NCBI GenBank assembly: GCA_034520945.1
Contig: JAXHNB010000006.1
Coordinates: 384,001 to 448,000 of the forward strand
Source of the DNA: Trueperaceae bacterium
Lineage (GTDB): Bacteria; Deinococcota; Deinococci; Deinococcales; Trueperaceae
Reading direction: 5' to 3'
Length of the DNA stretch: 64,000 nucleotides
Part shown: positions 1 through 64,000 of the stretch, piece by piece
Layout: the number at the start of each line of letters is the position of its first letter
Numbering within the stretch: position 1 is the first letter of the stretch
Notes under the pieces: generated by a model
Told to the model about the DNA's origin: nothing
Seen by the model: only the letters and a program-made list of their open reading frames with translations
Databases searched by the model: none
Translations under genes and position numbers: made by a program

Positions 1-349
1 TCGAACACGGCTTGCGGCACGGCCAGGTAGTGCACGGGCCGCTGGGCGCCGCCCAGTTCGCGGTAGATCGCGTCGAACGTGGCAGGGTCGGCGTAGTCGC
101 CCGGCACGTACCGCAGAAGCCGCACGAGGCGCTCGGTGGCGTCCGGGTCGGGCGCTCCGCCGTGCTGCTCCAAGCTGTCGCGAGCGCGCGCCTGGAACTG
201 CTCCAGCGTCCAGTCTTCGAAGGCGACGCCGATCACGGGCACGTCCAGCTGGCCGTCGGCGAGCATGCGCCGCAATGCGGGGAAGATCTTCTTGAATGCC
301 AAGTCGCCGGTCGCGCCGTAGAACACCAGCGCGCCGGAGCGTTCGGCGC

Positions 350-353
<4 letters not shown>
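1..353 (-). CDS. zwf: Glucose-6-phosphate dehydrogenase, N-terminal part (runs off window)
   Basis: Manual translation from GTG at 353: VSAERSGALVFYGATGDLAFKKIFPAL, the G6PD GATGDLA..K..PAL motif. The start overlaps the GH63 stop (GTGA). Confidence 0.9.
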
Positions 354-3085
<2,732 letters not shown>

Positions 3086-3273
3086 GACTCGCACCTCCCG
3101 GGAATGCGCGATGGTACGCCCGGCCGGCCTGAGGGATCGGTCGGGCGCTTGACGGGCGGTCGGGGCGGTTCGGACGGCGTGGGGCCACGCGGACAGCGAG
3201 CCGGGGGAGGTTCACCCTGCCAACATCGCCTGAACGCGTGGTCACACGGCCCGGCGCGCCGTGGACGCGCGAC

Positions 3274-3360
3274 CGCGTCAGCGCACCGTTCGCTCCAAGA
3301 AGCCGATGAGCACCTGATTGAACGCCTCGCTGCGCTCTTCGTTGGGAAGCAGCGCCGCGT
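3274..3360. repeat. 87-bp direct repeat of the hydrolase gene 3' end (partner 3966-4052)
   Basis: Direct alignment with 2 mismatches. Confidence 0.95.
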
Positions 3361-3414
3361 GACGTCGCGCGGGGTCGCTGCGAGGATCGTCCCAGCCCTT
3401 CGTGTAGTACGATT

Positions 3415-3438
3415 GGACGTACTCTAGGAGGTACGTCC
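3415..3438. promoter_or_regulatory. Putative TA autoregulatory operator (GGACGTAC-N8-GTACGTCC)
   Basis: Inverted repeat spanning the antitoxin RBS. Confidence 0.55.
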
Positions 3439-3439
3439 C

Positions 3440-3715
3440 ATGGGTGTCTTGCCTTCCATCATTCCGATCTCGGACCTGCGCCAAGACGCTGCTCGCGTCA
3501 TCAAACGTGTCGTCGCGTCGGACGAGCCGGTCGTCATCACCCAGCGGGGGCGGGCCGCTGCCGTGCTGGTGAGCGCCGAGGCGTACGAGCGCACGCAGTA
3601 CGAGAACGACATCTTGCGCGCGCTCGCCCGCGGCGATGCGGAGCTCGCGGCGGGGCTCGGCCCCGATGCCGAGGACGTAATGGCGGAGGCGCGCACCGTG
3701 CTCGACGAAACCTAG
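3440..3715 (+). CDS. Phd/YefM family antitoxin
   Basis: IPISDLRQDAARVI...PVVITQRGRAAAVLVSAEAYE. Confidence 0.9.
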   Translation: MGVLPSIIPISDLRQDAARVIKRVVASDEPVVITQRGRAAAVLVSAEAYERTQYENDILRALARGDAELAAGLGPDAEDVMAEARTVLDET

Positions 3716-3719
3716 CGGG

Positions 3720-4001
3720 ATGCGGGTGCGCTTCACGCCGCAAGCCGCGCAGCAGTACCTGGACGCGTTGCGGAATCTCCGCACCAAGAACGCCGCCGGG
3801 GCATCGACCGTCCAACAGCGTACGGAGGCTGTGGTCGCGTTGCTCCGCGAACACCCGCACGCGGGTCACGCGATCCCGGAGTTCCCCGAGCTACCGCACC
3901 GCGAGCTCTCCGCCCCGCCGTACCGCTTGTTCTACCGCGTGGTGGACGACACGGTCTGGATCGTTCGCGTCAGCGCACCGTTCGCTCCAAGAAGCCGATG
4001 A
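3720..4001 (+). CDS. RelE/ParE family toxin; C-terminus replaced by repeat sequence
   Basis: VRFTPQA...HPHAG...PYRLFYRVVDDTVWI. The ORF runs into the hydrolase repeat at 3966. Confidence 0.8.
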   Translation: MRVRFTPQAAQQYLDALRNLRTKNAAGASTVQQRTEAVVALLREHPHAGHAIPEFPELPHRELSAPPYRLFYRVVDDTVWIVRVSAPFAPRSR

Positions 4002-4905
4002 GCACCTGATTGAACGCCTCGCTGCGCTCTTCGTTGGGCAGCAGTGCCGCGTCGCGGAGAAGCACCAGTTGCGCGTCGGGGCGGGCCAGGATGAACTCTT
4101 CGGCGTCTTCGAAGGAACTGAAGCCGGACGCGGTTCCCCACACCAGCAGCGCCGGTTGGCGGGTGGCGGGCCACAGCTCGCTCACGTCCTGGTCCAGGCT
4201 GCCGCTGACGAACGAGAAGACGATCCAGCGCGCGTCTTCCGAGCGGAGGTTGCGGTCGTACGAGGCGAGCACCTCGTCGGTGAGGCTGTCCGGGTCGGCG
4301 TAGGCGTCCAGCAGGAAGAAGCGCTGCACCTCGTCGTCGACCAGCAGGCCGGTGAACAGCTCGCTGACCACGGGGTTGGCGAATAGGTCGAAGGTGCGTT
4401 CCCGACCACCGTCCTGGGGACGGTTCAGGCTGCGGTATCCGGTCGGTGCGATGAGCGCGAGGCGGGTGACCAGGTCGGGGCGCTCGGCGGCGATGCGGAT
4501 GGCGTGCGCTGCCGACAGGCCGTTCGCGACCAGCACCGCCGGCTCGCCCACTACGTCGTCGAGGAAGGCCGTCACCTGCGCCACCAGGTCGTCCTGGGTG
4601 GTGCGCCGCTCGGGCTTCGACGAGCGGCCGAAGCCCAGCAGATCGAGGGCGTAGACGCGGTAGCCGGCGTCCGCCAGCGCGGGGGCGTTGCGGCGGTACT
4701 GGAACACGCTCGAGCCGCCGCCGATGCCGTGCACCATCACGACGGGCGGACCGTTGCCAAGGACCTCGTAACCGGTGACGAGCTCTCCGAACGGGGCCGA
4801 AGCCACGCGGGCGCCAGGGATTACGGCTTCCGGTCCGACGCCGTCGACGACGGGCACGCAGGCGGCAAGGAGGAGCAGCGACAGGGCGGTGGCGAAGGTG
4901 CGCAT
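3970..4905 (-). CDS. Alpha/beta-hydrolase fold lipoprotein
   Basis: LLLAAC lipobox; VMVHGIGGG and YALDLLGFGRS motifs. Confidence 0.85.
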   Translation of the reverse strand: MRTFATALSLLLLAACVPVVDGVGPEAVIPGARVASAPFGELVTGYEVLGNGPPVVMVHGIGGGSSVFQYRRNAPALADAGYRVYALDLLGFGRSSKPERRTTQDDLVAQVTAFLDDVVGEPAVLVANGLSAAHAIRIAAERPDLVTRLALIAPTGYRSLNRPQDGGRERTFDLFANPVVSELFTGLLVDDEVQRFFLLDAYADPDSLTDEVLASYDRNLRSEDARWIVFSFVSGSLDQDVSELWPATRQPALLVWGTASGFSSFEDAEEFILARPDAQLVLLRDAALLPNEERSEAFNQVLIGFLERTVR

Positions 4906-4990
4906 GGGAGCACGGTAGCGCGTGGGCGCGATGGGCACGAGGTGCCAACGTTCCGTTTCGGGGCCATTCGACCGCGCGGGTTGGTAGCCT

Positions 4991-5300
4991 TCACGCCCGC
5001 ACGAGGCCGAGCTCGATCGCGCGCAGCACCGCGCGGGTTCGGTCGCGGACGCCCAATTTCGACAGGATGCGGCTGACGTGGTTCTTCACGGTGCCCTCCA
5101 TCACGTCCAGCCCGCGGGCGATCTCCTTGTTGTTCCAGCCCGCCACCATCAGCCGCAGGATCTCGGTTTCGCGTTCGGTCAGTGCCTCGATCCCGTCCGT
5201 GGCCTCGTGGGTCTCGAACGGCGTTTCGGTCAGGGACAGCAGGGTCCGCACCCCTTGCCGCACCACCGTCTGGTCGTCGACGATCAGGACTGCGGATCAC
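4991..5300 (-). pseudogene. NarL/LuxR response regulator, frameshifted and internally deleted
   Basis: VLIVDDQTVVRQGVRTLL joined almost directly to the HTH LTERETEILRLMVAGWNNKEIA...TVKNHVS. Confidence 0.8.
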
Positions 5301-5560
5301 GGTTCGCCTTCCGGCCCAATCGGAACGTCGGGCCGCGCGCCGGCCGGCACCGACGCCGTCAGCGTGAAGCCGCGGCCGGGCGCGGTGGTCATTTCGAGTT
5401 GCCCCCCGACCGCGGCCAACCGCTCTCGCAGACCCCGCAGGCCCGTACCGTCCCGATCGGATGGGCGTCGCGGCCCGCCGGACAGGTCGCGCGCGATGCG
5501 CAGACGTTCGGTTGCCCGCTGATGCTCGGCCAGCAGCGAACGGCGTTCACGCGTAGCGGC
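5297..5560 (-). pseudogene. DesK/NarQ-type histidine kinase relic
   Basis: ERLRIARDL joined within ~12 aa to GTGLRGLRERLAAVGGQLEMTTAPGRGFTL; the H-box His and the middle are missing. Confidence 0.7.
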
Positions 5561-5796
5561 CTTGCCGATCTCGTCGACGAGGTTCCCGACCGGGCGACCG
5601 TTGGGGAGGGCGGCGCTCGCAATCCACCAGGCAGAGCATCGTGCGCGCCGTCGCCGTCGGGCCGGCGTCCGACCATCGCCATGGGCCGAGCGAGCCGTAT
5701 TCTGGAGACTTCTGCGTCGGCGGAGTGTCGTACGGCGATTTGAGGGCATGGTCGTGGTTGCCTCGACGGTCAGGGGGCCGAGGGCGACCCGGGTCC

Positions 5797-5865
5797 GTGA
5801 CGCGGAGGCCTTTCAACGCACCCAGGACGAGCACGAGATCCTTCGCGCGCCCGCGCGTGGCGATG
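5797..5865 (+). pseudogene. Relic of a Phd antitoxin paralogous to 3440-3715
   Basis: DAEAFQRTQDEHEILRAPARGD versus SAEAYERTQYENDILRALARGD. Confidence 0.65.
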
Positions 5866-5959
5866 GGCGTAGATCGGGCTGTTTGGCACGCCAGGCCAGC
5901 TGCGATCGGGTCCTGATCGGTGCGAACCGCGCGGTGCTAGGCAGGCGCCATATGATCAC

Positions 5960-5992
5960 TGTGATAACACGTTGAGGTATGCTGTTATCACA
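5960..5992. promoter_or_regulatory. Putative vapBC operator (TGTGATAACA-N13-TGTTATCACA)
   Basis: Perfect 10-bp inverted repeat ending at the antitoxin ATG. Confidence 0.65.
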
Positions 5993-6216
5993 TGGTGAGG
6001 ACGCAAATCAGCTTGACGAAGGAGGAGTACGCAGCGGCAAAGCGCGAGGCGGAGCGCTTGGGAATCTCTCTGGCGGAACTGCTTCGTCGGTCGCTGCGCA
6101 CCATGCTGCCGGTCGACGAGGAACGGCCTTGGATGCGCTACGCGGGCCTGATCGAGTCTGGCGACGCGGCCGCGAGCCAGAAGGTCGACGACCTGGTCTA
6201 TGGCCGCAAGGATTGA
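5992..6216 (+). CDS. CopG/RHH antitoxin (VapB-like)
   Basis: MVRTQISL...GISLAELLRRSL; overlaps the PIN gene. Confidence 0.85.
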   Translation: MVRTQISLTKEEYAAAKREAERLGISLAELLRRSLRTMLPVDEERPWMRYAGLIESGDAAASQKVDDLVYGRKD

Positions 6217-6616
6217 TGCCTACGTCGACACGTCGGCGTTCATTGCGTTCATGGACATCAGCGACTCGCATCACGCCCTGTTTCGCCGCCTGTTCGCTGC
6301 GCCACCGAACGTCGTCGTGACGTCGAGCCTGGTCGTCGTCGAAGGGCACGCGTGGTTCCTGCAACGCTTCGACCGGGAGCGGGCCCTGCAGTTCCTGGCG
6401 ATGATCGAAGACATGCCGTTTCTCGACGTACGTCCGATCGGTACGCCCGACCTCCAGGGCGCCACCACGATGCTGCGGCGCTTCGATGACCAGGACCTCA
6501 CCTTGGTCGACTCCGTCGGTCTGCACCTCATGGGTGATGGGCGTGCTAGGGAGTGTTGGTCGACGGATCGGCACCTTGGTCTGACGGGCGTGCCGCTGGC
6601 GATCCATGCGGCCTGA
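6200..6616 (+). CDS. vapC: PIN-domain toxin (VapC)
   Basis: YVDTSAFIA, LTLVDSVG, STDRH motifs. Confidence 0.9.
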   Translation: MAARIDAYVDTSAFIAFMDISDSHHALFRRLFAAPPNVVVTSSLVVVEGHAWFLQRFDRERALQFLAMIEDMPFLDVRPIGTPDLQGATTMLRRFDDQDLTLVDSVGLHLMGDGRARECWSTDRHLGLTGVPLAIHAA

Positions 6617-6784
6617 TGGCTCGCCGTCGCGCGCTTCTGCCGGTCACCCCCCTCCGCTACGCCGACGTCGACCGCCCAACCGTTCCCGATCACGGCGACG
6701 TCGATCACCGCGCACGCCTTGGTGTTGAGCCTGTCGCGTCGCTCAATGGCGCTCCGCAGGACGCCGACGTGTCATGGTGCGGGT

Positions 6785-7351
6785 ATGACACGCAACGTTG
6801 CCGTTCTCTTCGCGCTTTCATGGTCGTTGGCGTTTTTCGGGCTCGCACAGGAGGAGGGCTTCGAGTTCCGAGGTGAGGTGCCTGCGGCGGTGCCGGACGG
6901 CACCGTGGTCGAGGCCATGATCCGCGACGATCCGACGTCGCTCGGCACGACGCCCCTCGCGCGTGGCCAGGTGGTGGACGACTCGTTCCGCATCCGTCTT
7001 CCTGCCGAGCTGGATCCCGAGAGGCTGGGGGAGATGCGTGTCTGCGGCGCGTCATCGGTGAACATCGCGTTCGTGCCCCACCTGGCGGTCGTCGAGGGTG
7101 AGGAGACGCAGGGGCAGTTCTGGCGTACCGATCAAACCCCCGGGGACTGGGGCATGTATGGGCCCTCGAACTACACCTACCTCGCCTACGTCGAGGAACC
7201 CTTCGTCGCCGAGGAGGACTGCATGGGGGACCTCGTCGAGCTCGACTTGGAGCCCGGCTGGAACGTCTACTCCCGCATCGTTACCGACAGCGGCTCGCTC
7301 ACGACCAGCGCCGAGCCGCCCGCGGACTTCACCTGGCGCTTCCTCCGCTGA
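6785..7351 (+). CDS. Secreted hypothetical protein
   Basis: Signal peptide ending GLAQ; GC3-rich frame; DLEPGWN motif. Confidence 0.7.
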   Translation: MTRNVAVLFALSWSLAFFGLAQEEGFEFRGEVPAAVPDGTVVEAMIRDDPTSLGTTPLARGQVVDDSFRIRLPAELDPERLGEMRVCGASSVNIAFVPHLAVVEGEETQGQFWRTDQTPGDWGMYGPSNYTYLAYVEEPFVAEEDCMGDLVELDLEPGWNVYSRIVTDSGSLTTSAEPPADFTWRFLR

Positions 7352-7458
7352 GGCCGGTCGCGTACGCCCGCCGGGGAACCGATGGCCCCACCCACGTCGC
7401 TCGTATCCCGTACGCTGGCGAGCGTCGGTGGTTCCCCCTCCGACCCCAAGGAGCCTGC

Positions 7459-8019
7459 ATGCCACGATTGCCGCACCATCGACCTTTGCTGTCCGTCCTC
7501 GTTTTCGCCATGATCGCGGGTGTTGCGCTGGCACAGGACGTCACGGGCACGATCACGGCCCGAATGGGGGGTGTCGAGCGGACGTGGAACACGCTCGGGT
7601 TCGACCATCCGGACGGCTACCAGGCGACCGCCTCCTGGTCTTTCCTCATGGATCGTTTCGTGTCGGTCTCCATTCAAGGGCATCCCGGCACGAGTCCCCA
7701 GTTGGAGGAAGCCCTCGCCATCGATGTGTCCACCTTCGACGGTTTTCCCACGGACTGCCCCTGCCGGATCCAGCAGGCGGACGTCATGTACTGGTCCACC
7801 TCCAGCATGTTCGAAGATGTCTACATCGGTACGGATGCCGAGGTGACGTTCACCGTCGTGGAACCCCTCGACGACGACACGTACCGGGTCGAGGGCAGCT
7901 TCTCCGCGACGCTCGCGTACCAGGCCCGCCTCGGCGGGCCGCTAGACGAGGGAGGGGACGTGCTCGCCGTGGACGGCACGTTCACGGTGGAGTCGTTACC
8001 GCGGCGGGAGGTGGAGTAG
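7459..8019 (+). CDS. Secreted hypothetical protein
   Basis: AAGGAG RBS; signal peptide ending ALAQ. Confidence 0.75.
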   Translation: MPRLPHHRPLLSVLVFAMIAGVALAQDVTGTITARMGGVERTWNTLGFDHPDGYQATASWSFLMDRFVSVSIQGHPGTSPQLEEALAIDVSTFDGFPTDCPCRIQQADVMYWSTSSMFEDVYIGTDAEVTFTVVEPLDDDTYRVEGSFSATLAYQARLGGPLDEGGDVLAVDGTFTVESLPRREVE

Positions 8020-8117
8020 GCGCGTCCTCCCGGGAGGTGCACGGCCTACGATGCGAGTGCCTCGTTCGTGGGCTCACCGGTCGTGGTGCATCACGGCGTG
8101 TGCATCTGACCCGAGCC

Positions 8118-9368
8118 TCATGCCGCGGCCTCCCGCGCCTGCTTGCCGCGCACGGCGAGCGCCCCGACGGTGAGGCCCTGCACCAGGATCGAGAAGACGA
8201 CCACGCCATAGGTCATGGTCAGGATCACGTCACGGTGCGGGCCGGCCGGGAGCGAGAGGGCCAGGGCGATCGAGATGCCGCCCCGCAGGCCGCCCCACAC
8301 GAGAAGGCGCGTGGTGTAGGGCGCGAAGTTCCGCTTCAGGCGGAACAGGCCGATGGGGAGGGCCACGGCGACGGTACGCGCCAGCAGGACCAGCGGGATG
8401 GCCAGCAGAGCGGCCTCTACGGTCAGCGCCGTGAACTTGAGGACCAGCACCTCGATGCCGATCAGTACGAACAGCAGGGCGTTGATGACCTCGTCGGCCA
8501 GCTCCCAGAAGGTGTCGAGGTGCTCGCGCGTTCGTGGCGACATGGCCAGCATTCGCCCATGGTTGCCGATGAACAACCCGGCCACGACGACGGTCAGCGG
8601 GCCGGAGGTGTGCAAGGCCGAGGCGGCCGCGTACCCGCCCGTGACGACGGCCAACGTCAACAGGATCTCCGTCGCGTAGTCGTCGATCTGGTTCAGAAGG
8701 GCGTAGGCGGCCAGGCCCAGCACGAGGCCGAACGCCAGACCTCCGAGGGTTTCCCTCACGAACAGCAGCGCGACTGGACCCAGGCCCGCCTCGGCGTTCC
8801 CCTCGCCCGTAACGGCGGCCAGGACCACGGTGAACACCACGACCCCGACGCCGTCGGTGAAGAGCGCCTCGCCCGTGATCAGGGTTTCGGTGTCCTTCGG
8901 CACGCCGGCCCGCCGGAGGATGGCCAGCACCGCGATCGGATCGGTGGGCGAGATGAGGGCGCCGAACAGCAGGGCATGCCCGAACGACAACTCCAGGCCG
9001 AGGAGGCCGCCCATGAGCCATGTCAGCGCGCCCACCAGCAGCGTCGACGTGACGATGCCGATCGTGGACAGTGCGAGGACCGGGCCGGCCTGTCGTGTCA
9101 GCTTCTCGAGGTCGACGACCAGAGCTCCGGCGAACAACAGGTAGGCCAGCAGGCCCTGCAGGACCAGGTCGTCGAAGTCGAGGGTCGCCAGAACCTGGTC
9201 GGCCCACGCGGCCACCTCAGGCCCTCCGAAGAGGACGAGCCCCAGCGAGATGATGAGTGCCGCCAGCGTCACGCCGATCGGGGTGGGCAGCTTCAAGAGT
9301 CGCGCGTTGACGAACGCGAACAGTGCCGTCGCCGTGACCAGAATGGCAGCAGCATCGAAGACGCTCAT
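8118..9368 (-). CDS. Na+/H+ antiporter, CPA1/NhaP family
   Basis: GALISPTDPIAV, GEALFTDG and WGGLRGGISIALALSL motifs; many TM segments. Confidence 0.92.
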   Translation of the reverse strand: MSVFDAAAILVTATALFAFVNARLLKLPTPIGVTLAALIISLGLVLFGGPEVAAWADQVLATLDFDDLVLQGLLAYLLFAGALVVDLEKLTRQAGPVLALSTIGIVTSTLLVGALTWLMGGLLGLELSFGHALLFGALISPTDPIAVLAILRRAGVPKDTETLITGEALFTDGVGVVVFTVVLAAVTGEGNAEAGLGPVALLFVRETLGGLAFGLVLGLAAYALLNQIDDYATEILLTLAVVTGGYAAASALHTSGPLTVVVAGLFIGNHGRMLAMSPRTREHLDTFWELADEVINALLFVLIGIEVLVLKFTALTVEAALLAIPLVLLARTVAVALPIGLFRLKRNFAPYTTRLLVWGGLRGGISIALALSLPAGPHRDVILTMTYGVVVFSILVQGLTVGALAVRGKQAREAAA

Positions 9369-9599
9369 CGGCCGAGTCTAGGCGATGCGCGGCGGCACGG
9401 ACAGGGGGCCGGCACGTCGTGGGAGCGTGACGGCTGGTCGCCCGGCGCCAATAACGCCGTCCTGCGGCCCAACCTCGAAGGATCTCGCACCCCGAGAGCC
9501 TGATCGCGCGTCGTCCAGCCGGCAACTGCCTGAATTGGATCGTGGGGCACCTGGCCCACGGGTACGAGCATGCACTTCCCCACTTGGGGCAGGAGCGCG

Positions 9600-9726
9600 T
9601 GCTCGCCCCGGCGCGCAGCGTACGCTCCGCGTGTACCTTGCCTTCCTGATGTCCCACCAGGCCTACCACGCAGGCCAAACGGACGTGTTCCGGCGGGTCG
9701 CCGGGAAGGCCGGTGCGATTCCGTGA
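9600..9726 (+). pseudogene. DinB-family C-terminal relic
   Basis: LAFLMSHQAYHAGQ...RR..GK motif with no intact N-terminus. Confidence 0.55.
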
Positions 9727-9882
9727 AGGCCGCGCCGCCGCTCGGCTGTCACCCGTTTCACGTCCGTGCGTGACGAAGGAATTCGGGCACGATCGGATTT
9801 GCATTCGCAAACCATCGTGCCGTAGGCGCAGCTGCTCATGGGGTCCCGCGAACTCGATGCGATCGGCCGGGCGGATGGGGCG

Positions 9883-10212
9883 CTACTTCGGCGGCAAGGA
9901 ACGCGCGAAGGCGAGGCCGCGCACGATCCACGCCGAAAGCTCCTTTTCCTCGCCCGTCGCGTCCTGCGCCACCAGGACCCAGCCCCGCATCGGTCGGCCC
10001 GTGACGTCGAACGGACGCGCGCCGCGTTCAGCCAGGATTTCGTCGTACACGTCGGGCCCGACGCGCACCATCAGCTCTGGGCCGAGGATCCCTACGGCCA
10101 TGTTGCCGTCGAGAAGCCAGGCCACCCCGCCGAACATGCGCTTCTCGGCGAGCCCCTCCGTGTCCGTCAGGACCTCGCGCACGCGCTGGGCGAACCCTTC
10201 GTCGAACGCCAT
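9883..10212 (-). CDS. TfoX/Sxy N-terminal domain protein
   Basis: EKRMFGGVAWLLDGNMAVG...GRPMRGWVLV. Confidence 0.85.
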   Translation of the reverse strand: MAFDEGFAQRVREVLTDTEGLAEKRMFGGVAWLLDGNMAVGILGPELMVRVGPDVYDEILAERGARPFDVTGRPMRGWVLVAQDATGEEKELSAWIVRGLAFARSLPPK

Positions 10213-10246
10213 GCGAACCCCTTTCGTACTGTCGGCACGAGGGCGC

Positions 10247-11184
10247 TCAGAGGGTCGGCTCCGGCGCGGCGACCGCCTGTGGGTGATCATTCCGCACCAT
10301 GTCGAGCTCGGCCGCCTTCGCATTGGCCTCCACCTGCTGGACGCTCTTGCAGCCGGGGATGACGCAGGTGACGGCTGGGTGTTGCAGGCACCACGCCAGC
10401 GCCCAGGTCGCCATGTCCACCCCGCCCGGCACCTCTTCGCGTCGGATCCGCTCGGCCTCTTCGAGTTTGCGTTGCACGTCCTGCCGGTCGTGCCGTGAGC
10501 GTACGTCGCTGGTGTCGTCGAAGGTGGCGTCGGGCCGGTACTTGCCGCTGAGGTACCCGCTGGCGAGGGGCACGCGGGCCAACACGCCCAGGTCGTGGCG
10601 CTGGCAGGCGGGAAAGACGTGCTCCGGGTGCGGTCCAGCCGGTTGTAGACCACCTGGATCGCCTCGGCCCCCACGCCCGGTGCGTGGCTCGTCTGGTAGA
10701 CGTCGTCGTTCTTGCCGATCGAGATCCCCAGGTGGCGGATGCGGCCCGCTTTCACCTGTTCGGCCAGCGCCTGCCACAGTTCCGCGTCGTCGAAGACCTC
10801 CCGTTTGCCGGAGTGGAACTGGTAAAGGTCCACGTAGTCGGTTCGGAGCGCCTCCAGCGAGGCGTCGAGCTGTTGGAGGACCTGGTCCGCGGTCCAGAGT
10901 TGGTCGCGTTGGAAGTCGCCCAGGTAGCGGTGCCCGAATTTGGTGGCGACGTACCAGTCCTGGCGTCGGCCCTCGATCGCTTGGCCGATCAGGCGTTCGG
11001 AGACGTGGTCGCCGTAGCATTCCGCGGTGTCGAGGAGGTTGATGCCGAGTTCGCGGGCGCGGTCCAGGATGTCTCGCACCTCGGCCACCTCGTAGTCGCG
11101 GCCCCATTCGCCCCCGAACTGCCAGGTGCCGATTCCGACGACGGAGACGGGCAATCCGGTCGAGCCCAAACGTCGGTACTTCAT
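10247..11184 (-). pseudogene. Aldo/keto reductase with a frameshift near 10630
   Basis: MKYRRLGSTG..DTAECYG..DLYQFH..QVVYNRLDR in one frame continues as HVFPACQ..VPLASGYL..VIPGCKS in another. Confidence 0.85.
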
Positions 11185-11292
11185 GGCGGCCTCCTCTTCC
11201 CGGGGCGCGCCATGATGGGGAGTGATTCGCGCCCACGTGTGGTGCGTCCAGGGTAGCGCGGGCTCGGTTGCGTGCGGGCGATCTGCTGTGGT

Positions 11293-11697
11293 TCAGGGGC
11301 AGACGAGCTCCAGGGTGGGGTAGTGGGTGCGGTAGCGCTTCGTGTCCCGCGTCAACAACGCCATGCCGTCGACGGCGGCGTGGGCGCCGATGTAGAAGTC
11401 CGGCAGCGGTGACGTGCGGCTGCCTTGCGTGCGGCGGTACCGCACGAATGCCTTGCCCGCCAGGAAGCCGGCCTCCCAGGGCAACGTCAGGCGGGTGAAG
11501 GCGTCTTGGGGTAGGGCTTCATCCAGCTCTTCGATCCGTGCGAACCCGACCGAGACCTCTGCGTAGACGATGGGGTTGATGCACAACTCGGCCTGCGCCG
11601 CGCAGGCGTCGAGCTGTTCGGCCGACCACGCGTACCACTGGGGATCGTCGGTCATCACGTCCAGGAGAACGTTCGCGTCCACGAGGACGCGGCTCAT
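11293..11697 (-). CDS. vapC: PIN-domain toxin (VapC)
   Basis: VLVDANVLLD, PLPDFYIGAHA and LLTRD motifs. Confidence 0.92.
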   Translation of the reverse strand: MSRVLVDANVLLDVMTDDPQWYAWSAEQLDACAAQAELCINPIVYAEVSVGFARIEELDEALPQDAFTRLTLPWEAGFLAGKAFVRYRRTQGSRTSPLPDFYIGAHAAVDGMALLTRDTKRYRTHYPTLELVCP

Positions 11698-11942
11698 TCG
11701 CCGCGCGTCATCCGCATGATCTCGTCGGTGCTCAAACGCGCCGTGGCACGACCCCGCAGGCGCGCAGCCAAGGTGCCCGTCCGCGCGTCAGGTGGGTGCG
11801 CGAGGATGGCGTCGGCCTCGCGGACGGCCGCTTCGCGCACGAAGGCGGCGACGGAGACGCCGGCACGCGCAGCGCCGCGGCGCAAGCGGTCCTTGTCGGT
11901 GGTGCTCAGGCGCAGGTCGAGACGGTCGGTCGTGGTGGCCAT
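11694..11942 (-). CDS. Antitoxin with a DUF1778-like RHH N-terminus
   Basis: RLDLRLSTTDKDRLRRGAARAGVSVAAFVREAA; AGGAGG RBS; ATGA overlap with vapC. Confidence 0.8.
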   Translation of the reverse strand: MATTTDRLDLRLSTTDKDRLRRGAARAGVSVAAFVREAAVREADAILAHPPDARTGTLAARLRGRATARLSTDEIMRMTRGE

Positions 11943-11954
11943 GGCGGGCCTCCT

Positions 11955-11975
11955 TGTACGGCATCGTACCGTACA
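11955..11975. promoter_or_regulatory. Putative TA operator (TGTACGG-N7-CCGTACA)
   Basis: Inverted repeat immediately upstream of the antitoxin RBS. Confidence 0.6.
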
Positions 11976-12218
11976 TGCGGGCCGGGTTCGGCATCCGCCA
12001 GTCGGACGCGCCGTCGAACGCCGGGAACCGCTATTGCGCCGTCCGCAAGCGAACGATATGGTCAATACGGTCTCCTCGGGCTGGAAAGGACGAGGGTCCT
12101 TCGGTGGCAATGAAGCTCGCGTCCCATTTGGGCGCTTGACGCGGGTGGAGCCAGTAGCGCAACCGACCGACGCGGCCGTGATCGCCGCAGGCGCCCGACG
12201 CAATGGGAGGCAAGTCCA

Positions 12219-13070
12219 ATGATCCGACTGCTGGTGAGCGTGTCGCTGCTCATGTTCCTGAGCCTGGCGGCCGCGCAACCGATCCAGGACTACGATGTCG
12301 TGTGTCGCGCCGACGTGAGCGAGGAAGAGAGCGGCACCAACGACACGGCGGCCATCGAGGTCGACGATGAGGAGGACGGCGACGAGGTGATCGGCGTCGC
12401 GAGCAACGTCAACGGCACGTGGCACGTGTCGTTGGACCGTGACGCGAACTGCGATGAAGGTGAGGTCGTCCTGGTTCCTTACGGCGACGAGGAGGACACG
12501 GAACTCCACGCTGAGGTCACCGACGAGGACGGCTCCTCGATGCTTACGATCCACGAGCCCGTCGAGTACGAGACGGAAGGTACCGACGACGTCGCGGGCA
12601 CCGAGGAGGACGGCACGAGCGAAACGACCCATGAGGGCGAGTCGCCGGACGAACCGACCGAGGTCGAAGCGAACGAGGTGCCCGACGTCGCCATCGAAGG
12701 CAAGCGGCGCGCCCGCGAGAACCGGAACGAGGCCTGGGACGGCCGCGGTGGCCGGCCCGACTGGGCGGGCGGCGACGATGAGGAAGACGAGGACGCCGAA
12801 GTGTCCGAGGAGTCCGAAGGGGACAACGGGGACGAGGAGGACGCGGCCGAGCCGCCCGACGCCGAGGAGGTCGCCGGTGAGCGGGACGAAAACGGTGAAC
12901 GCCGCGGCCCACCCGACTTCGCCGGTCCGCCGAACGGTGACGGCGACCAAGAGGACAACGATGACGACGAGGACGAGGACGACGACGATGATGATCGCGG
13001 GCCGCCCGAAGGCCGCGGAGGTCCTCCGGGCGACGGCGCAGGTCCGCCGGACGCCCCCGAGCGTCCCTGA
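12219..13070 (+). CDS. Secreted, very acidic low-complexity protein
   Basis: GGGAGG RBS, signal peptide, D/E-rich, repeated (R)GPPD/E motifs. Confidence 0.8.
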   Translation: MIRLLVSVSLLMFLSLAAAQPIQDYDVVCRADVSEEESGTNDTAAIEVDDEEDGDEVIGVASNVNGTWHVSLDRDANCDEGEVVLVPYGDEEDTELHAEVTDEDGSSMLTIHEPVEYETEGTDDVAGTEEDGTSETTHEGESPDEPTEVEANEVPDVAIEGKRRARENRNEAWDGRGGRPDWAGGDDEEDEDAEVSEESEGDNGDEEDAAEPPDAEEVAGERDENGERRGPPDFAGPPNGDGDQEDNDDDEDEDDDDDDRGPPEGRGGPPGDGAGPPDAPERP

Positions 13071-13384
13071 AGGAACGCCCCGGGTTTTGCGCGCGTCAAA
13101 GACCCCTCAGCTGATACCTGCTGGCCGCACTCGCGGCCGGCAGGTCTTTGTGTGGTGCGGGCGCGTCGCCGCGGCGCGACGCCCTTGCGGCGCAGTCCGA
13201 TGAGCATGAGGCCACGGCTGGAGTCCCGTGACACATGATTGGATCGAGTCGTTGCCGCGACTGAAGGAGGCTGGCGGTGGTAATCGCCTACTGAGAGGCA
13301 CGGGAGACGTCGCGCTTCCGGCACCACCCACACGATGCGTGGTTCAAGAATCGGGGTCCGGACTCTCCGGTGGGAAACGTATGG

Positions 13385-13951
13385 CTAAAGGAGGTCGCCG
13401 AACTCTTGCAATTGGGCTGCCGTGCCAACGAGACCTTGATCTCTGAGCGTTGCCAGGTACTCGTCGACGCTATAAGGGGGCCTTTCGAGGCGCTCGCGAA
13501 TCCTTCGGATTGCGGGGCACACGACATTGGGGGCCAAATCCACCTGCTCACGCAAGAACGTGTCGGGGTCTTGCACGTCCAGACCATAGGGGTCGAGTGC
13601 CGTCGCGGGGAAGTCGCGCGCATTCCAGGTCACGATGACGTCACAGCGCCCCACGATGGCCGCCGCTAGCACATGTCGATCGTCGGGATCCGGCAGTTCC
13701 AGAGAAGGGATCAGGTGCTCGTACTCGGTGATCAGCGCATCGCGCGTGGCCTGATCCATTTTGGCGCGCGTACGCTCGAGGGCGGAACGGTCGCGGTGAG
13801 GTTCGTTGCGTAGGAGCGCCTCGATCCACTCATGGTGGATATCGGCGCTCCATCTCGCACGGAACAGGTCCGTGACGGCAAGTTCCAGCATCACGTCCCG
13901 GATGGGAGCGGGATAGAGGACGTTGGCATCCAGGAGCGCCGTGTAGGCCAT
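13385..13951 (-). CDS. PIN-domain protein (PIN_3-like toxin)
   Basis: ALLDANVLYP, LPDPDDRHVLAAAI, IVTWNARDFP motifs. Confidence 0.9.
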   Translation of the reverse strand: MAYTALLDANVLYPAPIRDVMLELAVTDLFRARWSADIHHEWIEALLRNEPHRDRSALERTRAKMDQATRDALITEYEHLIPSLELPDPDDRHVLAAAIVGRCDVIVTWNARDFPATALDPYGLDVQDPDTFLREQVDLAPNVVCPAIRRIRERLERPPYSVDEYLATLRDQGLVGTAAQLQEFGDLL

Positions 13952-13955
13952 CGCA

Positions 13956-14411
13956 TCAGTAGCCGTCGCCTTGCTCTTGCGCTTCGCGCGTGAGCTCCTC
14001 GAGGACCGCTTCGCGCTCCTGGTCGACGCGCCGCTTGTACGCCATCACATCTTCCAGGCGAACGCGACGGTGCGTCCCTACCTTCCGGTAGGGGATGTCC
14101 CCCTCCTCCAGGAGCTTGACGAGGAAGGGCCGGGAGACGTTGAGGACGTCTGCCGCCTGAACGGTGGTGAGCTCGGCGCTTTCAGGCATGAGGGTGACTC
14201 CGCGGCCCGCCGCCATGGCGTCGAGGATGTCCATGAGGAGACCCACAGCCCCGGCGGGCAATTCGATCGGCTCGCCCCGCCCTTCCTCGGCAACATGGAG
14301 CATGAGGGGGCGCCGCGCCTCCGCATAGCGGGACAGGCGCTGCCCCGAGGCGCGGGCGAGGGCGCTGTCCTGTGGACTCGGAGGGAGTTCACGGTGTACA
14401 TGCATGGTCAT
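13956..14411 (-). CDS. Excisionase-type HTH DNA-binding protein (antitoxin partner of the PIN gene)
   Basis: ELTTVQAADVLNVSRPFLVKLLEEGDIPYRKVGTHRRV. Confidence 0.88.
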   Translation of the reverse strand: MTMHVHRELPPSPQDSALARASGQRLSRYAEARRPLMLHVAEEGRGEPIELPAGAVGLLMDILDAMAAGRGVTLMPESAELTTVQAADVLNVSRPFLVKLLEEGDIPYRKVGTHRRVRLEDVMAYKRRVDQEREAVLEELTREAQEQGDGY

Positions 14412-14620
14412 GGCACCTCCTTCGTCACCACGCCATCCTAGCACAAGTGAAATATGTGAAACAGATGCTCTATGTGACGCGGCGCCGGCTCACCACGCAA
14501 TGTTCAGGCACGTCACCGGCACTTCACTGGGGTGATCATGATTCGGCCACCCAGACGATGCACGGTGCGCGATCGGTCGATGATGCCACCGGCTGTGTCG
14601 GCCCCACGAACAGCGCCAGC

Positions 14621-14750
14621 GCGTTGCGCACTCACGATTCCGAACGCTGGCGCACGGGAGTCGACATCAAGCTCGTCCTCGAGCGCACGGGCCACGTCAG
14701 TCCCAGAAGCAAATCGAGCACGCACGAGCAGCTGTTGCGAAGCGATCGGG
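14621..14750 (+). pseudogene. Degenerate tyrosine integrase C-terminal relic
   Basis: LRTHDSERWRTGVDIKLVLERTGH resembles the LRHT..T..L..GVD.K.V.ERLGH box; ~230 bp from an att copy. Confidence 0.5.
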
Positions 14751-14974
14751 GCGCGGTCTCGCCGCCGCAGCATCGACGTGATCGATGCGTACTACGAGCA
14801 CCGTCACCTACCATGGTAACCGCGTTCCAATCGTCGCGGCACGTCGAAGACCCGAATCGCGTGGCACTTTGCTTTGGACTTTCGAAACGTGCGTGGGCAA
14901 CGAGTGGACCCGTGGAACCATGCCATTCACGGTCTGCATCCCAAAAAAGGAATCCCCTCAGGGACGGGACTCGA

Positions 14975-15019
14975 TGGTGGGTCGTGTAGAACTCGAACCT
15001 ACAACCAGCTGATTAAGAG
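14975..15019 (-). repeat. att-like copy of the tRNA-Lys 3' half
   Basis: Matches 41025-41069 with 1 mismatch. Confidence 0.92.
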
Positions 15020-15404
15020 CCTGGATCGCACCAGTGTCTTGAGGACCGTCGTAGTCCGTCCTGAACGTATTTGTTGGCTCTACCGTTCACGTCGCATAGC
15101 ACTCCATATCCGCCCGTATGACTGCGTGTCGAGGGGGTTCGCACACTGGCTCGCACGCCGCTGCTTCCTTCCTGTTGGCTAGCTCGTTCTGCGCAAGGAT
15201 CGTTGGAGTCTTGGTGCGAAACATGGCGTCGGAGCCATCAAAACCTCTCGCTCCCAAGCCTCTCGGGGCGGCCGTAGTGACTGGACTCTCGGACGCATGC
15301 ATCGCACCAGGCGACGGAGAGCGGGTCAACAGTGAGCAAGCCAACGCTGACAGTCGAGTCGATGAATGCGATCGAGGTGCTTTTGGCAAGTGGCGCGCCG
15401 TGCT

Positions 15405-15690
15405 GCACGTTGCTGCCGATCGTCGAGCCCGAGGTGCTGATGGACGGCGACCACGACATCGATTGCTGCTTCGATGCGACCGAGGCGACGTTGCGCGAGG
15501 CCCTCTACCAGCTTGCGCAGCAGGGGGTGGACCTCGAGGGGGTGATCTTGAAGCCGAACATGGTGCTGTCGGGCTCCGAGGCGAGCGACCGGCTCGGACC
15601 GGAGACGGTCGCCGAGATGACGCTCACCTGCTTCTCGCATACGGTTCCCGACGCGGTCCCTGGCATCGCCTTCCTGTCGGGCGGGGGAGG
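15405..15690 (+). pseudogene. Class I fructose-bisphosphate aldolase fragment
   Basis: PIVEPEVLMDGDH, LKPNMVLSG and VPGIAFLSGG motifs; both termini missing. Confidence 0.8.
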
Positions 15691-15981
15691 GCTCGAGACT
15701 TCGGTGCACACGGTCGTGCCGATCGGCTGGGTGGCCGCCTGGCAGGCGATCGCCCGGGCCGACGCGAACGTGGACACGCCCTTTGCTCGCAAGGCGCGCT
15801 CGAGCTTCGTCGCGGGGTGAGCCATCGCCCGTCCTCTACACTCGGGTATGCCTCTTCGACCTGAACTCGTCATCGGTAGCAGCTCCGGCGTCGGCACCGC
15901 GACCGCGCCCTACCTGGCCAAGCGTGGTGAGGCCGTCGACGTAACGGTCCCGAACGACGCGGACGCGTCGTCCGGGGGTTC

Positions 15982-16971
15982 GTGACGCCCGTGGTGGACG
16001 CGCCCTGGGAGAAGCGCACCATCTTGCTCACCGGCGCGACGGGCTTCGTCGGCAGGGCGGTACGACCCGCTCTGGAAGCCGCCGGGTGGCACGTTCGCGG
16101 CCTCACGCGTGACGCCGCACGAGCGGCCGAGCACGCACCCGACGTGGACTGGTTCGAGGGCGACGTCGCTGACCGTGATTCGATGGCCAGCGCGCTCGAG
16201 GGCGCCCACGCGGCTCTATACCTGGTGCACGGTATCCGCGAAGGCGCCGGCTACCACGAGCGCGAGGTCGCAGCCGCCGCTGGCTTCGCCGCGGCGGCCG
16301 CCGCGGCCGGGGTCCAGCGGATCGTGTACCTGGGGGGCGTGGCGCCCACCGGTCCAGGGTCCGAGCACCTGCAGAGCCGGATCGAGGTGGGCGAGACGCT
16401 GCGGGCGGGCTCGGTGCCCACGATCGAGCTGCGCGCCAGCATGATCGTGGGTCACGGCAGCCTGAGCTGGCTCATCGTCCGCGACCTGGCGGCGCGGTTG
16501 CCGGTGATGATCCTGCCGCGCTGGCTCCGCTCGCGCACGGAGCCCGTGGCGGTCGACGACGTGGTCGTCGCGCTCGTGCGGGCGATGGACCTGCCGATCG
16601 AGGCGAACGCCTGGTTCGACGTGCCTGGACCCGAGATCCTCTCCGGCAAGGAGTTCCTCGACCGCACCGCCGTGCTGATGGGCTTGGGCGCGCCGCTGAG
16701 CATCGACGTTCCCTTCCTGAGCCCGCGCTTGTCGTCGCTGTGGATCCGGCTGGTGACGCGCGCCGACTGGTCGGTCGCCCGCGAGGTGGTGATCGGCCTC
16801 ACCGAGGACCTGCTGGCGCGCGACGACGACTTCTGGTCACGCATCGATCACCCGCAGCGCGTGAGTTTCGACGAGGCGGCGCGCCGAGCGCTGGCCGCGG
16901 AACGAGGAGCGCGACCCGCGCGGGGATTCTGGGCGCTCGTCGAGCGCGCGCGAGGGGTGGGATCACGGTGA
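15982..16971 (+). CDS. NAD(P)H-binding atypical SDR (YbjT-like)
   Basis: ILLTGATGFVG, YLVHG, IVYLGG and LRASMIVG motifs. Confidence 0.85.
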   Translation: MTPVVDAPWEKRTILLTGATGFVGRAVRPALEAAGWHVRGLTRDAARAAEHAPDVDWFEGDVADRDSMASALEGAHAALYLVHGIREGAGYHEREVAAAAGFAAAAAAAGVQRIVYLGGVAPTGPGSEHLQSRIEVGETLRAGSVPTIELRASMIVGHGSLSWLIVRDLAARLPVMILPRWLRSRTEPVAVDDVVVALVRAMDLPIEANAWFDVPGPEILSGKEFLDRTAVLMGLGAPLSIDVPFLSPRLSSLWIRLVTRADWSVAREVVIGLTEDLLARDDDFWSRIDHPQRVSFDEAARRALAAERGARPARGFWALVERARGVGSR

Positions 16972-17371
16972 AGCCCGGCGATCAGGGTGGCTGAAGCGCG
17001 CTCGTCCGGCGGCGCGGTGCGATCGCCCTCGCCTCGCCCTCGCGTGCGTGAGCTCCTTGGGCAGGGACCCACGCGCGCAGCGACCGAACGGTACGCGACC
17101 CCGTCACGCGCAAACCACGGGCCGCACCGGACCTCGTTCTCGAGGCCAGCGACGACCGGCATCCGAACGAAGTCCACGCTGGGGCCCGTGGTGGCAGCCT
17201 TCGTCTTCGCGCTCGGGGCCGTGGCGGGGGCGGCGCTGCTGGCGCCGTTGCTCGAGCCCCTGCCGGCGAGCATTCTGCGTGGCCGGCGAACGCCTCGGGT
17301 CCTGAAAGATCGTCGGGGGAGCGCTGGTCCTGGGCGCCACCATGCTGGAGCTCTGGCCCATGCACGGAAGA

Positions 17372-17562
17372 CGCGGCCGCCGCTTGCGGGTGGTCGTCCC
17401 GTACCAGGTCGAGATCGGCCGCCTTCGCGTTGGCCTTGACCTGCTCGACGCTCTTGCAGCTGGGGATGACGCAGGTGACGGCCGGGTGCTGCAGGCACCA
17501 CGCCAGCGCCCAGGCGGCCATGTCGCCCCCTCCGGCACCTCCTGGTGGCGGATCCGTTCGGC
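17372..17562 (-). repeat. Diverged duplicate of the AKR 3' region (partner ~10265-10456)
   Basis: DMAAWALAWCLQHPAVTCVIPSCKSVEQVKANAKAADLDLVRDDHPQA versus the AKR C-terminus. Confidence 0.9.
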
Positions 17563-17783
17563 GACGATGGCGAGGAATAGGGCGGCCCCGAAGGAGGCAA
17601 CGTTGGCGGACGAACGGCTCGACGGTACGGATCTGGCGACGCCAGGGAAGCATGCTTGGCCCGAGCGGGTTTCCCCGCGAGCGGCGGCTGGCGTGACACG
17701 ATCGCCAGCGCGAAGGCAGTTCCTGGCAGTGGCCTACGTCCTACATGTGGTGCTGCAAAAATACCGTTTGCTAACATATTCGT

Positions 17784-19620
17784 ATGCCGGAAGCTTCGCG
17801 AAAGCGCGTTCTGATGCTCGGGGAGTGTGCGACCCTGCTTGATGGCGTGCAAGACGCGCTCTTCGTGACAGATTCGGCCGGTGCCGTGGTCTTCATGAAC
17901 GAGGCCGCCAAACGCCTACACGGCTTCGCGGACCGGGTCGAGAGCGGCAACCACATCGCCAATCTGCTTGACCATGTCCGTGAGGTGTTCGAGATTCGTA
18001 CCCTCGACGGACGGGCCGTCGCCGACGGGGACCAGCCCGTGGTGCGGGCCTTGCGAGGCGAGCCCTTCAAGGACGTGGAGTTGCTCGTGAGACGGGTCGG
18101 AGACGACGACGCGCGAGTCTGCGTGTTCAACGGTAGCGTAATCGAGGGGGATGCGCCCCTGTCGCTTCTCACGGTGCGCGACGAGACCGATCGCTATCGC
18201 TCCGAGCGGCGCTATCGCGTTGCCTTCGAGGCCGATCCAGCACCCTCCGTCATCGTTCGCTTGTCGGACCTACGTATCCTTGATTCCAACGAGGGCATGG
18301 CGGGCCTCACGGGCCTGGCGAAGGACGACCTCGAGGGCGGCCTGCTCACCGATCTCGACCCGCGCAACCAGAACGATGCCCTGTACGCCGCGGTGGAGGG
18401 GTTGAAGGATGGTACTCGGCTTCACAAACTGAAGTGCCCGCTGGTCGCGTCCGACGGCAGCGAGAAGCACGTGCTCGTCTCTGCGCGCGCGATCGAGGTC
18501 GATGGACGAGCGTGCGCCATCTTCACGTACCTCGATATCAGCGAACTCGAGGCGGTGCAGCGAGAACTCCAAGCGTCCGTGCTGGGATTGCGTGCGGAGC
18601 GGGAACACGCCGAGGCGGAGGCGGCGCGGTGGGCGTCGGTCCTCGAACAGGCGCCAAGCCTGACGGCGGTGCTCGAAGGGCCGGATCACCTCTTCGTCGC
18701 CGCGAACGAGAGGTACGTGCGTTTCTTCGGCGATCAGGAGCTCCTCGGGCGGCGCCTGGTCGACGTCATGCCGGAGGTCGAGGCTCAAGGCGTCATCGCC
18801 CTTCTGGATCAGGTCTATTCGACGGTCGCAGGTCTATTCGACGGGCGAGTCCTTCGTCGCGCACGAGATGGCGATCGACCTGGATCCGTTGGGGCGCGGC
18901 GCACCGGCGCGCTACTACTACGACCTCGTCTATCAGCCGCTCCGTGACGGCCGATCGATCCGGGGCGTCGTAGTCCAAGCCGTCGACATCACGGAGCAAG
19001 TCAAAGGGCGCATTGTCGCCGAGCAGCTAAGCGAGGAATTGCGGGCCGCCTACGACAAGACGATCGAGGGGTGGGCTCGCGCGTTGGACCTCAAGGACCA
19101 CGAGACGGCGGGTCACTCCCAGCGCGTCACGACCCTGACCGTCGAGCTGAGTCGACGGATGGGCCTCTCCGAGGACGACATCGAGCACATTCGACGCGGA
19201 GCACTGCTCCACGATATCGGCAAGATGGGCGTGCCAGACAGAATTCTGCTCAAACCTGGCGCGCTCTCGGCGGACGAGTGGGAGATCATGAAGCGCCACA
19301 CGCAGTACGCCCACGACTTGCTCTACCCCATCGAGCGCCTGCGGCCGGCCATCGACATCCCCTACCGCCACCACGAGAAGTGGGACGGCAGCGGGTATCC
19401 TCACGGGCTCGCCGGCACGGCCATTCCCATCAGCGCGAGGATCTTCGCCGTCGTGGACGTCTTCGATGCCCTGACGAGCGACCGGCCCTACCGTTCGGCC
19501 TGGACCCGCGACGAGGCGCTCTCCTACGTCGCGGAGAACGCCGGCACGCACTTCGACCCCGACGTCGTCGACGCGTTCATGGACCCCAAGACTCCTGTTC
19601 TGGGTAAGAACGCTCCGTAG
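17784..19620 (+). pseudogene. Multi-PAS HD-GYP c-di-GMP phosphodiesterase, frameshifted by a duplication at 18810-18844
   Basis: PAS domains, then HSQRV, LLHDIGK, HHEKWDGSGYP and DRPYR. Removing 19 bp fuses the two ORFs. Confidence 0.88.
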
Positions 19621-19830
19621 TGCTGGCGGGCCGACTCCGCGCTTCGAGACGAGGCACGTCCAGAGCGTAGCCTCTCGGCACCCAGCGCAGTTTCGCTGAG
19701 CGCAGCCCCGTGCGCCGGATCGGCTTGGAGCCGCAGGGTGAGGACGGCGATGCCGGCGAGCAGCTCGGGGTAGGCGTGGCCTTGCATCGCGCTCAGGTCG
19801 ATGACGCTGGCGACACGGGTAGGCTGAGCC

Positions 19831-20202
19831 ATGTTCTCGGGCATCCATCACGTCGCCGTCCGCGTTACCGACCTTGAACGCTCCATCGGCTTCTACGAGC
19901 GCCACTTCGGCTTCGGCGTCGTCGATCGCGCCTCGCTCGCGAACGGCGCGAAGATCGCCTTCCTCGCGCCGCCGGACGGCGGAGCCCAGCTCGAGCTGAT
20001 CGCCGGCCTCTCCGACCACCTGGACGGCGATGGTCTCGTGCACCACATCGCGTTCCAGGCCGACGACGTGACGGCCGCCTTCGAGCGGCTGCGCGATGCG
20101 GGGGTGCCGCTGCTCGACGAGGCGGTGCAGACCTTGGAGAGTGGGCGCCAGCTGTTCTCGTTCCGAGGCCCCGACGGAGAGCTGTTGCAGGTCACCGGGT
20201 AG
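19831..20202 (+). CDS. VOC/glyoxalase family protein
   Basis: IHHVAVRVTDLERSIGFY, HHIAF and GPDGELLQ motifs. Confidence 0.9.
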   Translation: MFSGIHHVAVRVTDLERSIGFYERHFGFGVVDRASLANGAKIAFLAPPDGGAQLELIAGLSDHLDGDGLVHHIAFQADDVTAAFERLRDAGVPLLDEAVQTLESGRQLFSFRGPDGELLQVTG

Positions 20203-20409
20203 GCCCACCGGCGACGCTGCTGCCGCGTTCCGCGATCCGGGGCGCGCGATTCCCGACGCGGCGTCGGCGCAGCGGAAGGTAGGAATGGCGTCTGCCGTGG
20301 AGCAGCCGCTCACGGCGTCGACGGGGTCTCGAACGCCTCCTTCAGGAGGCGAGGCAACAGCTCGCCCGAGGGGCCGATCAAGCGGTATGCGACCGGAGTC
20401 GGCGTCCGA

Positions 20410-20750
20410 CCACGCTTCGCTGGGAAGCATCTCGCCGAACCACACGACGTTGGGACGGAGCCACCCGCCGTCCGGTCCCGGCTGCGGATAGGAGGCGAAC
20501 GGCACCGGCTCAGGCGTCACCTTACGGCCCGAGCGGTGGTCGCGCCACACCGTGATGCTGCCGTGGAGTTCCACCAGCGCCTTGCTGCCGGCGCGTCGGT
20601 GCAGGCCGTCGACGTTCTGCGTCAGCAGCGCGAAGCGTCCACCGGCGTCCACGACCTGCCGCTCCAGCGCGGCGATCGCGTGGTGTCCTGCGTTGGGCTC
20701 AGCGGCAAGGGCCGCCAAGCGGCGCGCGTCGACCCGTGTTTCGCGCGACG
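20410..20750 (-). pseudogene. Sir2/CobB NAD-dependent deacylase fragment
   Basis: PNAGH, TQNVDGLH..AGS, ELHGS and LRPNVVWFGE motifs; truncated at both ends. Confidence 0.85.
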
Positions 20751-20763
20751 GAAGGCTCCCAGG

Positions 20764-20792
20764 GTGACTACAACGTGATAAGATGTAGTCAC
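20764..20792. promoter_or_regulatory. Putative TA operator (GTGACTACA-N11-TGTAGTCAC)
   Basis: Perfect 9-bp inverted repeat upstream of the Phd gene. Confidence 0.6.
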
Positions 20793-20820
20793 ATTAGGCC
20801 ATCTGGCATTGGGAGTTGCG

Positions 20821-21096
20821 ATGAAGCAGACGACCGTCAACGTTCGCGAGCTCAAGGCGCGCCTCTCGCATTACCTGCGGCTCACGAAGGCGGGGGAGGC
20901 CGTCGAGATCACGGAGCGAGGCGTCCCCATCGGGCGGATCGTCCCCGTCGCGGCGCCGATCGAGGACCGTATGGACGCCCTGGTGCGAAGCGGCTGGTTG
21001 CAGTGGGACGAGCGGCGGCTCCCGCGCACCGCACCCGTGGCGCGCACCCGCGGACCGCGCAGCGTGGCCGAGCTGCTCATCGAAGACCGCGAGTGA
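20821..21096 (+). CDS. Phd/YefM family antitoxin
   Basis: VNVRELKARLSHYLR...GEAVEITERGVPIGRIVP. Confidence 0.9.
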   Translation: MKQTTVNVRELKARLSHYLRLTKAGEAVEITERGVPIGRIVPVAAPIEDRMDALVRSGWLQWDERRLPRTAPVARTRGPRSVAELLIEDRE

Positions 21097-21530
21097 TCGT
21101 CTACCTCGACGCCAGCGCACTCGTCAAGCGCTACGTGGCCGAGACAAGCTCCGACGAGGTCGCAACGCTCGTCGACGCGGCTTCGGTGGTCGGCACGTCG
21201 GTCATCAGCCGCGCCGAGGTGGCCGCTGCGCTCGCCAAGGCCAGCCGGATGAACGTCGTGCCGCCTCGCGAGGCCGAGGTGGCGCTCCGTGCGTTCGGCG
21301 ACGAGTGGACGGCGCTCGCACGCCTGCAGATGACCGAGATGCTCGTCGCGCGGGCCGCTGCCGTCGCTTGGGACCATGGCTTGCGCGGCTACGACGCCGT
21401 GCACCTCGCCGCGGCGCTGTTCTGGCAGGACATGATGGGTGAGCGCGTCACGGTGGCGACGTTCGACCACCAACTGTGGAGGGCCGCACACACCACCTCG
21501 CTTGGCGCCTGGCCCGACGGGCTCGCGTAG
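21093..21530 (+). CDS. vapC: PIN-domain toxin (VapC)
   Basis: VYLDASALVKRY, LRGYDAVHLAAA and TFD motifs; GTGA overlap. Confidence 0.9.
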   Translation: MIVYLDASALVKRYVAETSSDEVATLVDAASVVGTSVISRAEVAAALAKASRMNVVPPREAEVALRAFGDEWTALARLQMTEMLVARAAAVAWDHGLRGYDAVHLAAALFWQDMMGERVTVATFDHQLWRAAHTTSLGAWPDGLA

Positions 21531-21633
21531 GCGATGTCGGCCGGGCAAGGCCCGGCGCGACGGTGGACCTACCGAGCGGCCCTCGCGTCGCCGACCACGC
21601 AGGACTGCGGCGATGCAGCGGGGGAATCGCCAG

Positions 21634-21813
21634 CTAAGCGACGGTCACCGCTTGCGGATGGTCGTCGTGTACGAGGCCCTCCTCGGGCACGATCGCTACG
21701 GCCACCTTCGTCGCGCGGTGGTCGTTCGGGCCATAGAAGGCGACCGTGGCGACCGGGTATCCCGCAAATTTGCGGTTCGCGCGCCTCCTCAAGGGCTTCC
21801 AGGGTCGCGGCAT
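21634..21813 (-). pseudogene. Chimeric relic: N-terminus of a hypothetical protein fused to an AKR tail
   Basis: GYPVATVAFYGPNDHRATKVAV followed by LVHDDHPQAV. Confidence 0.5.
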
Positions 21814-21867
21814 GGTTCCTAGCTTGGCACATGGGCGTCGCCACCGCGGGTTGGTAATCTTCGGGTC

Positions 21868-24800
21868 GTGGTCGTCCTTCACGCACATTGGCGACCCGCG
21901 CCGGCGGCGACCGGTGTCGGCCGCATGCTGCTATGGGCGGAGCGGGAGGACCGGAGCCGCGACGGCGCGAAGGAGCAGCATCCGGGCCTCGCCGAGACGG
22001 ATGCGGTGCGGCGCCTGCTCGAAGCGGCCGCCGGCGAAGCGGGCGTGCAGGGCGAGGCGTCGCTGTGGTTGCCGTCCACGCGCCGCGGGCCGTTGCCCTC
22101 CCCGCCGTTGGCGCGCCCCCGCCGTGGTCGCCCGCCGAAGGTGACGCTGCGGCGCTGGACGGTACGCGGGCAGGCCCTCGCTCCGGATGCGGCGGTGCTG
22201 GCACTGGCGGGATGGGGCGATTCGCCCGGGATGGGCCGTGCTGGCCAGACCGTCGTCCTGGGTGACGATGCACGCAGTTGGCAGGCGGCAGCTCGCCTGG
22301 CGCTGGCAGCGCTCGCGCGCCAGCGGATGGTGCCCGGCCTCGTGCACGACCCCGCCGGGGACGCCGACGCGGCGCGCTGGAGGCTCCTCGCGGCCGATGA
22401 CGAGGTCGCGCCGCGCCTTGCGGCGCTGCGCGCCTCCATGCCGGACTCGTGCAGGGCCGCCAGCGACGATCCGGAGCGGGCGCCCTCGGCCGGGGTGCTG
22501 CTGGAGGGTTTCCTTCATGCCGCCGTGGACGGCCTGACGAGGCGCTGGGCCGAAGGGCAGGCTCCGGGACCTGGCGACGGTCCCGCGCGCCGGTGGCTCG
22601 CCGCCCTGTTCGGCCCGGACGCCGAGGTGCGCGCCAGTCCCGCGCAACGCCAACGCTTGCGCGATGCGCACCGTCGCTGGCTTCGTGGCTTGTCGGTCGC
22701 GGGCGATGATCGTGCCCGTGTGACCTTCCGGTTGGAAGAGCCGAGCGGGGAGGAGGACGCGTGGGTGCTGCGCCCGCTCCTGCAGGCCCGGGACGACCCC
22801 AGCCTCCTGGTGGACGCGGCGGAGGTGTGGCGCGGCGAGCTGGGCGCACTGGCGCAGCGCTTCGCGGGGGCGCCCGAGCTGCTGCTGGCCGGGATCGGCC
22901 ACGCCGCCCGGATGTTCGAGCCCCTGCGGGAGGCGCTACGGGACGCGGCCCCTTCGGAGGTGGCGCTGAGTGCCGAGCAGGCGTTCACGTTCCTGCGCTC
23001 GGCCGCGCCGCTCCTCGAGGAGAGCGGCTTCGGCGTGCTGGTTCCGCGCTGGTGGTCGCGACAGGACGCGCGGCTGGGTGCGCGTCTGCGGGTGGCGCCC
23101 GCCCCGGCCGGCGGACCGGGCTCGGGACAAGTGGGCATGCAGCAGCTGATGCGCTACCGCTGGGACGTAGCGATCGGGGAGGCGTCGCTCACCCGGGAGG
23201 AGTTCGAGGCGCTGGTGGCGCACAAGGTGCCGTTGCTGCGTTGGCGTGGCGCGTGGGTGCGGCTGGATCCCGAGCAGGTGGAGGCGGCGGCGCGCTTCTT
23301 CGAGCGCCGCGAAGGCGAGCGCGACGTGCCACTGCTCGAGGCGATGCGGACCGGCCTGGGCGAGCGCTCGGAGATCGACGATCTGCCGGTCCGCGAGGTC
23401 GACTTCGAGGGCGATGCCGGCCGCTGGCTCGCCTCCCTCGCCGAGGGCGAGGCGCCGCAGGAGTTGCCGGAGCCGCCGGGGTTCGAAGGGCGGCTGCGGC
23501 CGTACCAGCTGCAGGGCGCCTCCTGGTTGACGTTCGCCACGCGCTTGGGCCTGGGGGTGTGCCTGGCCGACGACATGGGGCTCGGCAAGACCGTGCAGAC
23601 GCTGGCGTACCTGTTGCACGAGCGCGAGGCGGGGCACCTCGACCTGCCGGTTCTGCTGGTGTGCCCGACGTCCGTGGTGCGGAACTGGTTGGAGGAGGCG
23701 GCGCGCTTTGCGCCGTCCCTGCGCACGCTCGAACACCAGGGTGCGACGCGGTTGCAAGGCGAGGCGCTTGGTGAACGGCTGGCCGAGACCGAACTGGTGC
23801 TCACCAGTTACGCCGTGGTGCGCCGTGACGCCGAGTCGTTGCAGGCGTTCGACTGGCACGCCGTCATCCTGGACGAGGCGCAGAACGTCAAGAACCCAGG
23901 CACGGCGCAGTCGCGGGTCGTGCGCCGGCTGTCGACGCGGGCCCGCGTCGCCCTCACGGGCACGCCGATCGAGAACCGTCTGGACGAGCTGTGGTCGATC
24001 GTCGACTTCCTCGATCCCGGGTACCTCGGCGCACGCCGCGACTTTCAAAAGCGCCTCGCGCTCCCGATCGAGCGCGAGGCGGACGAAGGGGCGCTCTCCA
24101 CGCTGCGCCGGCTGGTGGCGCCGCTGGTGCTGCGACGCCTCAAGACCGACCGGAGCGTGATTCGGGATCTGCCCGACAAGATCGAGCAGCGCAGCCATCT
24201 GCGCCTGTCCGAGGAGCAGGCCAGCCTGTACGAGAGCGTCATGCGGGACGCCATGCGCGCCGTGGAGGAGAGCGAAGGGATCGAGCGCAAGGGCCTGGTG
24301 CTCTCGATGCTGACGAGCCTGAAGCAGATCTGCAACCATCCGGGGCAGTTCCTGGGGGAGACCGGGCGTGATGCGGCCCTGGGGCGTGAGGGCGAGCGGC
24401 GCAGCCCCAAGCTGTCCCGATTGACGGAGCTCCTGGACGAGATGCTGGGCGCCGGGGACGCCGCATTGGTGTTCACCCAGTACCGCCGCATGGGCGAGCT
24501 GCTGGTGCGGCACCTGTCCCACCGCCTGGGCATCGAGGCGCCGTTCCTGCATGGCGGCGTCGTCGCCTCGAAGCGTGCGGAGATGGTGCGGCGCTTCCAG
24601 AGTGAGGACGGCCCGAGCGTGTTGGTGCTCTCGCTGAAGGCGGGTGGGACCGGGCTCAACCTGACCCGCGCCTCGCACGTGTTCCACCTCGACCGCTGGT
24701 GGAACCCGGCGGTGGAGGATCAGGCTACCGACCGGGCCTTTCGCATCGGGCAGCGCCGCAACGTCCAAGTCCACACCTTCGTCACGCTCGGTACGTTGGA

Positions 24801-24939
24801 GGAACGCATCGACGAGATGATCGACGCCAAGCGCAGCCTGGCCGGCGACGTGATCGCCTCGGGCGAGCAGGCCCTCGCCGAGTTGGACACCGCCACGCTG
24901 CGCGAGATCGTGGCGCTGCGCCGGGAGGCGTTGCCGTGA
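21868..24939 (+). CDS. SNF2-family (DEAD/DEAH-like) helicase
   Basis: LRPYQ, LADDMGLGKT, LDEAQ, LTGTPIEN and DRWWNPAVEDQATDRAFRIGQ motifs. Confidence 0.95.
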   Translation: MVVLHAHWRPAPAATGVGRMLLWAEREDRSRDGAKEQHPGLAETDAVRRLLEAAAGEAGVQGEASLWLPSTRRGPLPSPPLARPRRGRPPKVTLRRWTVRGQALAPDAAVLALAGWGDSPGMGRAGQTVVLGDDARSWQAAARLALAALARQRMVPGLVHDPAGDADAARWRLLAADDEVAPRLAALRASMPDSCRAASDDPERAPSAGVLLEGFLHAAVDGLTRRWAEGQAPGPGDGPARRWLAALFGPDAEVRASPAQRQRLRDAHRRWLRGLSVAGDDRARVTFRLEEPSGEEDAWVLRPLLQARDDPSLLVDAAEVWRGELGALAQRFAGAPELLLAGIGHAARMFEPLREALRDAAPSEVALSAEQAFTFLRSAAPLLEESGFGVLVPRWWSRQDARLGARLRVAPAPAGGPGSGQVGMQQLMRYRWDVAIGEASLTREEFEALVAHKVPLLRWRGAWVRLDPEQVEAAARFFERREGERDVPLLEAMRTGLGERSEIDDLPVREVDFEGDAGRWLASLAEGEAPQELPEPPGFEGRLRPYQLQGASWLTFATRLGLGVCLADDMGLGKTVQTLAYLLHEREAGHLDLPVLLVCPTSVVRNWLEEAARFAPSLRTLEHQGATRLQGEALGERLAETELVLTSYAVVRRDAESLQAFDWHAVILDEAQNVKNPGTAQSRVVRRLSTRARVALTGTPIENRLDELWSIVDFLDPGYLGARRDFQKRLALPIEREADEGALSTLRRLVAPLVLRRLKTDRSVIRDLPDKIEQRSHLRLSEEQASLYESVMRDAMRAVEESEGIERKGLVLSMLTSLKQICNHPGQFLGETGRDAALGREGERRSPKLSRLTELLDEMLGAGDAALVFTQYRRMGELLVRHLSHRLGIEAPFLHGGVVASKRAEMVRRFQSEDGPSVLVLSLKAGGTGLNLTRASHVFHLDRWWNPAVEDQATDRAFRIGQRRNVQVHTFVTLGTLEERIDEMIDAKRSLAGDVIASGEQALAELDTATLREIVALRREALP

Positions 24940-25910
24940 GGCGGCGGTACCCCAAGCCGACGCGGCCGATCCGCACCGAGCAGGGGGTGGAGGCCCGCAG
25001 CCGGCGCGGCGCGTTCGTGGACAGCTGGTGGGCCGAGCGTTGGATCGGCTCGCTCGAAGCGTTGATGGATCCGGGCCGGCTGGGACGGGGCAAGCGCTAC
25101 GCGCGTCAGGGTCAGGTGTTGTCGCTTCACGAGGAACCGGGCGGCGTGACCTGCGAAGTGCAGGGCTCGCGCCGCACGCCCTACCGGGTGTCCATCCGCC
25201 TCCAGGCATTGGGCGACGACGCATGGGAGCGGGTGTTCGACGCGATGGCCGAACGGGCCTCGTTCGCGGCCTCGCTGTTGGCGGGAGAGATGCCGGGGGA
25301 GGTGGACGAGGCGTTCGCCGCGGCCGGGACCGCGCTGTTCCCGGCCGAGGAACACGAGCTGGGGCTCACCTGCAGCTGTCCCGACTGGGCGAGCGTGTGC
25401 AAGCACGTGGCCGCCTGCTGTTACCTGCTGGGGGAGCGCTTCGACGACGATCCGTTCCTGCTGTTCCGGTTGCGCGGCCGCGACCAGCATGCGGTGGTCG
25501 CGGCATTGCAAGCACGCCGCGGCGGAGGTGCTGGGGGCGGGCCGGCGGACGCGACTGCGCATGCGGATTCGAACGTCGGTGAGGCTTCAGGAGAAGAGGG
25601 CGCCGGACAGGAAGCGCCGCTCCGCCTCGAAGGCTTCTGGAGCGCGCCACGGGAGGTCCCCGCCATCGGCCTCGGCCGCGAGCGGGATAATCTCTCGGTG
25701 CTCCGGCGCCTGGGGCCGTTCTCCCTCCTCCGCAACGACCCGGCGTCGCGGCTCGGACCGGCCTACGAGGCGGTCGCGCGGGAGGCGATGGAGGCGTTCC
25801 TCGCTTTGCGGGATGCGGATCCGGACGATGACGCGGACGATCCGGACGACGACGAGGGCGAGGATCACGACGAGGATCGGGGCCCGCCAGAAGAGAGCGG
25901 AGGCCGGTAG
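24936..25910 (+). CDS. SWIM zinc-finger protein
   Basis: RGKRYARQG, VQGSRRTPY and CSCPDW..CKHVAA motifs; GTGA overlap with SNF2. Confidence 0.9.
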   Translation: MRRRYPKPTRPIRTEQGVEARSRRGAFVDSWWAERWIGSLEALMDPGRLGRGKRYARQGQVLSLHEEPGGVTCEVQGSRRTPYRVSIRLQALGDDAWERVFDAMAERASFAASLLAGEMPGEVDEAFAAAGTALFPAEEHELGLTCSCPDWASVCKHVAACCYLLGERFDDDPFLLFRLRGRDQHAVVAALQARRGGGAGGGPADATAHADSNVGEASGEEGAGQEAPLRLEGFWSAPREVPAIGLGRERDNLSVLRRLGPFSLLRNDPASRLGPAYEAVAREAMEAFLALRDADPDDDADDPDDDEGEDHDEDRGPPEESGGR

Positions 25911-26082
25911 GTCGGCGGGGGCACGCTCGAGGCTACGGGATGCCCCTGAGCGAACGAACCGCGTTCCATTTCGGATCTCCTTACCCATGATTGGGTTCAG
26001 GCTCTTCCGGGGAGCGCGGAACATGATCCGGAGAGGCTGAGGGTCACCAGGGCGATGAAGGCGCGCACCCGCGTCGCCGCCT

Positions 26083-26484
26083 CTAAAAACCCAAAGCCTC
26101 CCTGGCAAGGCGCTTGGTCTTGCCCTTGAGTTCCGGACACGACGAGATGGCGTGGAAGAGCGCTTCCCGTGCGTCCCTACTGAGTGTCCCGACCCGGTTT
26201 GCGGCCTGTACGTCTGCGTCTGCAAGATGGACCAGGCTACTGGATATGACGTACGCGAACGAGGGCCATCTCAAGAAACTGCTGTGCTGATGAGGCTCGA
26301 GCCGTACCTCGCACGGCAACAGGTCTGGCCTGGCCTGCACGAACCGGTCCGGATTCGATGAGATGACGAGACAACACCAGGTGTTGCTGTGGAGAAAGAG
26401 GGGCACGAAGAATTTGGGCTTGCCCGCCTGGACGAGGTACCCGTGAAGAACTGTCAGGCTCTCGTTGGTTCCCTCATCCAGCAC
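26083..26484 (-). CDS. Hypothetical protein, putative toxin (possible PemK/MazF-like fold)
   Basis: Translationally coupled to the Panacea gene; KPKFFV...FLRWPSF...VGTLS pattern. Confidence 0.6.
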   Translation of the reverse strand: MLDEGTNESLTVLHGYLVQAGKPKFFVPLFLHSNTWCCLVISSNPDRFVQARPDLLPCEVRLEPHQHSSFLRWPSFAYVISSSLVHLADADVQAANRVGTLSRDAREALFHAISSCPELKGKTKRLAREALGF

Positions 26485-27059
26485 TAGCCGGACCGAAGAT
26501 GCCCCAGATGCTCCCGGATTCGCTCGGCATCGTCAAGCTGGTCAATCATGTCGCCGAGCCTGATCGGCGCGTTCGGGCGGCGCGCTCGCGCAGCTTTCCA
26601 TGCCTCGTCATGCGTAAGGTCCGTGTTCGCCCGGAAATTGTTCGCATCGACCTTCTCTGCAGCCTCGGCCAGACACATGATGTCGGACTCGCTCAGATCG
26701 TCGAGGTCGGGCTCACCAGCCAAATCGAGATGCCGTAGGTCACGCATCGCGACGACGCTTTCGAGTTTGGAATACAGTTCCTCGTTCATGATGGGGAAGC
26801 GTTCGTCACCACGCATGGCGCACAGGCTATTGTAGATGGCGAACGGCACGGGGCCATAATCCATTGCGTTGTAGCTCTCATCCGCGATCAGGCGGCCGTA
26901 GCGTTCGAGATGCAACAGATCAGCGACGTACAGCGCCTTGAAGATGCTGTGGAGATCGTTGCTCTTCATCGACTGGACGAGGAACCCTACAGCAGCGGCA
27001 GCGGCGTTGGTGTCGAGTTCTAGCCAGTGCGCTTCGCTTGCGGCGGCACGAACGGTCAT
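26484..27059 (-). CDS. Panacea-domain (DUF4065, SocA/GepA-like) antitoxin
   Basis: FKALYVADLLHLERYGRLI..Y.AMDYGPVP and THDEAWK motifs. Confidence 0.85.
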   Translation of the reverse strand: MTVRAAASEAHWLELDTNAAAAAVGFLVQSMKSNDLHSIFKALYVADLLHLERYGRLIADESYNAMDYGPVPFAIYNSLCAMRGDERFPIMNEELYSKLESVVAMRDLRHLDLAGEPDLDDLSESDIMCLAEAAEKVDANNFRANTDLTHDEAWKAARARRPNAPIRLGDMIDQLDDAERIREHLGHLRSG

Positions 27060-27222
27060 AGACCCTCCAGAGGGACGGGATCCGGAGCGCTGAGGCAGGC
27101 AGAGTAATCTAGCCCACGCTCGTAGAATAGACCCTCTTGACGCTACTCAGTGTGAGGAGAGTCTTGGCTATAGGACGGGCCCGCTGCGCGTGAACGACCA
27201 CAACTCCCACCACCACGAGAAC

Positions 27223-27247
27223 CCCCCCGACCTACAAGGTCGGGGGG
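27223..27247 (-). terminator. GC hairpin just downstream of the att copy
   Basis: CCCCCCGACCT...AGGTCGGGGGG. Confidence 0.45.
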
Positions 27248-27260
27248 CGCGTCTGTGACG

Positions 27261-27306
27261 TGGTGGGTCGTGTAGGACTCGAACCTACAACCAGCTGATT
27301 AAGAGT
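27261..27306 (-). repeat. att-like copy of the tRNA-Lys 3' half
   Basis: 46-bp identity to 41025-41070. Confidence 0.95.
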
Positions 27307-27912
27307 GTCAGCGCGTGACGTTGCACTGGTACAAGGAGTAGTCGTTCGTGCGTGTTGGGCAGCCCTAGCCGGCCTCTTGGCGCTTCGCAAGTTGTTGTCC
27401 GTAGGGGCCTGAGCGCTGGTTCCGGAGCGGAGAAACACACCGGCGACACAACGCGGGCGCCCCATGTAGAGACCAACTTTCCTATACCCAGACCTTGTCG
27501 ACCTACTTGAATCCGCATTTGGAGCACGCGTTGAGATTTCTTGCTTTGGCGCCGATGAGTCCGTTCCTGACCGCGCGATTGCGGCGCAGGTCGCGTGGCG
27601 GAAATGGGCCGGGAGACCAACAACGTCAAGATGAGGTCTCCAAGGTGCGTACCTCGATGAACGGAGCAAGGGGTCCCCTACCATTGGTTTTCAGCCTGGG
27701 GGGTGGCGTACCCCCTCACCAAAATCACGGTCGTCACGGCTTCTTCCATCTGTCCTGGTAAGGAAACAACACGAGCCCTGAGGCAACGTCCGGATGCTTA
27801 GCCGAAGCCAACGCGCACGTCGTTGACGTAGCTGCGCGTGAGCAGGCCCAAAGAAGTCAAAAGCGAAAGTGGCCGCCGAACAGTACAAGATGGAGAGCTG
27901 TGGCACCACCTA

Positions 27913-28425
27913 TCAATAGGCGCATCCCACCTCCGACATCACGCTACTCAAGTGCGCCAAGTCGTATACAGCAGAACCCGTGGAATGACCTTCGGCCGAT
28001 GCTCGGACGGCTACCTCCGACCCTGACAAAAGGGCGCGAATCACCTCCGTGTCATCACCTGCGTCACTAGAGCGATGCCACAGGACGGCGGAGGAGCCGC
28101 TGACAAACGCATCAGAGGACCTAACCTGGCCCCCATCCACCCTGTATTCAAGGGTGCCGAAGCCACTGCTAACCATGTAGTCGCGGAACTCAAACATGAG
28201 CATCCCGAGTGTGCCATTGGTGCATTCAGCCTGAGTATATGTGCGCGTTGTACGGCTCGGCGCACCTGAGCCGATAGGAGTGCTTACAAGCAATGCAGTG
28301 CTCTCGTCCGTAAAGGGGTCAGAAGCTAACCTTGTGAACACTCCATCAATGACTTCTTCTTGCGCTTGAGTCGTGCCTAGGCTGACGAAGAGCAATGCGA
28401 GAAGGACAAGCCGAAGTTGATACAT
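27913..28425 (-). CDS. Secreted hypothetical protein
   Basis: Signal peptide ending AQAQ-like TQAQ; SDPFTD and YRVDGG motifs; lower GC than the flanks. Confidence 0.7.
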   Translation of the reverse strand: MYQLRLVLLALLFVSLGTTQAQEEVIDGVFTRLASDPFTDESTALLVSTPIGSGAPSRTTRTYTQAECTNGTLGMLMFEFRDYMVSSGFGTLEYRVDGGQVRSSDAFVSGSSAVLWHRSSDAGDDTEVIRALLSGSEVAVRASAEGHSTGSAVYDLAHLSSVMSEVGCAY

Positions 28426-28639
28426 GCGCTACCCCTTTCATATTGCCTTGAAGGTTACCATTCGAAGGTCCGTATACCAAGTAAGTGCGGTCAACAAAGG
28501 CGGTACCATGCTTGCGCCCAGCCCGTCCTAGACAATATGGCTTGACGTGGGGGCCTCTATTGCATCAATGTGGTACATGGCCTACGCGGTGATGACTGAG
28601 TCCAGAACTACTTCAATCTGTGGCGGCCAGATTCGAGCG

Positions 28640-29098
28640 TTACCGAACCACCTCGTACGAGAGCCAAAACTCACCGGCGGCCTTATCGTCCCATTCGATG
28701 GTGTACTCAACGTTGTCGGTCATCTCGTGCGTGCCGTCTTCCGGAAGGCCCAACGCCCCAGTCGACACGCTTCCGGACACGGTGAAGTGCAAGGTCGCGC
28801 GGCAACTCCGAACTTCGGGGGAAGCCTGGTAGTCGTCTTCGACTATGGTGCGAAAACGGCTTACTTCCAGGTGGTTTAGCTCCCAGATTCCAAACGCAGT
28901 AGGATTGTTGATGACGCTGTCTGTATACCAGCTTCCAACAAGGTCGAGCGCCTCACTTGCATTGCACTTTGGAAGCGTAGGACCAAAGCATCCTGACATC
29001 ACGAGGGTCAATGCCAGAATGGAAGCCAGAAACTGGTAGCGCAGGGAAGATAGGAGCGTCGAACGTAGTTTGAGTGCGCGGAGAGGCGTGGTTGCCAT
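28640..29098 (-). CDS. Putative lipoprotein, hypothetical
   Basis: LVMSGC lipobox-like motif, then LPKC...RSC; start uncertain. Confidence 0.6.
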   Translation of the reverse strand: MATTPLRALKLRSTLLSSLRYQFLASILALTLVMSGCFGPTLPKCNASEALDLVGSWYTDSVINNPTAFGIWELNHLEVSRFRTIVEDDYQASPEVRSCRATLHFTVSGSVSTGALGLPEDGTHEMTDNVEYTIEWDDKAAGEFWLSYEVVR

Positions 29099-29360
29099 GC
29101 ACCAGTTGTACAGTCCATGTACCAACGAAACTGTCACAGCTGCATTCGTAGTGGCTTCATTCCCAAGGCCATCGGTCAAGAGCGGCGGAGCACGCAGCAG
29201 CACGATATCGTCGCGGATCTTGGGCTGATGGGATTTGGCGAGCTGCGATTGGCGGTGCAGGGGGTATTCTAGGCGGTTTCGGTCACCGATTCTATGGGTG
29301 AGAGGCCACTGATTCCACGGGATTTCGACCGGCCTGTCAACGCCGGTTTGGTCGTGGACG

Positions 29361-30461
29361 GGCGGTCTCAAGTGGTCATCGCTACGGCGTCAGCATACGC
29401 TTCGGCTGGGGTCTTCCAGCCGAGGGTTTCGCGTGGCCGGGTGTTGAGGCTGTCGGCGACCGCGTCGAGCTTGGCTTGGTCGTGTACGGACAGGTCGGTG
29501 CCCTTGGGGAAGTACTGCCGTAGCAGGCCGTTGGAGTTCTCGTTCGATCCGCGCTGCCAGGGCGCATAGGGGCCGCAGAAGTAGATGGGCACACCGGTGT
29601 CGACGGTGAAGCGGACGTGCTCGGCCATCTCCTTGCCGCGGTCCCAGGTCAGCGATCGGCGCAGCGATGCGGGCAGCTCTCGGATGCGCTTGGCAAGGGC
29701 GTCTCGGACGTGCTCGGCGGTCTTGCCGTGCGGCAGGTGCAGCAGCATCAGGTAGCGCGTCTGGCGTTTGATGAGCGTGCCGATGGCGGAGCGCTTGTCG
29801 CTGCCGATGGTGAGGTCGCTCTTTCAGTGGTCGGGCACGGCGCGTTCGTCGACTTCGGCGGGTCGCTCGCTGATCAGTACCATGCCGGTCAATTGGCCTT
29901 GCACGGCTTTGCGGCCGCGCAGCCGGCGCTGTGCCCGACCGGTGCGTAGGCAGCGCGTCAGCTCCTTGCGAAGCGAGCCGCGGCCCTGTTTGAGCAGGGC
30001 CTGGTAGATGGTCTCGTGCGAGATTGCCATGGTCTTGTTTCCAGGGTAGTGCCGCGCGAGGTGATTTGCGATCTGTTGCGGAGACCACAGGTTATTCAGG
30101 CCGCGCTCCACGGCGCGGCGTAAGCGTCCATGGGCGGCGAGTTTCGGTGCGCGAGGGCAGTGGCTGTGGCGCAGGGCGCGCTCGTCGGCGCGCCAGGCGC
30201 GATAGCGCGCCCGACCACCATTGCGGGCGACCTCGCGTTGGATCGTGGATGCCGAGCGGCCCCAGCTCCCGCCCCAGCTGCCGGTAGGACTTCCCGAGGC
30301 GCAGTCCCACGCGGATCTCCTCGCGCTCCTCGAGGGACAATCGCAGGGGCGAGCGCCGGCTCTCGTCGCGTCGCGGTCGATCCATCGCAACCTCCAGTTC
30401 GCATCCCGGCCGAGCCTACGCCGAGAAGGGAAGGGTGTTGCGATGACCACTTGAAACCGCC
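29361..30461 (-). mobile_element. IS30-family element with a frameshifted transposase (29368-30385)
   Basis: 25-bp IRs GGCGGTYTCAAGTGGTCATCGCWAC; LSLEEREEI, ISHETIYQ, SLTWDRGKEM and PWQRGSNEN motifs. Confidence 0.9.
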
Positions 30462-30523
30462 ACCTCCCCCGGCGTTGTGGACCGGGCTTGGGTTGCCTTG
30501 GGTAATACGGGCGGCGTGACGGG

Positions 30524-30616
30524 TGGATATTCCGGTCGTTGTCGCCGCTTGATTCCGATTCATGTCGCCATCTGATTCTGGTTGATGTCGCCATCGGATT
30601 CCGATCGATTCCGCCA
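30524..30616. mobile_element. Isolated IS21-family-like end with ~22-bp internal repeats
   Basis: TGGATATTCCGGTC start followed by three GTCGCC..GATTC units; it lies next to the truncation point of the integrase. Confidence 0.55.
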
Positions 30617-30629
30617 GCCTCCCGGGTTG

Positions 30630-30952
30630 GGGATTCTTGGGGGCGTTCGTCGCTTCGGGAGCTGCCGCATGGGGCTTGCGGAGAGGTACCCCCGCTTTTC
30701 GAACCAGTTGGTGATCACCCGCAGGCAGCGCTCGTAGGTGGCCAACGTGTGGGGGCTGAGATGCTTGTGCTTGAGCAGCCACGCCCGGATGGTGCGGAGC
30801 GTCAGGTCGTCCAATGTGGCCACGCCCGTGTCCCGCCGGAAGTGCTCCCAGTTGCTACGGTAGAAATGGAGCATGGCGGGGCTGGCGCCTTGGTATTCCT
30901 TATCGCCTATGAAGTCCTCGAATGCGTAACGGAGGGTCTCTGTGCGTGCCAT
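30630..30952 (-). pseudogene. Tyrosine integrase N-terminal (SAM-like) fragment
   Basis: GAS..ML..Y...W..F...LSPHTLATYERCLR...WF...GYL..SP; starts ~120 bp from the att at 31071. Confidence 0.7.
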
Positions 30953-31070
30953 GCGCACCCCCTTCCGTGGCGAGCGGCTATGTACACCTGAGTGGGCAGA
31001 TTTCAGGGCCCCATACAGCGCCGCCCAGAACGGCCCCTAGAGGAAGAGAAATCGCGTCCTGGACAGAAGT

Positions 31071-31114
31071 TGGTGGGTCGTGTAGGACTCGAACCTACAA
31101 CCAGCTTATTGAGA
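31071..31114 (-). repeat. att-like copy of the tRNA-Lys 3' half
   Basis: 36 bp identical to 41025-41060, then a degenerate extension. Confidence 0.92.
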
Positions 31115-31359
31115 ACTGGCGGGTCGATAATTGAGGGCAAGGGATGACCAAGCGGGTTCAATCGGAGAGCAGTCGGGGTCTTGACGGGGATCCGGGGGAG
31201 CTAAGGCGCGTGAAGGGATGACACATGCTCACGGGCCCGCCTACAAGGTGTCAGGAAAGGTGTCGCCAATGCCGCTTGGCCCGTTGCTGCGTGCGTCTCG
31301 GTGTCGAGCTGGTCCACTGGCCCCGATTTAGCCGGCGGGCTGTGCTTTGCTTTCCCGGC

Positions 31360-31983
31360 CTAACCATTTCGATCTGCGCCACGGAACTCGCTGTGCTCGT
31401 CGGACACGCGAAGGTGTGGATCTGCAGCACGAATCAGCTCGTCGACGATAAGGAATAGCTCCTGGACTGCCTGTGCCTTGGTGTGACGTGCGTCCTCGTC
31501 TGATGGCATGAACGCATGAAGAGCTGCCCGGGTAGTCCAGTGCCGGTAGTCGCATTCGAGCCAACGCCACCAGGGCCAATGCCGATATGGCCGCGAGCGG
31601 GTTGGGCGGACCGAATCGAGTGCTTCCAGGGCGGGCTGTGGGATGGTCGGCCATTCGGCGTCAGAGTGCAGCCCAATCGACATCTGCCGGGTGTGGTCCC
31701 TTTCCGCTGCAATTGCGACCACGAGATCGATTGGCCAGTGGGTAGGGCGGATCTTGAAGGCGAAGGGGGCGGGCCATTCACTGGCCCCGCTGTCGAAGGT
31801 GTTCTGGATCCATGCATCTTGACCATAGGCTTGGTCTCGGAGCCGGTTCTCGAGAGCTTGCAGCGCTTGGTTGATGAGGCGATGCTGTGCCTTTGGCAGC
31901 GCTGCTGCGAGGTCGAAGGCGAGGAACGTGTTCGTCCTTGACGCCAAGATGTGATCCACAATGATGGTCTCGCGATCGGTCAT
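31360..31983 (-). CDS. Hypothetical protein downstream of the PD-(D/E)XK gene
   Basis: ATG 31983 with GGAGGA RBS, 2 nt after the upstream stop; Trp-rich. Confidence 0.65.
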   Translation of the reverse strand: MTDRETIIVDHILASRTNTFLAFDLAAALPKAQHRLINQALQALENRLRDQAYGQDAWIQNTFDSGASEWPAPFAFKIRPTHWPIDLVVAIAAERDHTRQMSIGLHSDAEWPTIPQPALEALDSVRPTRSRPYRHWPWWRWLECDYRHWTTRAALHAFMPSDEDARHTKAQAVQELFLIVDELIRAADPHLRVSDEHSEFRGADRNG

Positions 31984-32657
31984 GGCTAGAGTTCCTCCGC
32001 CCCCTGGGTCGAGAACGTGGCGCAAACGTAGGTGTGGAGGTCGTTGAGAAAGGTGCAAGCCTTCTCCGATTGCGACAAGGCGGCGCTGCGCAGCAGCCAT
32101 GTGGCGATGTCCATGCGGTAGGAAATCTCGAGCAAGAACCCTGCGTGCCTGAGCCGGTGTGCCTCGGCTGGGTCGAGGCTCGATGGTGGCTCACCGTTGG
32201 GTGTGAGGTAAACGAGGCACCAGTTCTGTTGATGGCGAGCTTCGAGGTAGGCGACGTAGTCCTGCAACTGCTCCGGTTGTTCTGTCGCAAAGGGCTTGTT
32301 CTCGATTGCGAGTGCCGACCGTCCGAGGTCCACAACAAGATCGAGGCTTCGCCTGTAGGCGTCGATGCGGGTCGTTGGAACCTCGTAGGCGATGCGAGCG
32401 CGTCCTTCGATCGTCAGGTGCGGACAGTTGACCGTCTGCAGAAACGACAGGAGAAGCTCGTCGCCCTGTCCGTGCGTGCCTGCAGGGTCAAGCAAGTCGC
32501 CGAGCACCTTGCTGAGCTGCAGCTCATTGGGCTGCAAGACAGCAAAGGCGTTGAGCCTTCTGGAGGTCTGCCGATCGAGGTCCGCCTGCAACTCATCGTA
32601 GAGCTTCAGCTTGCTAGCCAGCTCGTGCGTGAACGCTTGTAGGGCCCGGTCTAGGCT

Positions 32658-34118
32658 CAATGCCGTTCACTTAGTCTTGACGGGGTGGGTTTGGGCTGGT
32701 AGCTTGCGGTGTGGCGAAGCCCGGTCGTGCGAAGAAGGTGGAGCGCGAGTTCGGGGTTGCGGATTTGGTGGGGTTCGGGTTTCTGGCGGCGTTCTTTCCG
32801 CCGGTGCTGGTGGATCGGGTGTTGCGGGAGTGTGGGCGTCTGGAGCAGCGTTCGCGGCTTTTGCCCTCGCGGGTGGTGGTGTATTACGTGCTGGCGATGG
32901 GGTTGTTCGCGTCGGCGGGGTACCGGGAGTTGTTCCGGTTGTTGGTGGAGGGGTTGCGGTCGTTCGATCCGTCGGTGCCGGTGGTGATTCCGCAGAAGTC
33001 GGCGTTTTCGAAGGCGCGGGCGCGGGTGGGGTCGGAACCGCTGCAGCGCTTGTTCGAGGAGACGGTGGCGCCGATGGCGCAGCCGGAATCGCAGGGCGCG
33101 TGGTATCGCTCGTGGCGGTTGATGAGCGTGGATGGCAGCACGCTGGAGGTGCCGGACACGCCGGAGAACGCCGAGGAGTTCGGTCGTCCGGGCGTGTCGC
33201 GGGGTGAGCGGAGCGCGTACCCGCGGGTGCGGTGGGTGGCGCTCGGCGAGGTGGGCACGCGCGCCATCGTGGGCCTGTCCGCGGGGGCGTACGGGGTTTC
33301 TGAGTTGACGCTTGCGAAGCCGTTGCTGGCGCACTTGCAGCCGGGGATGTTGTGCCTGTGCGACCGGGCGTACTTCGGGTTTCACGCCTGGCAGGAGGCC
33401 CACGCGAGTGGTGCTGAACTGTTGTGGCGCCTCAAAGGCAACGCAGTGTTCCCCGTCGATAAGCGCCTGCCGGACGGGTCGTTCTTGAGTCAGGTGTTCG
33501 AAAGCCCGAACGATCGCCGCAAGGGCCTACCGGGCGTACCGGTCCGGATCCTCGAGTACGCGCTCGACGATCCCGGCAGGCCGCAGGCGGCGCAGCGGTA
33601 CCGCTTGGCGACCACGATCCTGGACCCCAAGGAGGCGCCGGCGCACGAGTTGGCTTCGCTGTACGCGAAGCGTTGGGACATCGAGATCAGCATCAAGGAG
33701 GTCAAGGCCAGCCAGGGCGGCACCCACCTGGTGCTGCGCAGCCGCAAGCCCGACGGTGTGATCCAGGAACTCTACGGCTTCGCCTGCGTCCATTACGCCA
33801 TCCGCTGGCTCCTCCACCAGGCCGCGCTCGGCAGCAACGTCGACCCCGACAGGCTCTCCTTCACGGGCGGCCTGCGCGCCATGCGACGCAAACTCTCCAG
33901 ACCCGAGAGCTTTTCCCCCCACGACCCGAACCACGCTGATTCATGAAGCGATCCACGAAATCCTTTCCGAACCGAATCCCGCACGACTCCGCTCCTGCCC
34001 CCGCGTCGTCAAGCGCGCCGTCACGTACTACCCACCCAAACGCACCAAGCACGCCAACTGGCCGCAACCCACCAAGACGCCCGACCAAGCCATCACCATC
34101 CTTAAGTGAACGGCATTG
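32658..34118 (+). mobile_element. IS4-family element
   Basis: 16-bp IR CAATGCCGTTCACTTA; 10-bp TSD GGTCTAGGCT at 32648-32657 and 34119-34128. Confidence 0.95.
32711..33946 (+). CDS. IS4-family DDE transposase
   Basis: SVDGS, CDRAY and Y..RWDIE...K motifs. Confidence 0.92.
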   Translation: MAKPGRAKKVEREFGVADLVGFGFLAAFFPPVLVDRVLRECGRLEQRSRLLPSRVVVYYVLAMGLFASAGYRELFRLLVEGLRSFDPSVPVVIPQKSAFSKARARVGSEPLQRLFEETVAPMAQPESQGAWYRSWRLMSVDGSTLEVPDTPENAEEFGRPGVSRGERSAYPRVRWVALGEVGTRAIVGLSAGAYGVSELTLAKPLLAHLQPGMLCLCDRAYFGFHAWQEAHASGAELLWRLKGNAVFPVDKRLPDGSFLSQVFESPNDRRKGLPGVPVRILEYALDDPGRPQAAQRYRLATTILDPKEAPAHELASLYAKRWDIEISIKEVKASQGGTHLVLRSRKPDGVIQELYGFACVHYAIRWLLHQAALGSNVDPDRLSFTGGLRAMRRKLSRPESFSPHDPNHADS

Positions 34119-34228
34119 GGTCTAGGCTGGGCTCAGTCATCGCTACCTCCGCCTTCTAGTGGCACTCCGTCGCGTGCGCTAGCCGGTTTCGGTGTTGGCG
34201 TCGAGGTGCGTAGACGTACAGGCCGGCG

Positions 34229-34972
34229 TTACTTCCAGTTGAAGTCGATCGGTGGCCCTTCAGGGCTGTACATCGTGTCGAGGTAGCACGTGATGCCATA
34301 GTCCGTCATATAGGGGAAGCCGTCGGCGTAGGGCACGCGAACGGTCTGGGAGCCTGGGTCGAGATCCACGATCGTCCAGAAGTCCATCGGGAGGTTCTCG
34401 AACGTATCCTCGATGCACTCGAGGCCGATTCGGACGGCTTCGATTGTCTCGTCTGCCTCGACCGTCACGTTGTACATGGTGAGGGTTGGGTAGTCCGTGT
34501 ACCGAGGGATCGAGAAGCCCGTTGACGTCACCGTCACCGTTTCCTGTACAGTCTGGAACGCAAGTGAGAAGGGCGAGCCAAGGAAGTTGCCTGCTTCGTC
34601 CTTCGCAGCTCCATCGATACGTAGGCGGTAGGTGGTGTCGTGGCTGAGTTGTTGGGCGGGATTACATGTCACGCGCGTGGCGCTCGCATTCCAGAGGTAG
34701 CTGCATGCTAGCGCGGTTTGGTCGAGCGTTTCTGTCTGGGGTTCGATGGTGATCGCGCGCTCGACGCTGGCCTTATCCATCGCTTCAGTGAACGTGATCT
34801 GTATGGAAGAGCCGACAGGCACGTCGCCTGAGCCGTTCGCTGGGCTCGTGAAGCTCACGCTCGGCGGGGTGTTATCCACTGGCGGGGTTGGCGATTCGCT
34901 AACGGAGTTGCATGCGGATAGGACAAGTAGTCCTGCCGAAATGCCGGTCAACAACACGCTTCGCATGCCCAC
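34229..34972 (-). CDS. Lipoprotein with a bacterial Ig-like (Big_5) domain
   Basis: LSAC lipobox; PSVSFTSPANG..VP...I.ITFTEAMD...AKDEAGN motif. Confidence 0.8.
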   Translation of the reverse strand: MGMRSVLLTGISAGLLVLSACNSVSESPTPPVDNTPPSVSFTSPANGSGDVPVGSSIQITFTEAMDKASVERAITIEPQTETLDQTALACSYLWNASATRVTCNPAQQLSHDTTYRLRIDGAAKDEAGNFLGSPFSLAFQTVQETVTVTSTGFSIPRYTDYPTLTMYNVTVEADETIEAVRIGLECIEDTFENLPMDFWTIVDLDPGSQTVRVPYADGFPYMTDYGITCYLDTMYSPEGPPIDFNWK

Positions 34973-35202
34973 AGCCTACCTCCCCGTCTGATGTGGAGGC
35001 ATGATGCCACGCCGGTGTCGGCGTGTCACGGGACAATTGCACCTAGGTTTACGGCTTCAGCTACCGTGGTGCGCAGGTACGTTCGTAGGGATCCAGAACG
35101 ACCGCGATATCGAGTCCCGATGTCGAGATCGCGCGAACGGTGTCGGCGGTGGGCGGGTCACCCAATGGGTGGCACGCGGGATGTAGAACGAGCCTCTGAG
35201 CA

Positions 35203-35250
35203 AGTGGCGTCCCGCAGGTTCTGTAACTTCCCCCACCTGGGGGAAGTTAC
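35203..35250. repeat. Left part of a 68-bp perfect palindrome (REP-like); the rest is at 36783-36802
   Basis: Removing the IS110 gives a 32-bp stem with an ACCT loop. Confidence 0.9.
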
Positions 35251-35352
35251 AGATGGGATGTAGAGGCCGCCCTCCGCCTGACGCAGTCACCCGTCGCGGG
35301 GCTGCTCTACCCTGTGGTGACGGGCTGGGTTGGCCCGGAAGGGAGGACGGCC

Positions 35353-36429
35353 ATGATCCAGGATACGTCTTCGGTTTCGCCTTGCATCGCAGGGGTCGAC
35401 ATTGGGGACGACACCTCCAGCGTGTGCATCTTGGATGCGGCATCGGGAGACGTGCTGGAGGAAACCCGCGTTCGGACGCGCGTGGCGGACGTGGAGCGGT
35501 ACTTCGCGCGGTTGGACCCATTGCGTGTCGCCATTGAGACCGGGACGCACTCGTCGTGGATCGCGCGCGCCATCAGCGACGCGGGGCAAGACGTCACGAT
35601 CGCCAACGCCGCGCACGTCCGGTTGATTCACGGCAGCAAACGCAAGAACGACCGGCTGGACGCCGAGAAACTCGGGCGCCTCCTCCGGTACGACCGGGCG
35701 TTGCTCGCGCCCATCACGCACCGGGGTCGCGCCGCGCAACTGGACCTTTCCGTTCTCCGTGCACGGGACGCGCTGGTCAGGGCGCGCACGCTCCTGATCA
35801 ACCACGTGCGCGGGGTGGTGAAGTCCTACGGGCAGCGCATCCCCAAGTGCGAGACGAGCGCGTTCTCCAAGCACGCCGCCTCGCACGTTCCCCCGGACCT
35901 GCTGCCCGCCCTGCAACCGCAGATCGAGGCGATCGCGCACCTCACAGAGCAGATCCGCAGCGCCGATCGGCGCGTAGCGGAGCTGTGCCGCACGACCCAC
36001 CCCGAGACGGCCGTCCTGACGCAAGTACACGGCGTGGCCGAAACCACCGCCTTGACGTACGTCCTCACTCTCGAAGACCCCAACAGGTTCCACCGCAGTC
36101 GCGACGTCGGCGCGTACCTCGGTCTCACACCCGGCCAACGACAATCCGGCGGCAGGGATCCCGATAGGCACATCACCAAGGCCGGCGATCGTGCGCTACG
36201 CAGGCTGCTGATTCAGTGCGCCCAACGCATCCTCGGCAAGCGCGGCATCGACAGTGACCTCAAGCGGCACGGGCAACGCATCATGCAACCCGGCACCAAG
36301 GAGGCGAAACGACGTGCCGTGGTCGCCGTCGCCCGCAAGCTCGCCATCCTCCTGCATCGACTCTGGATCACCGGCGAGGTGTACGAACCGCTCCACAACA
36401 ACCAACCGAAACCGACCCCCTTGACGTGA
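35353..36429 (+). CDS. IS110 DEDD recombinase/transposase
   Basis: GVDIG, AIETG, KNDRLDA, YLGLTP..QSGG and VAVARKL motifs. Confidence 0.95.
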   Translation: MIQDTSSVSPCIAGVDIGDDTSSVCILDAASGDVLEETRVRTRVADVERYFARLDPLRVAIETGTHSSWIARAISDAGQDVTIANAAHVRLIHGSKRKNDRLDAEKLGRLLRYDRALLAPITHRGRAAQLDLSVLRARDALVRARTLLINHVRGVVKSYGQRIPKCETSAFSKHAASHVPPDLLPALQPQIEAIAHLTEQIRSADRRVAELCRTTHPETAVLTQVHGVAETTALTYVLTLEDPNRFHRSRDVGAYLGLTPGQRQSGGRDPDRHITKAGDRALRRLLIQCAQRILGKRGIDSDLKRHGQRIMQPGTKEAKRRAVVAVARKLAILLHRLWITGEVYEPLHNNQPKPTPLT

Positions 36430-36493
36430 GTTGAGTTCGCGCTCGGCGCGCGGCACGGACGAGGATCGCACCTGGGGCGTGCCCACCTTCCGG

Positions 36494-36630
36494 GACGGGT
36501 GACTGCGACGGCTGGCTCTGGCTCTACGAAGCCGCTTTACAGAGTGCAGCACCCAACTTGGATGTACCCCACCCTGCACCGAGCCGACCTACCGGCTCAC
36601 CACGAGTGCGCATGGAAGAACAAGGCAAGG
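36494..36630 (+). ncRNA. Candidate bridge RNA/seekRNA of the IS1111-type element (boundaries approximate)
   Basis: The 3' NCR contains TTACAGA (target left flank plus core) and CATGGAAGA (donor junction). Confidence 0.6.
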
Positions 36631-37078
36631 GCACCCCCGCATCAAGGCGCGCACCCCGCCCGCCACCGCCAGGCGCGACCGGCCCGTCAAGAACTACAAA
36701 CCGCACCCAAGCAAACGCGGCGAAAACCACACCCCCCGCGTCGGCGCCAACCTACGTTGACACGAAGCGGCCTCAACATGGAAGAACCTGCGGGACGCCA
36801 CTGCATAATCGCTTCGTCAATCAGGGCTCGAGCTTCAGCCTCATCTTCAGCTACGAACTCGAAGCACATGGGGTCCCGGATATCGCCACGGCACTCGTCA
36901 AGCACGACCCCACTCGTATGGCTCGCAGCAGAATAGACGAGGTCCCGCGGCGACCACGCAACGAGGAAGAAGCAACTTAAAGCCACAAGTACGACGCGCA
37001 CGGCTTCTACGTTAGCCGGGGCATGTAGCCTTGGGCGCCATAGCTGCCGGCACATTAAGATTAGTTGTCATTTGGACC

Positions 37079-38209
37079 CTAGTGGAGAGCCGTGCGCGGC
37101 TGCTCGCCCGGAGCCGTCTCCGCCTCGGCTACCGCCCTAACTACATTGGCGACATGAGTGGCCACTTCGTCCAGTGGGGCGTTACGCTCGAACCGGGCGG
37201 TCACAGGACGACTGCCATTCAAGGCCGTCGTGCCGGCCTCTACCAAGAACGGCGCGTCGCGCTCCGCCAACCACTCAGCCAGTTCATTCGCAGCCAATTT
37301 CTCGCCGATTGCGCGTCGCTGGAAGACCGTCACCTCCCAACCGTACGTGCCGATCCAAGCGTCGATCGCCACCACCGCTCCCGACTGAAAGTCGATGTCG
37401 TATACCGAGGAGCCTTCCAACTCGCCGGGCACGCGCCAGTACCGCGTTTGCAGTTTGTTACTCACCTCCGCGGTCACCAGTTCCTCGACGTGCGCCCGGA
37501 GTTCATTCCCCTTCAAGCGATTCTCGCTCGCAAAGGAGTCCGCAGCGCGGAGTAAGGCCAAGACGTCATCCTCACGCTTCTTCAGGAGTTCGAGCACGGC
37601 TGGATTCATCCGGATTCCCTTTCGTAGATTCTCCATGGTCTTCAAGAAGTCGAGTGTGAACGTCACGTACTGCGCAGGCACGTCGGCCGCGTGCAAACCA
37701 AGATCCCGTCGTACGCGACCCATCAGCTGCGCGTAGGTGACCACCACAACCCCCGCTGGCACCTGCTTCTGGGGCTCGTGCAAGCACAACAGGATCAATG
37801 CCACCTGGCGCCCCTTAGCCTTACGCTCCAAGTGACCTAGGTACTCGTCCATCGGGTTGTAGACCGGCGCAAAGACCTTGTTCTCCACACCAATCAGGTG
37901 AGCATCCGCGTCGATCACCAGGTCGATCCGGTAGCCGCTGGACGTCCCCACCTCACGCTCCACCCCCAAGACCGAGACCCCCTCGAAACCCAACGGTTCC
38001 GTCAACGCCTCGAGGAACAAGCCCTCCAGGCCATGCCCCTCCGCCGGGTCCAGGAAGTACCGCAAGAGGTTGCTTGCGACGTTCTCGTAGCTCGGGTAGC
38101 CCGCCGCTTCGAGAAGCGTTGAGGGTGTGGCGCTCGCACCACGGATCCGCCCAAACTCCTCCAAGAGCGACTCAAATCGAGTAACGTCGTCCACCTCGGT
38201 AGTTTTCAT
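37079..38209 (-). CDS. PD-(D/E)XK nuclease-family protein (PDDEXK_4-like)
   Basis: ENVASNLLRYFLDP..GHGL, RIDLVI and GVENKV motifs; GGAGG RBS. Confidence 0.85.
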   Translation of the reverse strand: MKTTEVDDVTRFESLLEEFGRIRGASATPSTLLEAAGYPSYENVASNLLRYFLDPAEGHGLEGLFLEALTEPLGFEGVSVLGVEREVGTSSGYRIDLVIDADAHLIGVENKVFAPVYNPMDEYLGHLERKAKGRQVALILLCLHEPQKQVPAGVVVVTYAQLMGRVRRDLGLHAADVPAQYVTFTLDFLKTMENLRKGIRMNPAVLELLKKREDDVLALLRAADSFASENRLKGNELRAHVEELVTAEVSNKLQTRYWRVPGELEGSSVYDIDFQSGAVVAIDAWIGTYGWEVTVFQRRAIGEKLAANELAEWLAERDAPFLVEAGTTALNGSRPVTARFERNAPLDEVATHVANVVRAVAEAETAPGEQPRTALH

Positions 38210-38444
38210 TCATGCCTCCAACAACACGGCGACACTAACACCGCTCCACTAACGACAAATGCACGCGCCAGGGCTCGAACTGGGGTGGAATGGCGCACTG
38301 GTGCGAAGCCTCTAGAAGATCTCTTTGGGTAGCTGACGATGGTTCCGATACGGCCTGCCGACCCTGGGGGTCGCCGGCACGATGGACTCCGAGACGTGCC
38401 ATTGCCGCGGCGATACGCCCGAGTTGTGCATACCCACCCCCTAG

Positions 38445-39393
38445 GAGGCTGTGTGCGTACCTGCCCGCATTATGCATGAAGGGGCGGGGGTGTCGGGGCC
38501 GTCCGGTCCGGGGGTCCGGGGTGCCTTGAAGTGGTAGGATGTTCGTACTGGACGTTGTTCTTTCCGTCTCGTGCGTGTGTTTTTGGGGGTGTCGTGAAGC
38601 GTTTCCTTCCCTTCGATCCGGACCAACCATTGCTGTTGCCGCCCGACCTTCGTGAGGCCCTGCCGGACGGCCATCCGGCATTGCTGATCGACGAGCTGGT
38701 GGACCAGCTGGACTTGAGCGAGATTTACGAGGGGTTGCAGGACGGCGAGTGGGGCGGGAAGCCGGGGTTCGACCCGCGCGTGATGGTCCGCATTTGGTTG
38801 TACGCCTACCTGCTGGGGATCCGGTCGTCGCGGCAGGTGGCGAAGGCGACGGTGGAGAACATCGCGTTCCGCGTGATCGCCCGCAACCAAACGCCCGGGC
38901 ACTGGGCGTTGAACCGGTTCCGGACACGCCACCGACAGGCATTGGGGAATCTGCTGACGCAGAGTGTGCAGGTCGCTGCGAACCTGGGGCTCGTGAGCCT
39001 CGCGAACGTCGCGATCGACGGCACCAAGATCAAAGCGAACGCCAGCAAGCACAAGGCGATGAGTTACGGCCGCATGGACGCCACCGAGGAACGCTTACGG
39101 ACCGAGATCGAGGGGTTCCTTGACGAGTGCGACGAGCAGGACGAGAAGGACGAGGAGACGTACGGTCCTGAAGATGACGGCATGAGCCTGCCCGAGGGCT
39201 TGCGGGACAAGCAGGCGCGCCGCGCCAAGATTGCGCAGGCGAAACGGCAGTTGGAGGAACGCGCGAAGGACCACAAGGAACGCGAGCAACAGAAACGCCG
39301 GGACGCCGCGAAGCGAGAGGGCAAAACGTACACGCCCCGCACCAGTGCTGAGGACGCCACCCCCCAGGATTCCGACCAGATCAACTTCACCGA
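38445..39393 (+). mobile_element. IS1182-family element, 3'-truncated (transposase from 38594)
   Basis: End CTAG|GAGGCTGT; LLPPDL, GIRSSR, AIDGTKIKANAS motifs; cut at QINFTD. Confidence 0.85.
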
Positions 39394-39483
39394 TAACGTT
39401 GAGCGTGCAGTTATGTTGAGTGTCGGCGTCGATATCCGTTCTTGACGGGATTCTGCGCTGGGACACTCAACATCACGTTGTGC

Positions 39484-40494
39484 TTACAGTTGTTCGAGCC
39501 AGGTGAGGAGGTCGGGAGTCTGCTTCCATGAAGCGGTGCTGTACTCGGGGGTCTTGCCGTTTGGTGCGCAGGTTTCGATGGCTTTGCGTTTGGTGTTGAG
39601 ATCTATTTCTGCGTAGATGTTGGTTGTGCGGAGGTCCACGTGTCCGAGCCAAGCGCGGATGACGTTGATGTCGACGCCTGAATTGAGGAGATGCACGGCG
39701 CTGGTATGACGGATTGTGTGCGGTGAGATGCGTTTCCTGGCCAGTGTCGGGAGTTGCTGTGCTGCTTTGGTGGCATGCTTCTTCAGGATGTGGTCGACGC
39801 CGAAGCGGGTAATGGCCTGCTTGCGGTCGTTCAGGAATACGCGCGCGTCGCTTTGGGCGGGGATGCGGTTATCGTTGAGCAGGGTGTTCAGTGTGTCGGC
39901 AGTGGTTTGCCAGAGCGGGCAAATGCGTTCTTTGCTGCGTTTACCGTAGAGAAGTACCTGCCGGGGTCGCGTGAGCTGCAGGTCGCGAGCGCGTACGGTG
40001 GTCAGCTCCTGCACGCGGGCACCGGTATTGTAGAGGAAGAGAAGCATAGCGTGATCGCGACGTCCTGAAGGTGTGTTGCGGTCGGGTGTGGCGAGAATGG
40101 CCTGCATCTCGTTTAGTTCGAGGTAGTCGATGGTTTGAACGGGTGCTCGTTTTCGCGGCAGGGTGCAGATTCGTCGGCATTGCTCGGCGAGGGTTGGCTC
40201 TTCGGCGGCGGCGTAGTGGAAGAAGCTGCGCAGCGCGGCGAGACGGTTGTTCCTGGTGATGATCTGGTTACCGCGATCGCGTTCGAGGTGGTCGAGGAAG
40301 CCTGCGATCATGTTCACATCGAGATCGTTGAAGGTGAGCTTGACGACGGGCCGGTTCGTTCGTTGGGAGGCGTAGCGCAGCAGCAGTTTGATTGCGTCAC
40401 GGTAGCTGTGGAGGGTCTGGGCACTGAAGCCGCGGCGTGGCAGGACGAGAGTGAAGTAGCTCTGGATCAGTTCTGTCAGTCCCCTCGTCTTCAT
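39484..40494 (-). CDS. Tyrosine recombinase (RitC-like)
   Basis: YNTGARVQE, SPHTIRH and WLGH...TT..Y motifs; TRNNRLAALRSFF. Confidence 0.9.
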   Translation of the reverse strand: MKTRGLTELIQSYFTLVLPRRGFSAQTLHSYRDAIKLLLRYASQRTNRPVVKLTFNDLDVNMIAGFLDHLERDRGNQIITRNNRLAALRSFFHYAAAEEPTLAEQCRRICTLPRKRAPVQTIDYLELNEMQAILATPDRNTPSGRRDHAMLLFLYNTGARVQELTTVRARDLQLTRPRQVLLYGKRSKERICPLWQTTADTLNTLLNDNRIPAQSDARVFLNDRKQAITRFGVDHILKKHATKAAQQLPTLARKRISPHTIRHTSAVHLLNSGVDINVIRAWLGHVDLRTTNIYAEIDLNTKRKAIETCAPNGKTPEYSTASWKQTPDLLTWLEQL

Positions 40495-40697
40495 GGCGCA
40501 CATCGGGAAGGCGGAGCGCAATTGTCCTCGAAGCGGCGACCGGCCTGAACCAGCGTGTCGCTGGTGATCGTGGCGTAGTACTGGGTGGTGGTGATGTCCT
40601 TATGCCCCATGTAGGTAGCCAGTAGGGGCAGGAGGTTCTGAACATCGCGGCCTTGTTCGTACCATCGGGCGATCCTGTGCGCGGCAAACGTGTGACG
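40491..40697 (-). pseudogene. RitB-like recombinase C-terminal fragment
   Basis: RHTFAAHRIARWY..G......LP.LATYMGH.....TQYY; ATGA overlap with the ritC-like gene. Confidence 0.8.
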
Positions 40698-40698
40698 G

Positions 40699-40718
40699 TT
40701 ATCCCGCGCGCGGGATAA
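40699..40718. repeat. Perfect 20-bp palindrome TTATCCCGCGCGCGGGATAA
   Basis: Read directly; joins two integrase fragments. Confidence 0.95.
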
Positions 40719-40719
40719 G

Positions 40720-40920
40720 CGGCATTCCTGCGCGACCCTGATGCTGGAGAACGGCGCGCACCCGAAGATCGTCGCCGAACGCCTCGGGCACAGCTCCACA
40801 AAGTTGACGCTGGACACGTACTCGCACGTCACGCCGACCGTGCAGGACGCCGCGACGAAGCAACTCGGCGGCCTTGTCTATGCCACCCCTGACAGTGAGG
40901 AGGTGAGGCCCGTAAACTGA
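40720..40920 (+). pseudogene. Phage-type tyrosine integrase C-terminal fragment
   Basis: Manual translation: RHSCATLMLENGAHPKIVAERLGHSSTKLTLDTYSHV; points toward the tRNA. Confidence 0.88.
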
Positions 40921-41024
40921 GCCCGGAAGGTGTGCGCACACTATGCGCACACAAAGGCCGATGCGCGGCCTCCGGCAAGAGACTCCGCGCATCGACGTTC
41001 CAGCGTCCTGGACGGACTTTCTGG

Positions 41025-41100
41025 TGGTGGGTCGTGTAGGACTCGAACCTACAACCAGCTGATTAAGAGTCAGCGGCTCTACCAATTGAGCTAACGACCC
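41025..41100 (-). tRNA. tRNA-Lys(CTT)
   Basis: GGGTCGTTAGCTCAATTGGTAGAGCCGCTGACT-CTT-AATCAGCTGGTTGTAGGTTCGAGTCCTACACGACCCACCA; 76 nt, CCA encoded. Confidence 0.97.
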
Positions 41101-41476
41101 GCGCGCACGCGGCGAGTAGTGTAGCGCATGCCGGCGCTGCGCGGCAATGCTCTGCATGCCAAATGCGACGCGCGCCAGCGGGACACCGGTCGCCCACGAG
41201 GCTGCGTCGCTACACGGCTCCGCCGCCCTGTTGCGAGCTCACCCACGCCACCCCGTCGCCGGTGGCGCCCCGCACGCGGTCGGCGAACTGCGCAGCGTGC
41301 TACGGCGTCGCGGTGCATGGCCAGGGCTGCGTGTTATTCGCGCTGGAGGGAGGTGCGAAGGTGGTCGAGGGGCTCGCGCATACGCCGAGGATGGCACGCA
41401 CACGGCAGGCGGGCGGACCCGACGGCGAATGACTAGACTCGTGGACGAAGTCCAGGCGGGCGTGTAGGCTTGCATC

Positions 41477-41707
41477 GTGGCGGAAGTGGGAATTCGCGAG
41501 GCCAAGACGCACTTGTCGCGTCTATTGCGGCGTGTCGAGGCGGGCGAGGAGATCGCGATTCGACGGGGTAACACCGTCGTGGCCCGTTTGGTGCCCGCCG
41601 TGCCCGCGGGCAAGCGAATCTTGGGGATGGATGCGGGGCGCTACCAGGTTCCCGAGGACTTCGATGCGCCGCTCGACGAGGAGACGCTCGCGAGCTTCGC
41701 ACATTGA
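41477..41707 (+). CDS. Phd/YefM family antitoxin
   Basis: EAKTHLSRLLRRVEAGEEI...PEDFDAPL. Confidence 0.9.
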   Translation: MAEVGIREAKTHLSRLLRRVEAGEEIAIRRGNTVVARLVPAVPAGKRILGMDAGRYQVPEDFDAPLDEETLASFAH

Positions 41708-41950
41708 CGATACGCCTCGACACCCATGTCTGGTTGTGGATGTTCACCACCCCGGAGCGGCTCGGGGGCCTCGCGGTGTGGTGGAAGATGCGTCAGCGAC
41801 GTTGCTGTTTGCGGCCGCATGGTCGTGGGAACTTGCCATCAAGCATTCGATCGGGCACCTGACACTACCCGAACCTCCCGAGCGCCATTTGCCGTCGCGC
41901 ATCCGTTCCTCGCAGGTGACGCCGGTCGGGGTGGACCACGCGCACGCGAG
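41704..41950 (+). pseudogene. VapC PIN toxin, frameshifted and truncated
   Basis: LDTHVWLW in one frame and SWELAIKHSIGHL in another; C-terminus lost. Confidence 0.75.
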
Positions 41951-41999
41951 GAGGCTATTCCTCGACCGCAGTCCCGCCCCCGCGCTATCTTGGCCCCCA

Positions 42000-42752
42000 A
42001 TGGACGCCGCGCTCGTAGGCACCCTGGCCGTCGCGATCCTCCTCATCGCGGCTCTGTACTCCGCCGTCGGGCACGGTGGCGCATCGGGCTACCTGGCGGC
42101 GATGGCGCTGTTCGGCCTGGCCCCGGAGGTGATGAAGCCGACGGCGTTGGCGCTGAACGTGCTGGTGTCCGGCCTGGCGTTGTGGCGTTTCTCCCGGGCG
42201 GAGGGGTTCGCGTGGCGAACGTTCGCGTTGTTCGCAGCGACCTCGGTGCCCATGGCGTTCGTCGGCGGGCGGGTGCTGCCGCCCGAACGGCTGTACCTGG
42301 CGCTAATCAGCGTGGCGCTGATCGTGGCGGCATTGCGGCTCTTGTTGCGTGCGCCGGCGGCGGATGCGCAAGGCGCGGCGCGGCGGGTGCCGGCGGGACC
42401 CGGGCTGGCGTGGGGCGGGGGCATCGGCTTCCTGTCGGGTCTCACGGGCGTCGGGGGCGGGATCTTTCTCCACCCGCTGCTGCAGATTACGGGTTGGGTG
42501 TCGCCGCGCAGGGCGGCGGCGGTGGTGGCGGCCTTCGTGCTGGTGAACTCGCTGGCGGGGCTGGCGGGCTACTGGAGTTCGCTACGCACCATTCCCGTCG
42601 CCATCGCCGTGTGGGCGCCCGCGGCGCTGGCCGGTGGCTTGGTCGGTACGGGGCTCGGCGCGCGCCGTTTCGGGACCGCGGCGCTGCAGCGGACCCTGGC
42701 GGTGGTGCTGCTGTTGGCCGCGACGCGGCTGGGGATTGGCGCGGCGACCTGA
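42000..42752 (+). CDS. Sulfite exporter TauE/SafE family
   Basis: YSAVGHGGASGY and GFLSGLTGVGGGIFL motifs. Confidence 0.88.
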   Translation: MDAALVGTLAVAILLIAALYSAVGHGGASGYLAAMALFGLAPEVMKPTALALNVLVSGLALWRFSRAEGFAWRTFALFAATSVPMAFVGGRVLPPERLYLALISVALIVAALRLLLRAPAADAQGAARRVPAGPGLAWGGGIGFLSGLTGVGGGIFLHPLLQITGWVSPRRAAAVVAAFVLVNSLAGLAGYWSSLRTIPVAIAVWAPAALAGGLVGTGLGARRFGTAALQRTLAVVLLLAATRLGIGAAT

Positions 42753-42855
42753 ACGGCTCACGAGGGGGTGCGCTGCGCGTCTCTCGCTCGCGTCCGGGTG
42801 TCTTCGGCGCGGATGACGGCGGCCGGGCCGCGCGCCCGGACCGCCCGCGCGAGGA

Positions 42856-44535
42856 TCAGTCGATCCGCACGCGCGCCGGATCCACCAGCCACGCCTGCTC
42901 GCGCAACAACGGCGTGAACGCTCGCGCGAGCGTGGTGGGGTCCTGCGTGTTGGGCAGGACCGGGGCCTCCGGCGCCTGGACGTTCCAGGTCGGCGCGTCG
43001 GGGTGCAGCCCCGCGCGTTCCTTGGCGAGGGCGACGGCCGTCGCCACGTCGCCGAGCTCGTCGACGAGGCCTACGTCGAGCGCGTCGCGGCCGGACCAGA
43101 GGCGGCCCCGGCCGATCTCGTTCACGCGCGCGGGCGACAGGCCCCGGCCGTCGGCCACGCGGTTCACGAAACGCTGATAGATCGCGTCGTTGTGCCGGTG
43201 CAGCAGTTCCCGTTCGTCGGGGTCCCAGCCGCGCGCCGAGGTGGTGAGGGTGGCGAAGCGGCCACGCTGCAGCGTCTCGGGGTTGAGGCCGTAGCGGGTG
43301 TTGAACTCCTCGAACACGAACTTGCCCATCACCACCCCGATCGAGCCGGTGATGGTGGTCGGCCCGGCCAGCACGCGGGTGGCGTGTGTGAGAACGTAGT
43401 AGCCGCCGCTCCCCGCCACCGCGCCCATTACCGCCACGACCGGCTTTCGCGCGGCGAGGCGCTGCACCGCGCGCCAGATCAGGTCGCTGGCCAGCGCCGA
43501 CCCGCCGCCGGAGTCCACGTACAGCACCACCGCGGCCGTGGTGGGGTCCCGCTCGGCGGCGCGCAGGGCCCGCACCAGCGTCTCGCTGCCGGCCAGCGCC
43601 CGGCCGAGCAGCGGGACCGGCACGGGCAGCCGCCGAGAGGTGCCCGGCACGATGGTGCCCTCCAGCGACACCACCGCGACCCGCTCCGGGGCGCGCGGAG
43701 GAACGCGCGCCGGCAGGAAGCGTGCCGCGCCGGCGTACTTCGCGTGGCGCTCGCCGATGGCCTCGTCCTCGTAGGCGACGCGGTCGATCATGCCGAGGTC
43801 GCGGGCCTCCTCTGCCGAGGGGACGCCGCGATCGATCCAGTCGCGCACCGCCGCCGGCGTGTGGCCTCGGGCCGCGCCGACCGTCTCGAGGTAGCTTTGC
43901 TCGATGCTGTCGAGGAGCGCGTCGGTCTGCGCGCGTTGCGCCTCGCTCATGGCGGGCAGGGCGAAGGTGTCGCCGGCGTTCTTGAACTCCTCGATCGCGA
44001 GCTTCTCGAAACGCACCCCGAAGCGGTTCAGGCCCTCCGCCATGAACGTGTTGGTGACGGCCATACCGGTCACCTGCATGGTGGCGCCCTCCGGCGCGAT
44101 GATTTCGTCCGCGGCGGTGGCGAGGAGGTAGCTCGCGTGGTTCAGCTCGGCGGCATGAACGATCAGCCGCTTGCCGCCGGTGCGCAGGCGCTCGAGTTGG
44201 GTCCGCAGCGCCAGGGCCGTGGCCAGGCCGACGGAGAGGTCGCCGAGGCGCACCACCACGCCCTCCACCCACGGGGCGTCCAGCAGGGCGGTGACCTGCG
44301 CCTCGAAGGCCTCTTGCGAGACCTCCTGCGCGGATCCCAGGAACCGGTCGGGGGAGAGGAGCCGGCGCGTGCGCCGCCGGGCGGGGAAGGCGCCGTGCAA
44401 CTCGAGCACCACCCATGCCGGGCGGTCGCCGGGCAGGAAACGCACGACGGCGTTCTGCAGGCGCGCTGCGGCGTTGCGAAGGCGGGCGGCGCCCGTGGGG
44501 ACGGCGCGCTTCCATGCGTTCGGGGGTCGTGCCAT
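42856..44535 (-). CDS. sppA: Signal peptide peptidase SppA (S49)
   Basis: Tandem S49 domains; VDSGGGSALASD, AGSGGYY and TITGSIGV motifs. Confidence 0.9.
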   Translation of the reverse strand: MARPPNAWKRAVPTGAARLRNAAARLQNAVVRFLPGDRPAWVVLELHGAFPARRRTRRLLSPDRFLGSAQEVSQEAFEAQVTALLDAPWVEGVVVRLGDLSVGLATALALRTQLERLRTGGKRLIVHAAELNHASYLLATAADEIIAPEGATMQVTGMAVTNTFMAEGLNRFGVRFEKLAIEEFKNAGDTFALPAMSEAQRAQTDALLDSIEQSYLETVGAARGHTPAAVRDWIDRGVPSAEEARDLGMIDRVAYEDEAIGERHAKYAGAARFLPARVPPRAPERVAVVSLEGTIVPGTSRRLPVPVPLLGRALAGSETLVRALRAAERDPTTAAVVLYVDSGGGSALASDLIWRAVQRLAARKPVVAVMGAVAGSGGYYVLTHATRVLAGPTTITGSIGVVMGKFVFEEFNTRYGLNPETLQRGRFATLTTSARGWDPDERELLHRHNDAIYQRFVNRVADGRGLSPARVNEIGRGRLWSGRDALDVGLVDELGDVATAVALAKERAGLHPDAPTWNVQAPEAPVLPNTQDPTTLARAFTPLLREQAWLVDPARVRID

Positions 44536-44584
44536 GGGTCAATCTACCGGAGCAGGCGCACCCTGGCACGCAGTCGCGGGCGAT

Positions 44585-45262
44585 TCAGAACTGAATGGTT
44601 CTGCCCGGCAGCACGCCCACGCGCTCGATCACGAAGGTCTGCTGATCGAAGTCGAAGTGGGCGATCAGGTGCAGCACGGCCGAGCCGGTGGCGTTCGCGA
44701 ACCGGCCGGCACCACCATCGAAGGCGATCTCGGCGAACACCTCGATGCCGTCGCCCTCCTGCTGCACGTCCAGGCGGTGGGTCTCGCCCCCGGTGAAATG
44801 GCCGACGAGCCGGTCGCCGTTGGTGCCGGTGAGCAATGCCTCGCCCGTGGCGCGCACGGTGGGTTGGCAGGCGTCCGCCAACGAGGAGGCGAACGGGTTC
44901 GCCTCGAACGCGTAGGGGTACGCATCCTGCCCCAGCACGGGGGCGAACGGCCCGGCGGCGTGGGGCGACCTGGGCGTGTACGTGGCCCGACCCGCATCGG
45001 GCTCGGTCGCGCCGACGTCCCAGGCGGCGGAGAGGGTGACGTCGAACGTGCCGAGGTCGACGAGCGAGGCCTCGCCGCCGATCTCGCCGCCCTCCATTTC
45101 GGCACCCCCGCAGAGGCGCTCGTGATCATGGGGGACCGCCCACGCCATGGCGAGGTCGTGATGATCGAGGGTGAAGCCTCGTGCGGTGGGGTCTTGGCTC
45201 TGGCATCCGGCCGCGATCAGCACGAGCGCCGCGAGCATGACCAGAATCTGAAACCTGTTCAA
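44585..45262 (-). CDS. Putative lipoprotein, hypothetical
   Basis: IAAGC lipobox; GGAGRFANATGS motif; start (TTG) uncertain. Confidence 0.7.
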   Translation of the reverse strand: MNRFQILVMLAALVLIAAGCQSQDPTARGFTLDHHDLAMAWAVPHDHERLCGGAEMEGGEIGGEASLVDLGTFDVTLSAAWDVGATEPDAGRATYTPRSPHAAGPFAPVLGQDAYPYAFEANPFASSLADACQPTVRATGEALLTGTNGDRLVGHFTGGETHRLDVQQEGDGIEVFAEIAFDGGAGRFANATGSAVLHLIAHFDFDQQTFVIERVGVLPGRTIQF

Positions 45263-45460
45263 GGGTCGTCCTTTCTTGGGGCGCCATGGTGCGTCGCATG
45301 GGCGCCCATGCTCATATGCACGAGTCGAAGTGCGTACCTCCATCATGGGCGTTTCCCAGCGCCGCGTCAATGCCGCGTGTCGGTCCTGGGGTTGCATGTC
45401 CCGGCCGGCCGCGGGTATGGTTCAACGGTGGTTGAGTCAACGGACGTTGAAACGACGGAT

Positions 45461-45769
45461 ATGAGGGCCCAGCGCTTCAAGGCGCTGGGCGATCCCACTC
45501 GGCTTCGCATCCTGTCGTCGTTGCAGGACTGCGAGCACTGCGCCTGCGAGCTGCAGGTGGCGGTCGACGTGCCCGGGAACTTGCTCTCGCACCACCTCAA
45601 GGTGTTGCGGGAAGCGGGTTTGGTGACGGCGACACGGCGCGGCCGCTGGGTCGACTACCGCATCGAGCGTGGCGTACTGGCCGGGCTCGCCGCCGATCTC
45701 GCGGAGGTGGCGGACGGGCCGGCGTCGTGCCGGATGGACGACACGCGCGAAGGGGCGTGTGGCGGATGA
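45461..45769 (+). CDS. arsR: ArsR/SmtB transcriptional regulator
   Basis: FKALGDPTRLRIL, CACEL and LSHHLKVLREAGLV motifs. Confidence 0.88.
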   Translation: MRAQRFKALGDPTRLRILSSLQDCEHCACELQVAVDVPGNLLSHHLKVLREAGLVTATRRGRWVDYRIERGVLAGLAADLAEVADGPASCRMDDTREGACGG

Positions 45770-46830
45770 GGGCGCACGCACCCGCTCGGTGGCGGTTCCT
45801 GGGCCTCGCACCCGAGTGGGTCGCGGTGATCGCGGCCGGCGTCACCTGGGTGGCCCTCTACCTCACCATCCTGCCGTTCTGGAACTGGGTCGTGTACGAC
45901 CTCCTGACGCTCGACCCGAGCGGCCACTGGGGACAGGCCGCCCACTTCTTCCTCTACGACACGACCAAGATCCTGTTGCTGTTGGGCGGCATCATCTTCG
46001 TCGTGGCGGTGCTGCGCAGCTTCATGAGCGTGGAGCGCACCCGGGCGGTGCTCGGCGGGAAGCGACAGGGCGTCGGCAACGTCCTGGCCTCGGTGCTCGG
46101 CGTGATCACACCGTTCTGCTCGTGCAGCGCGGTGCCCGCCTTCATCGGGTTCGTCTCCGCGGGGGTGCCTCTGGGCGTGACTCTGTCGTTCCTCATCGCA
46201 AGCCCGATGGTCGACGCCGTCGCGGTGACGCTGCTCTACGGCCTGTTCGGATGGCAGATCGCCGTGCTCTACGTCGCGTCGGGACTGATTCTCGCCACCC
46301 TGGCGGGGTTCGTGCTGGGCAAGATGAACCTCGAGCGCCATGTCGAGGCGTTCGTATACGAGACACGGGTCGGGACCCGCGGGAACGCCGGCGATCCGGC
46401 CGACGGCCTGTCGTGGCGCGAGCGGTTCGAACTCGGGCTCGACGAGGTCAAGACGGTCGTCGGCAAGATCTGGCCGTACCTGCTGGTCGGCATCGGTTTG
46501 GGGGCCGCCATCCACGGCTGGGTTCCCGAGTCGTTCTTCGCCGCGGTCGCCTCGCCCGGCAACGTCTTCGCCGTCCCGTTCGCGGTGCTGTTGGGCGTGC
46601 CGCTCTACAGCAACGTCGCGGGCATCCTGCCGCTCGTCGGCGCACTGCAGGCGAAAGGCCTGGCGATGGGCACGCTGCTCGCGTTCATGATGGCCGTGGT
46701 GGCGCTGTCGCTTCCGGAGATGATCCTGTTGCGGCGAGTCCTGAAGTGGCGCCTCATCGGCGTCTTCGTCGCCGTCGTCGCGGCCGGCATTCTGTTCACC
46801 GGCTACCTGTTCAACGCCATCTTGGGCTGA
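45766..46830 (+). CDS. ArsP-like (DUF318) permease
   Basis: TPFCSCS, SFLIASPM, GVPLY and LSLPEMI motifs. Confidence 0.88.
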   Translation: MRAHAPARWRFLGLAPEWVAVIAAGVTWVALYLTILPFWNWVVYDLLTLDPSGHWGQAAHFFLYDTTKILLLLGGIIFVVAVLRSFMSVERTRAVLGGKRQGVGNVLASVLGVITPFCSCSAVPAFIGFVSAGVPLGVTLSFLIASPMVDAVAVTLLYGLFGWQIAVLYVASGLILATLAGFVLGKMNLERHVEAFVYETRVGTRGNAGDPADGLSWRERFELGLDEVKTVVGKIWPYLLVGIGLGAAIHGWVPESFFAAVASPGNVFAVPFAVLLGVPLYSNVAGILPLVGALQAKGLAMGTLLAFMMAVVALSLPEMILLRRVLKWRLIGVFVAVVAAGILFTGYLFNAILG

Positions 46831-46849
46831 GGCCCGAAGGGAGATTCGC

Positions 46850-47083
46850 ATGACCATTCGAGTACTGGGACCCGGCTGCGCCAACTGCAAGGCCACCGTG
46901 ACGCTGATCGAAGACGTCGCCCGGAGCATGGGCGTGGACGTGAGCGTCGAAAAGGTCGAGGACATGCGCGAGATCATGAGCTACGGCGTGATGTCCACGC
47001 CCGGCGTCGTCGTCGACGACACGGTCGTGCACGCCGGCGGCCGGCCGAGCCGCGACAAGGTCGCGACCTGGCTCGGCGCCTGA
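46850..47083 (+). CDS. Small thioredoxin-like redox-active disulfide protein
   Basis: VLGPGCANC and YGVMSTPG motifs. Confidence 0.9.
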   Translation: MTIRVLGPGCANCKATVTLIEDVARSMGVDVSVEKVEDMREIMSYGVMSTPGVVVDDTVVHAGGRPSRDKVATWLGA

Positions 47084-47099
47084 AGGGGAGGGAACGACC

Positions 47100-47633
47100 A
47101 TGGACTTCACGAACCCGTCCAACGACCGCACCGACGCCCGGCGCGAGGCTCTTCCCGAAGCCTCTCAGATCGGTCCGACCACGGCCCTGCGCAGAATTCG
47201 GGACGAGGGGGCACTCCTCGTCGACGTGCGTGAACACGCCGAGGTCGACAGGCTCGCCTTCGACGTCCCCGGCGCGGTGACCGTCCCGATGAGCGAGTTC
47301 GAGCGGCGCTACGCCGAGCTCCCGCGCGACCGCGAGCTGGTTCTCGCCTGCGCGGTCGGGCAGCGTAGCCTCAAGGCGACCTACTACCTGATGTTCCAGG
47401 GGTACGGTCGCGTCGCCAACCTCTCCGGCGGAATGGCCGAATGGAGCCGCAATGGCTTCCCCGCGATCGGGGAGGCCGGAGCTGCCGTCGCGGCCGAGGC
47501 CGGAGGCTGCTGCTCGCCCGCGGCCGTGTCGAACGTGACCTTCGAGGCCGACGGCTGCGGCGCCCCTGCGGAGGCGGCCCCTGAAAGCTCGGCATGCTTC
47601 GGGCCGAGCGCCGGCTCTTCGTCGTGCTGCTGA
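47100..47633 (+). CDS. Rhodanese-like protein with a Cys-rich tail
   Basis: VDVRE, CAVGQRS and NLSGGM..W motifs; tail GGCC..C..C..SCC. Confidence 0.85.
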   Translation: MDFTNPSNDRTDARREALPEASQIGPTTALRRIRDEGALLVDVREHAEVDRLAFDVPGAVTVPMSEFERRYAELPRDRELVLACAVGQRSLKATYYLMFQGYGRVANLSGGMAEWSRNGFPAIGEAGAAVAAEAGGCCSPAAVSNVTFEADGCGAPAEAAPESSACFGPSAGSSSCC

Positions 47634-47691
47634 GCGCTCGCCGTCCAGGTGGCGAGGACGGTGCGCCTCGCCGCCGAACTGGGGCTGGCCG

Positions 47692-48117
47692 ATGAGCGAC
47701 GACGCCTCCGGGAAGATGACCTTCGACGTGACCGCGCGGCGCGTCGACGCGCACGGCAGCCGCGCGGCTTGCAAGGACGCCGCGATCACGCTCGACACCG
47801 ACCTGGACGGCCGCCGCGACGCGTTCAATCCGGCCGAGTTGTTGCTGGCCTCGCTGGCGGCCTGCATCCTGAAGGGGATCGAGCGGGTCGTGCCGATCCT
47901 CGAGTTCGACGTCCGTGGGGTCGAGGTCGGCGTCCACGGCATTCGTCAGGACGTGCCGCCGCGGATGGAATCGATCCGCTACGAAATCGTCGTCGACAGC
48001 GACGAGGACGACGACCGCCTCGAGCTCCTCCACCGCAACGTTCGGAAGTACGGCACGGTGTTCAACACCGTGACGCCGGGAACGGACCTGTCCGGGAACC
48101 TGCGTCGGAAGGGCTGA
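47692..48117 (+). CDS. OsmC-like protein
   Basis: FNPAELLLASLAAC motif. Confidence 0.85.
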   Translation: MSDDASGKMTFDVTARRVDAHGSRAACKDAAITLDTDLDGRRDAFNPAELLLASLAACILKGIERVVPILEFDVRGVEVGVHGIRQDVPPRMESIRYEIVVDSDEDDDRLELLHRNVRKYGTVFNTVTPGTDLSGNLRRKG

Positions 48118-48394
48118 CGCCCGGGACGGCAAACACGGCCGCATCTCGCATGACCCTGCGGATGGCGTGGTGCGTAAGGCGCTGGCCAGACGCTTCCTGC
48201 ATCACGCCGACCGGCGTCTCCGCGCGCGGTATACACGCGGCCGCCCCGTCCCTGGTAGGGCCGTGGAAGCGTGCGTCGTCGCATCATGTGTCCTACGCTG
48301 TGGTCCCGGCGCGCGACGCCGGGCCGGCGTGGGAGGAGCGCATGATCATGAACCGTCTCGGATTCGATCGTTGCCCAGCGGGGAGGTCCCGTCC

Positions 48395-49213
48395 ATGAAC
48401 GGCCGCCCGACGCTGATGGCGGTATTGGCCCACCCCGACGACGAGTCGTTGGGCACCGGCGGGGTGCTGGCGAAGTACGCCGCCGAGGGCGCGGAGGTGC
48501 ACCTGGTCACCGCCACGCTCGGCCAGCGCGGCTGGAAGGGGGCCAAGGAGGCTTACCCTGGTCCTGACGCGCTCGGCGAACTGCGCGAAGACGAGCTGCG
48601 GGCCGCCTGCGCGGCGCTTGGCGTCCACGAGTTGACGCTGCTGCGCTACATGGACGGCGCGCTGGACCAGGTGGAGCCGGCAGACGCGCAGCGGCGCATC
48701 GCAGGCGCGATCCGAAGCGCACGTCCCGACGTGGTGATCACCTTCGGTCCCGACGGCGTGTACGGCCACCCCGACCACATCGCGGTGTCGCAGTTCACGA
48801 CGGCCGCCTGTCTGGAGGCCGCCAGCGAGGCGGGCGCCGAGGGAACGCCGGCGCATCGCGCCGCCAAGGCGTACTACCTAGCCCCGCCCGAGGACGAGTT
48901 GGCCAGCTACCAGGCGGCGTTCGGCGACCTGAAGAAGCGGGTCGGCAATGTGGAGCGGCGTTTTCCCGGCTGGAAAGACTGGGCGATCACCACGCGCGTG
49001 GACACCTCCGCGTACGTGTCCAAGGTGTGGGACGCGATCCGTTGCCACCGTTCGCAGTTGCGGGACTTCGAGAAGCTGATGAACCTGCCCGACGAACAGC
49101 GGCAGCGCATTTTCGGGCAGCAGACCTACTACCGGGCGTTCAGCCTCGTGAACGGCGGCAGCGCACGCGAAACCGACCTGTTCGCGGGCATCGCCGAAGC
49201 GACGGAGGCTTGA
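48395..49213 (+). CDS. PIG-L family deacetylase (BshB/Mca-like)
   Basis: AHPDDES, YGHPDH and HRSQ motifs. Confidence 0.9.
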   Translation: MNGRPTLMAVLAHPDDESLGTGGVLAKYAAEGAEVHLVTATLGQRGWKGAKEAYPGPDALGELREDELRAACAALGVHELTLLRYMDGALDQVEPADAQRRIAGAIRSARPDVVITFGPDGVYGHPDHIAVSQFTTAACLEAASEAGAEGTPAHRAAKAYYLAPPEDELASYQAAFGDLKKRVGNVERRFPGWKDWAITTRVDTSAYVSKVWDAIRCHRSQLRDFEKLMNLPDEQRQRIFGQQTYYRAFSLVNGGSARETDLFAGIAEATEA

Positions 49214-49217
49214 CGCC

Positions 49218-50741
49218 ATGGACGGACACGAACCCACCCTCGCCCGCCGCAGGACCGCCCCGATCGAGATGGACCCCGACGCGTTCCGCGCGGCCGGCCA
49301 CCAGTTGGTGGACCGACTGGCGGACTTCCTGGCCACGCTGCCGGAGCAGCCGGTCTCACCCGGCGCCGCCCCGGCCGAAGTGCGTGCCTTGCTTTCGCCA
49401 CGGCCGTTGCCGGCGGAGGGCGAAGACCCGGCTCGGCTGGTGGAGGAGAGCGCCGAGCTGTTGTTACGACACTCGTTGTTCAACGGGCACCCGCGCTTCT
49501 TCGGCTACATCACCTCCTCCGCCGCGCCGATCGGGGCGTTGGGCGACATGCTGGCGGCGGCGGTGAACCCCAATGTCGGGGGTTGGCCGCTGTCGCCGAT
49601 GGCCAGCGAGATCGAGGCGCAGACGGTGCGGTGGATCGCGGAACTGATCGGCTACCCGGTCGAGGCGGGCGGCCTGCTGGTCAGCGGCGGCAACGCCGCC
49701 AACCTGGTGGGGTTCTGGACCGGGCGCCACGCCATGCTAGGGCGGGTCCGCACGGGCGACGCCGCGGCCGATGCGGCGCTGCCGTCCAAGCTCCGCGCGT
49801 ACGTCTCGGCCGAGACGCACACCTGGATCGACAAGGCGGCCGACCTGTCCGGCCTGGGGCGCGACGCCGTCCGCTGGGTGCCCACCGACGCCGAGCTCCG
49901 CATGGACCTGGACGCCTTGCGCGAGATGATGCGCCAGGACGAGTCGGACGGCCTGCGACCGTTCCTGGTGGTCGGCACGGCCGGCACCGTCAGCACCGGC
50001 GCGGTGGATCCCCTCCGCGCGTTGGCCACGCTCTGCCGCGAGAAGGGCCTGTGGTTCCACGTGGACGGGGCCTACGGCGCGCCGGCGGCGGTGCTTCCGG
50101 GCGGGCCCGAAGACCTGGCGGCACTGGCGCTGGCGGACTCGCTGGCGGTGGATCCGCACAAGTGGCTGTACGCCCCGCTGGAGGCGGGCTGCGCCTTCGT
50201 GCGCGATCCGGGCGCGCTGCGAGACACCTTCACGTACCACCCGCCGTACTACCCCGACGAGTGGACGCGCGAGGACGCGCCGATCACGTACAGCGCGTAC
50301 GGTCCGCAGAACTCACGCGGCTTCCGCGCCCTGAAGGTGTGGCTGGCGCTGCGACAGGTCGGCCGCGAGGGGTACGTGCGGATGATCGGCGACGACGTGG
50401 CACTGGCCGGCGCGTTGCGCCAGCGGGTCGAGGAGACGCCCGCGTTGGAGGCGGGGCCGGGGGACCTCAGCATCTGCACCTTTCGGTACGTGCCAGGCGA
50501 TCTACGAGGCGACACGGCCGCACACGCGGTGTACCTCGACGACCTCAACCGGACGGTGCTGCAGCGCATGCAGGACGGCGGCCAAGCGTACCCGTCGCAC
50601 GCCGTGGTGGACGGCCGCTTCCTGCTGCGGGCCTGCATCGTCAATTTCCGCACGGACACGCCCGACGTAGAGGCGCTGGCCGAACTGACGGTGCGGCTGG
50701 GGCGCGAGGTGGACGCGGAGATGCGCGGCGCGGGCGTGTGA
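49218..50741 (+). CDS. Group II PLP-dependent decarboxylase
   Basis: HPRFFGY, AGTVSTGAVD, HVDGAYG and DPHKW motifs. Confidence 0.92.
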   Translation: MDGHEPTLARRRTAPIEMDPDAFRAAGHQLVDRLADFLATLPEQPVSPGAAPAEVRALLSPRPLPAEGEDPARLVEESAELLLRHSLFNGHPRFFGYITSSAAPIGALGDMLAAAVNPNVGGWPLSPMASEIEAQTVRWIAELIGYPVEAGGLLVSGGNAANLVGFWTGRHAMLGRVRTGDAAADAALPSKLRAYVSAETHTWIDKAADLSGLGRDAVRWVPTDAELRMDLDALREMMRQDESDGLRPFLVVGTAGTVSTGAVDPLRALATLCREKGLWFHVDGAYGAPAAVLPGGPEDLAALALADSLAVDPHKWLYAPLEAGCAFVRDPGALRDTFTYHPPYYPDEWTREDAPITYSAYGPQNSRGFRALKVWLALRQVGREGYVRMIGDDVALAGALRQRVEETPALEAGPGDLSICTFRYVPGDLRGDTAAHAVYLDDLNRTVLQRMQDGGQAYPSHAVVDGRFLLRACIVNFRTDTPDVEALAELTVRLGREVDAEMRGAGV

Positions 50742-50814
50742 GGCGCGCGGCGCCCGTCGGTATCGCGCGCTTCCATGCGTTCGGAGGTCGTGCCATGCGT
50801 GAATCTACCGGAGC
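50741..50814 (-). repeat. Diverged duplicate of the sppA 5' end (partner 44480-44553)
   Basis: 74 bp with 8 mismatches by manual alignment; MARPPNAWKRAIPTGAARL. Confidence 0.92.
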
Positions 50815-50839
50815 GGGCCTGCACCGACTGGGTGGTGCT

Positions 50840-52141
50840 CTACCGCACGTCGTACGCCCGCACGAAGCCACCGGCCCCGATGACGCCGACGGTGGCGCCT
50901 TGAATCGGACCACGCGCGGTTCCGACGACGCGAAGGCCGTCGCGGGTTGCAACGACGCCGTGCGCACCGTCGAACGCGTCGCTGCCGAACTGGCTGTCCC
51001 AGCGAAGCTCGCCGTTCGGGTCCAGGGCGATCAGGAAGGCGTCGGCGATGCCTCGCACCTCCCCGGCCACGTCGCCCTCCGTTCCGCCGACCACGAAGGC
51101 GCTGCCGTCCGCCGTGACCGCGAGCCCGTAGCGCATGTCACGACGGGTAGGCCCAAAGGCGTAGCTCCAGCGCTCGCTGCCGGCCGGGTCGAACGCGCGG
51201 ACGAACGCCGGTTCGGCCCCGCGATCGTCCTCGCTGGATGGGCCCGCGCCCGCCGCTACCAGGCCGCCGTCTGGACCGAACGCCACGGCGTAGGCGTACT
51301 CGTGGAGTTCGCCCCCGAACTGGTTCGTCCCGATCGGCGCGCCGTCGGCATCGTGGCGCCGCAGGAAGGCGTCCCAGCCGCCGCCGGGCGCGCCGCCCAA
51401 CGCGCCGCGCGTCTGGCCCGCGACGGCGACGACGTCGGTCTCGTCGGTCGCGACGTCGCGAAGGCGGTCGTCCTCGGCGCTACCGAACTGCCGACGCCAG
51501 CGTTCCGCGCCACCTTCGTCGAAGGCGATCAGGAAGGCGTCCTCACCCCCCGCCGAGGGTCCGGCAAAGTCGCCGCCCGTCCAACCGGCGACGACGAGCG
51601 ACCCGTCGGACCTGAACGTGACGGCGCTTGCAACGTCCTCGGCGGGCGTCCCTAGCGTGTGCTCCCAAAGCGTGACGCCCTGAGCGTCCAGGACGACGAG
51701 GAAACCGTCGGTCTGGCCCGCGGATGGGCCGGCGAGTGCGCCGTCGGTCTGTCCGACTACGGCGATCCTCCCCTCGGGACCGATCGCGATCGCTTCGGCG
51801 AAGTCCTCGTCGCTGGACCCGAACTGTCGCGCCCAAGACGGGGCGCCGTCGGGTCCGATCGCTTGGACGAAGACGTCGAAGCCGCCAGCCGCCACGCCGT
51901 CCTCGAGCTCGCCCATGGTGTAGCCGGCGGCGAAACTCGTGCCGTCGTTTCGCACGGCGATGCCGGCCGTGAAGTCCACCTCCGTGGTGCCGAACTGGTG
52001 GGTCCAGGTGACCGCGGGGGGATCGGCGGCGAAGGCGGCCATTCCCCACGTTGCGGCCAGCGCCAGCATCGTGAGCGAGCGCAGGAGATCGATGGGTACG
52101 ACGGGTAGCGTGGCGTGCGAATCGACGCGCGATGTTCGCAT
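50840..52141 (-). CDS. Secreted beta-propeller (SBBP-like repeat) protein
   Basis: Repeats W.RQFGS..D....A....DG...V.G.T.G...G...G..DAF; start uncertain. Confidence 0.8.
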   Translation of the reverse strand: MRTSRVDSHATLPVVPIDLLRSLTMLALAATWGMAAFAADPPAVTWTHQFGTTEVDFTAGIAVRNDGTSFAAGYTMGELEDGVAAGGFDVFVQAIGPDGAPSWARQFGSSDEDFAEAIAIGPEGRIAVVGQTDGALAGPSAGQTDGFLVVLDAQGVTLWEHTLGTPAEDVASAVTFRSDGSLVVAGWTGGDFAGPSAGGEDAFLIAFDEGGAERWRRQFGSAEDDRLRDVATDETDVVAVAGQTRGALGGAPGGGWDAFLRRHDADGAPIGTNQFGGELHEYAYAVAFGPDGGLVAAGAGPSSEDDRGAEPAFVRAFDPAGSERWSYAFGPTRRDMRYGLAVTADGSAFVVGGTEGDVAGEVRGIADAFLIALDPNGELRWDSQFGSDAFDGAHGVVATRDGLRVVGTARGPIQGATVGVIGAGGFVRAYDVR

Positions 52142-52232
52142 CGAGGACCTCCTGGACGGGGAAGCGAAGATGGTGGACAACGTGGCGTGCCGAGCGGATC
52201 GTACCAGCGATGGCTCCCCAACTCGCGCGCGG

Positions 52233-54308
52233 CTACAGGTCATCCAACAGCAGTGCCCCGCCCAACGCCACCTGCCCGAAGGTGGCGGACGGCATCGGCC
52301 GGCCGAAGTGGAAGCCCTGCAGCCAGTTGGCGCCCTCCCAGTACAGGAAGTCGGCCTGGGTCTTGGTCTCGACCCCTTCGGCGATGATGCGCAGGTCCAG
52401 CGACTGCGCCATGGCGATGATGGTGCGCACCAGCGCGAAGTTCCGCTGGTTCTCCGGCACGTCGCGCAGGAAGCCGCGGTCGACCTTGACGATCTCGAAC
52501 GGGAGGTGCTGCAGCTGCCCCAGGTTGGAGTAGCCGGTCCCGAAGTCGTCGATGGCCAGGGACACGCCCAGCTCGGACAGGCCGGTCAGGACGCGCGCGG
52601 CCTCGCGCGGGTAATGCATGGCGAAGGTCTCGGTCACCTCGGCGATCACGTTGGCGGGCTCGACGCCGGTGTCTTCCAGCAGGGTGGCGAAGCGCGCCAC
52701 GAAGTCGGGCCGTTCCAACTGCCGCGCGGAGAGGTTCATCGACAACGTCAGCTCGGGCTTGGCGCGGTTCCACTGCCGGAGCTGCGTCATGGCTACGCGT
52801 TGCAGCCACGTCTCCATCTCGACGATCTGGCCGCTGCGTTCGGCCTGGGGGATGAACTCGGCGGGCGGCACCAGGCCCCGGTCCGGGTGGTGCCAGCGCA
52901 TCAGCGCTTCGGCGCCCACCACCTGCTGGTTCTTGGCGTTCACCAGCGGTTGGTAATACACCTCGAGCTGATCCAGTTCGGTGGCGCGCGCCAACTCGGC
53001 CTCGATGCCCTGCTGGCGCACCTGTTGGCGGCCGAGCTCCTCATTGAAGGCGGTCCAATGCCCGCGCCCGTGGCGCTTGGCATGCGCGAGGGCGTAGTCG
53101 ACCTCGCGCATCAGGTCCTCGCCCGCCTGGCCGCTCCGGGCGTGAGCCAGGCCCATGCTGGCGCCGACCTCGATGCGTTGCCCGCCCACGCGTGGCGCAC
53201 CGTCCAACTGGTTGCGGATCCGCTCGGCCACCTGCCGCGCGGCGTCCTCGTCCTGCACGCCGCGGAGGAGGAGGGCGAATTCGTCGCTGCCCAGGCGTGC
53301 CGGCATGTCGTCGGGGCGGATGGCACGCTCGAGCTGCCGCGCGACCCAGCGCAGCAGCCGGTCGCCGATCTCGTGCCCGTGCAGGTCGTTGACCTGCCGG
53401 AAGTGGTCCAGGTCGAGGCCCAGCACGGTGAGGGGTTCGCCGGCCGCCAACGACCGGTCCAGTTCGGCGAAGAACGAGGCGCGGTTGGCCAGGCCCGTCA
53501 GCGGGTCCAACTGCGTGTTGTGTTCGATCAACCGCCGTTGGCGGCGTAGTTCGGTGACGTCGCGGTAGAGCGCGACCACGCCGTGGGGTGCAGAGCGGTC
53601 GGGGTGATGCAGCGGGTGGGCGTCGACCCGCAGCCAGGTGGTGCCGTCGCCACGCGTGAGACCGATGACGACGTCCAACACGGGCCGTCCCGCGTCCAGG
53701 GCCCGGGCGGGCGGAGCCTCCCGGTCGGAGAGGGACTGCCCGTCCTCGTCGATCACCGAGCCGTCGCACTGCAGGATCGCGTCGGGCGCATCCAACAGCG
53801 TGCGGGCGGCGCGGTTGGCGTGGCGGATGGACAGGTCGGGGGCGTGCACGACCACGCCCACCTCGAGGGCCTCGAAGATCGCGTCGTGGTCGCGTTTCAG
53901 GTCGCGCAGCTCGCTGAGGTCGCGCCCCTCCAAGATGAGCAGGGTCGGGCTTCCCTCCGCGTCCCGGTAGGCACGCAGGGTGAGGTCCAGGCACCTGAGG
54001 CCACCGTGGCCGTACACGTCGCTGATCGTCCGCATCTCCTCGCCGCTGCTGACCAACCCGGTCGACTGCCGCAGTTGCTCCCGTAGCGTGGGGTCGCCCG
54101 CGAACCAGGGCGTCTCCCACACCGGCCGCCACACCACCGCGTCGCGCGCGCTGTCGATCGCGCTCAACGCCAGGTCGTTGACCTCGACCAGCACGCCGTC
54201 GGGCGTGAGCAACCACGTCCACAGGTACCGGCTCTGGAACACGGCCTGGAAGTGGTTGCCGAGCGAGGGCGTGCGGCCGCTGCGGGTTCGATGGTCGTCG
54301 GTCGGAAT
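52233..54308 (-). CDS. PAS-PAS-GGDEF-EAL protein
   Basis: DPLTGLANR, DLDHFRQVND, RLGSDEF, YQP, EAL and DDFGTGYS motifs; start either GTG 54242 or ATT 54308. Confidence 0.9.
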   Translation of the reverse strand: MPTDDHRTRSGRTPSLGNHFQAVFQSRYLWTWLLTPDGVLVEVNDLALSAIDSARDAVVWRPVWETPWFAGDPTLREQLRQSTGLVSSGEEMRTISDVYGHGGLRCLDLTLRAYRDAEGSPTLLILEGRDLSELRDLKRDHDAIFEALEVGVVVHAPDLSIRHANRAARTLLDAPDAILQCDGSVIDEDGQSLSDREAPPARALDAGRPVLDVVIGLTRGDGTTWLRVDAHPLHHPDRSAPHGVVALYRDVTELRRQRRLIEHNTQLDPLTGLANRASFFAELDRSLAAGEPLTVLGLDLDHFRQVNDLHGHEIGDRLLRWVARQLERAIRPDDMPARLGSDEFALLLRGVQDEDAARQVAERIRNQLDGAPRVGGQRIEVGASMGLAHARSGQAGEDLMREVDYALAHAKRHGRGHWTAFNEELGRQQVRQQGIEAELARATELDQLEVYYQPLVNAKNQQVVGAEALMRWHHPDRGLVPPAEFIPQAERSGQIVEMETWLQRVAMTQLRQWNRAKPELTLSMNLSARQLERPDFVARFATLLEDTGVEPANVIAEVTETFAMHYPREAARVLTGLSELGVSLAIDDFGTGYSNLGQLQHLPFEIVKVDRGFLRDVPENQRNFALVRTIIAMAQSLDLRIIAEGVETKTQADFLYWEGANWLQGFHFGRPMPSATFGQVALGGALLLDDL

Positions 54309-54417
54309 GAGGACCCCCTTTCGTCAGGGAGGCCAGGGTAGGCGGTCGGACCCCCGGGGCGCCGCCGATTGCCTCACACCCGAGCGTGCAGTACGTGGAT
54401 GCGCCGGGCGCGGCGCC

Positions 54418-54621
54418 TCAGTGCCCGTCGTCCTCCGCGCCCGCGTCCTCTTGCGACCGTGTGGTGCCGTTCGGGTACTGGTTCGGCACCTCGGTGTCGT
54501 CGCGGATGCTGTTGCGCCACACGTCGACGTCGGTCGTTCCCTTCGGGAACGACTGCGGCGGCGTGCAGGCGGCGAGGGCGAGGGCGAGCGGCAGCAGGAT
54601 CACGAGGATGCGTCGGCGCAT
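54418..54621 (-). CDS. Small lipoprotein
   Basis: GGGAGG RBS; LAAC lipobox. Confidence 0.7.
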   Translation of the reverse strand: MRRRILVILLPLALALAACTPPQSFPKGTTDVDVWRNSIRDDTEVPNQYPNGTTRSQEDAGAEDDGH

Positions 54622-54732
54622 GGGCGTACCTCCCGGGAGTCGCGCCCGAGGCTACCACCGCCCAGGGGCGCACGAGCGGGGCCGACCGCGCGCGTCGGTC
54701 GGCCCCGGCCCGTCGTTGCCTGCTGCGTGGTG

Positions 54733-55620
54733 TCAGCCGGCGCGGCGCTCGGCTTCATTGCGGAAGTACCGGTAGGTGTCGTTGCCGGGCGCCAGCTCGG
54801 CGGCGCGCTCGTAGTGGCGCTGCGCCACCCGCCACGACTGGCGTTCGAACGCGACGCGCCCGCGCCAGGCCCACGCTTCGGGGTAGTCGGCGTTCGCATC
54901 GGTGGCGCGCTCGAACGAGCGAGCGGCGCCGTCCAGGTCGCCGTTCTCATAGCGCCGCACGCCTTCCCGGAAGGCGTTGACGGCCTGAACGCCCCATTCG
55001 GCCTGGTCCTGCGCCAGCCGCAGGAAGTACGAGGCGCGGGCGTCGTCCGAATCCTGCTCCGCAGCAGCCTCCCAGTAGGGGATCGCGTCGACCGGCCGGC
55101 CCTGCTCCATGCGGATGCGACCCATCCACACGCGCGAGGCGCGATGGAAGGAGACGGCGTCCAGGACGTCCATGTGGATGCTGGCGGCCTGCTGGAGGTC
55201 CCCGCGCTGGTAGGCGGCGTACGCCATCTCCTCGCCGGCACCTGTGAACAACGGCGTCCACTCGGGCGTCAGGTCATGGCCTTCGGCCAGGTAGCGGTTC
55301 CAGGTGCGCCACGCGGGCCCGTAGAAGTTGGTGCGGCTGTAGATCTCGGCCAGGAGGCCGAGCGTCTCACGGTCGTTCGGCGCCAACTCCACGGCGCGCC
55401 GGGCGTGCGAGATCGCTTTGGACCAGTTCGGCCGGTCGGGGTAGGGCGCCTCATTCGCGGCGATGGCGTCCTGCATGGCGGTGCGGGCGGCGTTCACCGC
55501 TTGCTCGCGCGGGGTGGCGTCCTGGTCCTGCGCGAAGCCTGTGCCCGTGGCCAGCAAAAGGCCCAGAAGCAAGGCGAGGACGCCTCGGCTCCATGGTGTG
55601 GGTGCAGCATGATCGGACAT
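54733..55620 (-). CDS. Secreted TPR-repeat protein
   Basis: Signal peptide; repeats A....RA.ELAP. Confidence 0.85.
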   Translation of the reverse strand: MSDHAAPTPWSRGVLALLLGLLLATGTGFAQDQDATPREQAVNAARTAMQDAIAANEAPYPDRPNWSKAISHARRAVELAPNDRETLGLLAEIYSRTNFYGPAWRTWNRYLAEGHDLTPEWTPLFTGAGEEMAYAAYQRGDLQQAASIHMDVLDAVSFHRASRVWMGRIRMEQGRPVDAIPYWEAAAEQDSDDARASYFLRLAQDQAEWGVQAVNAFREGVRRYENGDLDGAARSFERATDANADYPEAWAWRGRVAFERQSWRVAQRHYERAAELAPGNDTYRYFRNEAERRAG

Positions 55621-55725
55621 CGGGTGCCTCCGTTTCGAAGCGGGCGGCGTGCCGCCGCCCTGCACCACTCATCCTAAAGGCCCTCTCATGGGGGACGCGT
55701 GATGGGGCCGCAAGAAGTGTGAGCG

Positions 55726-56406
55726 TCAGGGAGGGCCGCCGCCGGGTTCCGGCGATGGTTCGGCGACGACGCGGGCGCCCTCGGGGCCGTCCAGCCACGC
55801 CAGCAGGGCGTCCACCGCCCGGCCGCGGTGGCTGACGGCGCGCTTCTCTTCGCGCGTCGCTTCGCCGAAGGCGCGGCCGAGCTCCGCGCTGTAGAACACG
55901 GGATCGTAGCCGAACCCGCCCTGCCCGCGCGGCCCCTGCAGGATGCGCCCCTCGCAGCGCCCCTCGAAGGTGCGCACCTCGCCCGCGGGGGTGGCCAGCG
56001 CCAGCACCGACACGAACCGTGCCCCCCGGTCGCCTTCGGGCACGTCGCGCATGCGCGCCAACAGGTGGGCGATGCGCTCGCCGGGGCTGAGCCCTTCGCC
56101 CCCAAAGCGCGCCGAGTACAGGCCGGGCGCCCCGCGCAGGGCGTCCACCTCGAGGCCGGAATCGTCGGCCAGGGCCGGCAGGCCGGTGGCCGTGGCCACG
56201 TGGGCGGCCTTGATCAACGCGTTCGCTTCGTAGGTGTCGCCGTCCTCCGCCGGGAAACGCACCACGCCTACGTCGCGGGCGCCGAGGAGCTCGAACGGCC
56301 GGTCGCCGAACGCCGCGCGCAACTCCAAGACCTTGTCGGGGTTGCCCGTGGCGATGATCAGTCGGGTGACGCCGGGCGCAGGGGGGCGGTCCGGCCAGGC
56401 GCTCAC
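55726..56406 (-). CDS. rdgB: Non-canonical purine NTP pyrophosphatase (RdgB/HAM1)
   Basis: ATGNPDK, ADDSGL, GFGYDP and SHR motifs; overlaps the rph stop. Confidence 0.93.
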   Translation of the reverse strand: MSAWPDRPPAPGVTRLIIATGNPDKVLELRAAFGDRPFELLGARDVGVVRFPAEDGDTYEANALIKAAHVATATGLPALADDSGLEVDALRGAPGLYSARFGGEGLSPGERIAHLLARMRDVPEGDRGARFVSVLALATPAGEVRTFEGRCEGRILQGPRGQGGFGYDPVFYSAELGRAFGEATREEKRAVSHRGRAVDALLAWLDGPEGARVVAEPSPEPGGGPP

Positions 56407-57113
56407 GGCAGGCTCCCTTGAACGGCGGCCAGCACGTCGGCGACGCCGCGCACGCCGCGACCGATCAGGCCGACGTAGGTCTCGGCGTCGATCGCCTCGC
56501 CCTCGGCGCCGCCCTGCACCTCGACGATGCGGCCGTCGCGGGTCGCCACCACGTTCAGGTCCAAGCTGGCGGCGTCGTCCTCCTGGTAGTCCAGGTCGGT
56601 GCGGGCCTCGCCCTCGACCAGGCCGACGCTGATGGCGGCGACGTCGGTGCGCAGCGGCCATTCGGACAGCTCGCCGTCGCGGATCATGCGGTCGGCCAGT
56701 TGCCGCAGGGCGGCGTAGCCGGCGAGGATGCCGGCGCAGCGCGTGCCGCCGTCGGCCTGCAGCACGTCCACGTCCACGGTCAGCGTCTTCTTGGGGAAGG
56801 CGTCCAGGTCGACCGCGGTGCGCAGGGCGCGGCCGATCAGCCGCTGGATCTCCAGGCTGCGCCCGCCGGCGTAGAGCCGCTCGCGGGGGCGGCGTTCGCC
56901 CGTGGCGCGCGGGAGCAGCGCGTACTCGGCGGTCAACCAGCCGCCCCGGGCCTTCCCGCCCCGCAGGTGCGGCGGCAGCCGCGCCTCGACCGAGACGGTG
57001 GCCTGCACCTGCGTGTCGCCCCAGGTGACGCGCGCCGACCCTTCGGCCCAGCGGTTCACGCCGACCTCGAGTGCGATGGGGCGGAGTTGCGTCGCGCTGC
57101 GTCCCTCTCGCAT
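56403..57113 (-). CDS. rph: Ribonuclease PH
   Basis: GWLTAEY, EIQRLIGR, DVLQADGGTR and DLDYQED motifs. Confidence 0.95.
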   Translation of the reverse strand: MREGRSATQLRPIALEVGVNRWAEGSARVTWGDTQVQATVSVEARLPPHLRGGKARGGWLTAEYALLPRATGERRPRERLYAGGRSLEIQRLIGRALRTAVDLDAFPKKTLTVDVDVLQADGGTRCAGILAGYAALRQLADRMIRDGELSEWPLRTDVAAISVGLVEGEARTDLDYQEDDAASLDLNVVATRDGRIVEVQGGAEGEAIDAETYVGLIGRGVRGVADVLAAVQGSLP

Positions 57114-57182
57114 GGACGGGAGGGTACCACCGGCGTGGGGAGCGCTTCACGCGTGCGGACGCGGGCTCGTGCCCCCGGTTAC

Positions 57183-57199
57183 ATACCCCATGGGGGTAT
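57183..57199. promoter_or_regulatory. CsoR/RcnR-family-like operator ATACCCC-N3-GGGGTAT
   Basis: C-tract/G-tract palindrome between the divergent rph and disulfide oxidoreductase genes. Confidence 0.65.
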
Positions 57200-57241
57200 A
57201 TGCTAGGCTGCGCCCAGATGAAGAGGGAGGTAACCTAGACC

Positions 57242-57907
57242 ATGGCGTTCTTGAACGAAGAGATCCAAGCACAGGTCCGTCCGCTCCTCGAGGAGCTAAC
57301 CAACCCGGTCGAGATGAAGGTCTACACCGGCGGCAAGGTCGTCGTGCCCGGACGAGACGCGACCGGCCACCAGGAGGAGACGCTGGGCCTGCTGCGCGAA
57401 GTGGCCGAGTTGTCGGACAACGTCACCGTCACTGAAGCGCCGCTGGCGGGCGACGAGGAGGCGCTGGCCGCCGGCATCACGCGTGCGCCGACCATCGTGT
57501 TCCGCCGTCAGGGCGAGGACCGGACCAACCTGCGATTCGTCGGCCTGCCCAGCGGGTACGAGTTCACCACCGTCCTGGAGGCGTTGCGCCTGGTGGCGTC
57601 GGACGACGACAGCGACGACCTCGTCGGGGACCTGAACGATCCGCTGCTGCTGCAGACCTTCGTGACCCCCAGCTGTCCGCACTGCCCTCGGGCGGTGCTC
57701 ACCGCCTTCGAGCTGGCGCTGGCCAACGACAAGCTGGTGGCCGAAGGGATCGAAGCCAGCGAGTTCCCCGTGCTGAGCCAGCAGTTCCGCATCTCCAGCG
57801 TGCCCGACACCATCATCGGGCAAAGCGCCAACGCCCGCGTGTTGGGCGCGCAGCCCAAGCGCCAGTTCGTCGACGCGATCCGCAACGCGGCGGGCGTCGC
57901 CGCCTGA
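57242..57907 (+). CDS. Protein disulfide oxidoreductase (AhpF N-terminal-like, two Trx folds)
   Basis: GLPSGYEF, FVTPSCPHCP and SSVP motifs. Confidence 0.85.
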   Translation: MAFLNEEIQAQVRPLLEELTNPVEMKVYTGGKVVVPGRDATGHQEETLGLLREVAELSDNVTVTEAPLAGDEEALAAGITRAPTIVFRRQGEDRTNLRFVGLPSGYEFTTVLEALRLVASDDDSDDLVGDLNDPLLLQTFVTPSCPHCPRAVLTAFELALANDKLVAEGIEASEFPVLSQQFRISSVPDTIIGQSANARVLGAQPKRQFVDAIRNAAGVAA

Positions 57908-57933
57908 ACGCCGCCCCGAACGGCGCAACACAG

Positions 57934-57963
57934 GACGCCCCCTCCGATCCAGGAGGGGGCGTC
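57934..57963. terminator. 12-bp stem hairpin between convergent genes
   Basis: GACGCCCCCTCC-N6-GGAGGGGGCGTC; no clear U-tract. Confidence 0.6.
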
Positions 57964-57997
57964 GACATGTCGAGGGACGTGCGCGGGTCGTGTCCGC

Positions 57998-59746
57998 CTA
58001 CGACGCGACGTGCGTCGCCTGGCTGGCGACGATGTACCAGGTCACGAACAGCGCCGACGTGAATGCACCGGCCCAGACCCGTCCGGTCAGGCGGAACAGG
58101 TAGGTCGACAGCATCCCGGCCAGCGGCAGCAGCACCACGATCTGGAACGCCACGATCGTCAACAGCGGCTCGCCGAACGGCAGGGGATGGCCCGACAGCA
58201 ACGGCACGTACTGGATCAGCAGCAGGGCCGCCATCCCCGCCGCCATCAGCACGCCGTTGCCGATCACCGCCGCCGCCATCGAGGTGCGTTCCCGGGGTCG
58301 CAACTGCCCGTGCAGGACCAACGCCAGCACCAGGAAGAACGCCGCGAACGCCGCCAGGTAGGGCAGCGCGACCTGCGCCTGCCACGCCTCGAGCGGGTCG
58401 ACCCCCAGCACCCAGAACCGCGCGTCGGTGCCGAACAGGGCCTCGACGCCCCACAGCGCCAGGTAGGCGGTCCCGACGCTGAGCACCGCCAGCAGGACCG
58501 AGCGGAACAGCCCGCCGCCCAGGCCGGCGCCGCCGGCGCCGGCGCGAATGCCGGTCATCAGGAACCACACCAGCCACCCGAGCAGGGCCACCGCGCCGCT
58601 GCCGAGCGCCCATACCACCAGCCCGTTGGTGATCTCTTGCGGGAAGCGGGCGCTGTTCGGCAGCCACTCCGCCGCCTGGTTCTGAAGCCAGAAGTACGCC
58701 ACCGTCGGGACGGCCATCAGCATCAGCGCGCCGATCCACCAGCCCAGGCCGTCGGCGCCCGCCGCGGGCTCCGGGTCGCGCCGCAGGCCCGCCAACAGCG
58801 GCATGCGCATCCACAACCCGCTCAGCGCGAACAACGACACGAACAGCCCCAGCAGCGTCAGCGTCGTGCCGGCCTCCTTCTGGAACCACACCTGATCATC
58901 GGGCGGAAGCGGATTGGGGGCGGTCGTGGTGCGCTGCAGCCACTCCAGCGTCGGCGCGATCCCGACGCGCGTGATGTGATTGGCGGGGTGCGTGGTGGCG
59001 GGCTGCGCCAGCCAGCGCGCGGTCCCCTCCTCGATCTGACCGTAGATGGTGCCGACCTCGACGGGCGGGTCGGTGTCGAACAGGGTGGCCAGCTTGTCGG
59101 TCTGCGTGATGGCCGCCCCAATCGGCGCGCCCCACATCAGCTCCGAGAACTCGTCGAAGCGTCCGTACACCAGCCCCAGGTTGCGCGGGAAGGTGGCCGT
59201 CCCCTCCGGCGCGCCGAACGTGCCGGTGGAGGCGCCGGAGATCACCACGGAGGCGTAGTCGTCCGGGGCCTGGCCCGCGGCGATCAACACCGCCCAGCCG
59301 CCCATGGAATGCCCCTCCAGCACGATCTGCTCGGGGTCCACCATGGGGAGGCTGCGCAGGTACGAAAGCCCGGCCGGCCCGCCGAACCCGCCGGCGAAGG
59401 CGGGCGGATCGCTGTCGCCGTGGCCGCTCTGATCCAACGCCAGCACGACGTACCCGCGCCGGGCGTACTCGGTGGCGTACGGCGACTGCGTCCGCTTGTC
59501 GTTGATGTAGCCGTGCACGGCCAGCACGCCCGGCGCGGGCGAATCGGCCGTCGCGGTGCGCGGGCGGTACAGCTCGGCGGCCATGGTGCGGCCGTCCTCC
59601 GCCTCGAACCGGACGGTGCGCACCTCCACCTCGCCGTTCGAGGTTTGCACCCGCTCGGCCCAATACCCGCCCCCGAACATGAGCAGGAGCGCCAGGACGA
59701 GCAGAACCACGGAACCGGGAGGGCGGGTGCGGACGGGTGCGTGCAT
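57998..59746 (-). CDS. Membrane-anchored alpha/beta hydrolase
   Basis: HGY and GHSMGG motifs; C-terminal multi-TM region. Confidence 0.85.
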   Translation of the reverse strand: MHAPVRTRPPGSVVLLVLALLLMFGGGYWAERVQTSNGEVEVRTVRFEAEDGRTMAAELYRPRTATADSPAPGVLAVHGYINDKRTQSPYATEYARRGYVVLALDQSGHGDSDPPAFAGGFGGPAGLSYLRSLPMVDPEQIVLEGHSMGGWAVLIAAGQAPDDYASVVISGASTGTFGAPEGTATFPRNLGLVYGRFDEFSELMWGAPIGAAITQTDKLATLFDTDPPVEVGTIYGQIEEGTARWLAQPATTHPANHITRVGIAPTLEWLQRTTTAPNPLPPDDQVWFQKEAGTTLTLLGLFVSLFALSGLWMRMPLLAGLRRDPEPAAGADGLGWWIGALMLMAVPTVAYFWLQNQAAEWLPNSARFPQEITNGLVVWALGSGAVALLGWLVWFLMTGIRAGAGGAGLGGGLFRSVLLAVLSVGTAYLALWGVEALFGTDARFWVLGVDPLEAWQAQVALPYLAAFAAFFLVLALVLHGQLRPRERTSMAAAVIGNGVLMAAGMAALLLIQYVPLLSGHPLPFGEPLLTIVAFQIVVLLPLAGMLSTYLFRLTGRVWAGAFTSALFVTWYIVASQATHVAS

Positions 59747-59998
59747 GGCCACCTCCAAGCGGGGCGCGCCTCGTGGGCGCGATGCCTGCGCCAGCCCACC
59801 CGTCCCGCCCGGCACGCGGCGAGGCGGCGCGGATGAGACGGAAGGCCGCTGGCGAGGTCACGCTAGCATTCCGGCGCGGGTGGGCGCGCGGCGAGTTTCG
59901 CACTTCGCCGTCGTGCGGGGCGGGGCGCCGGCATCCTCGGCGCCCCGCCCCGCGCAAAAAACGACCCGCTGTACCTCAGCGCATCGTAGCGCCGAACA

Positions 59999-62905
59999 TC
60001 AGCACAACGTCCAGATGAAGATCGTGCGGGTCGCGCTGGACGGGTTGCCGTCCGTGTCGGTGGCGGTCAGCCGCACTAGGTGTTCGACGCCGGTACAGGT
60101 GTCCGAGTACAGGCGGGCGGTGATCGACCCGCCGGCGCCCAGGTCGACGTCCTGAAGGTCGGAGCGGTCGGTGGTCCAGCGGAGCGCGCCGCCCGTCAGA
60201 TCGCCGTCTTCGGGGTCGGTCGCCTCGCCCGCGAGGGCCACGTCCGTGTACCACTGGCCGCGTTCCTCGTCGAAGCCGTCGTATTGGTAGTCGAGGTCGT
60301 TTGGACCGTCCGACTCCTCGGCCGGTTCGGTGATCTTTACCTCCGGCGCGGCCCCGATCGGCTCCGTGCTGCACGCCGGCTCCCAGTAGACGTCGCCGCC
60401 CAGGGTCGGGGTGATGGTGTCCAGCGCGCTGGCGAGGGGCTGGCCGCTCGTGTCCTCCGCGAAGGCGCGCACGTCGTACGCCGGGCCGGCCTGCACGGTG
60501 TAGACCCGGTCGGGCTCGCTGCTGGTGTGCGTGCGGGTCCCGAGCGTGGCGGTCTCGCCCGATTCGCGAAGGGTGGTCCGTACCGAGACGGCCCCCTCGG
60601 CCTCGTCGAGGCAGCGCGTGGCGCGGACGTGGATGTCGCTTGAGTCGATGAGACCCGGCAAGGCGTCCGCGCCGTAGTGGGCGTCGTCGAAGCGGCTCTG
60701 CAGCACCTCCAGGTCGGTCATGTTCGCACCGTACTGCCCCGGCACCAGGGCGGTCGCGCCGCGGGACAGATCTCCGTCGCCGTTGAAGTCGCCCAGGGGG
60801 TAGAGGTTCTCGTCGCCGGGACCGTCCACCTCGCCGTCGAGGTTGACGTCCTTCTTGGGATGATCGGCCGAGCCGTCGAGGTCCAGCCCGGGGTCGTCCT
60901 CGACCTGTAGGAGCAGGTCCCGCCAGCGTCGGAAGTCGGGCATGCTCACGTTGCCGTCGCCGACGCCGCCATCGCCGTCGGCGTCCGTGCCCGTGAAGTC
61001 GTCACTGGTGCCGAACGCGATGCGCATGTTGCCGTCCGCGGTCCCGTCATCGATGTCCAGCAGCTGGTCGACGACGTCGGGGAAGCCTCGGTACGCGTCC
61101 AGCTCGAGGGCCGCGGCGAAGGCGTCGATGCGATCGCTGGCGCCTCCCGCCACGGGAAGGGCGCTGTCCTGCAGGATGTCGCGGAGCGCGTTGGCGCTCA
61201 GGTCGGGGCGCGGCAGGCCGGGGTCGAGGCTGTACAGGTAGCTCACCAGCCCCGTCACGTGCGGTGCGGCCATCGAGGTGCCGCTCTTGTCGTCGTAGCC
61301 GTCGGACAGTACGGTCGACACGATGTCGCTGCCGGGCGCCGAGATGTGCCCGTTCACGTTGGAGAAGCCCGAGCGGGTCGCGCCCCCGGGGCTGGCGGGC
61401 GCATCCGCGAGGGACTCGACCACGATGATGTTGGCGATGCCGTGTTCGAGGGCGGCATTGGCGAAGGGACTGCTGTACCTGGCCTCCTGCGTGGGGCCGG
61501 TGCCGGGAGGCAGGCTGGGGTGGCCGGAGTCGTTGCCGGCGGCCGCGACCACCACGGGCAGCTCGCCCCCCGTCGCGACGCGGATCAGCTCGGCCAAGCC
61601 GAACAAGGCGCCGTGCCGGTTGGCGATGCGTTGGGCCGCCGTGTTGGTGTCGGCATCGATGCCGGCGTTGGGGGCCCAGTTGTACCCCAGGCTGATGTTG
61701 ACCACCCGGACCTCGGGGTGGTCGGCGAGAAGGTTCCCGAAACTGGTGATCATCACCTGGCCGGCGCTCCGGAACCAGTTGCCGCCGCTGCTGATGGCGC
61801 CGACGGCCCGCACGTGCAGCTCCGCGAAGGGCGTGACGCCGTCCACCCCTTCGCCGTCGTCGAAGTCCGCGCCGATCGTGCCCGTGACGTGGGTGCCGTG
61901 CGAGCGGGCGGTCGAGGAGGCGATGCTCTCGTAGGCGAGGTCGTCGTGGCTGGCGGCGAAGCCCGTATCCAGCACGCCGGTGGGGGTGGTCGCGCCGTTC
62001 TTCTCCACCGCGCCGTTCAGGTTCCATGTCTGGGGCGCGCGGATGCGTTCCAGCCCCCAATTGCCACCGTTCGGGGTGGCGTCCCACGTCCAGGTGGAGG
62101 GGATCCCCCCGTTGGGGCCGGGGATCATCTGCGTCTCGATGCCGTCCTCGTTCGGGACGGATTCGGGCAGAAGCACGTCCTGCACCACGATGTCGACGTG
62201 CGCGTTCGCGTCGAGCGACGCGATCATCGTGATCAGCTCTTCGTGCGTGTCGGTGGGGACGCGCAGCACCAGGATCCCAGACGCCTCGCCGGTGACGCCG
62301 GGCACGCCGCCGACGATCTCGGCGTCGATGTCGGCCAGCACCGCGTTCGCCTCCGCGACGGTCGTGTCCAGCGTGAAGGCCAGCAGAAGCGTGTCGTGCG
62401 ACACCAGCATGCCGCCGAGTTCCGGGTGGTCGTCGCTGTAGTCTTCGATGCTCGGTTCGAAGTCGATCTGGGGGATGGCTTCGGTGGCCGGATCGTCCGG
62501 ATCGCCCGCCAGTTCGTCGGCGGCTTGGGGCCCGACGGTCACCTGCTCGGCGCCGTCCACCCCGTCGCTGGAGGCGATGAGTGTGACGTCGCCCGTCGTG
62601 CCCGACACGGTCGCGGCCACGGTGCCGGTGCCGCTGACGAGTTCGACGCTGGGCGGCGAGATCGTCCCGTCCGAAACGGTGAGGTCGACCGTACCGCTGA
62701 AGGCCGTGAACGGCGTGGTTCCGCTGCTGCCGACCGCCTTGACGGTGAGGCCGAACGACTGCTCGCCCTGCACGGTCGCCGGCAACGTCAGGCGAAACGA
62801 CGCGAGGCTCTCGCCGTTCTGCCCTCCGTTGCACGCCACCGTCGTCAGGGCGAGGACGAGAAAGCCTGAGATCCACGCAAAGGGTGTTGTGCCGTACCTA
62901 TTCAC
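59999..62905 (-). CDS. S8 subtilisin-like serine protease lipoprotein, multidomain
   Basis: VLDTG, HGTHVTG, AAAGN and GTSMAAPHV motifs; TVAC lipobox; GGAGG before GTG 62905. Confidence 0.9.
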   Translation of the reverse strand: MNRYGTTPFAWISGFLVLALTTVACNGGQNGESLASFRLTLPATVQGEQSFGLTVKAVGSSGTTPFTAFSGTVDLTVSDGTISPPSVELVSGTGTVAATVSGTTGDVTLIASSDGVDGAEQVTVGPQAADELAGDPDDPATEAIPQIDFEPSIEDYSDDHPELGGMLVSHDTLLLAFTLDTTVAEANAVLADIDAEIVGGVPGVTGEASGILVLRVPTDTHEELITMIASLDANAHVDIVVQDVLLPESVPNEDGIETQMIPGPNGGIPSTWTWDATPNGGNWGLERIRAPQTWNLNGAVEKNGATTPTGVLDTGFAASHDDLAYESIASSTARSHGTHVTGTIGADFDDGEGVDGVTPFAELHVRAVGAISSGGNWFRSAGQVMITSFGNLLADHPEVRVVNISLGYNWAPNAGIDADTNTAAQRIANRHGALFGLAELIRVATGGELPVVVAAAGNDSGHPSLPPGTGPTQEARYSSPFANAALEHGIANIIVVESLADAPASPGGATRSGFSNVNGHISAPGSDIVSTVLSDGYDDKSGTSMAAPHVTGLVSYLYSLDPGLPRPDLSANALRDILQDSALPVAGGASDRIDAFAAALELDAYRGFPDVVDQLLDIDDGTADGNMRIAFGTSDDFTGTDADGDGGVGDGNVSMPDFRRWRDLLLQVEDDPGLDLDGSADHPKKDVNLDGEVDGPGDENLYPLGDFNGDGDLSRGATALVPGQYGANMTDLEVLQSRFDDAHYGADALPGLIDSSDIHVRATRCLDEAEGAVSVRTTLRESGETATLGTRTHTSSEPDRVYTVQAGPAYDVRAFAEDTSGQPLASALDTITPTLGGDVYWEPACSTEPIGAAPEVKITEPAEESDGPNDLDYQYDGFDEERGQWYTDVALAGEATDPEDGDLTGGALRWTTDRSDLQDVDLGAGGSITARLYSDTCTGVEHLVRLTATDTDGNPSSATRTIFIWTLC

Positions 62906-63218
62906 GGGTCGAACCTCCAAGGGGCGAAGCCAGAACGCGTCGAGGACACCGTGCGTGAAGCTGCACCTCCTCTCCATCTCCGGGCCGGACGCGGGCGAGA
63001 CGTGCGGCGCGCATTGGCGCATGCATAGGGCGCCCCTCCCGTACGAGCCGGCATGCTCGAGAATAGGCGTCGTCACCCCCGCGCGCAAGCTTCGAGCACG
63101 CCGCCCGCGCCCGAACACGCACGGTCGCTCAGCCCGTGATAGAACCTCCCGTCGGCCCGGAGTCGTGGACCGCTGGCCCGCGACCCTCCGGGCGCCGACC
63201 CGAACCGAGGAGGGACGC

Positions 63219-64000
63219 ATGGATCCGGACCGTCGCGACGCAGCGCAGAAGAGGCCATGGGCGCACGCGCGGCTGGGCGCGCACGGGGTGCATCAGGCAC
63301 GCCGGGCGCGCCGTGGCGCCGCGAACCTGATCCGCCACGAAGCCGTCAACGCCGCCTTGTTGACGCTCGGGGCGATGTTGGCGGCGGTCGGCTTCAACCT
63401 GTTCCTGGTCCCGGGCGACCTGGCGCCGGGCGGCGTGAGTGGACTCACCCTGGTGGTCAAGCAGCTGGTCGCGCTCCCCGTGCCCAACGGCGTGCTGATG
63501 ATGATCCTGAACGTGCCGTTGCTGTACCTCGGCTACCGAACCCTCGGCGGCACGACCTTCGTGGTGCGGACCGTGTACGTCGTGGTGGTGATGACGGTCT
63601 CGATCGACGTGACGGCGCCGATGCTTCCCGCCGGCGGCATCACCGAGGACGGGCTCCTCAACGCCCTGTACGGGGGTGGGCTCATGGGGGCAGCCAACGC
63701 GATGATCATCCGCGCGTTCGGCAACATGGGCGGGACCGGCATCGTGGCGCGCCTCATCCAACGTTTCAACGGCGTGCCGATCGGACAGATCTACCTCCTC
63801 AGCGACGGGGCGATCGTGGTCCTGCTGGGGGCGGTGTTCGGCTGGGAGCACGCCCTGTACTCCATGGTGGCGGTGTTCGTGGCCGGCATGGTGACCGACT
63901 ACGGCATCGAAGGGCCCTCGATCGTACGGACGGTGTTCATCGTCACCGACCACCCCAACGAGGTGGCCGAGGCGTTGCAGGTTCGGCTGCGCACCGGCGT
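63219..64000 (+). CDS. YitT family membrane protein (runs off window)
   Basis: Manual translation: FNLFLVPGDLAPGGVSGL...LNVPLL...GNMGGT. Confidence 0.85.
   Translation, partial: MDPDRRDAAQKRPWAHARLGAHGVHQARRARRGAANLIRHEAVNAALLTLGAMLAAVGFNLFLVPGDLAPGGVSGLTLVVKQLVALPVPNGVLMMILNVPLLYLGYRTLGGTTFVVRTVYVVVVMTVSIDVTAPMLPAGGITEDGLLNALYGGGLMGAANAMIIRAFGNMGGTGIVARLIQRFNGVPIGQIYLLSDGAIVVLLGAVFGWEHALYSMVAVFVAGMVTDYGIEGPSIVRTVFIVTDHPNEVAEALQVRLRTG

Follow-up and report, generated by a model that had tools for sequence, protein, structure and literature searches.

A putatively RNA-guided insertion sequence of the IS1111 family, lodged in a hairpin that resembles the terminal repeats of an IS256-family element

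The window analysed here, a stretch of 64,000 nucleotides from the genome of a Trueperaceae bacterium, contains an insertion sequence that splits a long inverted repeat. This arrangement raises a double question: How would such an element choose its site, and what is the hairpin that it has interrupted? The answer to the first part is, very probably, that we are dealing with a complete member of the IS1111 family, the recombinase of which would be aimed by an RNA from the element's own 3' non-coding region. The preliminary description of the locus had likewise seen in it a complete element of this type with a readable target, a reading that is now sustained by conserved RNA stems and by guide covariation in about 100 relatives. 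Read directly from the window sequence, and with one AGA counted inside the element according to the IS1111 convention, the insertion sequence spans 35251-36782, or 1532 bp. Its excision joins 35203-35250 to 36783-36802 and rebuilds a perfect 32-bp stem with a 4-nt loop, ACCT. The parts of the locus are the following.

35203..35250, no strand assigned: left part of the target palindrome, with the left arm (35203-35234), the loop ACCT (35235-35238) and the first 12 nt of the right arm (35239-35250)
35251..36782, plus strand: IS1111-family insertion sequence, by direct reading; a second copy lies at G000:C5:587677-589207
35251..35257, plus strand: left terminal extension of 7 bp, AGATGGG, with the core AG followed by ATGGG, the part predicted to be read by donor guide Td
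35258..35270, plus strand: left subterminal inverted repeat, ATGTAGAGGCCGC, complementary at 12 of 13 positions to 36767-36779
35353..36429, plus strand: transposase gene, 358 aa from ATG, with a DEDD/RuvC-like domain and a C-terminal domain carrying the motif GL-P----SG
36430..36782, plus strand: 3' non-coding region of 353 bp, by direct reading, encoding the predicted guide RNA
36757..36762, plus strand: TTGACA, chosen by eye as candidate -35 box of a putative circle-junction promoter
36767..36782, plus strand: right subterminal inverted repeat (36767-36779) and 3-bp right extension GGA (36780-36782)
36783..36802, no strand assigned: remaining 20 nt of the right palindrome arm, with the core AG (36783-36784) followed by the right flank AACCTGC

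All that had been noticed beforehand about this architecture is present at the coordinates given: AGA is found at both junctions (35251-35253 and 36783-36785), and the 13-bp subterminal repeats lie 7 and 3 bp inside the element ends. The claim of a flawless palindrome needs to be qualified, for the 32-bp stem is indeed perfect, whereas the whole 68-mer is not strictly palindromic, the loop ACCT not being self-complementary. Relatives of the element were found in a second scan of metagenomes that used an alignment, a first scan with a single protein having returned none. The same subterminal repeats could be recognized at 138 of 162 loci of relatives, where the left extension is AGATGGG in 67 and AGATGAG in 27 of the 138, and the right extension is GGA in 104 and AGA in 23.

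Family membership can be judged from both protein and DNA. The transposase matches PF01548 (E 5.2e-17) and PF02371 (E 5.1e-19), and scores 212.5 bits (cut-off 140) against the NCBIfam model NF033542, 'IS110 family RNA-guided transposase', which resolves the IS110-family level only; residues G257, L258, P260, S265 and G266 are invariant in 35 homologues. The IS1111 family is defined by subterminal repeats of about 11-13 bp, a left extension of 7 (or 6) bp and a right one of 3 bp, and a long 3' non-coding region (PMC11187229). The window element combines a DEDD domain and PF02371 with the motif GL-P----S(t)G, 13-bp subterminal repeats, asymmetric extensions of 7 and 3 bp and a longer non-coding region downstream of the transposase gene, the 5' non-coding end being only 102 bp long and without guide matches. 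It has neither the 5' guide RNA nor the short repeats of IS110 proper (IS621-like elements), in which repeats are absent or 2-3 bp in length as against 13 bp here. The closest likeness in architecture is with ISEc11, ISKpn4, ISPst6 and ISPa11, which have in common with it a DEDD transposase with the GL-P----SG motif, subterminal repeats of 13 bp set in from the ends by 7 and 3 bp, a long non-coding region at the 3' end and orientation-specific insertion in one sequence (Siddiquee et al. 2024, PMC11187229). With 358 aa, the transposase slightly exceeds the 330-350 aa that the same source gives for the family. A second copy in the same genome, on contig C5, is listed at 100% identity (1531 vs 1532 bp). 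The element is an ordinary but cleanly readable member of a known family of RNA-guided mobile elements, and the known mechanism is left unchanged by the present findings.

The guide RNA would be produced from a region that contains the following segments.

36497..36506, plus strand: 5' strand of stem P1, GGGTG, a bulged A and CTGC, closing the target-binding loop
36511..36519, plus strand: candidate target guide T, GCTGGCTCT, complement of the top strand over core and right flank
36520..36533, plus strand: hairpin P2 at the distal end of the target-binding loop, with the strands GGCT and AGCC around the loop CTACGA, in the minimum-free-energy fold of the window sequence
36537..36544, plus strand: candidate target guide B, TTACAGA(G), identical to the top-strand left flank plus core, which would pair with the bottom strand
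36546..36554, plus strand: 3' strand of stem P1, GCAGCACCC
about 36564..36574, plus strand: candidate donor guide Td, GTACCCCACCC, in which CCCA (36568-36571) pairs, imperfectly overall, with TGGG of the left end
36575..36610, plus strand: stem P4 (TGCAC 36575-36579 with GTGCG 36606-36610) around hairpin P5 (GAGCCG 36581-36586 with CGGCTC 36593-36598)
36611..36619, plus strand: candidate donor guide Bd, CATGGAAGA, identical to the right end plus core

The evidence for these stems comes from 21 hand-placed pairs on 66 of 87 distinct segments of relatives, RNAalifold alone having recovered only the two most conserved stems, with the variable ones placed by hand. The 9 pairs of P1 are paired in 98.7% of cells, two of them having changed on both sides in 34 and 26 of the 66 sequences; the two family-alignable base pairs of P2 are paired in 90.2% of cells and P4 in 98.5%, while all 5 pairs of P5 have changed on both sides. 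Taking P1, P2, P4 and P5 together, 95.1% of cells are paired against 87.3% in shuffles, and compensatory changes amount to 125 cells against 31.8, a value reached in none of 500 shuffles, a control that leaves the relatedness among the sequences in place. Pairing drops to 25-47% when the partner columns are slid by 1-3 positions. A search of Rfam gave nothing at gathering score, its four matches (E at least 3.8) being at the level of chance. The guide segments sit in the loops between these conserved, covarying stems in the 66 relatives, and not inside them, a location that the preliminary description had named as a ground for refutation. In the thermodynamic fold their unpaired probability is modestly higher than the average (0.50-0.59 vs 0.40), and guides T and B are able to pair with each other across the core.

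According to the model that we favor, the RNA would form two loops. In the target loop, closed by P1 and capped by P2, T would pair with the top strand of core and right flank and B with the bottom strand of left flank and core, the two together specifying TTAC-AG-AGCCAGC; in the donor loop, around P4 and P5, Td would read the left end and Bd the right end plus core of the circularized element, recombination taking place at the shared core AG that is deduced from the family. The matches on which this assignment is built had all been pointed out beforehand and are present in the non-coding region: TTACAGA at 36537-36543 and CATGGAAGA at 36611-36619, with weaker ones at 36511-36519 (GCTGGCTCT) and, in the Td region, at 36566-36574 (ACCCCACCC). 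Guide T is complementary to the window's own site at 7 of 9 positions, with two mismatches, and is the perfect complement of AGAGCCAGC at the site of the C5 copy, a site that agrees with B over 8 nt and with T over 10 nt, together spanning 13 contiguous bp. The window copy would thus occupy a tolerated site and its sister copy on C5 a perfectly matching one.

Covariation of guide and target had been proposed beforehand as a check, and it is observed: In about 100 relatives the guide segments change together with the insertion sites and the element ends. Among the 101 relatives with usable flanks, a match of at least 7 nt to the element's own flanks is found for B in 70, for T in 59 and for both in 42; the means of 200 shuffled flank-element pairings are 11.0, 11.5 and 2.5 (maxima 18, 22 and 7), counts that do not constitute a clean null and are inflated, many relatives sharing targets and the elements not being independent. 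In 54 of 56 cases among the relatives T is located on the 5' side of B, at a distance of 22-67 nt, which is the order reported for the seekRNAs of IS1111 members, in which the complement of the top strand precedes that of the bottom strand and the two overlap at the crossover (PMC11187229). On the donor side, Td is weak in the window element (it pairs over 4 contiguous positions, or at 6 of 9 with A-C mismatches at the other three), but in the family CCCA accompanies a left end with ATGGG in 56 of 64 elements, and CTCA one with ATGAG in 16 of 18. In 95 of 97 elements the Bd motif, ATGGAAG or ATAGAAG, agrees with the right end, which reads ATGGA or ATAGA. The locus offers a putative natural guide RNA of IS1111 type with all four guides assignable from sequence alone.

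IS621 and ISCro4 (Durrant et al. 2024, PMC11208160; PDB 8wt6, 9t56) have the same general design, namely a two-loop RNA with separate target and donor guides, each pair of which reads both strands around a 2-nt core, and imperfect pairing on the donor side is reported also for the right donor guide of IS621. In contrast, the RNA of the window element would be encoded 3' and not 5', with reversed guide order, its core is AG and not CT, and its subterminal repeats are long; the proteins are distantly related, in the C-terminal part only (E 3.3e-07 and 7e-07).

A putative promoter would arise only upon the joining of the ends in a circle, the candidate -10 box GAAGAT then spanning the joined-end junction 18 nt downstream of TTGACA. 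Among the sequencing runs listed with the element's sequence there is none of RNA. TTGAC is retained in six of six aligned relatives, and a sigma-70-like promoter scan of the integrated copy gave 0 sites; the candidate junction promoter itself falls below the threshold of the promoter tool, its -10 box matching at 3 of 6 positions. Neither a right-end-to-left-end circle junction nor the empty palindrome was seen among the metagenome contigs examined, which cannot show absence.

A further puzzle is presented by contig C5: Why should the right end of the full copy be followed by sequence of the non-coding region that starts exactly after TTACAGA? This 3' fragment is 95% identical to the window copy and belongs to an older copy that has been broken exactly at the DNA encoding guide B, the internal half-site being TTACAGAG. 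In a metagenome from a different study (run X3), a contig of 370 nt passes from 36536 directly to 35247, the two sides having 7 letters in common, and this is the reciprocal junction at the same nucleotide; it could stem from a nested copy or from a circle of 1.29 kb. We advance the following reading as a tentative one, to which we give somewhat less than an even chance: The DNA of guide B would constitute a built-in half-target, and copies of the element would recombine at each other's guide gene; the element would also be a hyperparasite of the IS256 family, one IS256 copy having seemingly moved by using 18 nt of the invader's left end as replacement terminus. In the model that we favor, guide-B DNA is itself a left half-target, so that copies would recombine there as well as at complete targets, and such an event would have left the full copy plus 3' fragment on C5. 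If the tentative reading is true, full copies in tandem with 3' modules and partial circles would result, and the internal endpoints that recur in IS110 loci would have a concrete cause.

An alternative, which we consider rather unlikely, would credit the host and not the element's recombinase with both the C5 structure and the X3 junction: The host would have recombined the 7-8-nt repeat TTACAGA(G), be it by slippage, by microhomology or by an exchange of homologous sequence from one copy to another. Two steps are required to arrive at the C5 structure, whatever the route, and one of them could be homologous recombination between the 95%-identical copies; no nested junction was recovered in other loci of the family: The signature is present at 0 of 127 left-end-like sites, while the pattern was matched at 3 of 185 right-end-like sites, all judged to be ordinary targets. 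The role of the recombinase in the two junctions is, moreover, deduced from sequence. Against host recombination speaks the coincidence of two independent junctions, the right one on C5 and the left one in X3, at the same nucleotide out of 1532, which is the core beside the guide-B sequence; a 7-nt repeat is also a poor substrate for homologous recombination, and recombination on the core plus one arm only has been demonstrated for IS621 (10.64898/2026.08.31.748434). Other joints seen in metagenome contigs (35664-36316, 35667-36313 and 36393-36603) were set aside, having short sides and lying in conserved coding parts shared with other elements.

Recombination at the guide gene would have parallels in the tandem or partial modules of IS110 elements (10.64898/2026.08.31.748434, 10.64898/2026.08.14.744561) and of ISPpu9 (PMC12288879), where a non-coding 3' unit comes after a full element, the internal junction being at a site that matches one guide arm plus core only. 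However, the preprints classify half-matches of the donor side (LD-only, RD-only), whereas the putative half-site of the window element is the left arm of the target and coincides with the DNA encoding that very guide; half-matches of the target-side left arm or in guide DNA are not named in the main text of Hu et al. Literature searches, weak evidence limited to listings, returned no report of a bridge RNA element inserting in its own guide DNA. One genome would provide three natural contrasts, namely a perfect site, a tolerated site with two mismatches and a half-matched site, and with them a convenient point of departure for work on how mismatches are tolerated and how half-matches lead off target in the IS1111 branch of RNA-guided recombinases, which has received less study.

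The length of the core also requires discussion, a core of possibly 3 nt having been proposed for this element beforehand. In 127 of the 138 relatives with recognizable ends the right flank starts with AG; of the bases that come next, 52 are G, 35 C, 31 T and only 9 A. With AG constant and the third base variable, the invariant core is AG, and the third A at the window site appears to be merely specified by the guides. That the window element nonetheless uses AGA, unlike its relatives, seems to us unlikely. Such usage would fit the presence of AGA at the donor junction and at all sites of this element (that of the window, that on C5, the remnant on C8 and the internal one), as well as the fact that both target guides span the A (B being TTACAGA and T the complement of AGAGCC). 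However, this A belongs to the conserved left end, which starts with AGAT in at least 107 of the 138 relatives, and the third target base is G, C or T in 118 of the 127 targets starting with AG, so that identity at this position is not needed in the family; the sequences do not allow the crossover to be placed within AGA.

We now return to the hairpin itself, for which REP-like repeats had been suggested as the type of target. The palindrome arm is identical at 29 of 32 positions to one end of the genome's single IS256-family element, which lies on contig C8, encodes a Mutator-type transposase (PF00872, E 2.8e-132) and is bounded on both sides by the 8-bp repeat GATCTGCG, within higA. The other end of this IS256-like copy reads TTTACAGA and continues into 18 nt of the left end of the IS1111-family element. 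On its other strand, the C5 site has the 12 outermost nucleotides and the TCTGTAA motif in common with the left repeat of an IS256-like element of 74% identity in genome G020, and a 62-nt metagenome contig shows a related element inserted in the same IS256-type repeat. The left arm in the window contains the target once more, unoccupied and on the minus strand (as TCTGTAA, 35220-35226). The window hairpin is a back-to-back pair of IS256-family terminal repeats, and IS256-type ends are likewise found at the other insertion sites; the natural target of the element would be the inner part of such a repeat.

That the palindrome is instead a host REP-like element or a terminator, with an incidental likeness to IS256 ends, strikes us as quite improbable. 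REPs are often targeted by IS110 and IS1111 elements (PMC11208160), and there is no 8-bp target duplication around the window palindrome, of the kind found at the C8 element. Yet the many dispersed host copies that characterize REPs are not seen, a short-word BLAST of the genome yielding one full copy and two partial arms, and the palindrome is absent from 60 related genomes at up to 3 mismatches; no T-run follows it, and the 29 of 32 matching positions lead to an element with an 8-bp duplication in higA. Neither flank of the palindrome recurs in the genome, and therefore the palindrome there is not the end of a larger repeated element.

Other members of the IS1111 family, IS4321 and IS5075, reportedly target the terminal repeats of Tn21-family transposons, and so provide a precedent for specialization on the terminal inverted repeat of another mobile element. 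They differ from the present case in that their host is a Tn3-family transposon and not an IS256-family (Mutator-type) insertion sequence, one copy of which appears here to terminate in 18 nt kept from the invader. A target in IS256-family terminal repeats, known here from sequence alone, also sets the window element apart from ISEc11, ISKpn4, ISPst6 and ISPa11, and literature searches, restricted to listings and hence weak evidence, gave no report of an IS1111 member targeting IS256 repeats. The locus would exemplify how one mobile element homes on the end repeats of another family and can cripple or remodel its host element.

It is scarcely credible that the guide-like matches, even if individually short (7 to 10 nt), are due to chance and that the target is chosen by the protein alone. 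When the mononucleotides of the non-coding region were shuffled 20000 times, 97 shuffles contained TTACAGA, 8 contained GCTGGCTCT and 13 contained CATGGAAGA, which excludes chance for the latter two and makes it unlikely for TTACAGA. Across the family, the guides change in step with flanks and ends, the adjoining stems are conserved, and RNA guidance has been demonstrated experimentally for four IS1111 members (PMC11187229). TTACAGA occurs 16 times on both strands of the 3.47-Mb genome, and 7 of these 16 occurrences belong, by our reading, to the system of the IS1111-family element.

A minor observation on the sites themselves is that several of them may have a short GC-rich stem-loop immediately 5' of TTAC, recalling a feature in the preprint on ISPpu10.

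The element occupying the palindrome is a member of the IS1111 family by the features of its ends, the layout of its non-coding regions and the GL-P----SG motif of its transposase. When nucleotides 35251-36782 are excised, so that 35203-35250 are joined to 36783-36802, a hairpin is rebuilt whose stem is perfect over 32 bp and whose loop reads ACCT; both element junctions carry AGA in the window sequence, and the 13-bp subterminal inverted repeats lie 7 bp from the left end and 3 bp from the right end, all as the preliminary description had it. Subterminal repeats, 7-bp and 3-bp extensions, a long 3' non-coding region (here 353 bp, with 102 bp at the 5' end) and GL-P----SG are the traits by which Siddiquee et al. 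(2024; PMC11187229) describe the family. The transposase matches NCBIfam NF033542, 'IS110 family RNA-guided transposase', with 212.5 bits for a cut-off of 140; the solved recombinases of IS621 and ISCro4 are only distant relatives (E 3.3e-07 and 7e-07). The protein family is very large, with E <= 1e-40 in 7050 of 8000 scored candidates, among which the closest non-identical proteins have 70-75% identity.

35258-35270 and 36767-36779: subterminal inverted repeats, 12/13 complementary
35353-36429: transposase frame, 358 aa, PF01548 and PF02371

The four guide-like words of the preliminary description are all present in the non-coding region, and target guides (T and B) as well as donor guides (Td and Bd) can be assigned within one element. 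The predicted guide RNA comprises the following segments, with chance occurrences counted after shuffling the non-coding region 20000 times.

36497-36506 with 36546-36554: stem P1, which together with P2 encloses an internal loop
36511-36519: T, GCTGGCTCT, 8 occurrences in shuffles
36520-36533: hairpin P2
36537-36543: B, TTACAGA, 97 occurrences in shuffles
36566-36574: ACCCCACCC, within Td (about 36564-36574)
36575-36610: stems P4 and P5, between Td and Bd
36611-36619: Bd, CATGGAAGA, 13 occurrences in shuffles

Alignment of six non-coding regions, and then of 66 of 87 distinct segments, reveals a conserved scaffold with variable inserts. On the 66 segments we assigned 21 base pairs to four stems: standard pairs occupy 95.1% of the cells, compared with 87.3% in shuffles, and 125 cells have changes on both sides, compared with 31.8 in shuffles, none of 500 being as high. 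This control leaves the relatedness among the sequences in place; sliding the partner columns by 1-3 positions, which removes it, brings pairing down to 25-47%. The guide segments fall in loops between these covarying stems, T on the 5' side and B on the 3' side of the internal loop between P1 and P2. P1, P2, P4 and P5 are all present in the minimum-free-energy fold of 36487-36643 (-54.3 kcal/mol), together with an extra outer stem (36489-36494 with 36557-36562); the guides have a predicted unpaired probability of 0.50-0.59, a modest excess over the average of 0.40, and T could alternatively pair with B over the core.

The preliminary interpretation of an RNA-guided IS1111 element is supported, except for the 3-nt core and the nature of the hairpin; among relatives, guides follow the insertion sites. 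We collected 166 loci (6 via whole-genome searches, 80 from genomes and 80 from metagenomes) and compared 101 relatives whose two junctions carry AG and whose flanks span 10 nt or more. Exact matches of at least 7 nt to the element's own flanks were found for B in 70, for T in 59 and for both in 42 of the 101, whereas flanks dealt to other elements gave means of 11.0, 11.5 and 2.5 (maxima 18, 22 and 7 in 200 shuffles), figures that are inflated since many relatives have common targets and are therefore not independent. In 54 of the 56 cases in which both matches reach at least 6 nt, T is found on the 5' side of B at a distance of 22-67 nt, the order reported for IS1111 seekRNAs (PMC11187229). 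The donor guides follow the element ends in the same fashion: for Bd, ATGGAAG accompanies the right end ATGGA in 80 elements and ATAGAAG accompanies ATAGA in 15, with 2 exceptions among 97, while for Td, CCCA goes with the left end ATGGG in 56/64 and CTCA with ATGAG in 16/18. Five ATGGG elements retain CTCA, where a G-U pair is still possible. This donor-guide behaviour agrees with the account by Durrant et al. (2024; PMC11208160), who place the IS1111 bridge RNA in the right end, with its donor-binding bases in a multiloop; mechanism and architecture correspond to what was published in 2024. As a side observation, dozens of Acidobacteriota relatives (fetched loci L030-L086) sit in near-identical sites TTATC-AG-GA(C/G)TTAG, often several per genome.

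The 3-nt core AGA that had been considered possible is not supported at the family level. After dropping the five loci of the window's own genome, the family end repeats are recognisable in 138/162 relatives' loci, with left extensions AGATGGG in 67 and AGATGAG in 27, and right extensions GGA in 104 and AGA in 23. In 127 of the 138 the right flank starts with AG, followed by G (52), C (35), T (31) or A (9); the sequence common to donor and target across the family is therefore AG. The third A of our element is part of the conserved left end, its own guides happening to specify a target A, and the sequences cannot show where within AGA the strands cross. A promoter scan found no sigma-70-like promoter in the integrated copy. 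TTGACA at 36757-36762, conserved in six aligned relatives, would stand 18 nt from GAAGAT across joined ends (read by eye only), a candidate arrangement that fits the junction promoter described for the IS1111 family (PMC11187229). Among the sequencing runs listed as containing the sequence, none is an RNA run.

What, then, is the hairpin? It is not a REP: the genome has one full copy, plus two partial arms on its contig C8, and a search of 60 related genomes that allowed up to 3 mismatches found no copy. One of the partial arms forms an end of the only IS256-family element in the genome (PF00872, E 2.8e-132), which interrupts higA beside higB with the 8-bp repeat GATCTGCG on both sides. The palindrome arm is identical to this end at 29/32 positions, and the hairpin is therefore a back-to-back pair of these repeats, resembling a miniature derivative; no duplication flanking it was found. 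In another genome (G020) a 74%-identical IS256-like element occurs twice, each time inside a separate 8-bp duplication; these copies show what the natural repeats of the group look like, and both carry TCTGTAA about 18 nt from the tip. On a 62-nt contig (depth 4.6) of a metagenome run, X1, a related element lies in the same repeat. The element homes on IS256-type repeats. Two other IS1111 members, IS4321 and IS5075, reportedly home on terminal repeats of another mobile element. The neighbourhood of the palindrome is rich in mobile elements (IS4-family transposase, PD-(D/E)XK nuclease family protein, phage-type integrase), and a genomic island is a possible setting for the palindrome.

32711-33946 (+), 37079-38209 (-) and 39484-40521 (-): neighbouring mobile-element genes

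A second copy of the element, listed at 100% identity (1531 vs 1532 bp), lies on contig C5 (587677-589207). Its left flank ends in AGTTACAGA, and its right flank opens with AGAGCCAGC once an older fragment behind the copy is removed; the site so restored combines an 8-nt match to B with a 10-nt match to T in 13 contiguous bp. On the other strand it has the 12 outermost nucleotides and TCTGTAA in common with the left repeat of the G020 element, which identifies it as a remnant IS256-type end, inside a pile-up of insertion sequences. Left of the copy (586177-587596; L002:1-1420) are the IstB-like ATPase of an IS21-type element, disrupted by a frameshift, and a truncated DUF1670 frame. The window's insertion site has two mismatches to T. 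The genome has no intact copy of the ideal 13-bp site at 0 or 1 mismatch; 18 sites differ from it at 2 positions, among them the palindrome's unoccupied left arm, and 406 differ at 3. A possible short GC-rich stem-loop stands 0-5 nt 5' of TTAC both at the window site (35230-35243) and at the internal guide-B site (36520-36533), and perhaps a similar one at the C5 site (L002, about 1470-1495); for ISPpu10, a 2026 preprint describes a target stem-loop as a second layer of specificity.

The older fragment on C5 (589208-589448, 241 bp) directly follows the full copy's right end, is 95% identical to the element's 3' end and begins at AGA, the last three letters of the non-coding region's TTACAGA. 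A 370-nt contig (depth 13.4) of X3, a sediment metagenome run from a different study, links 36536 to 35247, the two sides having 7 letters in common, in the order non-coding region, TTACAGA, left end. Guide-B DNA is by construction a left half-target plus core, and recombination of one copy at another's guide-B DNA would yield a right junction as on C5 and a left junction as in X3. Perfect, two-mismatch and half-match sites occur side by side in nature. For the X3 joint, a circle of nucleotides 1-1292 is an equally good reading. Every route that we could draw to the C5 structure takes two steps, and the analysis favours none of these routes. Half-match recombination, with the core and one arm being enough, has been shown for IS621 (10.64898/2026.08.31.748434), and IS110 loci are reported to have non-coding units in tandem as well as partial circles whose internal endpoints recur (10.64898/2026.08.14.744561); in the classification given in the accessible text of both preprints the half-matches are donor-side, whereas here they are target-side. 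Other family loci speak against generality of such breakpoints: none of 127 left-end-like sites has a guide-B-type junction, and the 3/185 right-end-like sites that fit the pattern were all judged ordinary targets.

Two further traces lie on contig C8. A lone 19-mer (147379-147397) matches the IS1111 right end at 17/19 positions and reads CATAGA and then AG; no transposase homologue was found nearby by tblastn at E <= 1e-3, and the 19-mer may be what is left of a right end, or a chance match. In the IS256 end nearest the transposase start, 18 nt that equal the IS1111 element's left end take the place of the outer ~17 nt of the repeat, standing directly after TTTACAGA (L168:2900-2935, C8 about 134919-134953; L168:1495-1545); it looks as if this IS256 copy had transposed by means of a surrogate end that lay within an inserted IS1111.

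Follow-up and report, generated by a model that had tools for sequence, protein, structure and literature searches.

The window analysed here, a 64,000-nucleotide stretch of the genome of a Trueperaceae bacterium, contains a 20-bp perfect palindrome, hereafter PAL, which lies between the remains of two tyrosine recombinase genes (Table 1). On each side of PAL a single base leads into a pair of Arg-His codons and from there into the C-terminal tail of a tyrosine recombinase. The plus strand reads outwards as GGGATAA, G, CGG CAT TCC (RHSCATLMLENG.., 40720-40917, stop 40918-40920) and the minus strand as GGGATAA, C, CGT CAC ACG (RHTFAAHRIARWYEQG.., 40697-40494, stop 40493-40491), with the two Arg-His codon pairs symmetric about the dyad of PAL. 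Both fragments enter the Pfam Phage_integrase profile (172 positions) at position 132/133 and were therefore cut at a homologous codon, in agreement with an earlier note on this DNA, which had claimed that two recombinase genes were cut at one catalytic codon around a 20-bp palindrome. PAL occurs once within the 64-kb window, allowing up to 3 mismatches, and a second copy of its 12-mer half is absent from the rest of the 3.47-Mb genome. At the position of the hexamer on its left, the pattern xCGxCA is found in 87 unique tails, all of them selected for an RH start.

Table 1. Features at and around the palindrome, in positions of the window.
Feature	Position	Strand	Description or basis
20-bp perfect palindrome (PAL), TTATCCCGCGCGCGGGATAA	40699..40718		7-bp arms TTATCCC / GGGATAA inverted around GCGCGC
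Left putative crossover hexamer, TGACGG (+) / CCGTCA (-)	40693..40698	-	base before Arg codon, CGT and 2 bases of the RitB His codon
Right putative crossover hexamer, GCGGCA	40719..40724	+	last Leu-codon base, CGG and CA of the integrase His codon
RitB C-terminal tail, 68 codons from R-H + stop	40491..40697	-	tblastn, Pfam
Complete RitC-type tyrosine recombinase, 335 codons + stop, orphan now	39484..40494	-	Pfam, homology
Island integrase C-terminal tail, 66 codons + stop	40720..40920	+	Pfam hit from profile position 132
tRNA-Lys(CTT), island attachment site	41025..41100	-	ARAGORN
Direct repeat of tRNA-Lys 3' end, far border of ~10-kb island	31071..31125		repeat search
Inverted-repeat end of resident RIT (owner of RitB/RitC)	39395..39483		read from sequence
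IS1182-family transposase, N-terminal part	38531..39394	+	Pfam DUF772

The left-hand genes belong to the RIT type, described as three adjacent Xer-like tyrosine recombinase genes, ritA-ritB-ritC, with ATGA overlaps (PMC3414803; PMC2864759). The left tail shows 48% identity in tblastn to RitB residues 246-291 of a complete element (L037, see below) and matches Phage_integrase from profile position 133 with an E value of 0.0097, below the curated cut-off. An ATGA at 40491-40494 on the minus strand overlaps the RitB stop with the RitC start, and the RitC that follows carries Phage_integrase (E 1e-32) and SAM-like domains, with 40% identity to L037 RitC over residues 9-331. This RitB tail and RitC are the remnant of a resident RIT that differs from the PAL-bearing lineage. 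The arms of the resident RIT have a different motif (AACGTTG, 10 bp, TATGTTG, with an inverted copy near the RitC stop) at the same 17-bp spacing found in GGGATAA-type ends. On its far side, the resident RIT cuts the IS1182-family transposase gene directly after ..NFTD, where the BLASTP alignment to an intact 446-aa IS1182 transposase also stops, at subject residue 270.

The right tail has 83% DNA identity to an intact integrase gene beside tRNA-Lys in a relative (G006), and homology to this orthologue (..TACGACCT/GCGGCAC..) begins exactly at 40719, a boundary seen likewise in a contig of a relative from run X2. Both gene calls of the earlier note, RitB on the left and an integrase on the right, stand on these matches; it had proposed to look for an intact version in related genomes, and for the integrase one is found in G006 beside the same tRNA. 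In this regard, the window shows the two marks of a tRNA-linked island: its integrase remnant lies beside a tRNA gene, and at the far border the 3' end of that tRNA recurs as a direct repeat, which matches 41025-41079 at 87% over 55 nt and is identical to it in the first 36 nt. The immobilisation of this island, also claimed at first reading, is consistent with the few integrase codons left: it would be a decayed, immobile remnant without a working integrase, and PAL within it an inert scar.

To see the palindrome in other contexts, 115 occurrences of its 18-bp core were classified, namely the window with 33 genome loci and 80 metagenome loci, all survey loci having been found by the exact palindrome, a scope that leaves RITs with other end-sites outside. 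In 68 of the 115, one side of the palindrome carries an array of further GGGATAA motifs, which is the inverted-repeat end of a RitA-RitB-RitC element. All 44 arrays with at least 700 nt of flank and a Rit match run into the 3' end of RitC (24) or the 5' end of RitA (20), and four arrays with enough flank show no Rit gene. The opposite side of the palindrome opens with an in-frame Arg-His recombinase tail in 58 of the 68 array-bearing cases. This tail class is partly circular, as the RH start is part of its definition, and the less circular evidence consists of the 49 of the 58 tails with the full ..GH..Y (box II) pattern and of the array tips out of contact with the palindrome, which in 5/5 cases border on recombinase heads with ..H-x-[L/F/C]-R-H at their end. 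Seven of the 68 arrays face something else, four of them with non-RH hexamers (CTGGCA twice and GAGCCA twice). Two tails joined by PAL, as in the window, occur at about 10 sites, with four clear and five partial two-tail sites elsewhere. The earlier note had envisaged a site-specific, RIT-like element with ..CGGGATAA ends at Arg-His codons and had proposed to search for such ends and tabulate their insertion codons; the arrays, their Rit neighbours, the tails and the heads now give that element a body and place it at these codons.

Twenty-five occurrences with neither an array nor an RH tail were set aside as unrelated; in many of them the outer T/A of the 20-mer is missing and the surroundings are other repeats or genes with no relation to these. 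Moreover, a metagenome contig with a palindrome at both ends (L113/L114), which holds a divergent RIT with a non-RH hexamer, was considered as a circle and rejected, its termini being inverted rather than direct duplicates, which points to a probable assembly fold-back.

Complete elements are present at two loci, L048 and L037; in each, three recombinase genes are enclosed by inverted repeats, and every repeat has three GGGATAA motifs. The motifs of L048 lie at 1592, 1609 and 1679 and are mirrored at 4912, 4970 and 4987, with the palindrome at 5000-5019; L037 is laid out alike, with RitC at 845-1837, RitB at 1900-2778 and RitA at 2778-4019, a gene order that is the same in L048. Described RITs are about 3.5 kb long; they have inverted repeats, and on the ritC side there is 'an overlapping palindromic sequence' (PMC3414803; PMC2864759). 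The PAL-bearing elements share with them the ritA-ritB-ritC order, inverted repeats at the termini, one of which bears a palindrome, and kinship. The RitA of L037 matches a RitA of the C. necator plasmid pHG1, which is rich in RITs, at 43.7% identity along 94% of its length (E 3e-63, 8 places in the record), and its counterpart on an A. aromaticum EbN1 plasmid at 42.7%. In described RITs, RitA has an extra N-terminal domain and RitC a C-terminal extension (PMC8138268); L037 RitA has about 120 residues ahead of its SAM-like domain (121-201) and RitC about 30 residues past the catalytic domain, lengths that would suit such a build. RitA and RitB of L037 abut at 2778, the annotated trios of pHG1 have 4-bp overlaps, and the ATGA-type overlap of rit genes is present in the window between RitB and RitC. 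NCBIfam offers no Rit-specific model, and all three Rit proteins score as Xer-like, below equivalog cut-offs.

A close-up view of the junctions gives the target rule. L048 reads ..FHFHDL-RH / element / palindrome / RHTFASYLAMSG, and L037 reads ..IRFHDL-RH / element / palindrome / RHTFASHLVMKG, while in L029 a derivative of about 380 bp without genes is found in the same arrangement (..CHTF-RH / derivative / palindrome / RHSFATHLIEAG). The junction hexamers are identical at both ends in L037 (GCGCCA) and L029 (CCGGCA) and unlike in L048, and the R-H-like hexamer between repeat and palindrome varies within one lineage (L058/L076 against L106; L028 against L044). Insertions nested in RitB are common, six loci (L027, L028, L031, L038, L039 and L044) showing in succession the tail of a RitB gene, the palindrome and the end of a RIT, and several copies may occur per genome, as in one MAG with L028 and L044 and another with L022, L032 and L033. 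At L107, the head and tail of one integrase are kept around a RIT reduced to its RitC tail and one repeat, which amounts to a deletion between the end-site and the R-H codons of the element's own RitC. On pHG1 the reciprocal form is seen, a RIT that has an inverted RitC head on either side (..TPHTL-RH / ... / rc(..TPHTL-RH)) and lacks a palindrome; a search of pHG1 for the two-tail partner, allowing at most 1 mismatch to a pattern built from guessed RIT arms, a guess that may be wrong, gave 0 matches. The anatomy of the junction, its recurrence, the target rule and the homology boundary are matters of observation.

In its own genome, 97% complete, the window stands alone: there is no RitA homologue, no further RitB, and no further copy of the RitB/RitC stretch or of the integrase tail. 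No RIT of the PAL lineage remains there, and because none of this kind is left, the PAL site is inert now. Among 60 family genomes, 2 of them of the window's genus, a RitA search gave one full-length, distant match (G080, 33% identity), and a DNA search of 60 relatives yielded two useful ones, G006 and G005. In the latter, which belongs to the same genus, the RitB tail recurs at 83% identity, with indels, next to an identical palindrome; the integrase tail joined on there is another one and lies by another tRNA gene, and RitC is absent on the left. Moreover, a contig from an unrelated run, X3, has the RitB tail of the window with 1 difference in 120 nt and a left flank close to that of G005; runs X3 and X6 each hold small shares of the stretch.

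Altogether, we consider it likely that PAL is an orphan end-site of a RIT lineage that inserts at Arg-His codons, and that it welds two broken integrase tails in an island without a working integrase. For the crossover chemistry, a circular intermediate with two sites and the order of events, we infer the following. GGGATAA is the predicted recombinase-binding arm of this lineage. Integration would take place by a tyrosine-recombinase crossover within 6-7 bp made up of the last Leu base, the Arg codon and two His bases, possibly also the third, beside the palindrome and apparently not at its centre. These codons would be those of the H-x-L-R-H box of other tyrosine recombinase genes, be they RitB/RitC genes of other RITs, integron/Xer-like genes or phage-type integrases. 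A normal insertion would run from gene head through hexamer, inverted repeat, RitABC in either orientation, second inverted repeat, inverted hexamer, palindrome and hexamer to gene tail, and for this reason the palindrome would always face a gene tail. Rather than a plain junction of two ends, the palindrome is a unit that stays constant and always lies on the tail side of an insertion, and together with the neighbouring repeat tip it may constitute a complete recombination site that is still active after insertion. In the window, a RIT of this lineage would have resided either in the island integrase or in the RitB of the older RIT within the nearby IS1182 transposase gene; its resident site would then have crossed over with the other of these two genes at the Arg-His codons of that gene, with loss of the RIT body, both gene heads and all sequence between them. 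The product would be what is found, RitC and the RitB tail, the palindrome and the integrase tail.

Some features of the survey speak against this scheme. The circle junction that it predicts, with an array on either side of the palindrome, is seen in 0 of the 115 occurrences. The hexamer between array and palindrome equals the one on the tail side in 16 of 57 pairs, against 8.4 expected, a modest agreement that the crossover model allows and does not predict. At L025 and L088 the palindrome lies between head and tail with the element body absent, scars that are beyond a simple crossover, and two contigs (L083/L084 and L089/L090) show a RIT with palindrome and tail at both ends, which requires extra recombination steps in the proposed model.

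The same junction would also result if, as the earlier note proposed, two copies had inserted independently in opposite orientation, one in RitB and one in the island integrase, and recombination between their palindromes had then removed or inverted the interval. The common nested insertions in RitB and the several copies per genome speak for such a course, and the symmetric GCGCGC centre permits either alignment; it requires, however, two insertions and a crossover at the palindrome centre, while the variable positions that bear a history are all in the flanking hexamers. Its reciprocal product, likewise with two arrays flanking the palindrome, is found in 0 of the 115 occurrences, although a deletion would lose it anyway. 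A single inserted copy whose end site recombined with the R-H codons of the second gene leads to the same product with fewer events, and even though the data fit both, we regard the route through two copies as rather doubtful. Less likely still is that the relic formed elsewhere, a half-site of RitB tail and palindrome having been inherited or imported and its right partner later swapped for the tRNA-Lys integrase tail by RIT recombinases acting in trans. The G005 junction, with its other integrase tail and tRNA gene, and the X3 contig, with its near-identical RitB tail in a G005-like left flank, could be read in this sense, but independent hits in related resident RITs give that pattern too, and the same RIT chemistry is needed, which makes it a variant of the main reading rather than an alternative.

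An ordinary illegitimate deletion between diverged homologous recombinase genes, with a palindromic filler made by chance or by repair, is very improbable. A lone 20-bp palindrome at 68% G+C is unremarkable: a perfect one of at least 20 bp arose in 19 of 100 first-order Markov simulations of the window, which itself has a second one at 16288-16307. What goes beyond chance is that PAL sits where two genes were cut at homologous points and that the identical 20-mer comes back in such a context elsewhere, at the same codon in dozens of unrelated genes of several phyla and beside RIT ends. Finally, assemblies can break or be misjoined at palindromes and inverted repeats, many matches lie within 200 nt of contig ends and L113/L114 with its inverted duplicated termini looks like such a case. 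A fold-back or chimeric join at PAL, which the earlier note had named as an outcome that would overturn its reading, is nevertheless scarcely credible: Logan contigs from two runs of one sample (probably the source, which makes the check independent of the assembler and not of the sample) cover 40350-41020 without a break and with 0 differences, at a depth of 22-25; the arms beyond the 20 bp are two different genes; G005 has the left tail together with the identical palindrome; and a polished long-read MAG of a relative (L017) shows the same type of junction.

Returning to the RIT lineage that inserts at Arg-His codons, we consider it moderately likely that it lives as a parasite of other mobile elements, with the catalytic Arg-His codons of tyrosine recombinase genes, its own rit genes included, as crossover, a two-faced 20-bp core, and a circle with a long dyad and two equivalent attachment sites. 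If true, this would account for insertion in either orientation and for the palindrome on the tail side, as well as for the travelling R-H-like hexamer and the frequent welding of tails, and reciprocally of heads, by deletions and inversions; it would also give the RIT family att sites defined for the first time and a mechanism that can be tested. Several RITs with other end-sites lie in other genes, in IS1182 (after NFTD) in the window and in IS66 (LDNN) in L018, and insertions in IS66 tnpA, the Tn6049 transposase and radC have been reported (PMC3414803; PMC2864759). If the parasite reading is true, it would, taken with the IS1182 and IS66 cases, suggest that different RIT lineages each home to a conserved motif of another element's enzyme gene.

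RITs are widespread, and their target choice and mechanism are open in the literature covered; for one lineage, about 60 junctions define an arm, a 6-7-bp crossover and an Arg-His target. Recurrent annotation puzzles, such as truncated 'integrase' fragments lying back to back and the 'mazes' of rit genes on plasmids like pHG1, find an explanation here. By disabling integrases, be they of islands, integrons, phages or rival RITs, an element of this kind can lock their owners in place and cause adjacent deletions. The practical meaning for the genome of the window is modest. To our knowledge, no RIT has so far been seen moving in the laboratory, and the evidence for mobility is comparative, consisting of the many insertion sites and of several copies within one MAG.

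In the intramolecular transposition of insertion sequences, a resident end attacks a second target on the same replicon, the interval is removed or flipped, and a single end is left at the joint. The case of PAL would differ from these adjacent deletions and inversions in its chemistry, with tyrosine recombinases acting conservatively and site-specifically on one defined pair of codons, and because of this both breakpoints would fall at the same codon of two homologous genes. Tn554, the strand-biased circularizing elements (SE) and GInt are likewise site-specific tyrosine transposons with several recombinases that carry 6 bp of their previous flank onward, with which the R-H-like hexamer of the PAL lineage, varying between copies, can be compared, and they differ in their gene sets (TnpABC; IntA/Tfp/IntB/Srap) and, as far as the available text goes, in having no end palindrome and no reported targeting of recombinase catalytic codons (PMC10214605). 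The mobile integrase cassette (MIC) of Bifidobacterium longum consists of three contiguous integrase genes with an inverted repeat of some length and, at one of its ends, a 20-bp palindrome 'P' that is conserved; it is flanked by two parts of the gene of another mobile element, 'sandwiched by two IS3-type IS' (PMC2430713). A deletion of 10-50 kb arose in culture beside this cassette within 1,000 generations, a published case that supports deletions linked to RITs (PMC2430713). The MIC palindrome, TTAAACCGACATCGGTTTAA as printed, is unlike PAL, its host element is IS3 and not an integrase gene, and no model for the role of the site is proposed in the available part of that paper (PMC2430713).

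RIT elements and a 20-bp end palindrome are already published. Multiple copies per genome and, on pHG1, 'complex combinations' with truncated rit genes have been described (PMC3414803; PMC2864759), while target specificity and movement are entered as 'NT' in a recent compilation (PMC10214605, Table 1). The main texts covered on RIT elements, RitA/RitB/RitC and mobile integrase cassettes make no statement of insertion at recombinase R-H codons, and the available text of the RIT papers gives no target rule, crossover site or palindrome function (PMC3414803; PMC2864759). Set beside the RITs described there, the window holds a relic only, whereas the PAL lineage as a whole brings GGGATAA arms, a 20-bp unit, a 6-7-bp crossover and an R-H target, drawn from about 60 junctions.

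The two recombinase fragments meet at ..GTGTGACGG TTATCCCGCGCGCGGGATAA GCGGCATTCC.., centred on a perfect 20-bp palindrome with TTATCCC and GGGATAA arms around GCGCGC, which occurs once in the window even when up to 3 mismatches are allowed and whose half has no second copy anywhere in the 3.47 Mb (10 contigs) of the same genome. Reading outward, the plus strand gives RHSCATLMLENGAHPKIVAERLGHSSTKLTLDTYSHV.. and the minus strand RHTFAAHRIARWYEQGRDVQNLLPLLATYMGHKDITTTQYY.., and because the Pfam Phage_integrase match of both fragments begins at profile position 132/133 of 172, the cut falls in each at the same, homologous pair of codons, that of the Arg-His (R-H) box, which confirms what the earlier note had read at this point. 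By itself, a 20-bp palindrome is weak evidence at 68% G+C, where palindromes of at least 20 bp arose in 19 of 100 Markov simulations of the window, and it is the context that is decisive. A second perfect, GC-rich 20-bp palindrome (GCCGCGGCGGCCGCCGCGGC, 16288-16307) is unlinked to the junction and within chance expectation. As a check against a fold-back artefact, one-piece Logan contigs from two runs of a single sample, which is probably the source, bridge 40350-41020 with 0 differences at a depth of 22-25. Further Logan contigs in these runs have the palindrome alone in common and then continue into other RH.. tails, and in one contig of low depth the integrase of a relative is uninterrupted (..GFRLYDL/RH..).

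The repetition of the tRNA-Lys 3' end defines the borders of a ~10-kb island containing an IS4-family element, an IS110-family transposase, two PD-(D/E)XK genes and a truncated transposase. The left fragment is the RitB tail of a resident RIT (recombinase in trio) element, whose RitC and RitB tail share 40% and 48% identity, respectively, with those of the GGGATAA-type element at locus L037 and which, having other arms, represents a different lineage. Its inverted-repeat end (arms AACGTTG / TATGTTG, 17-bp spacing) makes the cut in an IS1182-family transposase gene, where the alignment to an intact 446-aa homologue also ends, which places a second RIT lineage at a motif conserved in the gene of another mobile element.

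Features of the island and the junction (window coordinates)
Feature	Position	Strand	Remark
Repeat of tRNA-Lys 3' end	31071-31125		repeat family D5
PD-(D/E)XK (PDDEXK_4) gene	31989-32660	-	in island
IS4-family element	32644-34132		30-nt inverted repeats; adjoins one PDDEXK_4 gene
IS110-family transposase gene	35314-36426		flanked by perfect 20-nt inverted repeats at 35203 and 36783
PD-(D/E)XK (PDDEXK_4) gene	37082-38209	-	in island
IS1182-family transposase gene	38531-39483 region		cut directly after ..NFTD
Complete tyrosine recombinase (RitC)	40494 to 39487	-	start overlaps left fragment's stop as ATGA
Stop of left fragment	40491-40493	-	
Palindrome	40699-40718		
Stop of right fragment	40918-40920	+	
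tRNA-Lys(CTT)	41025-41100	-	after right fragment

An intact version was found in the same-genus genome G006, where an uninterrupted orthologous integrase adjoins the same tRNA and its homology to the window (83%) begins exactly at 40719, the G of G-CGG-CA. Another genome of the genus, G005 (locus L017 of the survey), keeps the window's left tail (83%, with indels) and an identical palindrome, joined there to a different integrase tail (RHTFA..) adjoining another tRNA gene. In an unrelated sediment metagenome (run X3), a contig over 40500-40619 carries a RitB tail that differs from the window's at 1 of 120 nt and continues leftwards into sequence closely matching the G005 left flank, not RitC. 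The G005 arrangement and this RitB tail suggest that tails may also be swapped later or hit independently.

A search with the 18-base palindrome core returned 33 stretches from species-representative genomes and 104 from metagenomes, 80 of which were fetched, so that with the window 115 occurrences, all ascertained by the exact palindrome, were classified by script. In 68 of them one side is an array, that is, a run of further GGGATAA motifs, facing a recombinase tail with RH..(L/M)GH..Y (49), an RH-initial open frame with the pattern incomplete or cut by a contig end (9), something else (7; non-RH hexamers in 4, decayed RH in 3) or a contig end (3). Two tails meet clearly at four sites (window, L018, L061, L107) and with one tail doubtful at five (L022, L024, L047, L112, L129); one site is head-palindrome-tail (L025), 12 are mixed or at contig ends, and 25 with neither array nor tail were set aside as unrelated. 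The array sides lead to the RitC 3' end in 24 cases and to the RitA 5' end in 20, too little flank being present in 20 and sufficient flank devoid of a rit gene in 4. At the repeat tips of the whole data set, a hexamer and the palindrome follow in 56 and a contig end in 1, and the rest all carry a recombinase head ending ..H-x-[L/F/C]-R-H (5/5: L029, L037, L048, L088, L107). Among 87 unique tails, 26 are RitB-like (..RWYR..) and the others RitC, integron/Xer-like or phage-type. Going by record titles, the array-bearing genome loci would be assigned to Trueperaceae, Myxococcota-type lineages, Gemmatimonadota, Limnocylindrales, Thermoanaerobaculia and Acidobacteriota.

Complete elements revealed how such sites are built. 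At L048, a tRNA gene is followed by an integrase head ending ..FHFHDL-AGGCA, then by TTATCCC, 10 bp, TTATCCC and a third inverted motif, three recombinase genes, the three motifs mirrored, TGCCGG, the palindrome, GCGGCA and the integrase tail RHTFASYLAMSG...; L037 is laid out alike, its three genes being in reverse orientation. The three proteins of array-bearing elements are Xer-like and the L037 RitA shares 43.7% identity over 94% of its length with a RitA of pHG1, the classic RIT-rich plasmid, which identifies these elements as RITs. A gene-less stretch of ~380 bp between the same ends and palindrome (L029, 4450-4840), inside an Xer/integron-type gene (..CHTF-RH, then RH-SFATHLIEAG), is a MITE-like, non-autonomous derivative. 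The order is thus head, hexamer, repeat, RitABC in either orientation, repeat, inverted hexamer, palindrome, hexamer and tail, where the hexamer comprises the last Leu-codon base, the Arg codon and two His-codon bases; the following base (C or T) may be part of the exchanged stretch too. Head and tail hexamers are identical in L037 (GCGCCA) and in L029 (CCGGCA) and different in L048. The hexamer between repeat and palindrome is R-H-like despite belonging to no gene, varies within a lineage (GCGACA at L028 vs GAGGCA at L044, in one MAG) and, in 16 of 57 non-redundant pairs, is the same as the hexamer on the tail side, where shuffling gives an expectation of 8.4 (maximum 17 in 5,000 shuffles). 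Altogether, the survey, in which arrays face RH tails, and the anatomy of L048, L037 and L029 support the core of the earlier reading, a site-specific, RIT-like element hitting R-H codons of integrase genes. Since all loci were ascertained by the exact palindrome, this target rule is confined to one lineage; other RIT lineages met in passing have other arms and other targets.

From these comparisons we infer a circle-and-crossover model for GGGATAA-type RITs, in which the mobile unit would take in the palindrome. Its circular form (repeat, inverted hexamer, palindrome, hexamer, repeat) would form a single long dyad that offers two equivalent attachment cores, both built from a GGGATAA arm, a hexamer and a TTATCCC arm, and hexamer crossover with target R-H codons would place the head beside the repeat tip and the tail beside the palindrome whichever core was used. 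Two equivalent cores would therefore account for both orientations (24:20) and for a palindrome always on the tail side. The predicted circle junction, with arrays on both sides of the palindrome, was seen in 0 of the 115 occurrences. The core left unused (repeat tip, inverted hexamer, left palindrome half) would stay complete after integration and could recombine with whichever other R-H box the replicon carries, giving, by position and orientation, either two tails joined by the palindrome, with the element lost or inverted, or an element flanked by two heads. Products of both kinds are seen. At L107, one integrase's head and tail surround a RIT reduced to a RitC tail and one repeat. On pHG1 (NC_005241.1; L154 6380-6560, L159 3560-3760), a complete RIT lies between two inverted RitA-RitB-RitC(head) copies, whose heads both end ..TPHTL-RH at its repeat tips, the palindrome being absent; this two-heads form explains the published 'maze' of recombinase genes there.

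Applied to the window, a GGGATAA-type RIT would have sat in the island integrase or in the resident RitB, and its resident core would have recombined with the R-H codons of the other gene, deleting the element body, the resident RitB head and RitA, the rest of the IS and the integrase head. No RitA homologue is left in this genome (97% complete), for which reason a deletion fits better than an inversion. The two-copy route of the earlier note, with two insertions followed by recombination between the copies, would yield the same product and is considered rather unlikely. Neither an accidental deletion nor an assembly fold-back explains the recurrence seen in the Logan contigs and the same-genus genomes. 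The palindromic junction is, in sum, an inert remnant of a family of elements that is already known.

Some loci fit poorly. At L025 (~4980-5040), the palindrome and an extra R-H hexamer form a 26-bp frameshifting insertion between a recombinase head (..FHDLRH) and tail, and L088 (~60-140) is a similar scar with one repeat arm kept; both resemble the outcome of a deletion between TTATCCC arms in direct orientation, which is not what simple crossover within inverted hexamers gives. Two metagenome contigs (L083/L084 and L089/L090) carry a RIT with palindrome and outward-facing RitB tail at both ends, a form outside the simple insertion rule, for which one further exchange, with an orphan palindrome, is required. 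The metagenome contig of L113/L114 (3,487 nt), which holds a divergent RIT that has this palindrome but CCTCTC as its non-RH hexamer, begins with 100 nt that are the reverse complement of its last 100 nt and is probably an assembly fold-back through inverted repeats. At L031 (839-1174), residues 79-245 are missing from the RitB of a RIT that is complete in other respects, and the gap ends exactly at this gene's own R-H codons.

Published accounts of RITs (PMC3414803; PMC2864759) already cover the three-gene architecture with its ATGA overlaps and inverted repeats. They also mention, on the ritC side, 'an overlapping palindromic sequence', describe 'complex combinations' that contain truncated rit genes, and place insertions in IS66 tnpA, a Tn6049 transposase and radC. 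In B. longum (PMC2430713), a conserved 20-bp palindrome adjoins three integrases, and a 10-50 kb deletion arose alongside this cassette within 1,000 generations. RIT target specificity and movement are given as not tested in Table 1 of a 2023 overview (PMC10214605). Among the papers open to full-text search, none was found to state that RIT insertion takes place at R-H codons of tyrosine recombinase genes, and the target rule and site anatomy of this lineage, which the comparison set makes readable, seem to be new and can be tested. At locus L018, a RIT with GGCATAA arms shows at its right end (6415-6560) the order GGCATAA, 10 bp, GGCATTA, CGCCTC, TTATGCC, GTCAGC, GGCATAA, GACTGG, beyond which lies an IS66-type transposase in reverse complement (..AVPLDNNQS), an arrangement that agrees with the published remark on a CH34 RIT inactivating an IS66 tnpA.
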